Origin: a virus | Lineage: Duplodnaviria; Heunggongvirae; Uroviricota; Caudoviricetes | Length of the DNA: 6,588 bases | Direction: 5' to 3' (one strand) | Virus record (IMG/VR): IMGVR_UViG_2548876940_000021 | Location: 1-6,588 of that record | Shown: in pieces, positions 1-6,588 of the stretch | Position numbering within the stretch: position 1 is the stretch's first letter | Layout of the letters: every line of letters starts with the position of its first letter | Notes under the pieces: generated by a model | What the model saw: only the letters and a program-made list of their open reading frames with translations | Database searches by the model: none | What the model was told of the DNA's origin: nothing | Position numbers and translations under genes: made by a program

Positions 1-135
1 ATGATGCACTTTCAGCTCGCGGGTAGCGGCGTCATGTCCGCTTTCTACCCGCACGAATCTGAATTATCACGCCGAGTTAAACAATTAATCAGAGCAGCAA
101 AGAAACAACTGGAGGCGTTATGCGCAATGAAATAG
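1..135 (+). CDS. cIII-like small protein (FtsH/HflB protease inhibitor family), 44 aa; may extend upstream of the window
   Basis: Stop-free frame from position 1 (ATG ATG) to TAG at 133-135. The translation MMHFQLAGSGVMSAFYPHESELSRRVKQLIRAAKKQLEALCAMK resembles the lambda cIII core as I recall it (..AIAG.PVAG.PSESLLERITRKLRDGWKRLIDIL). Resemblance is from memory, not a search. Confidence 0.5.
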   Translation: MMHFQLAGSGVMSAFYPHESELSRRVKQLIRAAKKQLEALCAMK

Positions 136-272
136 CCATCAATCACCAGATGCTTCGAGCAGCACAAAACAAAGCAGTAATAGCCAGATTTATTGGTGAT
201 TCCAAAATGTGGCTTGAAGCAAATAAAGCGATGAAATCAGCTATCAACCTTCCGTGGTATCGCAGGAAATGA
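120..272 (+). CDS. Kil-like small protein (lambda Kil family, host cell-division inhibitor), 50 aa
   Basis: GGAGG at 111-115 followed by ATG at 120; overlaps the cIII-like ORF by 16 nt. The translation contains AVIARFIGDSKMWLEANKAMK, which resembles the lambda Kil motif I recall (ATFIGDEKMFREA..). Its position after cIII matches lambda gene order. Below the 60-aa cutoff of the ORF track. Confidence 0.45.
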   Translation: MRNEIAINHQMLRAAQNKAVIARFIGDSKMWLEANKAMKSAINLPWYRRK

Positions 273-376
273 GTTTTACAGATAACTGGTCAGACGAAGA
301 ATTCATTCGTCAGATGAAAGAAATGCTCAATCAGCATAAAGAACAGGAGAAAGATGATGATTCTGACTCTGAATGA
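269..376 (+). CDS. Small acidic hypothetical protein, 35 aa
   Basis: ATG at 269-271 overlaps the upstream TGA at 270-272 (ATGA coupling). Translation MSFTDNWSDEEFIRQMKEMLNQHKEQEKDDDSDSE has an acidic tail. Support is positional only. Confidence 0.3.
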   Translation: MSFTDNWSDEEFIRQMKEMLNQHKEQEKDDDSDSE

Positions 377-665
377 TAAGCGTGAAATATCGCAAATCAT
401 CGCAAGTTTTACCGATGAAGATTACGAGCGAATCAACAGTGAAGTTGATCGCCTCTGCAAACGTTGCGACCCAATAAGCGAAATGCTTCGCTCATATAAA
501 CCAGATGAACACACTAAGGACGCTATCGACTGGCTGGAAGATGATGACTGTAACTATCAGGAAAAAGCCGCTGAATGGTTCTGGGATGCAATAACCGAAA
601 GAGTTAAGGCTGAATATGCCTTCGCAATATTCAAACGCAGACATATTTATGGAGAAGCTGCATGA
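354..665 (+). CDS. Hypothetical phage early protein, 103 aa, at the position held by gam in lambda
   Basis: ORF with AGGAG at 345-349 and ATG at 354 or 357. Its stop TGA (663-665) overlaps the recT ATG (662-664). I see no recognisable similarity to lambda Gam. Confidence 0.6.
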   Translation: MMILTLNDKREISQIIASFTDEDYERINSEVDRLCKRCDPISEMLRSYKPDEHTKDAIDWLEDDDCNYQEKAAEWFWDAITERVKAEYAFAIFKRRHIYGEAA

Positions 666-1573
666 GCAATATCGTTGAATTCGTTAAACAGCAAGAGCAG
701 TTATTCTGCGGAGCATTGACTGAACAGACGGTGACATGGGCTAAGGAAAGCCAGTTTGCAATTCAGTATTTCCAGAAAAACGATTACCTGGCTAAAACGG
801 CACTGGCAAATCCAACCAGCGCACAGAACGCCATCATCAATGTTGCGGCGATCGGCATCACCTTAAACCCGGCCAGCAAACTGGCTTATCTGGTTCCGCG
901 CGACGGCATGGTGTGCCTTGATATCAGTTATATGGGATTGCTCCATATTGCAATGGAGTCTGGTGTTATCTCATGGGGTCAGGCAAAACTTGTTCATGCT
1001 AACGATACCTATGAGTCAAACGGGCTTGATAAAGCACCAACCCATAAATACAACGCCTTCGGTGATCGTGGTGATATCGTTGGCGTTTACTGCACAGTTA
1101 AGACGCCAGCAGGTGATTATCTAACGGAAGAGATGAGTCTGGCTGAAATTGAGGCTGTAAGGAAAACAAGCAAGGCGGCATTCAGCGATAAAGGACCATG
1201 GGTAAATCACTGGAATGAGATGGCGCGAAAGACGGTCGTAAAGCGTGCAAGCAAGTATTGGCCTAAGGCATCACGTCTTGATAGTGCTATTCACGTACTA
1301 AACGAAGAAGAAGGTGTGTGGACTGAACCAGTTATGCCGCACAAATCAGAGGAAGATATCCGCGAAGATGAACGGAAACGCCAGCAGGAAATAACGGATA
1401 AAGCACAACTTCTTTGTGATGAAATGGCTCATGCTGAAAACATGGATGATTTGAAGCGATATTTTGCAGAAGCATATCGCCTGACATCTGGAATGAAATT
1501 GCAGCAGAACGTACAAGCCATTTACGCAGAATGCAAAGCGAAACTGGAGGTTGCCAGTGAGCAAACTGTATGA
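662..1573 (+). CDS. recT: RecT-family single-strand annealing protein (Bet/RecT recombinase), 303 aa
   Basis: GGAG at 651-654 then ATG at 662. The segment GPWVNHWNEMARKTVVKRASKYWP matches the conserved RecT motif (Rac RecT GPWVTHWEEMAKKTAIRRLFKYLP, recalled). Size and operon position are appropriate. Confidence 0.9.
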   Translation: MSNIVEFVKQQEQLFCGALTEQTVTWAKESQFAIQYFQKNDYLAKTALANPTSAQNAIINVAAIGITLNPASKLAYLVPRDGMVCLDISYMGLLHIAMESGVISWGQAKLVHANDTYESNGLDKAPTHKYNAFGDRGDIVGVYCTVKTPAGDYLTEEMSLAEIEAVRKTSKAAFSDKGPWVNHWNEMARKTVVKRASKYWPKASRLDSAIHVLNEEEGVWTEPVMPHKSEEDIREDERKRQQEITDKAQLLCDEMAHAENMDDLKRYFAEAYRLTSGMKLQQNVQAIYAECKAKLEVASEQTV

Positions 1574-2039
1574 AATTGCCAATGAATACGCAAAATTGAT
1601 GGATTCAGATTTAGAACCAGAGATGATTGCTGACACAATAGAAGGCATGGAAGGAGAATTTACCGATAAAATAGAGCAACTTCTTTCCGTCATTAAAAAT
1701 GAATCTGGTTATGCCGAACGCCTCAAGGAAGAGGCAAAGTCACTGAATGAGCGAGCCGCAGTAATTCAAAATAAGATTGACAGCATTATGGCGTATATAG
1801 CGTCATCGCTTGAAATGGTTGGCAAGAAAAAGATTCGAGCAGGTATTCACCAGGTAACAATCCGCAAACCGTCAGAAACTGTAGAAATCATCGACTCAAG
1901 CGCCCTTCCTCCTGAATACGTTGAGTTTGAAACGACAATTAAAGCCGACAAACTGGCAATCAAACACCAACTAAAAGCAGGAATAAATATCCCCGGCGCT
2001 CAACTCAAAGTTGGGAAACCTTCACTTCTTATCAAATAA
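1557..2039 (+). CDS. Gp157-family phage protein (Sipho_Gp157-like), about 160 aa
   Basis: GGAGG at 1546-1550 then GTG at 1557 gives an N-terminus MSKLYEIANEYAKL, the characteristic MSKLYEL..Y start of Gp157-family proteins, followed by a coiled-coil-like region. It overlaps the recT 3' end. The ORF track's TTG at 1551 is in the same frame. Confidence 0.75.
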   Translation: MSKLYEIANEYAKLMDSDLEPEMIADTIEGMEGEFTDKIEQLLSVIKNESGYAERLKEEAKSLNERAAVIQNKIDSIMAYIASSLEMVGKKKIRAGIHQVTIRKPSETVEIIDSSALPPEYVEFETTIKADKLAIKHQLKAGINIPGAQLKVGKPSLLIK

Positions 2040-2050
2040 CGGTATCGACT

Positions 2051-2365
2051 ATGAAAAAGACTCCATGGGAGAAATGGGAAGTCGATTTCTTGCGCGAAGT
2101 ATCGGCGACAATGCCAGTTGAAGTTATCGCTGAAAAACTGGAAAGGACTGAAAAAGCAGTAATGGCGAAAGCAACAAGGATTGGTGCTGACATTGTTAGT
2201 CGACTTCGTGGAAGACGCTGGACAAGAGCCGAAGTATCACTTTTCGGTAAGTTCTCCGCAGAAGAAATAGCAATTGCAACCTGCCGCTCAATTTATTCAG
2301 TAAGGGCTATGCGATACAAGCTAAAAAAACTCGATGAAGAAAGAGCGGGCATACGAATAAATTAA
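2051..2365 (+). CDS. Small putative DNA-binding protein with two tandem HTH-like repeats (sigma-70 region 4 / Myb-like), 104 aa
   Basis: Two internal repeats of about 40 aa: [40 protein letters not shown] and [40 protein letters not shown]. Each carries an EIA..L..S/T...V-type recognition-helix pattern. Confidence 0.6.
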
Positions 2366-2381
2366 CAAAGAGGAATTTACC

Positions 2382-2549
2382 ATGAGAGGGCTTGCATACA
2401 ATCCCGGCATTCTTCCGGCAGAAATGATTATTCGCCAACGCGTAAAGCCAATGCCATCGAGAGAGGAATTGCTTAAGAGAAATTCTTTTCCGTCAGTAAA
2501 TCAAAACAAATATCTGAATGCGATGTGGCGCAAAGGAGGCAAGCAGTGA
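2382..2549 (+). CDS. Small hypothetical protein, 55 aa
   Basis: AGAGGA at 2369-2374 then ATG at 2382. Its stop TGA (2547-2549) overlaps the GTG start of the next gene (GTGA). Below the ORF-track cutoff. Confidence 0.45.
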
Positions 2550-2845
2550 GTGTATATCTTATTGATAAACGTCGACGTGGGCAACAAATACCACCTGTAG
2601 GAATTCCGAATCACACATGGTTTTGCGTACTTGATATCGATGGTATGGATGCGTTGGTTGACACTCGTCATTACTGCGATACCGCAACAGCTACTCCGGC
2701 GAAAGCAAAGAAAATGGCTGCTCTGATAGAAAACTGGACTCCACCTGATGGTTGGTGCAATGGGAATGATCGAGATTGGCATGAAAAAATGAAGGGCTAT
2801 ATCTGCGATTTCTTACGTAAATGCAACGGCTTCAGGGTGATGTGA
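2546..2845 (+). CDS. Hypothetical Cys/His-containing phage protein, 99 aa
   Basis: AGGAGG at 2534-2539 then GTG at 2546 six nt downstream. The ORF-track start at 2525 is the same frame, but 2546 has the better ribosome-binding site. Several Cys and His residues suggest possible metal binding. Confidence 0.6.
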
Positions 2846-2846
2846 C

Positions 2847-3485
2847 ATGAACAAGATTGACTATCAGGCACTGCGTGAAGCGGCAGAAAAAGCAACGTGT
2901 GGTGTGTGGTCGCTCGAATATGGAGAGGAGAGATTTGATGCTGGTGATGCGCTAATTCATCGTGACGTTGTTGGATATCTTCCCATTTGCAGAATTGAAG
3001 GAGCGCATCCAGAAAGCGGTTTCGATGAAGATTTCCAAATAGAACAGCAGGCCAATGCTGAATTCATCGCCGCAGCCAATCCGGCTACCGTCTTGGCGCT
3101 GCTTGGCGAGCTGGAAGCAGCAAAAAAGCGCATAGCAGAACTGGAAGCCGAACCTGTAAGCCAAACTTGCAAGTTGAACGAGCCATCGGGCAACTCTCCG
3201 GTAACTCCGGATGGTTGGATAAGCTGTAGTGAGCAGATGCCTGTAATCGGCGAGCTAAATTGGAGAACTAGTTTTCCTTTACTGGTTACGTGTGAGATCG
3301 GCGTTATACCTGCTTATTACGGCTTTGTGAGCGTTAATGGTGATAGGCATTATGGCTTTATGGAGAGTCTTAAATACGGAGACGATAACGGCAACCATCC
3401 TCAAACTAATGAATATGGTCTGATTAGCAATGTCACACACTGGATGCCTCTACCAGAACCGCCTCAGGAGGTTAACCGTGGCTAA
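2847..3485 (+). CDS. Ead/Ea22-like family protein with C-terminal DUF551-like domain, 212 aa
   Basis: N-terminus MNKIDYQALREAAEKAT..ANAEFIAAANPATVLALLGELEAAKKRIAELEA is typical of the Ead/Ea22-like N-region. The C-terminus ends ..VTHWMPLPEPPQ, the hallmark end of DUF551 proteins in enterobacterial prophages. Confidence 0.8.
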   Translation: MNKIDYQALREAAEKATCGVWSLEYGEERFDAGDALIHRDVVGYLPICRIEGAHPESGFDEDFQIEQQANAEFIAAANPATVLALLGELEAAKKRIAELEAEPVSQTCKLNEPSGNSPVTPDGWISCSEQMPVIGELNWRTSFPLLVTCEIGVIPAYYGFVSVNGDRHYGFMESLKYGDDNGNHPQTNEYGLISNVTHWMPLPEPPQEVNRG

Positions 3486-3759
3486 TCTGCAGCTTGCCGT
3501 TAAAGGTGAATACTTCGATGCCATGATTCGCGGTGAGAAAACGGAAGAGTATCGCTTGTGTAATGACTACTGGAATAAGCGAATTATGTTCCGGGAGTAT
3601 GACCGCCTGATTATCACAAAGGGATATCCGAAGCGCGACGACTTCAGTCGCAGAATTGATGTTCCGTATGACGGATATGAAATCAAGACAATCACACATC
3701 CCCACTTCGGCGATAAACCGGTAAAGGTGTTCGCGATAAAGGTGAATATCAATTGCTAA
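3478..3759 (+). CDS. ASCH/PUA-like domain protein, 93 aa
   Basis: AGGAGG at 3466-3471 then GTG at 3478, overlapping the upstream stop. The N-terminal motif LAVKGEYFDAMIRGEKTEEYR fits the ASCH GxKxxExR signature. The ORF-track start at 3430 would overlap the previous gene by 56 nt and is less likely. Confidence 0.65.
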   Translation: MANLQLAVKGEYFDAMIRGEKTEEYRLCNDYWNKRIMFREYDRLIITKGYPKRDDFSRRIDVPYDGYEIKTITHPHFGDKPVKVFAIKVNINC

Positions 3760-3783
3760 ATTAGTAGCATAGCATAAAGATGC

Positions 3784-3807
3784 TTGCATTAATGAAGTGT
3801 GTATAAT
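3784..3807 (+). promoter_or_regulatory. Candidate sigma-70 promoter for the AT-rich cassette (consensus -10 TATAAT at 3802-3807; weak -35)
   Basis: A perfect TATAAT sits about 65 nt upstream of the 63-aa ORF in AT-rich DNA. TTGCAT at 3784-3789 is only 12 nt upstream, which is suboptimal spacing, and hexamers at 16-18 nt spacing are poor. Confidence 0.3.
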
Positions 3808-3871
3808 AACGCCTCATCAATAGTAAACTACTGAAATAGCAAAAAAATGCATATTAAAGAGGATTCGAAAA

Positions 3872-4063
3872 TTGAAAATGTTCATGCAAATAGACAGACG
3901 CATAGATATTAATGGCAATTCATACTTAGTTAGATGCGAAGAGAGGCCTAACGGTGAGTGGCGTGTATATGATATTGACCGTAAGATCAATATCAGCACC
4001 ATGAACAAAGACACTGCCTTTGATGAATGGAAAGCTGAAGCTAAAAAACAACATAATTCGTAG
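3872..4063 (+). CDS. Hypothetical small protein in an AT-rich moron-like insertion, 63 aa
   Basis: ORF with AAAGAGGA at 3856-3863. Start is TTG at 3872, or ATG at 3878 or 3884 in the same frame. Translation MKMFMQIDRRIDINGNSYLVRCEERPNGEWRVYDIDRKINISTMNKDTAFDEWKAEAKKQHNS. The surrounding DNA is clearly more AT-rich than neighbouring genes, and a terminator follows. Confidence 0.5.
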   Translation: MKMFMQIDRRIDINGNSYLVRCEERPNGEWRVYDIDRKINISTMNKDTAFDEWKAEAKKQHNS

Positions 4064-4106
4064 AATTACAAAAACCCTAACCAATTGATGGTTTTCTTTT
4101 ATCTGA

Positions 4107-4130
4107 ACTCGCTACGGCGAGTTTTGTTTT
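4107..4130 (+). terminator. Rho-independent terminator-like hairpin plus T-tract
   Basis: Stem ACTCGC (4107-4112), loop TACG, stem GCGAGT (4117-4122), then TTTGTTTT (4123-4130). It lies 44 nt after the 63-aa ORF stop and directly before the ribosome-binding site of the 114-aa gene. Confidence 0.55.
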
Positions 4131-4143
4131 ATGGAGACAAGAA

Positions 4144-4488
4144 ATGTCAGATTTGGCTATGAAGGTTTTGAAATGGCAATCGACTGGCGATGTAGGCATC
4201 AGTAGCGCAACTCTTGCCTCAATCGCATGTGGACTGAAAAAGAATATCTATGGTCATAGCTTCGGTGCTCCACATGACGCAGCCGATTTCCGACGATGCG
4301 TTGCACTTGTTGAGCAGATTCCAGAAATCAGAGATTCATTCGACAAGGTTGCAAAGCGCGTTCCGGCATTCAAAGGCATCCTCAACGAATGGGATTCACT
4401 CGTTGCTCTGTTGAAGTCTGAAATGAAGACGTATGGGAACAAAGCACCAGAGACTTACAGAAGAATCAGCGAGCTACGCAAGGACTAA
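4144..4488 (+). CDS. Hypothetical phage protein, 114 aa
   Basis: GGAG at 4133-4136 then ATG at 4144. Clean ORF with ordinary composition and no family I can recognise. Terminator-like hairpins lie on both sides. Confidence 0.65.
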   Translation: MSDLAMKVLKWQSTGDVGISSATLASIACGLKKNIYGHSFGAPHDAADFRRCVALVEQIPEIRDSFDKVAKRVPAFKGILNEWDSLVALLKSEMKTYGNKAPETYRRISELRKD

Positions 4489-4545
4489 CCCACCTCACAC
4501 TCGATGAGGCCTGTTCATTGCTCAATGATATCCAGACCTACCATC

Positions 4546-4569
4546 GCCGCATCAATGCGGCTTTTTCTT
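4546..4569 (+). terminator. Rho-independent terminator-like hairpin plus T-tract
   Basis: GCCGC (4546-4550), loop ATCAAT, GCGGC (4557-4561), then TTTTTCTT (4562-4569). It lies 58 nt after the 114-aa ORF stop. Confidence 0.55.
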
Positions 4570-4611
4570 GCCTGATTTGCAGGTTCGATTCCCTATTCGG
4601 AGATAGCACTC

Positions 4612-4812
4612 ATGCAACACGAACTACAACCTGATTCACTGGTTGATTTGAAATTCATCATGGCCGATACTGGCTTCGGTAAAACCTTCATCTATGACCG
4701 GATTAAGTCCGGCGACCTGCCAAAAGCCAAAGTTATCCACGGGCGAGCAAGATGGTTATATCGTGACCATTGTGAATTCAAAAATAAGCTCTTAAGCCGC
4801 GCCAATGGGTAA
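4612..4812 (+). CDS. AlpA-family / excisionase-like HTH regulatory protein (Xis candidate), 66 aa
   Basis: GGAG at 4599-4602 then ATG at 4612. The translation LVDLKFIMADTGFGKTFIYDRIKSGDLPKAKVIHGRARWLYRDHCEFKNKLL follows the AlpA/Xis HTH pattern (..tG.s..tiY.li..G.fP.p.k.g.r..W...ev..w). It is the last gene of the + strand operon. Confidence 0.75.
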   Translation: MQHELQPDSLVDLKFIMADTGFGKTFIYDRIKSGDLPKAKVIHGRARWLYRDHCEFKNKLLSRANG

Positions 4813-4828
4813 AATAGCGGGTAAAATA
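4807..4828 (+). repeat. Tandem direct repeat GGGTAAAATA x2 (period 12) spanning the AlpA-like stop codon
   Basis: Read directly: GGGTAAAATA at 4807-4816 and again at 4819-4828, separated by GC. This is where recombinase arm-type or regulator binding sites might be expected. Confidence 0.6.
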
Positions 4829-4861
4829 TTTCTCACATCTAAAAAACTCCATTCCAATCAA

Positions 4862-4895
4862 TCCCCTGCCGCTTCAAGTAGATGTCTGCAGGGGA
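4862..4895. repeat. Perfect 8-bp inverted repeat TCCCCTGC / GCAGGGGA with an 18-nt spacer
   Basis: Read directly: 4862-4869 and 4888-4895 are reverse complements. No T-tract follows, so it looks more like a protein-binding or recombination site than a terminator. Confidence 0.55.
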
Positions 4896-5288
4896 CACCA
4901 GATACCCTTCAAACGAAATCTACCTTCACCCCGTAAAAGATAGGTTTGGCAGCACACTTGCCTTATATCTACTCATTTTTACTGCAACAGGTTGAAATCT
5001 CAGCACTGTCAGAAAGCGCTGATGACTAAACAGCCCTGGGCCGGGCGATGTAACCATCACACAGAATCCTGATAGCGAAATATGGCGTGACTCGATACTT
5101 CACTCCGCAATGCATTCCTTGATGAATTCGCAGGACCGTGATACACGGGACAGGTCGCTGAATGACGACAATGTCCTGGAAATCAGCGAACCGCGCATCT
5201 GAAGTACATTTGAGCGACTGTACCAGAACATGAATGAGGCGTTTGGATTAGGTGATTATTAGCAGGGCTAAGCACTTTAGTATTATTA

Positions 5289-5332
5289 TTTTCCGGTTGA
5301 GGGATAGGGAGATATCGACAACAACCGGAAAA
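5289..5332. repeat. Perfect 11-bp inverted repeat TTTTCCGGTTG / CAACCGGAAAA with a 22-nt spacer, 9 nt beyond the MFS gene stop; possible terminator or junction element
   Basis: Read directly: 5289-5299 and 5322-5332 are reverse complements. It sits between convergent transcription units, and neither strand has a clean U-tract after it. Confidence 0.45.
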
Positions 5333-5340
5333 GTTTACGT

Positions 5341-6588
5341 CTATATTGCTGAAGGTACAGGCGTTTCCATAACTATTTGCTCGCGTTTTTTACTCAGGAA
5401 GAAAATGCCAAATAGCAACATCAGGCAGACAATACCCGAAATTGCGAAGAAAACTGTCTGGTAGCCTGCGTGGTCAAAGAGTATCCCAGTCGGCGTTGAA
5501 AGCAGCACAATCCCAAGCGAACTGGCAATTTGAAAACCAATCAGAAAGATCGTCGACGACAGGCGCTTATCAAAATTTGCCACGCTGTATTTGAAGACGG
5601 ATATGACACAAAGTGGAACCTCAATAGCATGTAACAGCTTCACTAATGAAATAATCCAGGGGTTAACGAACAGCGCGCAGGAAAGGATACGCAACGCCAT
5701 AATCACAACACCGATAAGTAATGCATTTTTTGGCCCTACCCGATTCACAAAGAAAGGAATAATCGCCATGCATAGCGCTTCGAGTACCACCTGGAATGAG
5801 TTGAGATAACCATACAGGCGCGTTCCTACATCGTGTGATTCGAATAAACCTGCATAAAAGACAGGAAAAAGTTGTTGATCAAAAATGTTATAGAAAGACC
5901 ACGTCCCCACAATAAATATGACGAAAACCCAGAAGTTTCGATCCTTGAAAACTGCGATAAAATCCTCTTTTTTTACCCCTCCCGCATCCGCCGCTACGCA
6001 CTGGTGATCCTTATCTTTAAAACACATGTTGATCATCATAAATACAGCGCCAAATAGCGAGACCAACCAGAAGTTGATATGGGGACTGATACTAAAAAAT
6101 ATGCCGGCAAAGAACGCGCCAATAGCATAGCCAAAAGATCCCCAGGCGCGCGCTGTTCCATATTCGAAATGAAAATTTCGCGCCATTTTTTCGGTGAAGC
6201 TGTCAAGCAAACCGCATCCCGCCAGATACCCCAGGCCAAAAAAGAGCGCCCCCAGAATTAGACCTACAGAAAAATTGCTTTGCAGTAACGGTTCATAAAC
6301 GTAAATCATAAACGGTCCGGTCAAGACCAGGATGAAACTCATACACCAGATGAGCGGTTTCTTCAGACCGAGTTTATCCTGAACGATGCCGTAGAACATC
6401 ATAAATAGAATGCTGGTAAACTGGTTGACCGAATAAAGTGTACCTAATTCCGTCCCTGTCAACCCTAGATGTCCTTTCAGCCAAATAGCGTATAACGACC
6501 ACCACAGCGACCAGGAAATAAAAAAGAGAAATGAGTAACTGGATGCAAAACGATAGTACGCATTTCTGAATGGAATATTCAGTGCCAT
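5341..6588 (-). CDS. MFS transporter, LacY-like oligosaccharide:H+ symporter family, 415 aa
   Basis: Long minus-strand ORF whose ATG is the last three bases of the window. The translation is hydrophobic throughout with about 12 predicted membrane spans. Motifs match LacY as recalled: GIVQDKLGLKKPLIW against LacY GLLSDKLGLRKYLLW, and FNIFDQQ...GTRLYGY...NRVGPKNALL against LacY YDVFDQQ...GTRVFGY...NRIGGKNALL. Confidence 0.85.
   Translation of the reverse strand: MALNIPFRNAYYRFASSYSFLFFISWSLWWSLYAIWLKGHLGLTGTELGTLYSVNQFTSILFMMFYGIVQDKLGLKKPLIWCMSFILVLTGPFMIYVYEPLLQSNFSVGLILGALFFGLGYLAGCGLLDSFTEKMARNFHFEYGTARAWGSFGYAIGAFFAGIFFSISPHINFWLVSLFGAVFMMINMCFKDKDHQCVAADAGGVKKEDFIAVFKDRNFWVFVIFIVGTWSFYNIFDQQLFPVFYAGLFESHDVGTRLYGYLNSFQVVLEALCMAIIPFFVNRVGPKNALLIGVVIMALRILSCALFVNPWIISLVKLLHAIEVPLCVISVFKYSVANFDKRLSSTIFLIGFQIASSLGIVLLSTPTGILFDHAGYQTVFFAISGIVCLMLLFGIFFLSKKREQIVMETPVPSAI

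Follow-up and report, generated by a model that had tools for sequence, protein, structure and literature searches.

The best reading of the 103-aa protein encoded at the head of the recombination module of this prophage is as a host-nuclease inhibitor with the Gam fold, of a third sequence type that annotations do not yet recognize. It most likely functions as a mimic at the RecB arm that inhibits RecBCD, with a probability of roughly 0.6. Three independent lines of evidence point to a Gam-like protein: the top structural match of the predicted model, a collinear motif in the segment of Gam that contacts RecB, and the exchange of the gene with gam in the same genomic slot. The window, the whole stretch of DNA analyzed, is 6,588 nt long and begins with the early-left (PL) operon of the prophage, which is lambdoid or P22-like. 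The relevant features are:

1..135, plus strand: cIII (PF08134, E 2e-30), conserved, at the left border of the Gam slot
120..272, plus strand: Kil (PF06301, E 1.7e-20), also conserved at the left border of the slot
269..376, plus strand: acidic 35-aa ORF (PHROG 17766 and 2123), with blastn block boundaries against SEN22 and HK446
345..349, plus strand: AGGAG within the 35-aa ORF, read from the sequence as Shine-Dalgarno-like for the 103-aa ORF
354..665, plus strand: acidic 103-aa protein, predicted to be all-helical, PHROG 3486, candidate RecBCD (host-nuclease) inhibitor; 102 aa if translated from the ATG at 357
540..575, plus strand: codons 63-74 of the 103-aa ORF, DDDCNYQEKAAE, the motif shared with lambda Gam in hhalign (Gam D107-E118, DDDVEFQERMAE)
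651..665, plus strand: recT ribosome-binding site GGAG (651-654) and ATGA stop/start overlap, inside the last codons of the 103-aa ORF
662..1573, plus strand: RecT-family single-strand annealing protein (PF03837, E 2.8e-32; PHROG 148, E 3.3e-92)
1551..2039, plus strand: Sipho_Gp157 protein, the final gene of the recombination module (PF05565, E 9.4e-37; PHROG 253, E 7.2e-54)

The operon runs in the order cIII, kil, the 35-aa ORF, the 103-aa ORF, recT, and the Sipho_Gp157 gene. The sequence-only reading had placed the 103-aa ORF in the Gam position, behind cIII-like and Kil-like peptides and an acidic 35-aa ORF, by analogy with the lambda order cIII-kil-gam-bet. The ORF is present exactly as described, the two peptides match the Pfam families for cIII and Kil, and the lambda record has the order cIII-kil-gam-bet-exo. 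Two neighboring ATG codons, at 354 and 357, can start the 103-aa ORF, and the AGGAG sequence is spaced 4 nt from the former and 7 nt from the latter. The second Met is the alignment start for most relatives of the protein. The true start may be 357, giving 102 aa, because this codon has the better AGGAG spacing and is where most homologues begin. At the other end, the TGA stop (663-665) overlaps the recT ATG (662-664) to form ATGA, and the recT Shine-Dalgarno sequence sits in codons 100-101. A C-terminal E-A-A (or E-V-A) is nearly invariant in the family whichever gene comes next; its conservation may reflect translational coupling rather than protein function, since the recT Shine-Dalgarno and start are embedded there. 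A scan of positions 1-2500 found no promoter or terminator signals above chance, and the window contains no Chi sites, with only 0.14 expected.

The ORF at 354..665 is a genuine gene under purifying selection and not a chance ORF. This conclusion is based on an end-to-end PHROG match, a family of relatives, and a low dN/dS. Residues 2-103 align with positions 1-102 of the 102-position profile of PHROG 3486 ("unknown function") with E 1.7e-59, and the only other match in the PHROG scan is a weak one to an unnamed family. The dN/dS among close copies is 0.04-0.23, with mostly synonymous changes among few substitutions. An exhaustive search of 1.8 billion cluster representatives with the family profile retrieved only 64 proteins at E<=0.001, 41 of them at E<=1e-10. 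The convincing members are ~100 aa in length with identities down to about 34%, and those that have a source name or locus belong to Enterobacterales or their phages. Among 5426 complete E. coli genomes, 268 (about 5%) carry the gene, annotated as "hypothetical." Phages HK140, mEpX1, Kapi1, Gally, Louie, and SEN22 encode identical or near-identical copies, all likewise "hypothetical." No model in Pfam (E<=0.1) or NCBIfam matches the 103-aa protein, profile searches of Pfam, NCBIfam, and PDB sequences gave nothing for it or for ten distant family members, and our literature search found no paper naming or testing the family. Large saposin, MIF4G, and HEAT repeat proteins of eukaryotic type (P0103, P0109, P0122, P0127, and P0128) also reached formally significant whole-protein scores with the family profile. 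These scores are sums of weak matches, under 5 to 17 bits each, at profile positions of about 9-68 with a saposin-like pattern (EI..II..l.e.D..I..eV..lC..l.P), and are probably a helical-repeat artifact.

The gene occupies a slot that holds canonical gam in a close relative. In phage Dewey, an 80-aa ORF and a canonical Gam (PHROG 259, E 1.2e-50) stand in place of positions 276-659 of the window. Homology to Dewey ends at 275, the end of kil, and resumes at 660, the start of recT, with identities of 88% across kil and 97% across recT-gp157. In HK639 the slot is filled by a phi80-type GamL, with RecT and Gp157 downstream. In SEN22 the block at 269-665 is kept at 96.5% identity, a RecE-like nuclease and a 189-aa protein stand in for recT and gp157, and homology to the window resumes at 2051. 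The 35-aa and 103-aa ORFs thus move together as a single mosaic block spanning 269-665.

AlphaFold2 with a 38-sequence alignment produced a confident, all-helical model of the 103-aa protein (pLDDT 91.1, pTM 0.77) with predicted helices at residues 6-17, 21-35, 40-47, 54-64, and 66-102. The corresponding model of GamS, which has a pLDDT of only 75 and was used for helix boundaries alone, has helices at 2-37, 41-54, 59-68, and 70-97. The predicted structure has the arrangement that defines the GamS fold, an N-terminal helix followed by three helices. The two proteins are collinear: H2 begins with a proline at position 40 in each, and the acidic triplet marks the break between H3 and H4. They differ in two respects. 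The H1 of the 103-aa protein is split at residues 18-20 into a two-helix hairpin, whereas GamS H1 is a single long plug helix, and the last helix of the 103-aa protein is about 9 residues longer. Gam is the top structural match of the model, with about 16% identity in the structural alignment, and no recombination mediator was matched. Foldseek searches of the PDB and BFVD returned no significant match, and five GamS chains are among the 44 weak PDB matches. The charge is also similar: the 103-aa protein has a pI of 4.65 and a net charge of -9, within a family range of -5 to -13, and GamS has a pI of 4.99 and a net charge of -10. The fold is probably Gam-like, a firmer conclusion than the inhibition of RecBCD.

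Sequence comparison with Gam gives a weak and localized signal. The 103-aa protein falls outside the curated sequence definition of lambda Gam/GamS (PF06064, PHROG 259): neither it nor the ten distant members match PF06064 directly in Pfam (E<=0.1), PHROG 259 is absent from its PHROG matches, and the family profile did not retrieve Gam from PDB sequences at E<=10. The hhalign comparison of the family with Gam scored 25.6 with a P of about 5e-4 and a probability of 17-32%, which is suggestive and lies below the usual acceptance level. The match is collinear and aligns family residues 37-77 with GamS 37-81. Column-shuffled Gam profiles scored 11.6 ± 2.3 with a maximum of 21.0, so that 0 of 200 reached 25.6. 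A broader, 72-member family profile retained the core of the match and scored 22.0 against Gam (P 1.4e-3, residues 54-80 versus 58-84); its shuffled controls scored 11.1 ± 2.2 with a maximum of 18.6, and again 0 of 200 reached the observed value. Reversed profiles scored 8-9 in the same comparison.

The center of this match is the string DDDCNYQEKAAE in the 103-aa protein, which aligns with DDDVEFQERMAE at residues 107-118 of full-length Gam. Gam residues D107, E111, E114, and E118 form ion pairs with RecB residues K268, K288, R297, and R255/K256, respectively (Wilkinson et al. 2022, Table 1, PMC9836394). The matching residues of the 103-aa protein are D63, N67, E70, and E74, three of the four being acidic. 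These columns are acidic in 47, 56, 82, and 58% of the 72 family members. Gln69, which corresponds to Gam Q113, is found in 66 of the 72 members, and the position before it is aromatic in 63 of the 72. Global hhalign alignments of the N-terminal 36 residues with Gam were unstable and of low confidence, and a correspondence of D8 and E11 with Gam D48 and E51 was therefore dropped as evidence. The sequence-only reading had proposed a non-homologous analogue of Gam; the 103-aa protein is instead most likely a remote homologue, a very distant and divergent relative of lambda Gam.

The 103-aa family can be set against the known anti-RecBCD proteins, of which a survey of lambdoid Rec modules recognizes four types, Gam, GamL, Abc2, and MuGam (PMC12315714); the 103-aa family is not mentioned in that survey. 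It shares with lambda Gam the position after kil at the head of the module. The phi80/HK639 GamL (PHROG 1050) is a different sequence type found in the slot that precedes RecT and Gp157, and identity of the 103-aa protein with phi80 GamL was rejected (BLASTP E 5.2, hhalign P about 0.5, PHROG 1050 unmatched). GamL resembles Gam through its N-terminal half (hhalign P 4e-6, residues 1-57), whereas the 103-aa family does so through its C-terminal half, a difference that hints at modular evolution of Gam-fold proteins. In HK639 GamL (L013, 2186..2470), the first 11 residues are almost identical to those of lambda Gam. T7 gp5.9 and P22 Abc2 are further examples of small phage proteins that act on RecBCD. 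The former mimics DNA as an acidic dimer and binds the RecB arm (PMC9836394), and the PHROG scan detected no similarity of the 103-aa ORF to P22 Abc2, Abc1, or Arf. A member of the Mu Gam/Sipho_Gp157 end-protection group is encoded two genes downstream of the 103-aa ORF. This group is unrelated to the 103-aa ORF; it belongs to another gene and fold family and binds DNA ends rather than the nuclease. PHROGs names the Sipho_Gp157 protein of the window "Mu Gam-like end protection," and its match to the Mu Gam model PF07352 is weak (E 0.007). Because a Sipho_Gp157 protein accompanies canonical Gam in Dewey, GamL in HK639, and the 103-aa family in the window, the Gp157-type and Gam-type functions are not mutually exclusive.

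[quoted passage not shown] In the proposed mechanism, the 103-aa protein, encoded at the start of the early-left recombination module, would be a small, acidic, four-helix Gam relative that attaches to RecBCD where DNA ends bind, chiefly at the RecB arm. Contact would be made by an acidic surface, part of which is the conserved D-D-x-[DN]-[YFW]-Q-[ED]-x3-E segment where H3 meets H4. Linear ends and recombination intermediates of the phage DNA would thereby be shielded from RecBCD during the action of RecT and its partner. Dimerization, RecBCD binding, and inhibition are properties that we infer for the protein. The earlier positional argument for a nuclease inhibitor in the Gam slot gains support from the Gam-like predicted fold, from the weak collinear profile match to the RecB-contacting part of Gam, from the canonical gam found in this slot in Dewey, and from the independence of the gene from the type of recombinase downstream. 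SEN22-type modules, which contain 0 Chi sites although they are scored as lacking an anti-RecBCD gene (PMC12315714), also fit an unrecognized inhibitor, with the qualification that the class comprises two phages.

The split N-terminal helix in the model leaves room for a mechanistic difference, and the channel plug of Gam may be absent. One unlikely reading is that the family keeps the RecB-arm-mimicking core and has exchanged the H1 plug for a hairpin, and so has another mode of action or target while still providing an anti-nuclease function that has gone uncounted. Such a protein might, for example, block only the binding of duplex ends or engage SbcCD or an immune system that guards RecBCD. 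The uncounted function would then belong to the HK140-type and SEN22-type modules. HK140 is credited only with MuGam, its Sipho_Gp157 protein, as an anti-RecBCD function, and SEN22-type modules are credited with none (PMC12315714).

It is unlikely that the protein is a Gam-fold DNA mimic whose main target, in place of RecBCD, is some other host DNA-end or defense protein; candidates are SbcCD and the immune sensors or effectors that Gam-like proteins engage. The combination of the fold and charge of Gam with a hairpin in place of the plug helix, together with the partial conservation of the RecB-contacting acidic positions, would suit such a protein. An interaction of Gam with SbcCD has been reported (PMC5218532), and the Gp157 protein of the module could handle end protection. 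The early-left recombination locus has also been described as a hotspot for anti-immunity genes (bioRxiv 10.64898/2026.07.10.737580); the BASEL paper contains no defense-system data for Louie or Dewey. Against a different main target, the best-conserved segment shared with Gam is precisely the part that contacts the RecB arm, and it is canonical gam that substitutes in the slot beside the same recT and gp157.

The genes downstream of the family were classified at 101 loci by tblastn against reference proteins. RecT and Gp157 follow the 103-aa gene in 89 of the 101 loci, the window included. The remaining loci have RecT with YqaJ, RecT with a lambda-Exo-like protein, a 167-aa protein with YqaJ, or RecE-like nucleases; one locus (L085) ends before any gene downstream of the family member, and one more is a degraded remnant in which the N terminus of RecT continues into the C-terminal part of an integrase-like protein. 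With Gam, GamL, and Abc2 as tblastn references, no match covering at least half of the reference was obtained at any of the 101 loci. The 103-aa gene therefore behaves as an independent cassette that heads recombination modules, is exchangeable with gam, and is not tied to one recombinase.

Several of these loci have unusual gene contents. A 97-aa Cys-rich ORF (CKCC...CSKSC) lies between the family gene and recT in three Salmonella enterica loci (L008, 5309..5602; also L009 and L010), and its start overlaps the upstream stop as ATGA. A 167-aa protein (PHROG 21613; L016, 4300..4803) beside YqaJ and a 189-aa protein (PHROG 11517; L002, 5130..5699) beside a RecE-like nuclease each stand where an annealing protein or SSB is expected. 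The two are weakly similar (E 0.0017) and may be unrecognized components of recombination modules. In Cedecea davisae (L020, 5312..6010), an ORF that starts like RecT and ends like the C terminus of a tyrosine recombinase is adjacent to flagellar-type genes, and the locus looks like a deleted prophage remnant that retained the Gam-like gene.

The survey also bears on a similarly unlikely alternative, that the protein is a recombination accessory factor like P22 Arf or Abc1, made in stoichiometric amounts with the downstream protein through translational coupling, which aids annealing or loading and does not inhibit a nuclease. The stop of the family gene overlaps or abuts the next start in most loci, and the gene is always within recombination modules among the 101 loci, as an accessory factor would be. 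However, its partner is variably one of two RecT types, a RecE-like nuclease without a recognized annealing protein, the 167-aa protein, or the 97-aa Cys-rich ORF, and this variety makes a specific protein-protein cofactor role unlikely. A RecT-specific cofactor role was downgraded for the same reason. The proximity to recT is also no different from that in lambda, where gam is separated from bet by a 5-nt gap, and the fold match is to Gam rather than to a recombination mediator. The coupling to recT claimed in the sequence-only reading holds for the window, which has the ATGA overlap, and does not extend to the whole family because the downstream gene varies. The least probable explanation is that the resemblance to Gam is a coincidence and the protein is an unrelated small helical regulator or host-takeover factor in a variable slot of the PL operon, which is at odds with the convergence of three signals on Gam.

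The neighbors of the 103-aa gene were also compared with other phages. The 35-aa ORF and HK446 gp33, a 56-aa protein (PHROG 2123) labeled "recombinase," match over their first 21 residues. Nucleotide homology to HK446 stops at position 322 of the window, inside the 35-aa ORF, and the peptide is therefore a chimera or a truncation. A weak Arf match (E 0.045) belongs to this ORF and not to the 103-aa ORF. The HK75/HK446 Gp33 protein is reported to be a trigger of P2 Old and perhaps a new manipulator of RecBCD, in a preprint that regards this recombination-related locus as a probable source of further RecBCD inhibitors (bioRxiv 10.64898/2026.07.10.737580). Beyond the recombination module, the annotations of a 104-aa protein at 2051..2365 (plus strand) conflict: it is a "transcriptional regulator, D5-like" in PHROGs and an "Anti-RecBCD protein 1 (Abc1-like)" in Gally, and it has a borderline match to the Pfam model HTH_12. 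A TorI-type excisionase/regulator gene at 4612..4812 (plus strand) is followed by a host gene for a LacY-like oligosaccharide MFS transporter at 5341..6588 (minus strand), which places the expected prophage-host junction between about 4812 and 5340. Neither an integrase gene nor a tRNA gene lies in the 6,588-nt window.

It is no surprise in itself to meet a Gam-like gene where gam usually lies. RecBCD inhibitors are required for double-stranded DNA recombineering. They also potentiate quinolones (PMC5218532) and trigger immune systems that guard RecBCD, such as retron Ec48 and P2 Old. If the RecBCD-inhibitor reading is confirmed, a function would be assigned to a gene that about 5% of complete E. 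coli genomes carry under the label "hypothetical," as do the lambdoid model phages HK140, mEpX1, Kapi1, Gally, Louie, and SEN22. The family would be the third sequence type among Gam-fold inhibitors, and the classification of recombination modules in PMC12315714, in which the HK140 type has MuGam only and the SEN22 type has no anti-RecBCD gene, would be revised. Its different N terminus would then make the family a natural variant for dissecting the mechanism, revealing which parts of Gam are needed for each of these effects.

Follow-up and report, generated by a model that had tools for sequence, protein, structure and literature searches.

In bacteriophages λ and P22, kil marks the left edge of a swappable recombination cassette; the λ gene order is cIII-kil-gam-bet-exo and that of P22 is c3-kil-arf-erf-abc1-abc2, followed by orf56. 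Among lambdoid recombination (Rec) modules, 84 of 246 lack a nuclease, P22 Erf being the classic case (PMC12315714), so that a RecT gene without an exonuclease is not the oddity for which it had first been taken. The survey of Zheng, Casjens, Davidson, Amundsen and Smith (2025, Genome Res; PMC12315714) places the HK140-type module in the 'P22' functional class, which combines an anti-RecBCD function with an annealing protein and has no nuclease or SSB, and lists HK140 itself as SAP type 4, MuGam, no nuclease. In Firmicutes phages, genes encoding Gp157, Mu Gam, DUF1351 or DUF2483 flank erf-ssb and sak4, so that Gp157 has been reported beside annealing proteins other than RecT, and the usual companion of RecT is a YqaJ-like or DUF3799 nuclease (Steczkiewicz et al. 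2021; PMC8093625). Mu-type Gam binds DNA ends and blocks the loading of RecBCD, and homologs with identities down to 14% behave alike (PMC12407980).

Here we describe a window of 6,588 nucleotides (the whole stretch of DNA analyzed, positions 1–6,588) that carries the early-left operon (pL) of a lambdoid prophage from E. coli. An HK140-type recombination module consisting of orf40, orf103, recT, gp157 and an abc1-like gene lies there (Table 1), its left and right edges marked by kil and a homolog of P22 orf56. This copy of the cassette sits in a prophage adjoining cscB, and in a near-identical prophage cI, N, ral, sieB and one small hypothetical ORF precede the region covered by the window. 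The order kil-orf40-orf103-recT-gp157-abc1like-orf56 homolog, with no SSB or nuclease matches, is that of a lambdoid 'P22'-type Rec module. The cassettes of HK140 and mEpX1 are 96–97% identical to the window at the nucleotide level, the gene order agrees with gp42-gp41-gp40-gp39 of HK140, and we find no essential difference between the HK140-type module and the one in the window; the flanking ea genes differ, as is expected of mosaic phages. The cassette is thus an ordinary one, already catalogued in RefSeq, in PHROGs and in the 2025 Rec-module survey, and is carried by 266–302 of 5426 complete E. coli genomes (~5%).

Table 1. Features of the recombination cassette, with positions in the window
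Feature	Positions	Strand	Description	Matches or basis
kil	120..272	+		Pfam Lambda_Kil E=1.7e-20; PHROG 2055 E=1e-35
orf40	254..376	+	40 aa, in the position of P22 arf	PHROG 17766 E=1e-15; PHROG 2123 ('recombinase') E=8e-12
orf103	354..665	+	Acidic, 103 aa	PHROG 3486 E=2e-59 (PHROG without assigned function)
recT	662..1573	+	RecT-family single-strand annealing protein, 303 aa	PF03837 E=2.8e-32; PHROG 148 E=3e-92; TIGR00616
Ribosome-binding site of gp157	1546..1550	+	GGAGG, inside the 3' end of recT	6 nt before GTG 1557 (sequence reading)
gp157	1557..2039	+	Gp157-family, 160 aa, candidate for binding DNA ends like Mu Gam and countering RecBCD	PF05565; PHROG 253
abc1-like	2051..2365	+	104 aa, PHROG label 'D5-like transcriptional regulator'	PHROG 323 E=2.6e-19
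P22 orf56 homolog (DUF2737)	2382..2549	+		PHROG 1117 E=1e-37; 77% identity to P22 orf56

RecT is the module's predicted strand-annealing enzyme. It passes the family thresholds (112 bits for PF03837, whose cut-off is 24, and 82.4 bits for TIGR00616, whose cut-off is 52.65), gives a weak match to the Listeria RecT structure 7UB2, and belongs to SAP type 4 of Zheng et al., a different subtype from the RecT of the Rac prophage. As the original prediction had it, recT is overlapped downstream by a gene of the Gp157 family; with the recT stop codon (TGA) at 1571–1573, the overlap measures 17 nt. The product of this gene matches PF05565 (Sipho_Gp157) from end to end (profile positions 1–162 of 162, E=9e-37; score 127 bits, cut-off 28.6) and falls in PHROG 253 (E=7e-54), which is named 'Mu Gam-like end protection'; it has 7217 representative homologs at E≤0.001. 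Its AlphaFold model (pLDDT 95) matches BFVD models named Gp157 or 'resistance protein' (TM 0.7–0.8, E down to 5e-11), so that the predicted fold is shared with other members of PF05565. The assignment of the start codon to GTG 1557 also holds: this codon has GGAGG 6 nt upstream and fits the family consensus M-x-x-L-Y-E-I. TTG 1551, given by the ORF finder, does not serve as the start. The overlap, together with the ribosome-binding site lying within recT, would couple the translation of RecT and Gp157. We note that recT lies directly upstream of gp157 in 79 of the 79 IMG/VR loci with sufficient upstream sequence, that Gp157 does behave like an accessory travelling with the recombination module, and that the order orf103-recT-gp157 is kept in Pantoea phage PA-1, where the identity of Gp157 is only 59%.

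No exonuclease was found among the window ORFs scanned with Pfam, PHROGs, NCBIfam or PADLOC, from kil (120–272) to xis (4612–4812), or among the upstream genes of the near-identical prophage. HK140, Gally and mEpX1, whose genomes are complete, have no 5'-3' exonuclease among their annotated genes, and tblastn did not find λ Exo in these three, in PDP110P1 or in 80 IMG/VR loci. There is, then, no exonuclease gene adjoining recT of the kind that defines a two-component recombinase, and the module lacks its own nuclease, as do those of P22 (erf-abc1-abc2) and HK620. Because both family calls are right and an exonuclease is absent, neither a neighboring exonuclease gene nor a failed match to Gp157 profiles stands against the original prediction.

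The module can be compared position by position with those of other phages. Like that of P22, it lies between kil and orf56, counts an Abc1-family gene among its members, and provides an annealing protein but no nuclease to go with it; it differs from P22 in having RecT in place of Erf, in having Gp157 in place of Abc2, which it does not resemble in sequence, and in gene order, gp157 preceding the abc1-like gene here whereas abc1 precedes abc2 in P22. With λ Red (gam-bet-exo) and Rac RecET it shares the operon position after kil and an annealing protein of the Red-beta/RecT superfamily, but it is without a 5'-3' exonuclease and without a λ-type Gam, and its RecT falls below the Rac prophage RecT equivalog cut-off (NF007351, 101.9 bits against 296). 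The gene for Gp157 fills the slot of λ exo or P22 abc1/abc2. Its downstream neighbor, found in 79 of 80 loci, belongs to a PHROG (323) that also takes in P22 Abc1 (E=1.3e-23) and Mu gp9 (E=5e-29), the gene for which sits just before Mu gam; an Abc1-family gene thus adjoins Abc2 in P22, gam in Mu and gp157 in the window. By BLASTP the Abc1-like protein matches Mu gp9 (E=8e-5) and gives no match to P22 Abc1, to which it is linked through the shared PHROG 323. The Gally record names its homolog 'Anti-RecBCD protein 1, similar to P22 Abc1'.

The stop codon of orf103 overlaps the start of recT (ATGA, 662–665), so that the two genes are translationally coupled; orf103 is present in 77 of 80 loci, and a homolog with 28% identity stands ahead of recT in Pantoea phage PA-1. 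Pfam, NCBIfam and PADLOC scans gave no match for its product. The gene occupies the slot of λ gam, which in phage Dewey is filled by a true λ Gam (PF06064, E=1.5e-50). We rejected the idea that the orf103 product is itself a diverged λ Gam, since only a 23-residue motif matches, hhalign gives a probability of 5%, and λ Gam is absent among the PDB profile matches. Similarly, orf40 is present in 75 of 80 related loci, and identifying its product with Arf is unsupported, the match to P22 Arf being only a 7-residue motif (SDEEFI).

What the analysis establishes is the gene identities, gene order, conserved linkage, absence of a nuclease and slot equivalence with λ, P22 and Mu; end binding and RecBCD antagonism by Gp157, and the source of single-stranded DNA for RecT, are what we infer. 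With moderate confidence, we read Gp157 as an accessory of a Rec module without a nuclease, one that would bind DNA ends as Mu Gam does and counter RecBCD. Most likely, Gp157 is a dimeric coiled-coil protein that would sit, like Mu Gam, on the ends of double-stranded DNA and there shield the injected linear genome and rolling-circle tails from RecBCD and perhaps from other exonucleases; RecT would then act on single-stranded DNA supplied by host functions or by replication. Several observations point to end protection. The mechanism of Gp157 had been described as poorly defined, yet both PHROGs and RefSeq (for HK140 gp40) already name the family 'Mu Gam-like end protection'. The slot equivalence and the Abc1-family neighbor point the same way, and the other known inhibitors of RecBCD, λ Gam and P22 Abc2, were not found in four complete cassette-bearing genomes. 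Our literature search did not find a biochemical test of any PF05565 protein.

Direct comparisons of Gp157 with Mu Gam give sequence evidence that is weak but consistent, and a fold search that is negative. The two proteins are of similar size, share a weak colinear similarity and have an Abc1-family neighbor, although Mu gam has no adjoining annealing protein and Gp157 scores under the Pfam Mu Gam threshold (PF07352, E=0.007, 16.7 bits against a gathering threshold of 28.3, colinear over profile positions 28–147 of 149). PF07352 is nevertheless the commonest secondary match among diverse Gp157 members (16 of 136, best E=5e-6). Aligned by hhalign to a Mu Gam profile that is shallow (Neff 1.7, two attempts at deepening it having yielded only relatives with at least 64% identity), Gp157 gives 102 colinear columns with E=1.2e-3 and a probability of only 19%. 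K132 of Gp157 (D-K-x-x-I), which is nearly invariant, falls in this alignment next to the Mu Gam motif N-K-E-A-I, one column off; the lysine of that motif is invariant in the shallow profile used. In AlphaFold models both proteins have an N-terminal helix of 60–70 residues, then a β hairpin and, ~40 residues later, a short helix. The fold search with Gp157 gave no match to the solved structures 2P2U, of a homolog of Mu Gam (a Ku-like DNA end binder), or 1JEY (Ku), and Gp157 had no real match in the PDB, whether searched by sequence or by profile.

Two observations bear on whether Gp157 inhibits RecBCD. Phage Dewey carries its genuine λ Gam together with RecT and Gp157, so that Gp157 is not simply "the" RecBCD inhibitor. 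HK140 and mEpX1 have 4 and 6 Chi sites, respectively, all on one strand, a pattern more typical of phages that do not inactivate RecBCD and one that counts against an anti-RecBCD role; Gally and PDP110P1 have none, and as a proxy for RecBCD inhibition Chi counting thus gives mixed results that are confounded by mosaic ancestry.

It is possible, though we think it unlikely, that Gp157 is instead a dedicated physical partner of RecT, one that binds, for example, its C-terminal domain and loads or stimulates it. Such a role would have a model in λ Exo, which loads or stimulates Beta and whose slot gp157 occupies. The overlap with recT and the translational coupling it would bring, the constant adjacency, and the order preserved in PA-1 are all in keeping with such a partnership. 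The coupling of RecT and Gp157 that was first noted is real, but it is not specific to RecT. Gp157 homologs flank Sak4/AAA_24 in Klebsiella, Listeria, Staphylococcus and S. thermophilus phages, Erf in C. difficile phages and a probable Rad52-like protein in a Vibrio phage, either upstream or downstream of the annealing gene; in our census, which draws on the literature and roughly a dozen annotated phages and is not a systematic count, they stand beside annealing proteins of four kinds, in most cases with no nuclease. Because the folds of these partners are unrelated, a dedicated RecT-binding function is improbable. The Firmicutes modules, like the window, place the Gp157 family beside an annealing protein without a nuclease; there gp157 lies upstream, whereas in the window the partner is RecT and gp157 lies downstream. 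Moreover, RecT of the same sequence type occurs elsewhere with GamL or without any inhibitor (Zheng et al. 2025).

In a further and distinctly unlikely reading, Gp157 would stand in for the missing exonuclease, acting as an end-bound adaptor that recruits or redirects a host nuclease or helicase, much as P22 Abc2 acts on RecBCD, so as to yield 3' single-stranded tails for any annealing protein. Gp157 has the nuclease/Abc position adjoining the annealing gene, and the Gp157-bearing modules sampled are without a λ-Exo-type or RecE-type nuclease. Coexistence with a true λ Gam in Dewey suggests a non-redundant role, and the oriented Chi sites of HK140 and mEpX1 fit a RecBCD that is still active. 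We give an equally small chance to the broader proposal that the Gp157 family is a distinct, widespread class (>7000 sequence clusters) of end-bound adaptors that replace a phage exonuclease and are not simple Mu-Gam-type blockers, and, with the same reserve, to the proposal that Gp157, together with the Abc1-like protein and the orf103 product, hands resected ends to RecT, Erf, Sak4 or Rad52-like proteins; such a class would explain both the Dewey and the Chi observations. Nucleases may, however, sometimes co-occur with Gp157, since gp32 of D6E, encoded next to a Gp157 gene, carries an ExoX-like motif at its C terminus and the neighbor of gp157 in Vibrio D56 falls in PHROGs named 'exonuclease'.

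Still less probable is a role in which Gp157 drives end joining, and hence circularization, of the infecting genome with a host ligase, as reportedly occurs with mycobacteriophage Ku. Mu Gam reportedly stimulates the joining of ends by E. coli ligase (Bhattacharyya 2018), and the cassette is found in both cos and headful-packaging phages, which must circularize. This proposal depends, however, on the same unproven homology to Mu Gam, and the fact that Gp157 is constantly paired with annealing proteins speaks for circularization by homology rather than by end joining.

In S. thermophilus, the phage sensitivity that had been tied to the Gp157 protein in fact traces to PER, a non-coding origin element of 302 bp; this element overlaps the region of the gene and acts as a decoy (PMC6356513). 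We therefore regard it as extremely unlikely that Gp157 is a host-protecting defense or superinfection-exclusion factor, despite its Pfam history and the 'Resistance protein' names on BFVD and nr entries, since PADLOC defense models gave no match at E≤0.01 for the eight proteins from orf103 (354–665) to orf114 (4144–4488) and gp157 lies within the lytic pL operon among recombination genes, with no + strand terminator found upstream of it within the window and promoter-like matches there not above chance expectation. The original prediction had offered "defense or anti-defense factor" as one option; the anti-defense half, an anti-RecBCD role, is our leading reading, and the host-defense half is extremely unlikely.

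Lastly, PF05565 is a very large family that occurs beside four unrelated kinds of annealing protein and to which a function has been assigned only from weak homology and gene position. In recombineering with linear DNA, Gp157 could serve as a compact helper. A settled function for Gp157 would also predict which phages are sensitized to Gabija-type defenses that sense end-binding proteins.

Both genes of the recT-Gp157 pair were called correctly in the original prediction, as profile searches assign each to its family (see the table), the Gp157 match covering the entire profile. The predicted start of the Gp157 gene also holds: a GTG at 1557, it lies 6 nt past a GGAGG ribosome-binding site that falls within recT, and it yields the family-consensus N-terminus. 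Because RecT ends at 1573, the reported overlap of the two genes is real and amounts to 17 nt; the 103-aa ORF and the recT start overlap by ATGA. From position 1 to ~4800 the + strand carries one series of tightly packed, often overlapping genes, the usual make-up of a lambdoid early-left (pL) operon. We found no tRNA and no Rfam match in the window. No + strand terminator-like site was found upstream of 4105 and promoter-like matches in the window are fewer than expected by chance, which would fit a single transcript across the cassette.

Genes of the window, with profile or sequence matches
Feature	Position	Strand	Match
cIII-like ORF	1-135	+	
kil	120-272	+	
40-aa ORF (orf40)	254-376	+	
103-aa ORF (orf103)	354-665	+	
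recT	662-1573	+	PF03837 E=2.8e-32; PHROG 148 E=3e-92
Gp157-family gene	1557-2039	+	PF05565, whole profile, E=9e-37
104-aa gene	2051-2365	+	PHROG 323 E=2.6e-19
DUF2737 gene (orf55)	2382-2549	+	77% identity to P22 orf56
DUF7739, Ead/Ea22-DUF551, ASCH-like and other "ea" genes	after DUF2737 gene, before excisionase	+	
excisionase (xis)	4612-4812	+	
cscB (sucrose permease)	5341-6588	opposite to pL genes	

The conserved coupling that had been proposed is borne out: recT and the Gp157 gene are tightly linked, RecT lying directly upstream in 79/79 informative IMG/VR loci. Of 80 loci, 75-80 have the genes of the block orf40-orf103-recT-gp157-104aa-DUF2737; the genes flanking it are variable (3-42 of 80). 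Among 5426 complete E. coli genomes, 266-302 carry the four-gene core. We note that, across 78 related loci, RecT residues 81-260 share just 75-91% identity with the window copy, against 97-100% for residues 1-80, residues 261-280 and the adjoining genes, a pattern that suggests allele exchange inside recT.

The absence of an adjacent exonuclease is likewise upheld, both within the window, where no exonuclease domain was found among the ORFs scanned from kil through xis, and beyond it, as the complete genomes of HK140, Gally and mEpX1, which carry the cassette at 96-99% identity, have no annotated 5'-3' exonuclease. Searches with tblastn for λ Exo, Beta and Gam and for P22 Abc2 found none in these genomes, PDP110P1 or the 80 IMG/VR loci. 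Contrary to what had been supposed, this arrangement is not unusual: a survey covering Rec modules from 325 lambdoid phages (Zheng, Casjens, Davidson, Amundsen, Smith, Genome Res 2025, PMC12315714) found 84 of 246 modules without a nuclease and defined a P22-like functional class that combines an anti-RecBCD protein with an annealing protein and lacks a nuclease. In HK140 the sole candidates for these two roles are gp41 (RecT) and gp40 (Gp157 family), homologues of the window genes.

Comparison of the gene orders in λ (cIII-kil-gam-bet-exo), P22 (c3-kil-arf-erf-abc1-abc2-orf56) and the window (cIII-kil-orf40-orf103-recT-gp157-104aa-orf55) marks the kil-to-orf56 segment as a swappable recombination cassette, in which Gp157 takes the position of exo in λ and of the anti-RecBCD genes in P22. 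PHROG 323, labelled 'D5-like transcriptional regulator', takes in the 104-aa protein, P22 Abc1 (genome L178, 3971-4255; E=1.3e-23) and Mu gp9 (genome L004, 5482-5781; E=5e-29), which directly precedes Mu gam, and the curated Gally record names the 104-aa homologue Abc1-like. Genes of the Abc1 family are thus found with Abc2 (P22), with Gam (Mu) and with Gp157 (the window), so that in each of three phage types the neighbour is an anti-RecBCD or Gam-like gene.

The proposal that Gp157 is a partner specific to RecT fares less well. The family is large (7217 representative clusters at E<=0.001), and although it adjoins RecT in E. coli phages and Pantoea PA-1, it also adjoins Sak4/AAA_24 (Klebsiella VLCpiS13c, Listeria LP-030-2, Staphylococcus phiMR11, S. 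thermophilus CHPC873), Erf (C. difficile CDMH1) and a gene with a weak Rad52 match (Vibrio D56). Its place in annotated phages may be on either side of the annealing gene, upstream or downstream, as also described in Firmicutes phages, where the Mu Gam, Gp157, DUF1351 and DUF2483 genes were proposed to be functionally analogous (Steczkiewicz et al. 2021, PMC8093625). Because the family accompanies four structurally unrelated annealing proteins, it is more likely that Gp157 acts on DNA ends or the host than as a dedicated RecT-binding subunit. The link to phage sensitivity, for its part, traces to a non-coding origin fragment acting as a decoy (PMC6356513), and none of the eight window proteins scanned, from orf103 through the ORF at 4144-4488, matches a PADLOC defence model (E<=0.01). 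We note that the D56 gene (genome L091, 3097-3867), which overlaps the Gp157 homologue, carries the annotation 'exonuclease' and is placed in PHROGs so named; its sole Pfam match is a weak one to Rad52/22 (E=1.2e-3), and it may be a mislabelled annealing protein. In phage D6E, gp32 (genome L090, 3974-4771), after the Gp157 homologue, has as its sole matches an ExoX-like motif at the C-terminus (PF20600, E=9e-14) and a PHROG of unknown function, and may be a case of a nuclease-related protein accompanying Gp157.

What Gp157 does may be indicated by Mu Gam. PHROG 253, which Gp157 matches, bears the name "Mu Gam-like end protection". The window protein has a colinear, sub-threshold match to PF07352 (E=0.007), the most frequent secondary match among 136 diverse Gp157 members (16/136, best E=5e-6), and hhalign aligns Gp157 with Mu Gam over 102 colinear columns (E=1.2e-3, probability just 19%). 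In the confident AlphaFold model of Gp157 (pLDDT 95), a 68-residue helix comes first, then a beta hairpin, extended segments and finally a short helix; the elements follow one another in the same way in the Mu Gam model, which is less confident (pLDDT 77). Since fold searches of the PDB returned neither Gam nor Ku, and those of BFVD solely Gp157-family models, homology to Mu Gam is plausible but not demonstrated by these tests. In the family alignment, 13/136 members also match Pfam DUF7307 (Pam3 gp33-like protein; best E=1e-5), which may be another related family. Mu-type Gam proteins, some just 14% identical to one another, block RecBCD loading and make phages sensitive to the Gabija defence system (2025 preprint, PMC12407980). 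For Gp157-family proteins, the literature search turned up no direct test of DNA-end binding or RecBCD inhibition.

Two observations complicate a role in plain end blocking. In phage Dewey the slot of orf103, which is also λ's gam slot, holds a true λ Gam (PF06064, E=1.5e-50), followed by RecT and Gp157; the presence of a classical RecBCD inhibitor thus does not preclude Gp157. Chi sites, usually depleted in RecBCD-inhibiting phages (PMC3784561; PMC12315714), number 4 in HK140 (2143, 13519, 15106, 16201) and 6 in mEpX1, all on one strand in each genome, and 0 each in Gally and PDP110P1. Such oriented enrichment is unexpected if the module blocks RecBCD fully; the counts cannot decide the matter, as the genomes are mosaic and ~1-3 sites are expected per genome. 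Together, Dewey and the mixed Chi sites leave some room for another role, such as an adaptor replacing the missing nuclease.

The orf103 product, an acidic protein of PHROG 3486 without assigned function, may be a fifth component of the module; its gene shows translational coupling to recT and accompanies it in 77/80 loci, and Pantoea phage PA-1 has a 28% identical homologue. Its resemblance to λ Gam is confined to one 23-residue motif, and profile comparison lends no support to homology. The orf40 gene holds the position of P22 arf, its product has the motif SDEEFI in common with the N-terminus of Arf and it matches a PHROG named 'recombinase'; the match is too short for a call of homology. 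At the other end of the operon (window 4612-5340), ~530 nt without a gene separate the excisionase gene from cscB, a related genome having a small DUF4942 fragment annotated in this gap, and neither integrase nor tRNA is present at this prophage end. As the attachment site of phage Kapi1 is marked directly after xis, the integrase is probably at the other prophage end.

The recT-Gp157 cassette is thus a known, common module, which the original prediction described correctly. The interpretation offered there is supported in part: Gp157 is an accessory that travels with this recombination module and a probable anti-RecBCD factor, but not a partner specific to RecT.

What the first reader, a model, noticed from the sequence alone, without database searches (positions are those of the whole stretch)
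2051..2845. Three-gene accessory block: tandem-HTH protein, a 55-aa ORF and a Cys/His-rich 99-aa ORF
A small protein with two HTH-like repeats is followed by two short ORFs, the second overlapping the first by GTGA. None has an obvious role in phage development. A DNA-binding protein followed by tightly coupled small proteins is the layout seen in toxin-antitoxin and small defense or anti-defense modules in ea regions. This is speculative but worth testing.
Basis: inference. Interest (0 to 1): 0.4.

Follow-up and report, generated by a model that had tools for sequence, protein, structure and literature searches.

The report
Three unrelated mosaic prophage genes
The three small genes are real, but they are not a toxin-antitoxin or defence unit: they are three separately shuffled, already catalogued genes of the early-left operon of a P22/lambda-like E. 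coli prophage, and one of them belongs with the phage recombination genes next door.

Summary
The ORFs exist as described: G1 at 2051-2365 (104 aa), G2 at 2382-2549 (55 aa) and G3 at 2546-2845 (99 aa, GTGA overlap). They lie in the PL operon of a lambdoid prophage between a RecT/MuGam-like recombination module and the ea/xis region.

- **G1** is predicted as two three-helix HTH units. It falls in PHROG 323 with P22 Abc1. It and its distant relatives are always the last gene of a phage recombination module, of at least four different types.
- **G2** is Pfam DUF2737 (P22 orf56, Sf6 gp23, named similar to HK97 gp38 and HK620 HkaI). It matches 702 phage records, including virulent Jersey-like phages.
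- **G3** is Pfam DUF7739 (Sf6 gp22). It is a free-standing accessory gene, and its Cys and His residues are mostly not conserved.

The trio is not inherited as a unit. No phage record holds at least 80% of the block, and only 33 of 1475 E. coli genomes with any part of it do. G1 and G3 assort independently (Fisher p=0.72). G3 lies directly after G2 in only 33 of 80 G3 loci. The same GTGA junction at the end of G2 starts at least seven unrelated downstream gene families. There are no defence-system hits and no internal promoter.

Verdict: ordinary lambdoid mosaicism, low interest. The Abc1-like link of G1 to recombination modules is a modest by-product.

The parts
354..665 (+). Context: 103-aa gene of unknown function at the head of the recombination module, overlapping recT by ATGA.
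   Evidence: A homologue precedes RecT in every locus architecture listed for the G1 loci. A similar ~102-103-aa gene sits in the same position in SEN22 and in the P0035 contigs, though similarity was not tested there.
662..1573 (+). Context: RecT-family single-strand annealing protein.
   Evidence: Pfam RecT E=2.8e-32; phrog_148.
1551..2039 (+). Context: Siphovirus Gp157 / Mu Gam-like end-protection protein. The likely start is the GTG at 1557, judged from the 483-bp length of the RefSeq homologues.
   Evidence: Pfam Sipho_Gp157 E=9e-37; phrog_253 'Mu Gam-like end protection'.
2051..2365 (+). G1: 104-aa basic (pI 10) protein of two HTH units, Abc1-like. It is the distal member of the recombination module.
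   Evidence: phrog_323 E=2.6e-19, the same PHROG as P22 Abc1 at E=1.3e-23. AF2 gives two three-helix bundles. The family HMM scores Abc1 at 20.7 bits against a maximum of 11.5 in 2000 shuffles. RecT and Gp157 lie upstream in 79 of the 80 G1-anchored loci, with none scored as lacking them.
2366..2389 (+). G1-G2 spacer with the G2 ribosome-binding site (AAAGAGGAA, 2367-2375). This is the left mosaic joint of G2.
   Evidence: In 77 of 80 G2-anchored loci, DNA homology to the window begins at 2370-2389. A DUF5405 gene is inserted here in 37 of 79 G1 loci that carry both G1 and G2, giving a spacing of 294 nt instead of 16 nt.
2382..2549 (+). G2: DUF2737, a 55-aa very basic (pI 11) peptide. It equals P22 orf56 and Sf6 gp23, and record notes call its homologues similar to HK97 gp38 and HK620 HkaI.
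   Evidence: Pfam PF10930 at 109 bits. 702 phage records match. Purifying selection. Names come from record annotations.
2535..2549 (+). Generic junction inside the end of G2: SD GGAGG (2535-2539), the GTG start of the next gene (2546-2548) and the TGA stop of G2 (2547-2549). This is the right mosaic joint.
   Evidence: Homology ends at 2540-2559 in 58 of 80 loci. In all 77 loci where a downstream ORF was called, it starts at this GTG, and those ORFs belong to at least seven unrelated families.
2546..2845 (+). G3: DUF7739, a 99-aa alpha/beta protein (Sf6 gp22; hkaH is annotated under the CUS-3 match). It is a free-standing accessory gene.
2847..3485 (+). Context: Ead/Ea22-like N-terminus fused to a DUF551 C-terminus, the next variable accessory gene.
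   Evidence: Pfam Ead_Ea22 E=2e-21 and DUF551 E=1.7e-11.

Best explanation
The 'block' is a juxtaposition of three independently assorting genes inside the long early-left (PL) transcript of a P22/lambda-like prophage. It is not a functional three-gene system.

- **G1** is the last gene of the recombination module (103-aa gene, RecT, MuGam-like Gp157, G1). It is a two-HTH protein of the same PHROG as P22 Abc1. Inferred: it binds DNA through two LuxR/sigma-70-region-4-like units and assists phage recombination or the handling of RecBCD, as genetics reported for Abc1.
- **G2** (DUF2737) is a widely conserved, very basic 55-aa peptide that follows the recombination module in lambdoid phages. Its biochemical role is unknown. 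Shown: its two ends are sharp mosaic joints, and its last codons carry the Shine-Dalgarno sequence and the GTG start used by whatever gene has been recombined in behind it.
- **G3** (DUF7739) is one of several interchangeable accessory genes that can occupy that slot. Inferred from a modest fold resemblance to small protein-binding proteins (DMP12, a CdiI immunity protein, YfbM): it acts alone by binding a host or competitor protein.

All three would be made early in lytic growth or after induction, not from the repressed prophage.
For: Not inherited as a unit:
- 0 of 170 matching phage records hold at least 80% of the 795 bp. Records carry either G1+G2 (mEpX1, HK140, Gally, Kapi1) or G2+G3 (Sf6, HK75, APC_JM3.2).
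- Only 33 of 1475 E. coli genomes with any part hold at least 80%, and many of the listed matches are in 2-3 pieces with extra genes under the match.
- G1 and G3 presence is independent: 4/7/18/46, Fisher p=0.72.
- G3-anchored loci: G2 is adjacent in 33 of 80, lies 300-1400 bp away with inserted genes in 31, and is absent from the upstream flank in 16.
- G1-anchored loci: G3 is present in 13 of 77 and never in the exact contiguous arrangement; DUF5405 sits between G1 and G2 in 37 of 77.

Sharp joints and a generic junction:
- Homology to the window starts at 2370-2389 in 77 of 80 loci and ends at 2540-2559 in 58 of 80.
- At least seven unrelated families start at the same GTG of CAGTGA.

G1 belongs with the recombination genes:
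- RecT and Gp157 lie upstream in 79 of the 80 G1-anchored loci, with none scored as lacking them.
- The G1 homologue of SEN22 follows a RecE-like exonuclease and a further protein.
- A 59%-identical relative follows RecT plus a YqaJ exonuclease, and a three-repeat relative follows Gam, a 167-aa protein and a YqaJ exonuclease.
- P22 abc1 lies between erf and abc2.
- G1 and Abc1 are both in phrog_323, and the G1-family HMM scores Abc1 at 20.7 bits with 0 of 2000 shuffles reaching that score.
- Literature: Abc1 aids recombination and its molecular function is unknown (PMC12315714). Abc1 has an HTH domain, triggered P4-dependent cell death and showed a counter-defence phenotype (preprint 10.1101/2023.04.06.535777).

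G2 and G3 stand alone elsewhere:
- G2 occurs in virulent Jerseyvirus and Kagunavirus genomes, and the one context examined has no recombination gene annotated nearby.
- A G3 relative lies between tail tube and tail protein E genes of a Mu-like phage, and others lie in ~95-kb phages.

No sign of an autonomous cassette: no internal promoter or + strand terminator, no PADLOC hit, no Rfam hit.
Against: - None of the three proteins has a demonstrated biochemical function, so independent function is inferred from assortment only.
- G2 follows G1 in all 77 scorable G1 loci and follows Abc2 in every other G2 locus examined. A functional tie between G2 and recombination modules is therefore not excluded.
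- When G3 is adjacent to G2 it always uses the overlapping start.
- The G1-Abc1 relation is weak: BLASTP finds nothing and hhalign gives 21% probability. It could reflect only a shared common HTH repeat type, since 3452 cluster representatives match the G1 profile.
- The loci sampled are the 80 best matches per query, mostly E. coli prophages, so they are not independent lineages.
- The promoter scan is a simple consensus scan.
Confidence: 0.8

Rival explanations
1. One reading: G1 (an HTH antitoxin or regulator) plus G2 and G3 (toxin or effector) form a toxin-antitoxin-like or small defence/anti-defence operon.
For: The layout fits: a DNA-binding protein followed by two small, tightly packed ORFs with a GTGA overlap. 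The location is in the accessory part of the PL operon.
Against: - The three genes assort independently.
- The GTGA junction is shared by at least seven unrelated downstream genes.
- Other junctions in the operon are just as tight.
- G1 tracks the recombination module upstream, not the genes downstream.
- There are no PADLOC, Pfam or NCBIfam hits to toxin, antitoxin or defence families.
- No internal promoter was found.
- G2 and G3 occur alone in unrelated phage types.
Confidence: 0.04
2. G1 and G2 together are accessory factors of the recombination module, comparable to Abc1 or Arf in P22. Only G3 is an unrelated accessory gene.
For: - G2 follows G1 in 77 of 77 scorable G1 loci.
- G2 follows abc2 in every Abc2-type locus examined.
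- P22 has erf-abc1-abc2-orf56, where orf56 is DUF2737.
- A distant G1 relative is also followed by DUF2737.
- G2 is very basic (pI 11), which is compatible with nucleic-acid binding.
Against: - There is a sharp mosaic joint between G1 and G2.
- DUF5405 is inserted between them in 37 of 77 loci.
- The conserved core of DUF2737 occurs in virulent Jersey-like phages, and the one context examined shows a run of small genes with no recombination gene annotated nearby.
- The three-repeat G1 relative is followed by Dam, not DUF2737.
- A constant position may simply reflect conserved lambdoid gene order.
Confidence: 0.2
3. G2 and G3 form a translationally coupled two-protein pair.
For: Whenever they are adjacent the start and stop overlap (GTGA; 22 of 22 loci). 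The pair is found in Sf6, HK75 and APC_JM3.2.
Against: - G3 has G2 directly upstream in only 33 of 80 G3-anchored loci.
- 58 of 80 G2 loci have another gene in that slot using the same start.
- Distant G3 relatives lie in tail operons and in ~95-kb phages, and the examined PhiKM and ECML-606-1 contexts show no DUF2737 annotation next to them.
Confidence: 0.06
4. G3 is a Cys/His zinc-binding or DNA-mimic protein.
Against: - Only C93 is invariant. The other four Cys and all three His positions vary among relatives, so there is no conserved metal-ligand set.
- The pI is 8.3 with net charge +1.7, unlike acidic DNA mimics.
- The identity to DMP12 is 7%, and there is no sequence-level match to any PDB chain.
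Confidence: 0.05

Closest known systems
P22 Abc1 (anti-RecBCD protein 1; phrog_323 'transcriptional regulator, D5-like')
   Same: - About 95-105 aa and basic.
- Both match phrog_323 strongly. Two HTH units were predicted for G1. The family HMM aligns G1 positions 16-93 to Abc1 residues 13-93, spanning both units.
- Both are encoded inside or at the distal end of the phage recombination module in the PL operon.
   Different: - There is no BLASTP similarity, and hhalign gives only 21% probability.
- Abc1 lies between erf and abc2, whereas G1 follows RecT/MuGam-like, RecE-like or YqaJ-type modules and has no abc2 partner.
- The Abc1 family proper was found almost only in Salmonella, mostly at 88% identity or more.
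- The function of Abc1 is itself unknown (PMC12315714).
Pfam DUF2737 (P22 orf56, Sf6 gp23; HK97 gp38 and HK620 HkaI named in record notes)
   Same: G2 is a full-length member at 109 bits. It is 100% identical to the Sf6 and APC_JM3.2 proteins and shares 40 of 55 residues with P22 orf56.
   Different: Nothing differs; it is a plain member. In the Jersey-like virulent phage examined, only the C-terminal core (PxREELLxRNSFP...NKYLN) is shared.
Pfam DUF7739 (Sf6 gp22; hkaH annotated under the CUS-3 match)
   Same: G3 is a full-length member at 68.7 bits and is 99% identical to Sf6 gp22.
   Different: Nothing differs; it is a plain member. The family has no known function.
Lambda exo-xis region / P22 ea region, and lambdoid mosaic 'boundary sequences'
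   Same: - Same genomic position: between the recombination genes and xis in the PL operon.
- Same character: small, tightly packed, interchangeable genes with joints at gene boundaries.
- The Sf6 record annotates 'boundary sequences' (bsq) in this arm.
   Different: - The lambda exo-xis genes (orf60a, orf63, orf61, ea8.5, recalled from knowledge and not tested here) are other families.
- The G2/next-gene junction described here is not among the boundary sequences annotated in the Sf6 stretch examined.
Type II toxin-antitoxin modules with an HTH antitoxin
   Same: Only the superficial layout is shared: an HTH protein next to small overlapping ORFs.
   Different: The genes are not co-inherited, there is no own promoter, there is no toxin or antitoxin family match, and the overlap is generic.

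Membership tests
Toxin-antitoxin / small defence operon | The component genes are inherited together as a unit. | tested here: not met
   0 of 170 phage records and 33 of 1475 E. coli genomes hold at least 80% of the block. G1 and G3 are independent, p=0.72. G2 is adjacent to G3 in only 33 of 80 G3 loci.
Toxin-antitoxin / small defence operon | Own promoter, allowing expression from the repressed prophage and autoregulation by the HTH component. | tested here: inconclusive
   The consensus scan finds no sigma-70-like promoter in 2040-2850 on the + strand and no + strand terminator in 1500-3600. The scan is crude, and there are no expression data.
Toxin-antitoxin / small defence operon | Homology of a component to known toxin, antitoxin or defence protein families. 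| tested here: not met
   PADLOC gives 0 hits for all three proteins and five neighbours. Pfam and NCBIfam give no toxin or antitoxin family.
Toxin-antitoxin / small defence operon | Toxicity of one component that is neutralised by another. | not testable with these tools
   This needs expression experiments.
P22 Abc1-like proteins (phrog_323) | A significant match to the family profile. | tested here: met
   G1 against phrog_323 gives E=2.6e-19. P22 Abc1 against phrog_323 gives E=1.3e-23.
P22 Abc1-like proteins (phrog_323) | Direct sequence relationship to P22 Abc1 itself. | tested here: inconclusive
   BLASTP finds no alignment. hhalign gives 21% probability, E=0.0011. The G1-family HMM scores Abc1 at 20.7 bits across both repeats, and 0 of 2000 shuffles reach that score.
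P22 Abc1-like proteins (phrog_323) | A small protein made of two HTH units. | tested here: met
   AF2 predicts two three-helix bundles for G1. Repeat 1 of G1 resembles the NarL HTH, E=0.0095. Abc1 hits Sigma70_r4_2 above the Pfam cut-off.
P22 Abc1-like proteins (phrog_323) | Encoded within or at the end of the phage recombination module. | tested here: met
   RecT and Gp157 lie upstream in 79 of the 80 G1-anchored loci. The same holds for SEN22 and for distant relatives next to other module types. P22 abc1 lies between erf and abc2.
P22 Abc1-like proteins (phrog_323) | Contribution to phage recombination or modulation of RecBCD. | not testable with these tools
   Genetic evidence exists only for P22 Abc1 (PMC12315714, which cites Murphy 1987 and Poteete 1991).
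Pfam DUF2737 (PF10930) | A score above the Pfam gathering threshold over the full model. | tested here: met
   109.2 bits against a cut-off of 25, matching model positions 1-51 of 53.
Pfam DUF7739 (PF24881) | A score above the Pfam gathering threshold. | tested here: met
   68.7 bits against a cut-off of 27, matching model positions 4-92 of 98.
DNA mimic proteins (DMP12-like) | A similar fold. | tested here: inconclusive
DNA mimic proteins (DMP12-like) | A strongly acidic, DNA-like charge distribution. | tested here: not met
   G3 has pI 8.3 and net charge +1.7 at pH 7.
Cys/His zinc-binding small phage proteins | A conserved set of Cys/His metal ligands. | tested here: not met
   Only C93 is invariant among 19 relatives. 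The other four Cys and all three His positions vary.

The most novel reading that the evidence does not exclude
Two linked readings remain open.
- G1-type tandem-HTH proteins, with P22 Abc1 as the founding case, could be an unrecognised but regular terminal component of otherwise very different lambdoid recombination modules: RecT+MuGam, RecE-like, RecT+YqaJ, Gam+YqaJ and Erf+Abc2.
- The DUF2737 gene behind those modules could double as a fixed 'docking site'. Its last 15 nt provide the ribosome-binding site and start codon for any accessory gene recombined in, which would make it a built-in exchange point for accessory (possibly counter-defence) cargo such as DUF7739.
Probability: 0.25. Interest if true: 0.4.

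Novelty: already known. Interest (0 to 1): 0.15.

Why it matters
It matters little as a discovery. All three genes are 98-100% identical to genes in published phage genomes (Sf6, Kapi1, mEpX1, HK75) and belong to catalogued families (PHROG 323, DUF2737, DUF7739).

The useful outcome is negative. A layout that looks like a toxin-antitoxin or defence cassette is here produced by ordinary lambdoid mosaicism and generic start/stop overlaps.

Two modest leads remain:
- The Abc1-like tandem-HTH gene tracks recombination modules of several types. The 2025 survey of lambdoid recombination modules mentions Abc1 only for P22.
- The end of DUF2737 is a conserved junction at which many different accessory genes are swapped.

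Tried and rejected
**G1 versus Abc1**
- BLASTP of G1 against P22 Abc1 found no alignment.
- hhalign of the G1 alignment against Abc1 was weak, 21% probability.
- A homologue search for Abc1, meant to build a second profile, returned almost only Salmonella sequences, mostly at 88% identity or more. They were too narrow to help.

**G1 structure and repeat**
- Foldseek of the G1 model against the PDB gave no hit with E of 0.001 or better. The weak top hits were mostly HTH DNA-binding domains, including bipartite ones such as Pax paired domains, Tc3/Mos1 transposases and a CRISPR-repeat-binding protein.
- Self-alignment of the two G1 halves was not significant.

**G3**
- Foldseek against BFVD gave no annotated relative.
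- The afdb50 library was unavailable.
- A sequence profile of G3 against the PDB gave no hit at E up to 10.
- The zinc-finger and DNA-mimic ideas were rejected on conservation and charge.

**Library and feature scans**
- NCBIfam gave nothing meaningful, PADLOC nothing and Rfam nothing.
- No tRNA was found in the window.
- A repeat search for possible G1 operator sites found only short two-copy matches.

**Literature**
- A search for DUF2737 or DUF7739 returned one unrelated phage-therapy paper.
- Peptide strings from the three proteins were absent from the supplements of the two accessory-gene screening papers.

**Annotation check**
- The Gally record's label 'Anti-RecBCD protein 1' for the G1 homologue was treated as a lead, not as evidence.

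Full report
**Setting.** The window is the left arm of a lambdoid prophage of E. coli.
- A single + strand chain of tightly packed genes runs from a kil-like ORF through a 103-aa gene (354-665), RecT (662-1573) and a Siphovirus-Gp157/Mu Gam-like protein (1551-2039).
- The three ORFs of the finding come next.
- They are followed by an Ead/Ea22-DUF551 protein, an ASCH-like protein, two small ORFs and a TorI/AlpA-type excisionase (4612-4812).
- Host DNA with the sucrose permease gene cscB on the - strand follows.
- The best whole-window matches are E. coli chromosomes (88% coverage at most), where the same genes carry RefSeq names.

**Observation.** The three ORFs are real.

G1 (2051-2365, 104 aa, pI 10):
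- AlphaFold2 predicts two three-helix units joined by a linker (pLDDT 81; pTM 0.45, which probably reflects an unfixed relative orientation of the two units).
- Relatives with a third unit exist.
- A profile of the family finds 3452 cluster representatives, many with 4-11 matched stretches.
- Repeat 1 weakly resembles the NarL/LuxR HTH (E=0.0095).
- The two halves are not significantly similar within this one sequence.

G2 (2382-2549, 55 aa, pI 11):
- It is a full-length member of Pfam DUF2737 (109 bits).
- It is under purifying selection (19 synonymous and 15 non-synonymous codon differences against P22 orf56).

G3 (2546-2845, 99 aa):
- It starts at the GTG that overlaps the G2 stop, 6 nt after GGAGG.
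- It is a member of Pfam DUF7739, and most full-length relatives are 99 aa long.
- Its Cys and His content is not a family trait; only C93 is invariant.

**Are the three a unit?** They are not.
- No phage record among the 170 that match the 795 bp covers 80% of it. Phages carry either G1+G2 (mEpX1, HK140, Gally, Kapi1) or G2+G3 (Sf6, HK75, APC_JM3.2).
- Of 1475 complete E. coli genomes with any part, 33 have at least 80%. Many of the listed matches are in 2-3 pieces with extra genes under the match.

I fetched 80 IMG/VR loci anchored on each gene and scored neighbours by tblastn.
- G1 and G3 presence is independent: 4/7/18/46, Fisher p=0.72.
- G3 has G2 directly upstream in 33 of 80 loci, further upstream with 300-1400 bp inserted in 31, and not within the flank in 16.
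- G1 loci carry G3 in 13 of 77 cases, never in the exact contiguous arrangement of the window.
- G1 loci have a DUF5405 gene between G1 and G2 in 37 of 77 cases.

**Joints.**
- In G2-anchored loci, DNA homology to the window begins at 2370-2389 in 77 of 80 and ends at 2540-2559 in 58 of 80. G2 is therefore a discrete mosaic unit.
- In all 77 loci where a downstream ORF could be called, it starts at the same GTG of ...GGAGGCAnnCAGTGA.
- Those ORFs fall into at least seven unrelated families: an Ea22-like protein of ~315 aa, DUF7739, and proteins of 84, 214, 87, 161 and 74 aa.
- Comparable overlaps occur at 103-aa gene/RecT (ATGA) and at the likely Ea22/ASCH junction.
- No promoter-like site lies within the block, and no + strand terminator-like site lies in 1500-3600.
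- PADLOC, NCBIfam and Rfam give nothing.

**What G1 is.**
- G1 and P22 Abc1 both match phrog_323 (E=2.6e-19 and 1.3e-23).
- The direct relation is weak. BLASTP finds nothing and hhalign gives 21%.
- An HMM of G1 plus its two-repeat relatives scores Abc1 at 20.7 bits across both repeats. The best of 2000 shuffles scores 11.5.

The stronger argument is position.
- G1 follows RecT and Gp157 in 79 of the 80 G1-anchored loci, with none scored as lacking them.
- Its 90%-identical homologue in SEN22 follows a RecE-like exonuclease and another protein.
- A 59%-identical relative follows RecT and a YqaJ exonuclease.
- A three-repeat relative follows lambda-type Gam, a 167-aa protein and a YqaJ exonuclease.
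- P22 abc1 sits between erf and abc2.

According to Zheng et al. 2025 (PMC12315714), Abc1 aids but is not essential for recombination, and its molecular function is unknown. The HK140-type module is a RecT-type annealing protein plus MuGam. A preprint screen (10.1101/2023.04.06.535777) reports that Abc1 has an HTH domain, triggers P4-dependent cell death in one strain and shows a broad counter-defence phenotype.

I therefore read G1 as an Abc1-like DNA-binding accessory of the recombination module. The link to the module is shown by association. The DNA binding and the role in recombination are inferred.

**What G2 is.**
- DUF2737 equals P22 orf56 and Sf6 gp23. Record notes call its homologues similar to HK97 gp38 and HK620 HkaI.
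- tblastn finds it in 702 phage records. Most are Salmonella and Escherichia phages, and they include many virulent Jerseyvirus and Kagunavirus genomes. There only the core (PxREELLxRNSFP...NKYLN) is shared, and the gene lies in a run of small genes with no recombination gene annotated nearby.
- In lambdoid phages it follows the recombination module, after abc2, G1 or DUF5405.
- Its biochemical role is unknown.
- A tie to recombination is possible. I rate it as the main rival at 0.2.

**What G3 is.**
- The model is confident (pLDDT 89).
- G3 is slightly basic and has no sequence-level PDB relative. A DNA-mimic role is therefore unlikely, and a small protein-binding role is only a guess.
- It occurs in 21 phage records. 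Distant copies lie between tail tube and tail protein E genes of a Mu-like phage and in ~95-kb phages. This is the behaviour of a free-standing accessory gene.

**Verdict.**
- The interpretation as a co-functional toxin-antitoxin, defence or anti-defence unit is not supported, although 'accessory' is fair and G1 has a remote link to an anti-RecBCD-associated gene.
- Everything here is already catalogued and nearly identical to genes of published phages, and the arrangement is the product of ordinary lambdoid mosaicism.
- Interest is low. The only leads of some value are the regular association of Abc1-like tandem-HTH genes with diverse recombination modules, and the conserved exchange junction at the end of DUF2737.

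Noticed in passing
window 4800-4900 (core about 4876-4891): This appears to be the prophage end. Similarity to the Sf6 attP region, including the annotated attP core (ctgcaggggacacca), runs to about 4890 and then stops. As in Sf6, attP lies between the xis-like gene and int, so the integrase would be at the other end of the prophage and is absent from the window. No tRNA gene is present in the window.
   Followed up: partly
window 5341-6588 (- strand) and 4892-5340: Host DNA. RefSeq annotates the homologous gene as an oligosaccharide MFS transporter next to cscA, which I recognise as the sucrose permease CscB. RefSeq genomes also annotate a short DUF4942 fragment in the homologous spacer between the prophage end and this gene.
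   Followed up: partly
window 354-665: A 103-aa gene of unknown function (no Pfam hit) overlaps recT by ATGA. A homologue precedes RecT in every locus architecture listed for the G1 loci. A gene of similar size (~102-103 aa) sits in the same position before the RecE-like gene of SEN22 and before RecT in the P0035 contigs, although similarity was not tested there. It may be another unrecognised partner of the recombination module.
   Followed up: partly
window 3430-3759: The ASCH-like ORF is listed from an ATG at 3430, which overlaps the Ea22 gene by 56 nt. The PHROG profile match begins at residue 17, and a GTG at 3478 preceded by AGGAGG would give an 8-nt overlap with the Ea22 stop. The true start is probably 3478.
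   Followed up: partly
window 2847-3485: The gene after G3 is a fusion of an Ead/Ea22-like N-terminal half and a DUF551 C-terminal half. It matches about 20 different PHROGs piecewise, so it is itself mosaic within the gene.
   Followed up: no
L172-L251 (IMG/VR loci), between the G1 and G2 homologues: About half of the G1-bearing prophages carry a DUF5405 gene (Sf6 gp24 type, phrog_154 'replication initiation protein') inserted exactly in the 16-nt G1-G2 spacer. The spacing is either 16 nt or 294 nt and nothing else was seen.
   Followed up: partly
one search hits (e.g. P0100, P0102, P0155): The HTH unit of G1 (W-x2-E-x2-L ... IA-x2-tGRS-x2-aV-x2-KR) recurs 4-11 times in proteins of up to ~900 aa from unknown organisms. 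Pfam matched G1 only marginally (HTH_12, 21.5 bits against a cut-off of 21.4).
   Followed up: no

Follow-up and report, generated by a model that had tools for sequence, protein, structure and literature searches.

An AT-rich segment in the early-left operon of a lambdoid Escherichia coli prophage carries a small accessory gene of the phrog_16329 family

Closest described systems

By the definition of Hendrix and colleagues, morons are extra DNA of distinct GC content that brings its own promoter and its own terminator and is expressed from the repressed prophage (reviewed in PMC3594210). The exo–xis proteins of lambda and Stx phages (orf60a, orf61, orf63, ea8.5, and ea22) are encoded between the recombination genes and xis. 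Genes located there affect lysogenisation and induction, and their products have been proposed to act as protein-binding modulators (PMC3824215, PMC8614690).

The DNA analysed here, herein called the window, is a stretch of 6,588 nucleotides (IMG/VR record IMGVR_UViG_2548876940_000021, positions 1 to 6,588). It contains a 63-codon ORF, herein called orf63, which lies on an AT-rich segment in the same region as the exo–xis genes. Like the exo–xis proteins, the product of orf63 is small, early, and not essential, and an Ea22-family gene is found just upstream. The lambda exo–xis products differ from it by showing no sequence similarity in a tblastn search of a phage collection including Lambdavirus records (E up to 10), and the equal length of lambda orf63, also 63 residues, is a coincidence. 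The segment resembles a moron in being extra DNA that separates features lying side by side in relatives and in having a GC content unlike its surroundings. It differs from a moron in that the terminator belongs to the recipient phage, the candidate promoter is not conserved, and the distant homologs are ordinary operon members.

A described homolog is HK639_31 of phage HK639 (YP_004934061.1), with 65–67% identity over the full length. Its position is alike: it closes the early-left operon behind the RecT and Gam-like genes and is directly followed by an annotated terminator, then by one small gene and int. HK639 differs by its unrelated DNA flanks, its own strong terminator, and its ATG start. 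In the literature on HK639, nothing was found about an orf63-type gene. For the right-hand part of the locus, the counterpart is phage 434 (M60848), to whose tL4/ORF114/t'I sequence the window is homologous from position 4090 on. The difference is that the annotated tL4 hairpin of phage 434 is the one that is replaced in the window.

Prophage setting

From left to right, the window covers the early-left (pL-type) operon of an E. coli prophage of the lambdoid/P22-like kind. Its features are collected in Table 1. The upstream genes had been described as tightly coupled, and they are indeed closely packed, with overlaps or gaps of 1–16 nt.

Table 1 Coordinates of the features in the window, counted from its first letter
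Feature	Position	Strand	Remarks
RecT	662–1573		early-left operon
Gp157/Gam-like	1557–2039		
Small HTH protein	2051–2365		
DUF2737	2382–2549		
DUF7739	2546–2845		
Ead/Ea22 + DUF551 protein	2847–3485		
ASCH-domain gene	3478–3759	+	RefSeq name for the equivalent gene; phrog_625, E 1.9e-50
AT-rich segment, 339 bp	3751–4089		junctions from alignment of filled and empty sites
Noncoding leader	3760–3871	+	112 nt, 29.5% GC
TATAAT hexamer	3802–3807	+	read from sequence; candidate only, possible weak −10 element
Shine-Dalgarno AAAGAGGA	3856–3863	+	8–9 nt upstream of the TTG start
orf63	3872–4063	+	TTG start (3872), TAG end (4063), 63 aa, 7.6 kDa, pI 7.9
Weak AT-rich hairpin AACCA/TGGTT	4079–4093	+	3′ edge of the segment, at the position of the lost first hairpin
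Resident hairpin + T-tract	4105–4133 (hairpin 4105–4124)	+	second of two tandem tL4-region hairpins
Homolog of phage 434 ORF114	4144–4488	+	right-hand neighbor of the slot; M60848 annotation; phrog_1229, E 4.8e-51
Hairpin equivalent to t'I of phage 434	4546–4561		
TorI-like excisionase	4612–4812		
cscB (chromosomal sucrose permease gene)		−	next after the attachment core

The attachment core of KplE1 is CTGCAGGGGACACCAT (PMC2951348), and 15 of its 16 bases are matched by the KplE1/CPS-53-type core at window positions 4886–4901 (CTGCAGGGGACACCAG), just 3′ of the TorI-like excisionase. This match and the TorI-like excisionase together indicate a recombination module of the KplE1/HK620 type and hence the argW-region site beside the csc sucrose genes. 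In such modules, the integrase occupies the opposite end of the prophage (PMC2951348), which is why no int follows xis in the window. Between the attachment core and cscB, ∼440 bp (4902–5340) hold no convincing gene; a DUF4942 pseudogene fragment is annotated at this position in related genomes. The ORF114 homolog and the ORF55 gene (positions 3406–3573 of locus L003) are widespread lambdoid genes between tL4 and xis. ORF55 is absent from the window and found in many relatives, and its presence varies among otherwise similar prophages.

Architecture and distribution of the inserted segment

Downstream of the ASCH gene, most related prophages have ∼72 bp with two tandem hairpins, then ORF55 and/or ORF114, and finally xis. 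When filled and empty sites are aligned, they diverge directly after GTGAATATC (ending at window position 3750), within the last ASCH codons, and rejoin at GGATTTCTTTTATCT (window 4090), which places the junctions at 3750/3751 and 4089/4090. The extra DNA therefore extends from 3751 to 4089, and the bounds of 3760–4143 given in the preliminary description have to be corrected. Compared with the empty site, 339 bp have taken the place of ∼30 bp, which comprised the ASCH 3′ end plus the first resident hairpin's stem. The final three ASCH codons including the stop (3751–3759, AAT TGC TAA) come from the inserted segment, by which the ASCH C terminus is changed from VNIGNE-stop in empty-site alleles to VNINC-stop in the window. 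No direct repeats or target duplication were seen at the junctions in this alignment.

The segment has a GC content of 33.6% compared with 44.7% for the upstream phage DNA (1–3750). It is the lowest-GC 339-bp stretch of the whole sequence, and the lowest stretch not overlapping it has 38.9%. The abrupt shift to AT-rich DNA that had been noticed at this place is thus borne out by windowed computation.

A count over 5426 complete E. coli genomes gave 816 with the contiguous empty junction; the filled site is represented by 27 intact copies and one copy split by ISEc8. The segment is hence carried by ∼0.5% of these genomes, and it is also present in one Stx2a-converting phage. As had been anticipated, the site varies across related prophages rather than holding invariant core DNA (816 empty versus 27 filled), and its assignment to the variable exo–xis part of the early-left operon is agreed with. 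The carrier prophages adjoin torS, sbcB, ybhC, dsdC, and cscB, and their recombination modules differ. In E. coli-type viral contigs, leader and ORF are 96–100% identical, which exceeds the 88–99% of the adjacent ASCH gene; since the travelling part is better conserved than its neighbor, these comparisons fit a recent horizontal spread by recombination.

Several copies are disrupted or displaced. In E. coli OkiPb01684, ISEc8 (IS66-family) is found within the leader (L006 558–3001; approximately window 3859). In Salmonella Typhimurium draft contigs (L008–L010), the ORF is cut at CTAA (contig position 72/73, corresponding to window 3947) by the end of a multicopy element; the element is present in 4668 plasmid records, and its end probably resembles an IS5-family terminus. 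A prophage of E. coli MEI1A-0323 at the same cscB site (L005 2412–3155) has kept only the 3′ 155 bp (window 3992–4146); this remnant is fused behind an unrelated DUF551-type gene and marks a recombination breakpoint inside orf63. A lineage with 95% identity appears to stem from Salmonella. In one of its loci (L044 4193–8189), the ASCH gene and orf63 are followed by DinI-like, NinB-like (DUF1367), Rz-like, and small terminase genes and not by tL4, ORF114, and xis, a gene order that suggests a rearranged or deleted prophage.

Evidence for a protein-coding gene

The length of orf63 alone is not beyond chance, as 27% of segment shuffles contain 64 or more consecutive codons without a stop. The near-identical copies contain too little variation for a selection analysis, the close alleles differing by three synonymous and three conservative changes (I13V, I39V, and N27D). 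The HK639 copy was used instead. Over 60 aligned codons, window and HK639 show 12, 12, and 33 differences at codon positions 1, 2, and 3, respectively, which corresponds to a pS of 0.80 (saturated), a pN of 0.21, and a pN/pS of 0.26. Similarity at the DNA level is limited to window positions 3873–4041. The ATG of HK639 aligns with the TTG of the window, and a Shine-Dalgarno sequence stands before both. Judged by this substitution pattern, orf63 is a real protein-coding gene under purifying selection.

All six frames were scored because the wobble positions of the sense frame coincide with those of one antisense frame. The sense frame is the best one, with 40 identical residues, a BLOSUM62 sum of 223, and the pN/pS given above, compared with 32, 135, and 0.50 for the best antisense frame. 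This bears on a possible minus-strand product, namely a small hydrophobic peptide, for example, a type I toxin, encoded at 3926–4084 (52 aa) or 3817–4014 (65 aa). Both frames are open in the window, and the 65-aa frame, which is the one sharing the sense wobble position, is open in HK639 too, but it is the less conserved frame of the comparison above, whereas the 52-aa frame runs into stops in the pairwise comparison of window and HK639. Neither has a PHROG match, and Shine-Dalgarno and aligned start codons favor the plus strand in all lineages. Because of the weaker conservation or the stops, both minus-strand ORFs were rejected, and a product from this strand is regarded as very improbable.

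RefSeq (PGAP) leaves the ORF unannotated in all 28 E. coli carrier genomes, which is probably a systematic miss due to the short length and the TTG start. The same features (no RefSeq annotation, a TTG codon, an unremarkable length), together with breakpoints and IS insertions that fall inside the frame, could be read as signs of a spurious ORF, in which case the AT-rich segment would be noncoding, for example, a scar of regulatory or recombination type, or would encode an RNA. Such a reading is at odds with the protein-like substitutions relative to HK639 and the confinement of similarity to the ORF, with distant members of the family that keep length and conserved residues, and with the confident AlphaFold2 fold (see below). 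Rfam returned no known RNA family anywhere in the window (E up to 1). The spurious-ORF reading is already largely refuted and is given only a marginal chance.

Protein family, homologs, and fold

In agreement with the preliminary description, the 63-aa ORF has no recognizable family in the common resources: Pfam, NCBIfam, PADLOC, and PDB sequence searches, performed with single sequences and with the family alignment, gave no match. The protein does match phrog_16329 with an E value of 8.5e-49, its residues 1–63 covering profile positions 1–63 of 63; this 63-residue PHROG family is labelled as of unknown function. The family is tiny, comprising 13 clusters among 5.8 billion proteins. A six-frame search of 50,697 phage records (E up to 10) yielded only HK639 and one Stx2a phage (Stx2_16002), and an exhaustive HMMER search of 1.84 billion representatives added only two small remote true homologs (P0008 and P0009). 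Three long proteins from the latter search (P0010–P0012) match only via a repeated hairpin-like motif and were treated as nonhomologous; the only match from the genome-contig scan, 13 residues long and located in a Hyphomicrobiales MAG (L017), was judged spurious.

The members at 36–51% identity (P0008, P0015, and P0009) have the same length and share 17 invariant residues. The homologs are AT-richer than their own loci in every lineage, and all their contexts are early regions of enterobacterial-type phages. As far as these sequence collections reach, phrog_16329 is a very small family specific to enterobacterial phages. The GenBank entry of HK639_31 (88 aa, L016 3423–3689) begins 26 codons upstream of the conserved start; family alignment and Shine-Dalgarno support a product of 62 aa from locus position 3501.

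The neighbors of the homologs are the ASCH gene and ORF114 in the window and theta-like, uncharacterized, or DinI-like genes elsewhere. In two loci (L050 4759–5183 and L052 3825–4249), the homolog is coupled by a 4-bp overlap to a gene for a Pol III theta/HolE-like protein. This is the only recurring neighbor and possibly a functional hint.

AlphaFold2 models with pLDDT values of 85.9 and 89.5 confidently predict a four-stranded antiparallel sheet that is packed on a C-terminal helix. No significant structural match was obtained for the orf63 model. The weak neighbors include the TriX immunity protein, MmoD, and the N-terminal domain of HicB, which are likewise small binding modules built of a β-sheet plus a helix. 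However, their identity to orf63 is only 8–12%, orf63 has neither family signatures nor a partner gene, and the scores are those expected for a common small fold. Alternatively, orf63 might be a stand-alone HicB-like antitoxin or an immunity-type protein neutralizing a toxin encoded elsewhere. For HicB/UPF0150-type antitoxins, no sequence-profile match was found, and no HicA toxin gene adjoins orf63 or its homologs among the neighbors examined; an antitoxin or immunity function of this kind is considered improbable. Nor did the analysis produce evidence for the defense, anti-defense, or toxin role for which the gene had been proposed as a candidate, the PADLOC-DB v2 defense-system profiles giving no match at E up to 1.

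Leader and candidate promoter

The noncoding gap of about 110 bp that had been reported before the ORF is present, its 112 nt lying between the ASCH stop and the TTG. It accompanies the ORF in all 29 E. coli/Salmonella-type loci, and its predicted fold is unremarkable (z −1.37). A Shine-Dalgarno sequence precedes the aligned start codon in every divergent homolog. An upstream ORF of 21 codons at 3847 was rejected, as no Shine-Dalgarno precedes it and the 95% lineage lacks its ATG. Two homopolymer runs vary or are associated with variants: the A run at 3841–3847 in the leader ranges from A6 to A8 among copies, and the A run at 4043–4048, close to where the ORF ends, explains the frameshifts at the C terminus of the database variants P0003 and P0004, which are either genuine or due to sequencing errors.

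Of the promoter-like element that had been ascribed to the leader, the TATAAT hexamer itself stands. It reads as a perfect −10 hexamer, but there is no −35 at a distance of 16–19 bp and no TGn extension, and the promoter scanner called no sigma-70 site in the leader. The hexamer arises in 15% of shuffled leaders (p ∼0.15) and is replaced by AATAAT in three loci of the 95% lineage (L037, L042, and L045). Further away in the family, the HK639 leader contains a promoter-like site scoring 9/12, and none was found in the leader of L051. In P0008 and P0015, the start overlaps the stop of the upstream Pol III theta/HolE-like gene by 4 bp, which leaves no room for a leader and makes these homologs plain operon members.

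Hairpins and terminator

A hairpin with a T-tract follows orf63, as first described, but it is no cargo of the cassette. The hairpin at 4105–4124 (−11.9 kcal/mol, z −4.15), which likely terminates orf63 transcripts, is identical or near-identical in phage 434 and in empty-site prophages, that is, in phages and prophages that lack the segment. Since the working hairpin is resident, the segment has no terminator of its own in the window. At its 3′ edge, only the weak hairpin is found, with −3.1 kcal/mol and with 52 of 200 shuffles folding equally well or better; the empty site folds into two strong hairpins with −26.8 kcal/mol in all.

In lambdoid prophages, the tL4 region consists of two hairpin terminators in tandem (window 4090–4133 versus L011 1780–1850 and L001 295–325). 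Of these, the window keeps only the second; the first, which has been replaced by the segment, is the only one to which the phage 434 record gives the label t-L4. Nothing was found about this terminator in the literature on tL4.

A canonical terminator is located 15–40 nt 3′ of the homolog in HK639, L050, L051, and L052 as well, with differing sequences. By its placement in these loci, the orf63-family gene regularly closes its transcription unit.

These observations decide how far the segment can be called a classic horizontally acquired moron. The designation holds for the extra DNA, the distinct GC content, and the real gene; it fails for the terminator, which is resident. Of a promoter, only a candidate −10 hexamer is present. 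As an autonomous moron, the segment would express orf63 from TATAAT in the repressed prophage and confer a benefit on the lysogen, such as superinfection exclusion, defense, or another conversion trait. Extra DNA relative to most relatives, its deviating composition, a perfect −10 in an AT-rich leader that travels with the ORF, the promoter-like site of HK639, and a terminator downstream are in line with this and fit the published moron definition (PMC3594210), but the incomplete and poorly conserved promoter, the homologs without promoter-like site or without leader, the resident origin of the terminator, and the lacking PADLOC match speak against it. Autonomous expression of this kind is a possible but unlikely explanation.

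Proposed origin and mode of action

The best overall explanation, whose chances we put at about even, combines acquisition of the segment by non-homologous recombination, orf63 as a terminal pL cistron, and a product that modulates another protein by binding. The segment would have entered at the end of the exo–xis part of the early-left operon by non-homologous recombination and thereby replaced the last ASCH codons together with the first hairpin stem of the resident tandem pair. During infection or induction, most orf63 mRNA would come from the antiterminated pL transcript, of which the gene would be the last cistron, and the TATAAT at 3802 would add a weak share at most. Translation would start from the TTG behind a good Shine-Dalgarno, and transcripts without antitermination would end at the resident hairpin. 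The near-neutral, presumably soluble protein of 7.6 kDa would then bind and modulate another protein of host or phage.

A small protein-binding early factor is the best guess for orf63 because of its small size, its solubility, the lack of enzymatic or nucleic-acid-binding signatures, and the weak fold neighbors being binding or inhibitory modules. An enzyme, a membrane protein, or a DNA mimic is unlikely. A more specific and rather doubtful proposal is that orf63 is the founder of a family of small effectors by which phages bind and inhibit a protein of the host, either a component of replication, recombination, or repair or an anti-phage defense. It draws on the coupling to the theta/HolE-like gene in two lineages, on the setting among RecT, Gam-like, anti-RecBCD, and DinI-like functions, and on the compact spread between unrelated prophages.

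Significance

Missing from RefSeq, orf63 is invisible to annotation-based screens. It represents a clean case of a selected 7.6-kDa protein with a confidently predicted fold and without characterized relatives. The anatomy of the locus is corrected in two respects: the terminator belongs to the phage itself, and the tL4 region has lost its first hairpin through the insertion, which might slightly alter read-through toward ORF114 and xis. Altogether, orf63 is a real, rare, and horizontally spread accessory gene in a known variable region; it is of the ordinary phage accessory kind and not a new system.

Follow-up and report, generated by a model that had tools for sequence, protein, structure and literature searches.

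The locus at the right end of this prophage raises the question of how a small gene placed between two terminator-like hairpins comes to be expressed, and whether those hairpins belong to the gene at all. The window, by which we mean the whole stretch of 6588 bases that was analysed, is the right end of a lambdoid prophage of E. coli integrated at argW. Its + strand carries co-oriented genes for RecT, Siphovirus Gp157, DUF7739, Ead/Ea22-DUF551 and a weakly ASCH-like protein (PHROG 625, whose homologues carry ASCH annotation), followed in order by a 63-aa ORF, a 114-aa ORF and the gene of a 66-aa HTH protein, the torI product. The prophage ends on the right at the attR core CTGCAGGGGACACCA (4886-4900, + strand), which corresponds to the 3' end of tRNA argW and is known as pawZ in K-12. 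The similarity to K-12 breaks off directly 3' of this core and DNA of the csc sucrose locus comes next, including an oligosaccharide MFS transporter gene at 5341-6588 on the minus strand, beyond the prophage end. A tRNA scan of the window was empty.

The 114-aa ORF, hereafter ORF114 (4144-4488, + strand), starts with ATG and has a ribosome-binding site (RBS), GGAG at 4133-4136, 7 nt 5' of the start codon. Terminators were sought on both strands of the 6588 bases with a d'Aubenton-Carafa-type score and a threshold of d > 0. Only two sites exceeded it on either strand, 4105-4130 (d = 15.7) and 4546-4569 (d = 17.3), while 20 dinucleotide shuffles gave a mean of 0.35 sites with d > 0 per window and a maximum d of 8.6. 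A second terminator scan of the window also placed both hairpins at the top of its list. The upstream one (GAACTCGC-TACG-GCGAGTTT followed by TTTTGTTTT) has its stem at 4105-4112/4117-4124, a TACG loop and a T-tract, broken by a G, that reaches 4130; its RNAfold energy was -11.9 kcal/mol (z = -4.1) and none of 200 shuffles was as stable. The downstream one (GCCGCA-TCAA-TGCGGC followed by TTTTTCTT) has its stem at 4546-4551/4556-4561 and a TCAA loop, and folded at -10.5 kcal/mol (z = -1.8). Both stems are short (6-8 bp), and at both sites a G+C-rich stem-loop is followed by a U-tract on the transcribed strand, as in intrinsic terminators. The hairpin bracket around ORF114 is therefore real and beyond chance, and the preliminary description of the locus, which had reported a 114-aa ORF with a good RBS between two terminator-like hairpins and had proposed to fold and score them, was right in this respect. 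It had missed, however, a weak third hairpin with a T-tract (AACCA/TGGTT plus TTTTCTTTT; 4079-4100, hairpin at 4079-4093, + strand), which is only marginally stable and makes the upstream element a tandem pair.

The same description recognised no conserved family in ORF114, and this could not be maintained. The protein matches PHROG 1229 over its full length (residues 1-114, E 4.8e-51), is 94.7% identical to ORF114 of phage 434 (M60848.1, a 1990 GenBank entry for the int-xis region) and corresponds to HK022_32. Many proteins of E. coli prophages are 96-98% identical to it, and an 861-base query around the gene found at least a partial match in 2458 of 5426 complete E. coli genomes (~45%). In the lambdoid phages ORF114 is the last gene before the excisionase, and the complete gene 3' of it was an excisionase wherever an integration module was present. 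These excisionases belong to several families, namely lambda-type Xis, TorI and other members of PHROG 66, PHROG 2907, and PHROG 539; in one further class of loci, the L052 type, just an 18-aa truncated ORF lies 3' of ORF114.

The int-xis region of phage 434 (M60848.1; complete genome OL657226.1) is the closest known system, with the order t-L4, ORF55, ORF114, t'-I, xis, int. It shares with the window an identical t'-I stem-loop, the same RBS/start junction at ORF114 and the same remnant of an xis gene between the ORF114 stop and t'-I. It differs from the window in several points: the window lacks orf55, so that the tandem hairpins directly precede ORF114, and has an AT-rich cassette with the 63-aa ORF upstream; after t'-I it has torI with no canonical CII box, whereas 434 has pI, a lambda-type xis and int; and the integrase of the window prophage lies at the other prophage end. 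Gene 32 of HK022 (AUM59808.1, 'N15 early protein homolog') agrees with ORF114 in the gene itself, in its flanks and in its position before xis, but HK022 keeps orf55 and a lambda-type xis/int.

The downstream hairpin can be named from this comparison. Its 16-nt stem-loop is identical to the 't'-I' of 434 (M60848.1; positions 968-991 of our locus L001) and to the feature entered as 'terminator, PMID 6305007' in OL657226.1, and it lies 50 nt 5' of the torI ATG; it is thus assigned, by stem-loop homology and position, as a t'I-type intrinsic terminator (4546-4569, + strand). The gene that follows, which had been described as Xis-like, was identified as torI (4612-4812, + strand), a KplE1-type excisionase or recombination directionality factor: its RefSeq homologues are named torI, it belongs to PHROG 66, and it differs from K-12 torI at four nucleotides, all silent by codon reading. 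In 434, the CII site and the -35 of pI follow t'-I at once and xis comes next, while the homology of the window to 434 stops at ~4580. At 4568-4580, after the t'I T-tract, the window has TTGC-N5-TTGC in the place where lambda and 434 have the CII box of pI (TTGC-N6-TTGC). A canonical CII box was searched for near torI and not found, the spacing in the window being one base short. Because the spacing is N5 and not N6, the lambda pI logic is not transferable to torI, and control of this gene by CII seems improbable.

Between the ORF114 stop codon and t'I lies the xis remnant (4492-4542, + strand), a start-less and frameshifted 5' fragment of a P22-type excisionase gene. It aligns with codons 5-21 of the intact excisionase gene of phages SPN9CC and S135, where that gene (PHROG 2907, E 1e-51) is found directly 3' of the ORF114 homologue. 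The window copy has lost its start codon and is thrown out of frame by a one-base insertion; the same fossil is annotated as ypdJ in the KplE1 prophage of K-12. A small conserved stem at 4493-4509 was considered as a third RNA element and rejected, since it lies inside the aligned fossil and is a coding remnant. The fossil marks the breakpoint (CCTACC|) of the joins to different excisionase modules.

The right end of K-12 KplE1 (CPS-53; ypdJ, torI, attR/pawZ) has the xis fossil, the TorI protein and the attR core in common with the window, as well as an exact 16-nt copy of a segment of the argW T-arm, TTGCAGGTTCGATTCC, located in the window at 4577-4592 (+ strand), just 5' of the torI RBS. It differs in having no ORF114, with yfdT preceding ypdJ, in its flank, which is dsdC and not csc, and in its t'I. 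In this cryptic prophage (locus L217, ~1240-1270) the t'I stem-loop has decayed to GCCGTCATAGAGCGT, with the T-tract and the torI upstream region kept. It was also observed that the attR core represents the next 15 nt of argW, ~300 nt beyond the T-arm copy, so that torI stands between consecutive pieces of the tRNA 3' end; in K-12, torI likewise lies between two argW pieces.

Lambda presents the simplest form of the same junction. As in the window, a hairpin with a T-tract lies immediately 5' of the excisionase gene, where the N-antiterminated pL operon comes to its end. Unlike the window, lambda has no ORF114, and its hairpin, GCCGCCTGATGGCGG plus T6, differs in sequence, shares bases with the orf55 (lambdap35) stop codon and borders immediately on pI, after which comes xis. 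Given this layout of orf55, hairpin and pI/xis, the unit formed by ORF114, its RBS and the second hairpin is an insert in 434, in HK022 and in this prophage. The hairpin t'I is part of the junction with the excision gene and not of ORF114.

A similar picture emerged for the upstream element. At the position of its first hairpin, other phages have unrelated and stronger hairpins (CCTCGCACTCGCGGGG, CCCGCCGAGTGCGGG, GCCGCTTAATGCGG), each then followed by the same (A/T)TTTCTTTTAT; the sequence of the first stem-loop thus varies across phages while the shape, a hairpin plus T-tract, is kept. The stem-loop that 434 has at this place is annotated as t-L4, an annotation that spans the first stem-loop alone, and the window has there its different, weak hairpin (4079-4093). 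The hairpin at 4105-4124 corresponds instead to the second stem-loop of 434, just 3' of the annotated t-L4 (L001:295-325), with one G-U change. Lambda, 434 and HK022 have the tandem pair ATCCTCGCACTCGCGGGGATTTCTTTTAT-CTGAACTCGCTACGGCGGGTTTTGTTTTATGGAG upstream of orf55, with essentially the same second element as the window, and lambda therefore shares this linker although it places it before orf55. In the Salmonella phages SPN9CC and S135 the same tandem pair is found directly 5' of the ORF114 homologue (62% protein identity), and it is absent from PY54 and Bas82. A pattern scan detected the second stem-loop in more than 120 viral contigs, preceding at least six different first genes: orf55 was the commonest by far and ORF114 the next, the remaining ones being genes for a 101-aa cysteine-rich protein and an 81-aa HTH protein and two more small ORFs. 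The upstream hairpin is a shared linker and no private element of ORF114. Neither hairpin, then, is a private insulator of the gene, and the insulated unit that had been proposed needs correction in this respect.

The place of the upstream hairpin directly 5' of the RBS had suggested regulation by attenuation, which here would require a switch specific to ORF114, thrown by a protein, by a small molecule or through a leader peptide. The minimum free energy fold of 4064-4143 does contain an alternative outer helix covering the RBS, but this pairing is weak and absent from the centroid structure; the Rfam scan of the window was empty even at E up to 1, there is no leader ORF, and the same element precedes unrelated genes. 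The variants of the stem, moreover, are G-U-compatible transitions only, with no compensatory double changes. Such an attenuator is most improbable, and we found no evidence in support of the earlier suggestion.

The linker continues into the junction TTTTATGGAGACAAGAAATG (4127-4146, + strand), which comprises the end of the T-tract, the RBS and the start codon and occurs a single time in the window. In MS6192 (L003, ~6370-6600), 434 and HK022, the junction sequence TTTTATGGAGAYRAKAAATG stands before both orf55 and ORF114, and the order in MS6192 is 63-aa cassette, tandem hairpins, orf55, ORF114. The window has one copy of TTTTATGGAGAYRAKAAATG and lacks orf55, which would be explained by recombination between the repeated junctions; the arrangement is consistent with the loss of orf55 by recombination or deletion between the two copies. 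A report of 'ORF55' as a trigger of DRT4 was set aside, as that literature concerns phage T5 and is unrelated to the orf55 considered here. The bracket around ORF114 is a product of mosaic evolution, composed of a shared linker upstream and an excisionase-junction hairpin downstream.

The generality of the bracket was surveyed in 83 loci carrying ORF114 or fairly close relatives, mostly close ones, plus five distant phages; a scan of genome contigs for further ORF114 loci yielded 3 loci. A hairpin with d > 0 was present within 75 nt upstream in 81 of the 83 loci, downstream in 47 and on both sides in 46. In the 47 downstream-positive loci the best hairpin was the t'I stem-loop or, once, the GCCGCCTGATGGCGGC of lambda, and none was found downstream in the other 36. 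As these 36 loci have no terminator-scoring hairpin there, the downstream one is dispensable for ORF114 itself. Cronobacter phage ENT47670 (58% protein identity) has different hairpin/T-tracts, GACCCGCTTCGGCGGGTT upstream and the lambda-type GGCCGCCTGATGGCGGC downstream, and in some E. coli ORF114 loci GCCGCTATATGGCGG precedes an excisionase of another kind. Neither hairpin is present in PY54, and only the downstream one in Bas82. The recurrence of unrelated hairpins with T-tracts at the same positions points to selection for the shape of a terminator and not for a recombination sequence. We conclude from this comparison that terminators have probably been selected at two junctions of the operon, as a property of the junctions and not of ORF114.

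It must be considered, in this regard, that the hairpins might terminate poorly, their main roles being to shield processed early mRNA from 3' exonucleases and to serve as conserved linkers for cassette exchange, in which case ORF114 would be transcribed with or without antitermination. The short stems and the interrupted upstream T-tract agree with this explanation. So does the behaviour of the tandem-hairpin linker, which is more conserved than the surrounding genes (hardly any difference separates its copies in lambda, 434, HK022 and the Salmonella phages, although the ORF114 protein of the last is only 62% identical), precedes several different genes, and provides the repeated junction to which the orf55 deletion maps. 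Against it stand the unrelated hairpins that occupy the same positions in different phages, each with its T-tract, and the 434 record, whose depositors list t'-I among the terminators with a reference to experiments (PMID 6305007). On balance we consider this explanation unlikely.

If the hairpins do terminate transcription, a source of transcripts for ORF114 has to be found. The preliminary description had left the choice between terminator read-through and a promoter that it could not see. A scan of 4064-4143, up to the ATG, found no promoter-like site, and with only 13 nt between the end of the T-tract and the ATG there is no space for a promoter before ORF114. This bears on the possibility that ORF114 is a moron. 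In lambdoid phages, morons and conserved boundary sequences are known from the work of the Hendrix, Casjens and Clark groups as small accessory genes that have terminators at their limits and are exchanged at short conserved junctions. ORF114 resembles them in its delimiting terminators and in the swapping at junctions: relative to lambda, it is an insert between orf55 and pI/xis with its own downstream hairpin, and the frequency of matches to all or part of the 861-base query shows that it is very common in E. coli. A self-contained moron expressed from the repressed prophage to the benefit of the lysogen would, however, have its own promoter, and as ORF114 has none it does not satisfy the full definition. 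Its G+C content is also like that of the neighbouring phage genes, it is co-oriented with the early operon, and all the lambdoid relatives examined have it in this same place. That ORF114 is an autonomous moron is therefore quite improbable.

The AT-rich cassette upstream is a better moron candidate. Its G+C content (window 3760-4100) is 0.35-0.37 versus 0.43-0.49 in its neighbours, a bias that ORF114 does not share. The 63-aa ORF that it contains (3872-4063, + strand) matches PHROG 16329 (E 8.5e-49) and is left unannotated by PGAP in related genomes. A perfect TATAAT was observed in the cassette at 3802-3807, and a palindrome, AGCATAAAGATGCT, at ~3772-3785; a usable -35 for this TATAAT was searched for and none was found.

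Of the two options of the preliminary description, it is thus the antiterminated read-through from pL that fits best, and not the unseen promoter. The closest view of the whole operon was given by a prophage at the same argW/csc site that is 97% identical over 78% of window positions 1-5300. Some 6 kb upstream, on the same strand, it encodes cI, entered there as a LexA-family protein, followed by a protein with the annotation of antitermination protein N, and all genes from N to torI are co-oriented. The window itself is without N, nutL and pL, and their presence is deduced from this relative. ORF114 is accordingly proposed to be the last of the accessory genes in the leftward early (pL) operon, having no promoter of its own and depending on antiterminated read-through, with t'I shielding torI; we regard this as the probable arrangement. 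After induction or infection, polymerase starting at pL would be modified by the antiterminator of the phage, which is N in most relatives and put RNA, not N, in HK022. The modified polymerase would pass the tandem hairpins at 4079-4130, transcribe ORF114 and pass t'I at 4546-4569 into torI. Unmodified polymerase would halt at both hairpin sites, and this would apply as well to any transcript begun in the AT-rich 63-aa cassette. We infer both the termination at the hairpins and the read-through from hairpin scores, homology and synteny. ORF114 would then be a delayed-early gene of the lytic phase, and t'I would hold torI silent in the lysogen. Such silencing would matter because the production of TorI is by itself sufficient for excision to start: in prophages of the KplE1 type the integrase gene lies at the other end with its own promoter, and torI expression is enough for excision (PMC2951348). 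Read-through by antiterminated transcription from pL is also the textbook case for xis and int of lambda (PMC2951348).

With respect to the protein, remote-homology and structure searches, which had been proposed for it, led to the PHROG 1229 family but not to a defined function. With clustering at 50% identity, an exhaustive profile search gave at least 2850 clusters, of which 639 reached E 1e-10 or better. The relatives are spread over lambdoid, P22-like, N15-like (PY54) and Mu-like (SuMu) phages, phages of Vibrio and Arthrobacter, the BASEL phage Bas82 and even giant-virus genomes, and those in phage records are all labelled hypothetical. ORF114 had no match in Pfam, NCBIfam or PADLOC, and neither its single sequence nor the profile retrieved anything in sequence searches of the PDB. 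Pfam scans of 66 diverse relatives and of 20 longer, possibly fused ones returned nothing useful except the fusion P0170 described below and one weak zinc-ribbon match. The AF2 model of ORF114 is confident (mean pLDDT 93.7) and all-alpha, with seven helices; Foldseek found no fold match for it in the PDB and only uncharacterised relatives in BFVD. A reading of the N-terminal 'G-I-S-S-x-T' as part of a helix-turn-helix was dropped, as the family profile, compared by hhalign with TetR and with P22-type Xis, gave nothing. In the literature on tL4, ORF114 and PHROG 1229, nothing relevant was found. The family is thus large and without assigned function, and its predicted fold is apparently new.

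Across 66 diverse members of the family seven residues are invariant, S20, P43, D45, D48, R51, C52 and W83, and the polar ones among them suggest a defined active or binding site. The family might accordingly have a specific activity early in infection, for instance the neutralisation of a host defence or an action on nucleic acids or tRNA, although we give this only a small chance. As a guess, ORF114 could be an early accessory factor that the phage can do without, one that serves for example in host takeover or counter-defence.

Some observations on domain and gene neighbourhoods may be added. The metagenomic protein P0170 (558 aa) has an ORF114-like domain (residues 451-537) at the C-terminus of a CCA-adding enzyme, its other domains being a poly(A) polymerase head, an RNA-binding domain and an HD domain; this fusion is a single case and could be an artefact of gene calling. 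P0067 has two ORF114-like domains in tandem. In the non-lambdoid phages Bas82 (L086, 2408-3657) and PY54 (L087, 1458-4418), the ORF114 homologue adjoins recombination-associated exonuclease genes, with a 4-nt overlap in Bas82 between the exonuclease stop and the start of the homologue.

Public records have carried annotations of the ORF114 gene, of t'I and of the tL4 region for decades, and their logic is that of the textbooks. The regulatory layout is ordinary: it repeats the annotation of 434 and the textbook account of lambda, where terminators lie inside the pL operon, antitermination carries transcription past them, and one protects the excision gene. The window offers, nevertheless, a clean worked example of lambdoid mosaicism, combining a shared linker of hairpin and RBS with the deletion of a cassette at repeated junctions and with an xis fossil at the site where excisionase modules were exchanged. 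In KplE1-type prophages, since TorI synthesis alone triggers excision, the t'I hairpin is a plausible safeguard against it, one that has decayed in the cryptic prophage of K-12. Finally, ORF114 is a very common gene with a large family and a confidently predicted, apparently new fold, which makes it a reasonable target for functional screens.

Follow-up and report, generated by a model that had tools for sequence, protein, structure and literature searches.

A torI gene with no integrase beside it, next to cscB: very probably the attR of a KplE1/HK620/Sf6-type module at the argW hotspot of Escherichia coli

Why should an excisionase gene at the edge of a prophage have no integrase gene beside it? 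The DNA analysed here, a stretch of 6,588 nucleotides referred to below as the window, raises this question in its right-hand part, where the last phage gene is followed by a gap and then by a convergent chromosomal transporter gene. The first-pass annotation read the arrangement as a decayed or atypical prophage end, and proposed either that the integrase had been lost by deletion, leaving a grounded prophage that would need a helper for excision, or that the excisionase-like protein is a stand-alone regulator, with the integrase at the opposite end of the element. On the evidence below, the end of the window is very probably the attR of a KplE1/HK620/Sf6-type argW module, with intS at the far, attL end. 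The architecture at the torI–cscB junction is ordinary and already published; it is the csc variant of the argW hotspot.

The last phage gene of the window and its neighbours

The window corresponds to positions 157–6744 of the draft contig AIAU01000308.1 (GCA_000446445.2), which starts inside the prophage, 156 nt ahead of the window. An identical torI–cscB junction is found in the sister contig JANWGQ010000001.1, which also stops inside the prophage and carries intact immunity and replication genes upstream. Assembly seems to have broken at repeated phage DNA. Phage early genes run through the window on the + strand, and the final member of the series is a 66-aa open reading frame (ORF) at 4612–4812. 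The genes and signals around it are as follows.

1–135, + strand: cIII-like gene (ORF list, Pfam)
662–1573, + strand: RecT gene (ORF list, Pfam)
1551–2039, + strand: Gp157 gene (ORF list, Pfam)
2847–3485, + strand: Ead/Ea22+DUF551 gene (ORF list, Pfam)
4546–4569, + strand: terminator-like hairpin GCCGCATCAATGCGGC with a T-run, between a 114-aa phage gene and torI (stem 4546–4561, tail TTTTTCTTGC)
4612–4812, + strand: torI, recombination directionality factor (RDF, excisionase) and TorR inhibitor, 66 aa (PDB 1Z4H, RefSeq, PHROG 66)
5289–5332, − strand: inverted repeat TTTTCCGGTTG / CAACCGGAAAA, 11 nt and perfect, with a 22-nt loop, directly past the cscB stop
5341–6588, − strand: cscB, sucrose/H+ symporter of the LacY family, 415 aa, first gene of the chromosomal csc locus (LacY_symp 2.6e-193, TIGR00882)

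The 66-aa protein is identical at 66/66 residues to the 'Tor inhibition protein' of PDB 1Z4H, and RefSeq lists it under the name 'response regulator inhibitor TorI', with E. coli genomes that carry it numbering in the hundreds. Previous work showed that TorI is the RDF (excisionase) of KplE1/CPS-53, a cryptic prophage of K-12, and that HkaC of HK620 and gp18 of Sf6 match it at 100% identity (PMC3509656). In our tblastn searches the TorI of the window was likewise 100% identical to the RDF proteins of HK620, Sf6 and Kapi1, and the TorI loci recovered in a profile search of viral contigs were all 100% identical. The protein matches PHROG 66, 'excisionase and transcriptional regulator', at E=2.7e-8. 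In Pfam, there was no Phage_AlpA (PF05930) match at E<=0.01, and the only match was to HTH_17, at 16.9 bits against a cut-off of 27; NCBIfam gave no match for the protein. The initial description of the protein as AlpA-like thus finds nothing in Pfam apart from that sub-threshold HTH_17 score.

The stretch 4489–4580, in which the hairpin lies, is common to HK97, HK022 and mEp235, and a terminator is annotated there in HK97 and HK022. The statement that the operon ends with the Xis/AlpA-like gene consequently holds only given transcriptional read-through of the stem at 4546–4561. The same stretch is a mosaic boundary, with the likeness to HK97, HK022 and mEp235 found there and homology to HK620 and Sf6 running from 4557. 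In the Sf6 record, a 'boundary sequence' (bsq2) is annotated across the promoter and the RDF gene.

On the chromosomal side, cscB is accompanied by cscK, cscA, cscR, a dsdX fragment and dsdA, and genome annotation names it 'cscB: sucrose MFS transporter'. It is known that the csc sucrose locus stands in place of dsdCX beside argW in many E. coli (PMC4366372). The inverted repeat at 5289–5332 is a possible cscB terminator; the terminator scan made no call at this position.

The interval between torI and cscB

The interval from 4813 to 5340 is 528 bp long and contains, as the first reading of the sequence had it for a gap of about 530 bp between the Xis-like gene and the convergent MFS gene, no integrase ORF. 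The longest start-to-stop ORFs are of 43–44 aa, and the longest stop-free stretch is of 73 aa. Nor are there pieces of such a gene. A tblastn search of 4500–5400 with the cognate IntS gave a best match of 22 aa (18 bits, E=0.36), and a Pfam search of the ten longest stop-free segments at E<=10 returned no integrase, resolvase or recombinase family, the one weak match being to a DUF4942 fragment. Neither an adjacent integrase nor integrase-derived fragments, the two findings that were to have overturned the first-pass reading, came to light in the IntS and Pfam searches. What the interval and its surroundings do contain is set out here.

4557–4900, + strand: leader, torI, P arm and core, together the conserved right half of the recombination module, with 96.5–98.5% DNA identity to HK620, Sf6, Kapi1 and other phages
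4789–4900, + strand: the portion of attR that comes from the phage, bounded by the published attR-IHF2 primer site and the last base of the core (primer match, alignment)
4805–4936, + strand: 43-aa ORF, homologue of HK620 hkaB / Sf6 gene 17 (phrog_18701, residues 1–32 of a 46-position profile)
4807–4828, + strand: two direct GGGTAAAATA repeats, overlapping the torI stop codon (repeat search; HK620 attP annotation)
4813–4885: phage P arm with two GGGTAAAAT arm-type repeats (comparison with phages and K-12)
4886–4900, + strand: attR core CTGCAGGGGACACCA, a duplicate of the last 15 nt of the tRNA-Arg(CCU) gene argW (exact-word comparison with argW)
4901–5340, no strand assigned: native chromosomal argW–cscB spacer, 440 bp, not prophage DNA (empty-site match)
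5071–5198, + strand: N-terminal fragment of a DUF4942 gene, a pseudogene remnant in the native spacer (PF13708, E=1.7e-4, 21.8 bits, cut-off 25)

The core, which equals argW nt 61–75, lies 73 nt past the torI stop, the position at which the attP core is annotated in HK620 and Sf6. The junction was read from a six-way alignment of the window, K-12 KplE1, the attP regions of HK620 and Sf6, and two csc-type prophages. From about 4562 the six sequences run in agreement as far as 4900, and with the base after that they part: the three csc-type sequences go on into GATACCC..., K-12 into the dsdC side, and both free phages into TTTATCAGTTCG..., the P' arm towards int, which is also found after argW in attL. 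The crossover is within the 15-nt core at 4886–4900. The length of the core copy is set by the host flank, being 15 nt in the csc type, where the next base is G, and 16 nt in K-12, where it is T. The published KplE1 core in K-12 is CTGCAGGGGACACCAT (PMC2951348), and that of Kapi1 in strain MP1 was reported as 17 bp (PMC8787464); the core copy at attR in K-12 is annotated as pawZ. tRNA and Rfam scans of the junction gave no match, the tRNA pieces being too short for both tools.

Beyond the core the DNA is that of an unoccupied site. A chimeric empty-site query, in which yfdC–argW was joined to 4901–5400 of the window, matched 655/655 nt, at 100% identity, in many genomes, and was covered to at least 80% in 1468 genomes. 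In the annotation of strain 94-3024, whose site is unoccupied, the order is yfdC, tRNA-Arg, 440 bp, cscB. Alignment with an uninterrupted copy of the MFS-gene neighbourhood, which the first-pass annotation had proposed as a way to find the insertion point, thus fixes that point at the core, everything from 4901 onward being empty-site sequence.

On the phage side of the core, the published attR-IHF2 primer CTCTTAAGCCGCGCCAATGG (PMC3509656) matches 4789–4808, and from there to 4900 the window differs from the K-12 attR by 2 substitutions in 112 nt, with the arm repeats and core identical. One of the substitutions (ACTCC for ACACC, near 4848) is absent from the five other aligned sequences. The word GGGTAAAAT occurs twice (4807–4815 and 4819–4827) against an expectation of 0.05, and 0/200 shuffles reached two copies. 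The doubled GGGTAAAATA is invariant in the six modules aligned, and in the HK620 record (locus L004, 1850–1872) the matching stretch is annotated as an attP repeat_region. Copies of GGGTAAAA are also present in attL beside intS, where earlier work mapped the IntS arm-type sites (P' sites) and found a conserved TAAA in common (PMC2951348). By these likenesses the GGGTAAAATA repeats at 4807–4828 are probably IntS arm-type (P) sites. The idea that the repeats were remnants of attachment or arm sites was right as to their being related to attachment or arm sites; as to their being remnants it was not, for the attR repeats and core look intact in the six-way alignment. The IHF consensus WATCAANNNNTTR had no exact match in the window, and no IHF site is assigned.

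Two short reading frames in this region remain to be accounted for. The 43-aa ORF overlaps the torI stop, and its family match covers only residues 1–32 (4805–4900, the phage-derived part), ending exactly at the core; in the HK620 and Sf6 records, hkaB and gene 17 overlap the attP core. A match that stops at the core is expected when integration cuts an ORF that spans attP. The DUF4942 fragment, whose equivalent at window 5109–5198 is annotated by PGAP as a partial DUF4942 pseudogene in strain TW14425, is unrelated to the prophage because it lies in native spacer present at empty sites. An older island at the argW hotspot probably left it behind.

The place of intS and the alternatives

HK620 and Sf6 carry the RDF gene (hkaC in HK620, gene 18 in Sf6) and int on one strand; after the RDF gene the attP core comes at about 74 nt, and int follows about 160 nt past the core. 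The RDF–gap–int order is kept in diverged Klebsiella, Erwinia and Salmonella phages whose RDFs are 39–88% identical. With the attP core between the RDF gene and int, crossover puts the two genes at opposite ends of the prophage. This has been described for Kapi1, in which attP lies between int and xis so that one finishes at each prophage end (PMC8787464), and the KplE1 module has been noted for an 'unusual organization' in which intS is autoregulated and its promoter overlaps attL (PMC2951348).

Integrated relatives show the expected layout. In E. coli CEA224S, argW is followed 161 nt later by intS, which translates at full length, and torI and cscB stand about 48 kb further on. In strain 503440, whose P22-like prophage is the closer relative of the window, the argW–intS and torI–cscB ends are about 44 kb apart; in DETEC-S565 the two junctions are about 47 kb apart. 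The K-12 layout is argW–intS ... torI–pawZ–dsdC. The half of the earlier proposal that placed the integrase at the other end of the element is therefore borne out as the architecture of the module, by the gene order of HK620 and Sf6, by these four strains and by the Kapi1 report (PMC8787464). The other half, a decayed or atypical end from which the integrase was deleted, has no support: the attR repeats and core are intact, and past the core the DNA is native chromosome.

Among 5426 complete genomes, argW–attL–intS was found in 1889, torI–attR in 1405 (at megablast level) and the torI–cscB junction in 370. The first two are separate counts, not paired by genome, and the co-occurrence of torI and intS was read genome by genome in a few cases; the difference indicates some 480 genomes with an intS-type element and a different, diverged or lost right end. 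The csc-variant site thus carries a torI-type prophage in those 370 complete E. coli genomes and is empty in 1468/5426.

The proposed course of events, drawn from sequence and from what is known of KplE1, would be the following. In the free phage, one strand carries torI (the RDF gene), the P arm, the core, the P' arm and intS in that order, and integration by crossover within the core splits the torI–intS unit. intS would remain with attL directly after argW, tens of kilobases off (about 44–48 kb in the two relatives read end to end), and torI becomes the last prophage gene, 73 nt ahead of the attR core, the remaining 440 bp to cscB being ordinary chromosome. On induction, antiterminated transcription of the leftward operon may be expected to pass through the hairpin at 4546–4561 into torI, and IntS would presumably be expressed from its own promoter at attL. 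TorI would then bind sites in attL and, with IntS and IHF, direct attL x attR recombination, which would restore argW–spacer–cscB as at the empty sites. In KplE1, TorI binds five attL sites and drives attL x attR excision with IntS and IHF, and the intS promoter is repressed by both IntS and TorI (PMC2951348, PMC3509656). We infer that the source strain has intS and that its element is still able to excise.

A grounded prophage would differ from this only at the argW end, where intS would have been deleted or inactivated while torI and attR were kept, making a helper integrase necessary. The left end of the prophage is indeed outside the source contig, IS elements are present inside the strain 503440 prophage, and decay at the argW locus does happen, KplE1 of K-12 being a 10-kb remnant (PMC2951348). 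Yet that decayed remnant keeps intS and still excises (PMC2951348). Moreover, an annotated intS stands beside argW in all of the relatives examined (CEA224S, 503440, DETEC-S565 and K-12), argW–intS genomes outnumber torI–attR genomes in the counts given above, and the immunity and replication genes on the sister contig are intact. We consider loss of intS unlikely.

If instead the prophage had carried a λ-like int–xis pair at one end, an integrase would once have stood between torI and cscB and have since decayed or been deleted, and the sole point that speaks for this is that the 528-bp gap has no ORF. Against it, empty sites carry 440 of the 528 bp as native chromosome, the other 88 bp are conserved P arm and core as in free-phage attP, the interval has no similarity to IntS or to other recombinases, and no prophage examined (CEA224S, K-12, 503440) has an int on that side of torI. 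The empty-site match refutes this reading, 4813–4885 contains nothing derived from an integrase, and we give it next to no credence. It is also very improbable that TorI is a stand-alone regulator, the alternative raised in the first-pass annotation. KplE1 depends on this protein as its essential RDF, and HK620 and Sf6, which are active phages, have RDFs 100% identical to it (PMC3509656); in the window torI is in its canonical position, with arm sites and core intact. In sum, an attR with intS at the distant attL remains much the best explanation, and an excisionase without a neighbouring integrase, beside a tRNA-derived core, is the expected signature of the xis–attP–int class and not of prophage decay. 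To this class belong KplE1, HK620, Sf6, Kapi1 and relatives in Klebsiella, Erwinia, Salmonella and others; the window adds, for the csc variant of the argW hotspot, an attR junction fixed to the base.

A T-loop-like element ahead of torI, and related systems

The one item at this locus that has some research value is a conserved element in the leader of the RDF gene, which resembles a tRNA T-loop. Two features of the window bear on it.

4567–4605, + strand: equivalent of the HK620 'phage integration' promoter, with a putative cII box TTGCCTGATTTGC (HK620 depositors' annotation; features at L004 1611–1649 and 1612–1624, the L004 coordinate being the window coordinate minus 2956)
4577–4592, + strand: TTGCAGGTTCGATTCC, 16 nt identical to the part of the argW T-arm that stands immediately ahead of the att core in the tRNA; its end is 19 nt short of the torI ATG

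At all of the loci checked, TTGCAGGTTCGATTCC was confined to argW and the region upstream of torI, and it is invariant in the six modules. The argW identity goes no further than the 16-mer on either side (shuffle fractions 0.43 and 0.56), and for this reason we reject the idea that a complete fossil att site lies ahead of torI.

More widely, at least 12 diverged lineages keep a T-loop-like element, GGTTCGATTCC, ahead of the RDF gene, 16–19 nt before its start codon; they come from Escherichia, Enterobacter, Citrobacter, Serratia, Pantoea, Edwardsiella, and Erwinia and Salmonella phages. Its conserved core forms are GGTTCGATT(C/T)C and (C/T)AGGTTCGATT(C/T)C, followed by about 6 nt and then by a GGAG Shine-Dalgarno sequence. 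Copies lie at 1657–1684 of locus L012, 1664–1675 of L013, 1670–1681 of L014 and about 1466–1482 of L099–L109, and Midgardsormr38 has two copies in tandem. Some lineages lack the element, e.g., Chronis and Dryocola. The flanks of the element are unalignable, and the putative RDF sites, the arm-type sites (GGGTAAAA vs GGGCATAA) and the core half-sites vary by lineage, the latter being, for example, GGCGTA-TGCAGGG-AACGCCA in Edwardsiella vs GATGTC-TGCAGGG-GACACCA in E. coli.

All of the TorI-like modules recovered target an argW-type tRNA-Arg (core TGCAGGG...). In Pantoea stewartii ATCC 8199 (L108, 1777–2100), an ORF starting MALNELSPKKVENSKPKETDYKLTDGGSLYLLVKKNG..., which we take to be the N-terminus of a P4-type integrase, begins about 190 nt past the attR-like core TGCAGGGGGCAA; this tRNA site may therefore hold two integrative elements in tandem. 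In Proteus hauseri (L112, 2995–3067), the TorI-like gene is followed about 1.3 kb downstream by a tRNA-Arg(CCT) gene on the other strand, an orientation unlike that in E. coli.

What might the element do? It overlaps the promoter annotated upstream of hkaC in HK620, and it contains GTTCG, which is among the motifs of the mapped TorI sites in attL (PMC2951348). Tentatively, the element could be a working cis-regulatory site and not a relic, an operator at which the integrase or the RDF acts on expression of the RDF gene, although we hold this as a possibility and would put it below an even chance. The idea arises because this sequence is, in argW, the B side of attB that the integrase recognises, because GTTCG is present in the TorI attL sites, and because the element is kept in the at least 12 lineages despite unalignable flanks and changed arm-type, RDF-type and core half-sites. 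If the idea is right, the element would tie torI expression to the recombination proteins, as a counterpart to the control that IntS and TorI exert on the intS promoter at attL, and a gap at the torI promoter, which is called uncharacterised in the literature, would be filled. A role at the level of RNA was also considered; RNAalifold gave the RDF leader a consensus of -2.86 kcal/mol with a covariation term of -0.07, so that neither a conserved RNA structure nor an RNA-level role of the element is supported. No description of the element was found in the KplE1 and Kapi1 literature (PMC2951348, PMC3509656, PMC8787464) or by full-text search.

Among known systems, KplE1 (CPS-53) of K-12 is like the window in its identical TorI, its P-arm repeats, its core 73 nt past torI and in having torI as the last prophage gene; the intS of KplE1 is the first gene, beside argW. 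The two differ in host flank, which is dsdC in K-12 and cscB in the window, and in the core copy, 16 vs 15 nt. In addition, the prophage of the window has a full early region (cIII, kil, RecT, Gp157 and others), whereas KplE1 is a 10-kb remnant. The likeness of the window to the attP regions of the P22-like (Lederbergvirus) phages HK620, Sf6 and Kapi1 extends over the promoter region and the RDF gene, the hkaB-like ORF, the arm repeats and the core. In HK620 and Sf6, however, the attP core runs into the P' arm and int (TTTATCAGTTCG...), whereas the core of the window runs into the chromosome (GATACCC...), which is the signature of an attR.

AlpA and the Phage_AlpA (PF05930) regulators of P4-like elements are, like TorI, small HTH-type proteins that go with a P4-family (DUF4102-type) integrase; TorI falls in PHROG 66, 'excisionase and transcriptional regulator', and distant TorI homologues of Pseudomonas phages are annotated as AlpA family. 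TorI is unlike the Phage_AlpA regulators in its Pfam behaviour, having no Phage_AlpA match and reaching HTH_17 only below threshold.

The λ int–xis module shares with the KplE1 type a heterobivalent tyrosine integrase, a small winged-helix RDF, arm and core sites, and IHF (PMC2951348). In λ, int and xis are on one side of attP and are adjacent in the prophage, an arrangement not found in the window by ORF list or by tblastn with IntS; in the KplE1 type, by contrast, attP lies between the two genes, and they part on integration.

Follow-up and report, generated by a model that had tools for sequence, protein, structure and literature searches.

Repeats 3′ of torI assigned to the attR site of a prophage in the tRNA-Arg gene argW

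In our analysis of a 6,588-nt stretch of viral DNA (Caudoviricetes; here called the window), the repeats that follow the torI gene very probably belong to the attR of a lambdoid/P22-like prophage that uses the IntS/TorI module of KplE1 (CPS-53), HK620 and Sf6 and sits in argW, the tRNA-Arg(CCU) gene. According to this assignment, the two GGGTAAA(ATA) direct repeats are arm-type sites for the integrase IntS and nucleotides 4886-4900 are the att core. An earlier note, made from the letters of the window, had described two exact 10-bp direct repeats at 12-bp phasing and a perfect 8-bp inverted repeat with an 18-nt spacer behind an Xis-like gene, and had suggested that they may mark an att region. 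These observations held up. The direct repeats (GGGTAAAATA) are at 4807-4816 and 4819-4828, and the inverted repeat is at 4862-4869 / 4888-4895, with its left arm beginning after 33 nt from the second direct repeat. The Xis-like gene is torI, which encodes the recombination directionality factor (RDF) of KplE1/HK620/Sf6, and mapping of phage and host homology identified the stretch as attR. The features are as follows.

4612-4812, + strand: torI, a 66-aa ORF encoding the recombination directionality factor (excisionase) of the module.
4789-4900, + strand: phage-derived part of attR (P arm and core), starting at the published attR primer CTCTTAAGCCGCGCCAATGG; phage homology stops at 4900.
4807-4816, + strand: arm-type integrase (IntS) site, copy 1, GGGTAAAATA, predicted from sequence, with the conserved unit GGGTAAA at 4807-4813.
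4819-4828, + strand: arm-type integrase (IntS) site, copy 2, GGGTAAAATA, likewise predicted, with the conserved unit GGGTAAA at 4819-4825.
4856-4868, + strand: candidate IHF site AATCAATCCCCTG, one mismatch away from the WATCAANNNNTTR consensus, located 3′ of the arm sites and 5′ of the core.
4862-4869, + strand: TCCCCTGC, left arm of the inverted repeat; this phage DNA is the complement of the tRNA-Arg acceptor 3′ strand.
4886-4900, + strand: att core CTGCAGGGGACACCA, a second copy of the 3′-terminal 15 nt of argW (tRNA-Arg CCU), which includes the right arm of the inverted repeat.
4888-4895, + strand: right arm of the inverted repeat, GCAGGGGA, part of the att core.
4901-5340, strand not given: host DNA between argW and cscB, which directly continues intact argW in the unoccupied attB of strain S1-IVC-02-A.

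The attR assignment is founded on where phage and host homology end. Free phage genomes (HK620, Sf6, HK633, IME10, Kapi1 and others) matched the window at 96-99%, and all of these matches ended at 4900; in a five-way alignment, the sequences were identical up to ...GGGGACACCA and diverged directly after it. From the other side, the match in most E. coli genomes having the right flank began at 4886, with a tRNA-Arg gene beneath it. The empty site yfdC-tRNA-Arg (argW)-cscB of strain S1-IVC-02-A reads ...TTCGATTCCTGCAGGGGACACCA|GATACCCTTCAAACG... (also ...CCTGCAGGGGACACCA|GATACCC...) and is the same as the window from 4886 on. Homology therefore switches from phage to host within the core, since phage matches stop at 4900 and host or empty-site matches begin at 4886. 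The resulting overlap of 15 nt, CTGCAGGGGACACCA, is identical to the argW 3′ end at 15/15 positions. It agrees with the published 16-nt KplE1 core, CTGCAGGGGACACCAT (PMC2951348), and K-12 annotates these 15 nt as pawZ. One and the same core has been reported for Kapi1, Sf6, HK620 and KplE1 (PMC8787464). The sixteenth base, 4901, is G, as in the local attB, and the attL of a related lysogen (strain 503440) has the phage T at the equivalent base. This is as predicted for reciprocal exchange inside the 15-nt block. A tRNA scan of the window (ARAGORN) gave no tRNA, and just the 15-nt 3′ fragment is found there; Rfam models run on 4480-5000 with E up to 10 gave no relevant match, apart from a chance sRNA match upstream.

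The closest relative, strain 503440 (97% identity over 78% of the query), has the complete arrangement yfdC-argW-intS-(44-kb P22-like prophage)-torI-cscB. The intS and attL that belong with this attR lie beyond the window, and the other prophage end was seen in close relatives only. Based on the junction mapping and the full layout of this related lysogen, the repeats lie wholly inside attR.

This attR closely resembles one that has been used in biochemical assays. Nucleotides 4789-4900 are identical at 110/112 positions to the K-12 KplE1 attR and to the HK620/Sf6 attP. In a published in vitro excision assay, attR was amplified with primer attR-IHF2, CTCTTAAGCCGCGCCAATGG, to give a 135-bp product (PMC3509656). 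This primer maps to 4789-4808 of the window and, in agreement with the report, the K-12 amplicon obtained with the reverse primer is 135 bp. The 135-bp K-12 attR recombines with attL when given IntS, IHF and TorI (PMC2951348). The attR in the window is equivalent to this K-12 site, as judged by a sequence match only. In addition, the boundary of the prophage can be fixed to the base, with phage DNA to 4900, host DNA from 4886 and a 15-nt overlap.

Several other features were seen around the junction. Essentially all of 63 phage P-arm sequences have GT at 4884-4885 (columns 95-96), where the tRNA has TC, and further to the left many lineages match the tRNA T loop (TTCGAT) again. This conserved GT/TC mismatch may define how far to the left strand exchange can extend, or it may be part of a phage-side core-type site. 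On the host side, a terminator-like sequence, GGCAGCACACTTGCC then TTATATC, is found at 4948-4969, 48 nt past the tRNA-type CCA end. An identical sequence is present 3′ of intact argW in the empty site, and the copy in the window is probably the argW terminator left at attR. At 5289-5332, just past the stop codon of cscB (5341, minus strand), lies TTTTCCGGTTG / CAACCGGAAAA, an inverted repeat with perfect arms of 11 bp inside a longer 29-nt imperfect repeat. It is probably the cscB terminator.

The identity of the upstream gene is in agreement with the attR assignment. The ORF at 4612-4812 is annotated as torI in hundreds of matching E. coli genomes, and its product is 100% identical to E. coli TorI loci by protein match. 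The PDB entry 1Z4H ('Tor inhibition protein') aligns to this product over its full length (residues 1-66/66, E 6.6e-43). TorI serves the KplE1 (CPS-53) prophage as RDF, and the same protein goes by the name HkaC in HK620 and gp18 in Sf6 (PMC3509656). The gene lies just before the attR core and is oriented towards it. Further 5′, the window carries lambdoid early genes, e.g. RecT, and 3′ of the junction it carries the sucrose permease gene cscB on the minus strand.

We also noted three features adjoining torI. Approximately 20 nt 5′ of its start codon, nucleotides 4577-4592 (TTGCAGGTTCGATTCC) match the argW T arm at 16/16 positions (chance expectation 0.01). In many divergent modules, 'CAGGTTCGATTCC' is found ∼29 nt ahead of the RDF start codon (in tandem, twice, in locus L160), and this sequence includes the TorI-binding pentamer GTTCG. 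The HK620 GenBank record labels the stretch equivalent to 4577-4592 as the pI promoter with a cII box. Together, 4577-4592 and the core at 4886-4900 read like one argW 3′ half split by torI and the P arm, and 4577-4592 could be an autoregulatory TorI site or an evolutionary scar. Just 5′ of the torI leader, an intrinsic-terminator-like hairpin, GCCGCATCAATGCGGC then TTTTTCTT, is present at 4546-4569; HK620 has another stem sequence, GCCGCCTGATGGCGG plus TTTTTT, at the equivalent place and K-12 KplE1 has no hairpin there. This hairpin may insulate torI from read-through of the early operon. Lastly, an ORF of 43 aa at 4805-4936 has the position of HK620 hkaB / Sf6 gene 17, but it crosses the phage/host junction at 4900, so that its C-terminal half is host DNA. 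A Pfam search with this ORF gave no match, and it is very likely not a gene.

Next to the end of torI, the two GGGTAAAATA copies are 12 bp apart, start to start, and copy 1 (4807-4816) overlaps the last codon, GGG (Gly66), and the TAA stop. We examined whether these repeats stand out within the window. With up to one mismatch, GGGTAAAATA occurs three times (0.38 expected), and an exact 10-mer repeated within 25 bp arose in ∼12% of dinucleotide shuffles. Perfect 8-bp inverted repeats with spacers of 3-30 nt are expected ∼3 times per window and were seen at four distinct loci. Since both the direct and the inverted repeats are weak within the window alone, the case for their significance rests on comparison.

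For this comparison, 63 distinct P-arm sequences were collected from TorI-homolog loci of Enterobacter, Citrobacter, Serratia, Pantoea, Tatumella, Rouxiella, Edwardsiella and Arsenophonus and from many viral contigs. In alignments A3 and A4, the RDFs shared ∼55-85% identity with one another. A scan of viral contigs with TorI gave identical E. coli copies only, and the diversity came from a second scan led by the most divergent homolog. The earlier note had proposed conservation at homologous junctions as a check. GGGTAAA is present at position 1 in 61/63 and at position 2 in 63/63 of these divergent sequences. Its columns are 99.5-100% conserved, compared with 55-65% for neighbouring columns; the 5-nt linker is 55% conserved and the next 36 columns 62%. 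As the heptamer is kept while the linker drifts, the conserved unit is the 7-mer GGGTAAA. The last three bases of the 10-mer differ between lineages, i.e. exact 10-mer identity is specific to the E. coli lineage. Both the 12-bp phasing and the distance from stop codon to core are constant across the 63 sequences. Because copy 1 overlaps coding sequence, part of its conservation could be at the protein level. However, the last codon of the torI homologs is GGG in 62/63 and the stop codon is TAA in 63/63, and this exclusive usage argues for a constraint on copy 1 at the DNA level.

The same motif is found at the other end of the prophage. Just before the intS start, the attL of K-12, the attL of strain 503440 and the attP of HK620 have two copies on the + strand, GGGTAAAAAG and GGATAAAATA, and two on the - strand, GGGTAAAATT and GGGTAAAAAT. 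These four are the IntS arm-type sites of the P′ arm. They carry a TAAA motif, which has been mutated (PMC2951348), and the copies after torI carry the motif of the four P′ sites. The module's int is autoregulated via arm sites that overlap the int promoter (PMC2951348). In four attP from widely differing lineages, those of HK620 and of loci L168, L123 and L127, the four P′ copies are at identical offsets past the core (+116, +127, +139 and +154), and the five GTTCG-type TorI sites and the intS -35 box are also conserved. Hence, attP has a short motif distinct from the core in both arms, with two copies in P and four in P′. Host-flanked attR loci showed no GGGTAAA cluster 3′ of the core, bar an occasional scattered match. 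A 49.9-kb locus with a whole related prophage contained nine GGGTAAAW matches compared with 2.55 expected, and five of the nine were in the two att regions. Therefore, the recurrence at the other prophage end for which the earlier note had suggested looking is seen in attL beside intS, in K-12, in strain 503440 and in the whole related prophage.

An extra GGGTAAAA copy was observed ∼370 bp inside the integrase gene (L003 2269-2279, L192 5108-5115). It is conserved in strain 503440, and the HK620 record calls it an attP repeat.

Chance matching in AT-rich DNA, which the earlier note had allowed for, has virtually no probability as an explanation of both repeats. The window-only figures (p ∼0.12 for the tandem 10-mer, and an inverted repeat at chance frequency) would suit it. 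However, the heptamer is essentially invariant in 63 divergent sequences, its spacing is fixed and it recurs in the P′ arm, and for the direct repeats these comparative data refute chance.

A second alternative, that the 10-mers are sites for the RDF TorI or an operator for transcription at the operon end, fits their position directly 3′ of the RDF gene. Short direct repeats spaced by about one turn of the helix are typical of RDF sites. Nevertheless, the published TorI sites are GTTCG, GATCG or GTCCG, and all five are on attL (PMC2951348; PMC3509656). None of these pentamers occurs in 4807-4900, and GGGTAAA agrees with the IntS P′ sites and not with the TorI motif. In addition, no promoter-like site was found at the repeats, and this end is not known to act as an operator. 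We consider a role as TorI sites or operator extremely unlikely, and assign the direct repeats to the integrase rather than the RDF because the TorI sites are of the GTTCG type and on attL. Of the functions guessed in the earlier note, the integrase arm-type site is thus retained, on motif and conservation, and the RDF site and the operator are dropped.

IntS and IHF sites on attR were reportedly mapped in two papers by Panis, in 2007 (J Biol Chem 282:21798) and 2010 (Virology 404:41). The HK620 GenBank record has a 'repeat_region attP' over exactly TGGGTAAAATAGCGGGTAAAATA (23 bases), plus an 'attP core' and repeats beside int. From motif identity, conservation, this GenBank annotation and the reported mapping, we infer that the two GGGTAAA copies are IntS arm-type sites, and the predicted IntS stretch in attR is GGGTAAAATAGCGGGTAAAATA.

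With these assignments, recombination may be outlined as follows. IntS is a heterobivalent tyrosine integrase, with its N-terminal domain predicted to sit on the tandem arm sites (4807-4828) and its core-binding and catalytic domains on the core (4886-4900), 57 bp from the arm sites, where strand exchange would occur. A bend between the arm sites and the core, most likely made by IHF, would let one integrase molecule bridge both. During excision, TorI from the adjacent gene would bind the GTTCG-type sites on attL at the other prophage end. Synapsis of attL with attR and exchange in the core would then restore attP (torI-P arm-core-P′ arm-intS) and an intact argW attB.

Published excision assays on the K-12 attR include IHF (PMC2951348). 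Matches to the IHF consensus of the quality of 4856-4868 are at chance frequency (10 in the window, 9.55 expected), and the site is therefore given as a candidate only. Within AATCAATCCCCTG, the CAA and T positions are conserved across the 63 sequences, and an A-tract precedes it. The candidate IHF neighbourhood predicted in attR is AATCAATCCCC.

The 8-bp inverted repeat does not stand as an element of its own: core forms its right arm, and complementary phage DNA its left. Specifically, the right arm (4888-4895) consists of the last two T-stem bases and six bases of the acceptor 3′ strand, and is fixed by the host tRNA. The earlier note had likened the geometry of the repeats to that of protein-binding sites; the geometry itself is as described, but the right arm is the duplicated argW 3′ end in the att core, which had gone unrecognised. 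We also considered the two arms, TCCCCTGC and GCAGGGGA, as C and C′ core-type half-sites and rejected this; attB has no left-arm counterpart at that spacing. Nor can the 18-nt spacer be the overlap region, because attP and attB do not share it.

There is about an even chance that the left arm has no function of its own, being either a vestige of tRNA-derived attP sequence or an accidental overlap with an IHF site, with the repeat incidental. Consistent with this, chance alone would give ∼3 such perfect 8-bp inverted repeats per window, and several lineages lack the repeat. The tRNA dictates the right arm, and the left arm shares bases with the IHF-like match at 4856-4868. Moreover, attP resembles the tRNA back to the T loop (TTCGAT) in many lineages, suggesting shared ancestry. 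However, two observations described below, compensatory changes that track the host tRNA and an arm that is shifted yet still pairs, are not expected of decay.

We tentatively propose, although we hold it to be less probable than not by a clear distance, that the inverted repeat is a selected + strand hairpin in the torI 3′ UTR, an acceptor/T-arm-like minihelix followed by NCCA that acts at the RNA level (mRNA end formation, stability or processing). This hairpin is compatible with the attR assignment and adds to it. In an alignment of 18 sequences (A2), the helix was 84% paired, compared with 36-59% when one arm was slid, and its covariation score was reached by 1/500 shuffles. Independently, RNAalifold predicted the same seven pairs, two of them with double changes. 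The left arm follows the host tRNA: in the Edwardsiella type, TCCCTGCATA/TATGCAGGGA, the tRNA has AGGGAAC and the left arm TCCCT. In loci L143 and L145 of this type, the pairing reaches a perfect 13 bp, GTTCCCTGCATAC/GTATGCAGGGAAC. In Rouxiella, the left arm CCCCTACA pairs with TGTAGGGG and is the match to CTGTAGGGG. Pairing persists in L128, L134 and L136 with a left arm shifted by 6-7 nt. Several other changes are C to T, giving G-U pairs on the torI-sense (+) strand only. For the window itself, the hairpin has a predicted energy of -16.9 kcal/mol (z = -3.0).

Against a selected hairpin, the repeat is missing in Arsenophonus, L148, L149, L154 and a large Pantoea clade that includes otherwise intact-looking attP (L123 and L127). 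Its absence from several clades means that it is dispensable. Independent compensatory events number two or three only, and the share of C to T changes fits a neutral transition bias. The stem has no U-tract after it, and no relevant Rfam family matches 4480-5000. In addition, equal covariation would be expected from a second, inverted recognition sequence for the integrase if it co-evolved with the tRNA target.

The E. coli-type inverted repeat is lacking in the Pantoea-clade attP of L123 and L127 (∼2028-2108). There, the whole core and the tRNA-like segment lie between the arms of another perfect inverted repeat, of 11 bp, GCTATATGGCG / CGCCATATAGC. In relatives of these two loci, GGTG pairs with CACC where the discriminator base differs. 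This is another long-range pairing around the core.

The hairpin is very unlikely to be an intrinsic terminator of torI. It does have a GC-rich 8-bp stem 3′ of the last gene on the + strand, but its loop is 18 nt, the next bases are CACCAGATACCC with no T-run, and a terminator scan was silent on the 4862-4895 hairpin while it reported others nearby.

Returning to the complement in the P arm, the broader proposal is that, in many lineages, the P-arm DNA just 5′ of the core retains complementarity to the target tRNA along its acceptor 3′ strand, tracking host variants by compensatory change, and that it forms a functional minihelix in the excisionase mRNA. We regard this proposal as doubtful. 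A P-arm complement of the acceptor strand allows the torI 3′ UTR to fold as an acceptor/T-arm-like minihelix ending in NCCA. If the proposal is true, enzymes of tRNA processing or mRNA decay, such as RNase P and 3′ exonucleases, could determine where the torI mRNA ends and how long it lasts and, through these, the dose of RDF that triggers excision. Also in that case, tRNA-like pieces would lie on both sides of the RDF gene, the other being the argW T-arm 16-mer 5′ of torI. A functional complement would add RNA-level control of excisionase expression, which would be of note to specialists in phage integration. Literature on tRNA-like structures in attP was searched and nothing relevant was found.

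In conclusion, the attR reading of the repeats is real and was guessed correctly in the earlier note, but it is already known. The organisation of these att sites has been called fully characterised (bioRxiv 10.1101/2023.11.06.565760). Since every element is explained by a biochemically dissected module, no new biology is needed. As far as checked, the sole part not already described is the P-arm sequence that is complementary to the tRNA acceptor strand and covaries with it. For annotation, it is now possible to mark attR, the arm sites and, as a pawZ-like tRNA fragment, the core, and to dismiss the ORF at 4805-4936.

The window agrees with the attR/attP family of the KplE1/HK620/Sf6 argW module in each defining feature that was tested. 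Compared with the K-12 KplE1 attR and the HK620/Sf6 attP, the window is alike in torI, both GGGTAAAATA copies, the left arm, the 15-nt core and the position relative to the torI stop. In contrast, the host flank here is the csc sucrose cluster and that of K-12 KplE1 is dsdC. The base after the core is a host-derived G here and T in K-12, and the identity block is therefore 15 nt and not 16. The prophage body here is a RecT-carrying lambdoid/P22-like genome, whereas KplE1 is a 10-kb remnant.

The P′ arm of lambda attL (P′1-P′2-P′3, H′, C′) combines tandem arm-type Int sites in the same orientation, a site for a bending protein and the core, and is used by a heterobivalent tyrosine integrase. 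The attR described here is similar in having tandem arm sites of the same orientation ∼55-80 bp from the core, with a bending site that is a candidate here. It differs in the GGGTAAA motif, in having two copies rather than three and in the 12-bp phasing. Also unlike lambda, the sites for the RDF adjoin the integrase gene, in the other att site, and the int and RDF genes are at opposite ends of the prophage. Finally, 4886-4900 is the argW 3′ end at the distal junction, and in this it resembles the displaced tRNA 3′ fragments at prophage ends, such as pawZ in K-12. Unlike the usual displaced fragments, the adjoining phage DNA carries a complement of the acceptor strand, which would allow a minihelix-like fold.
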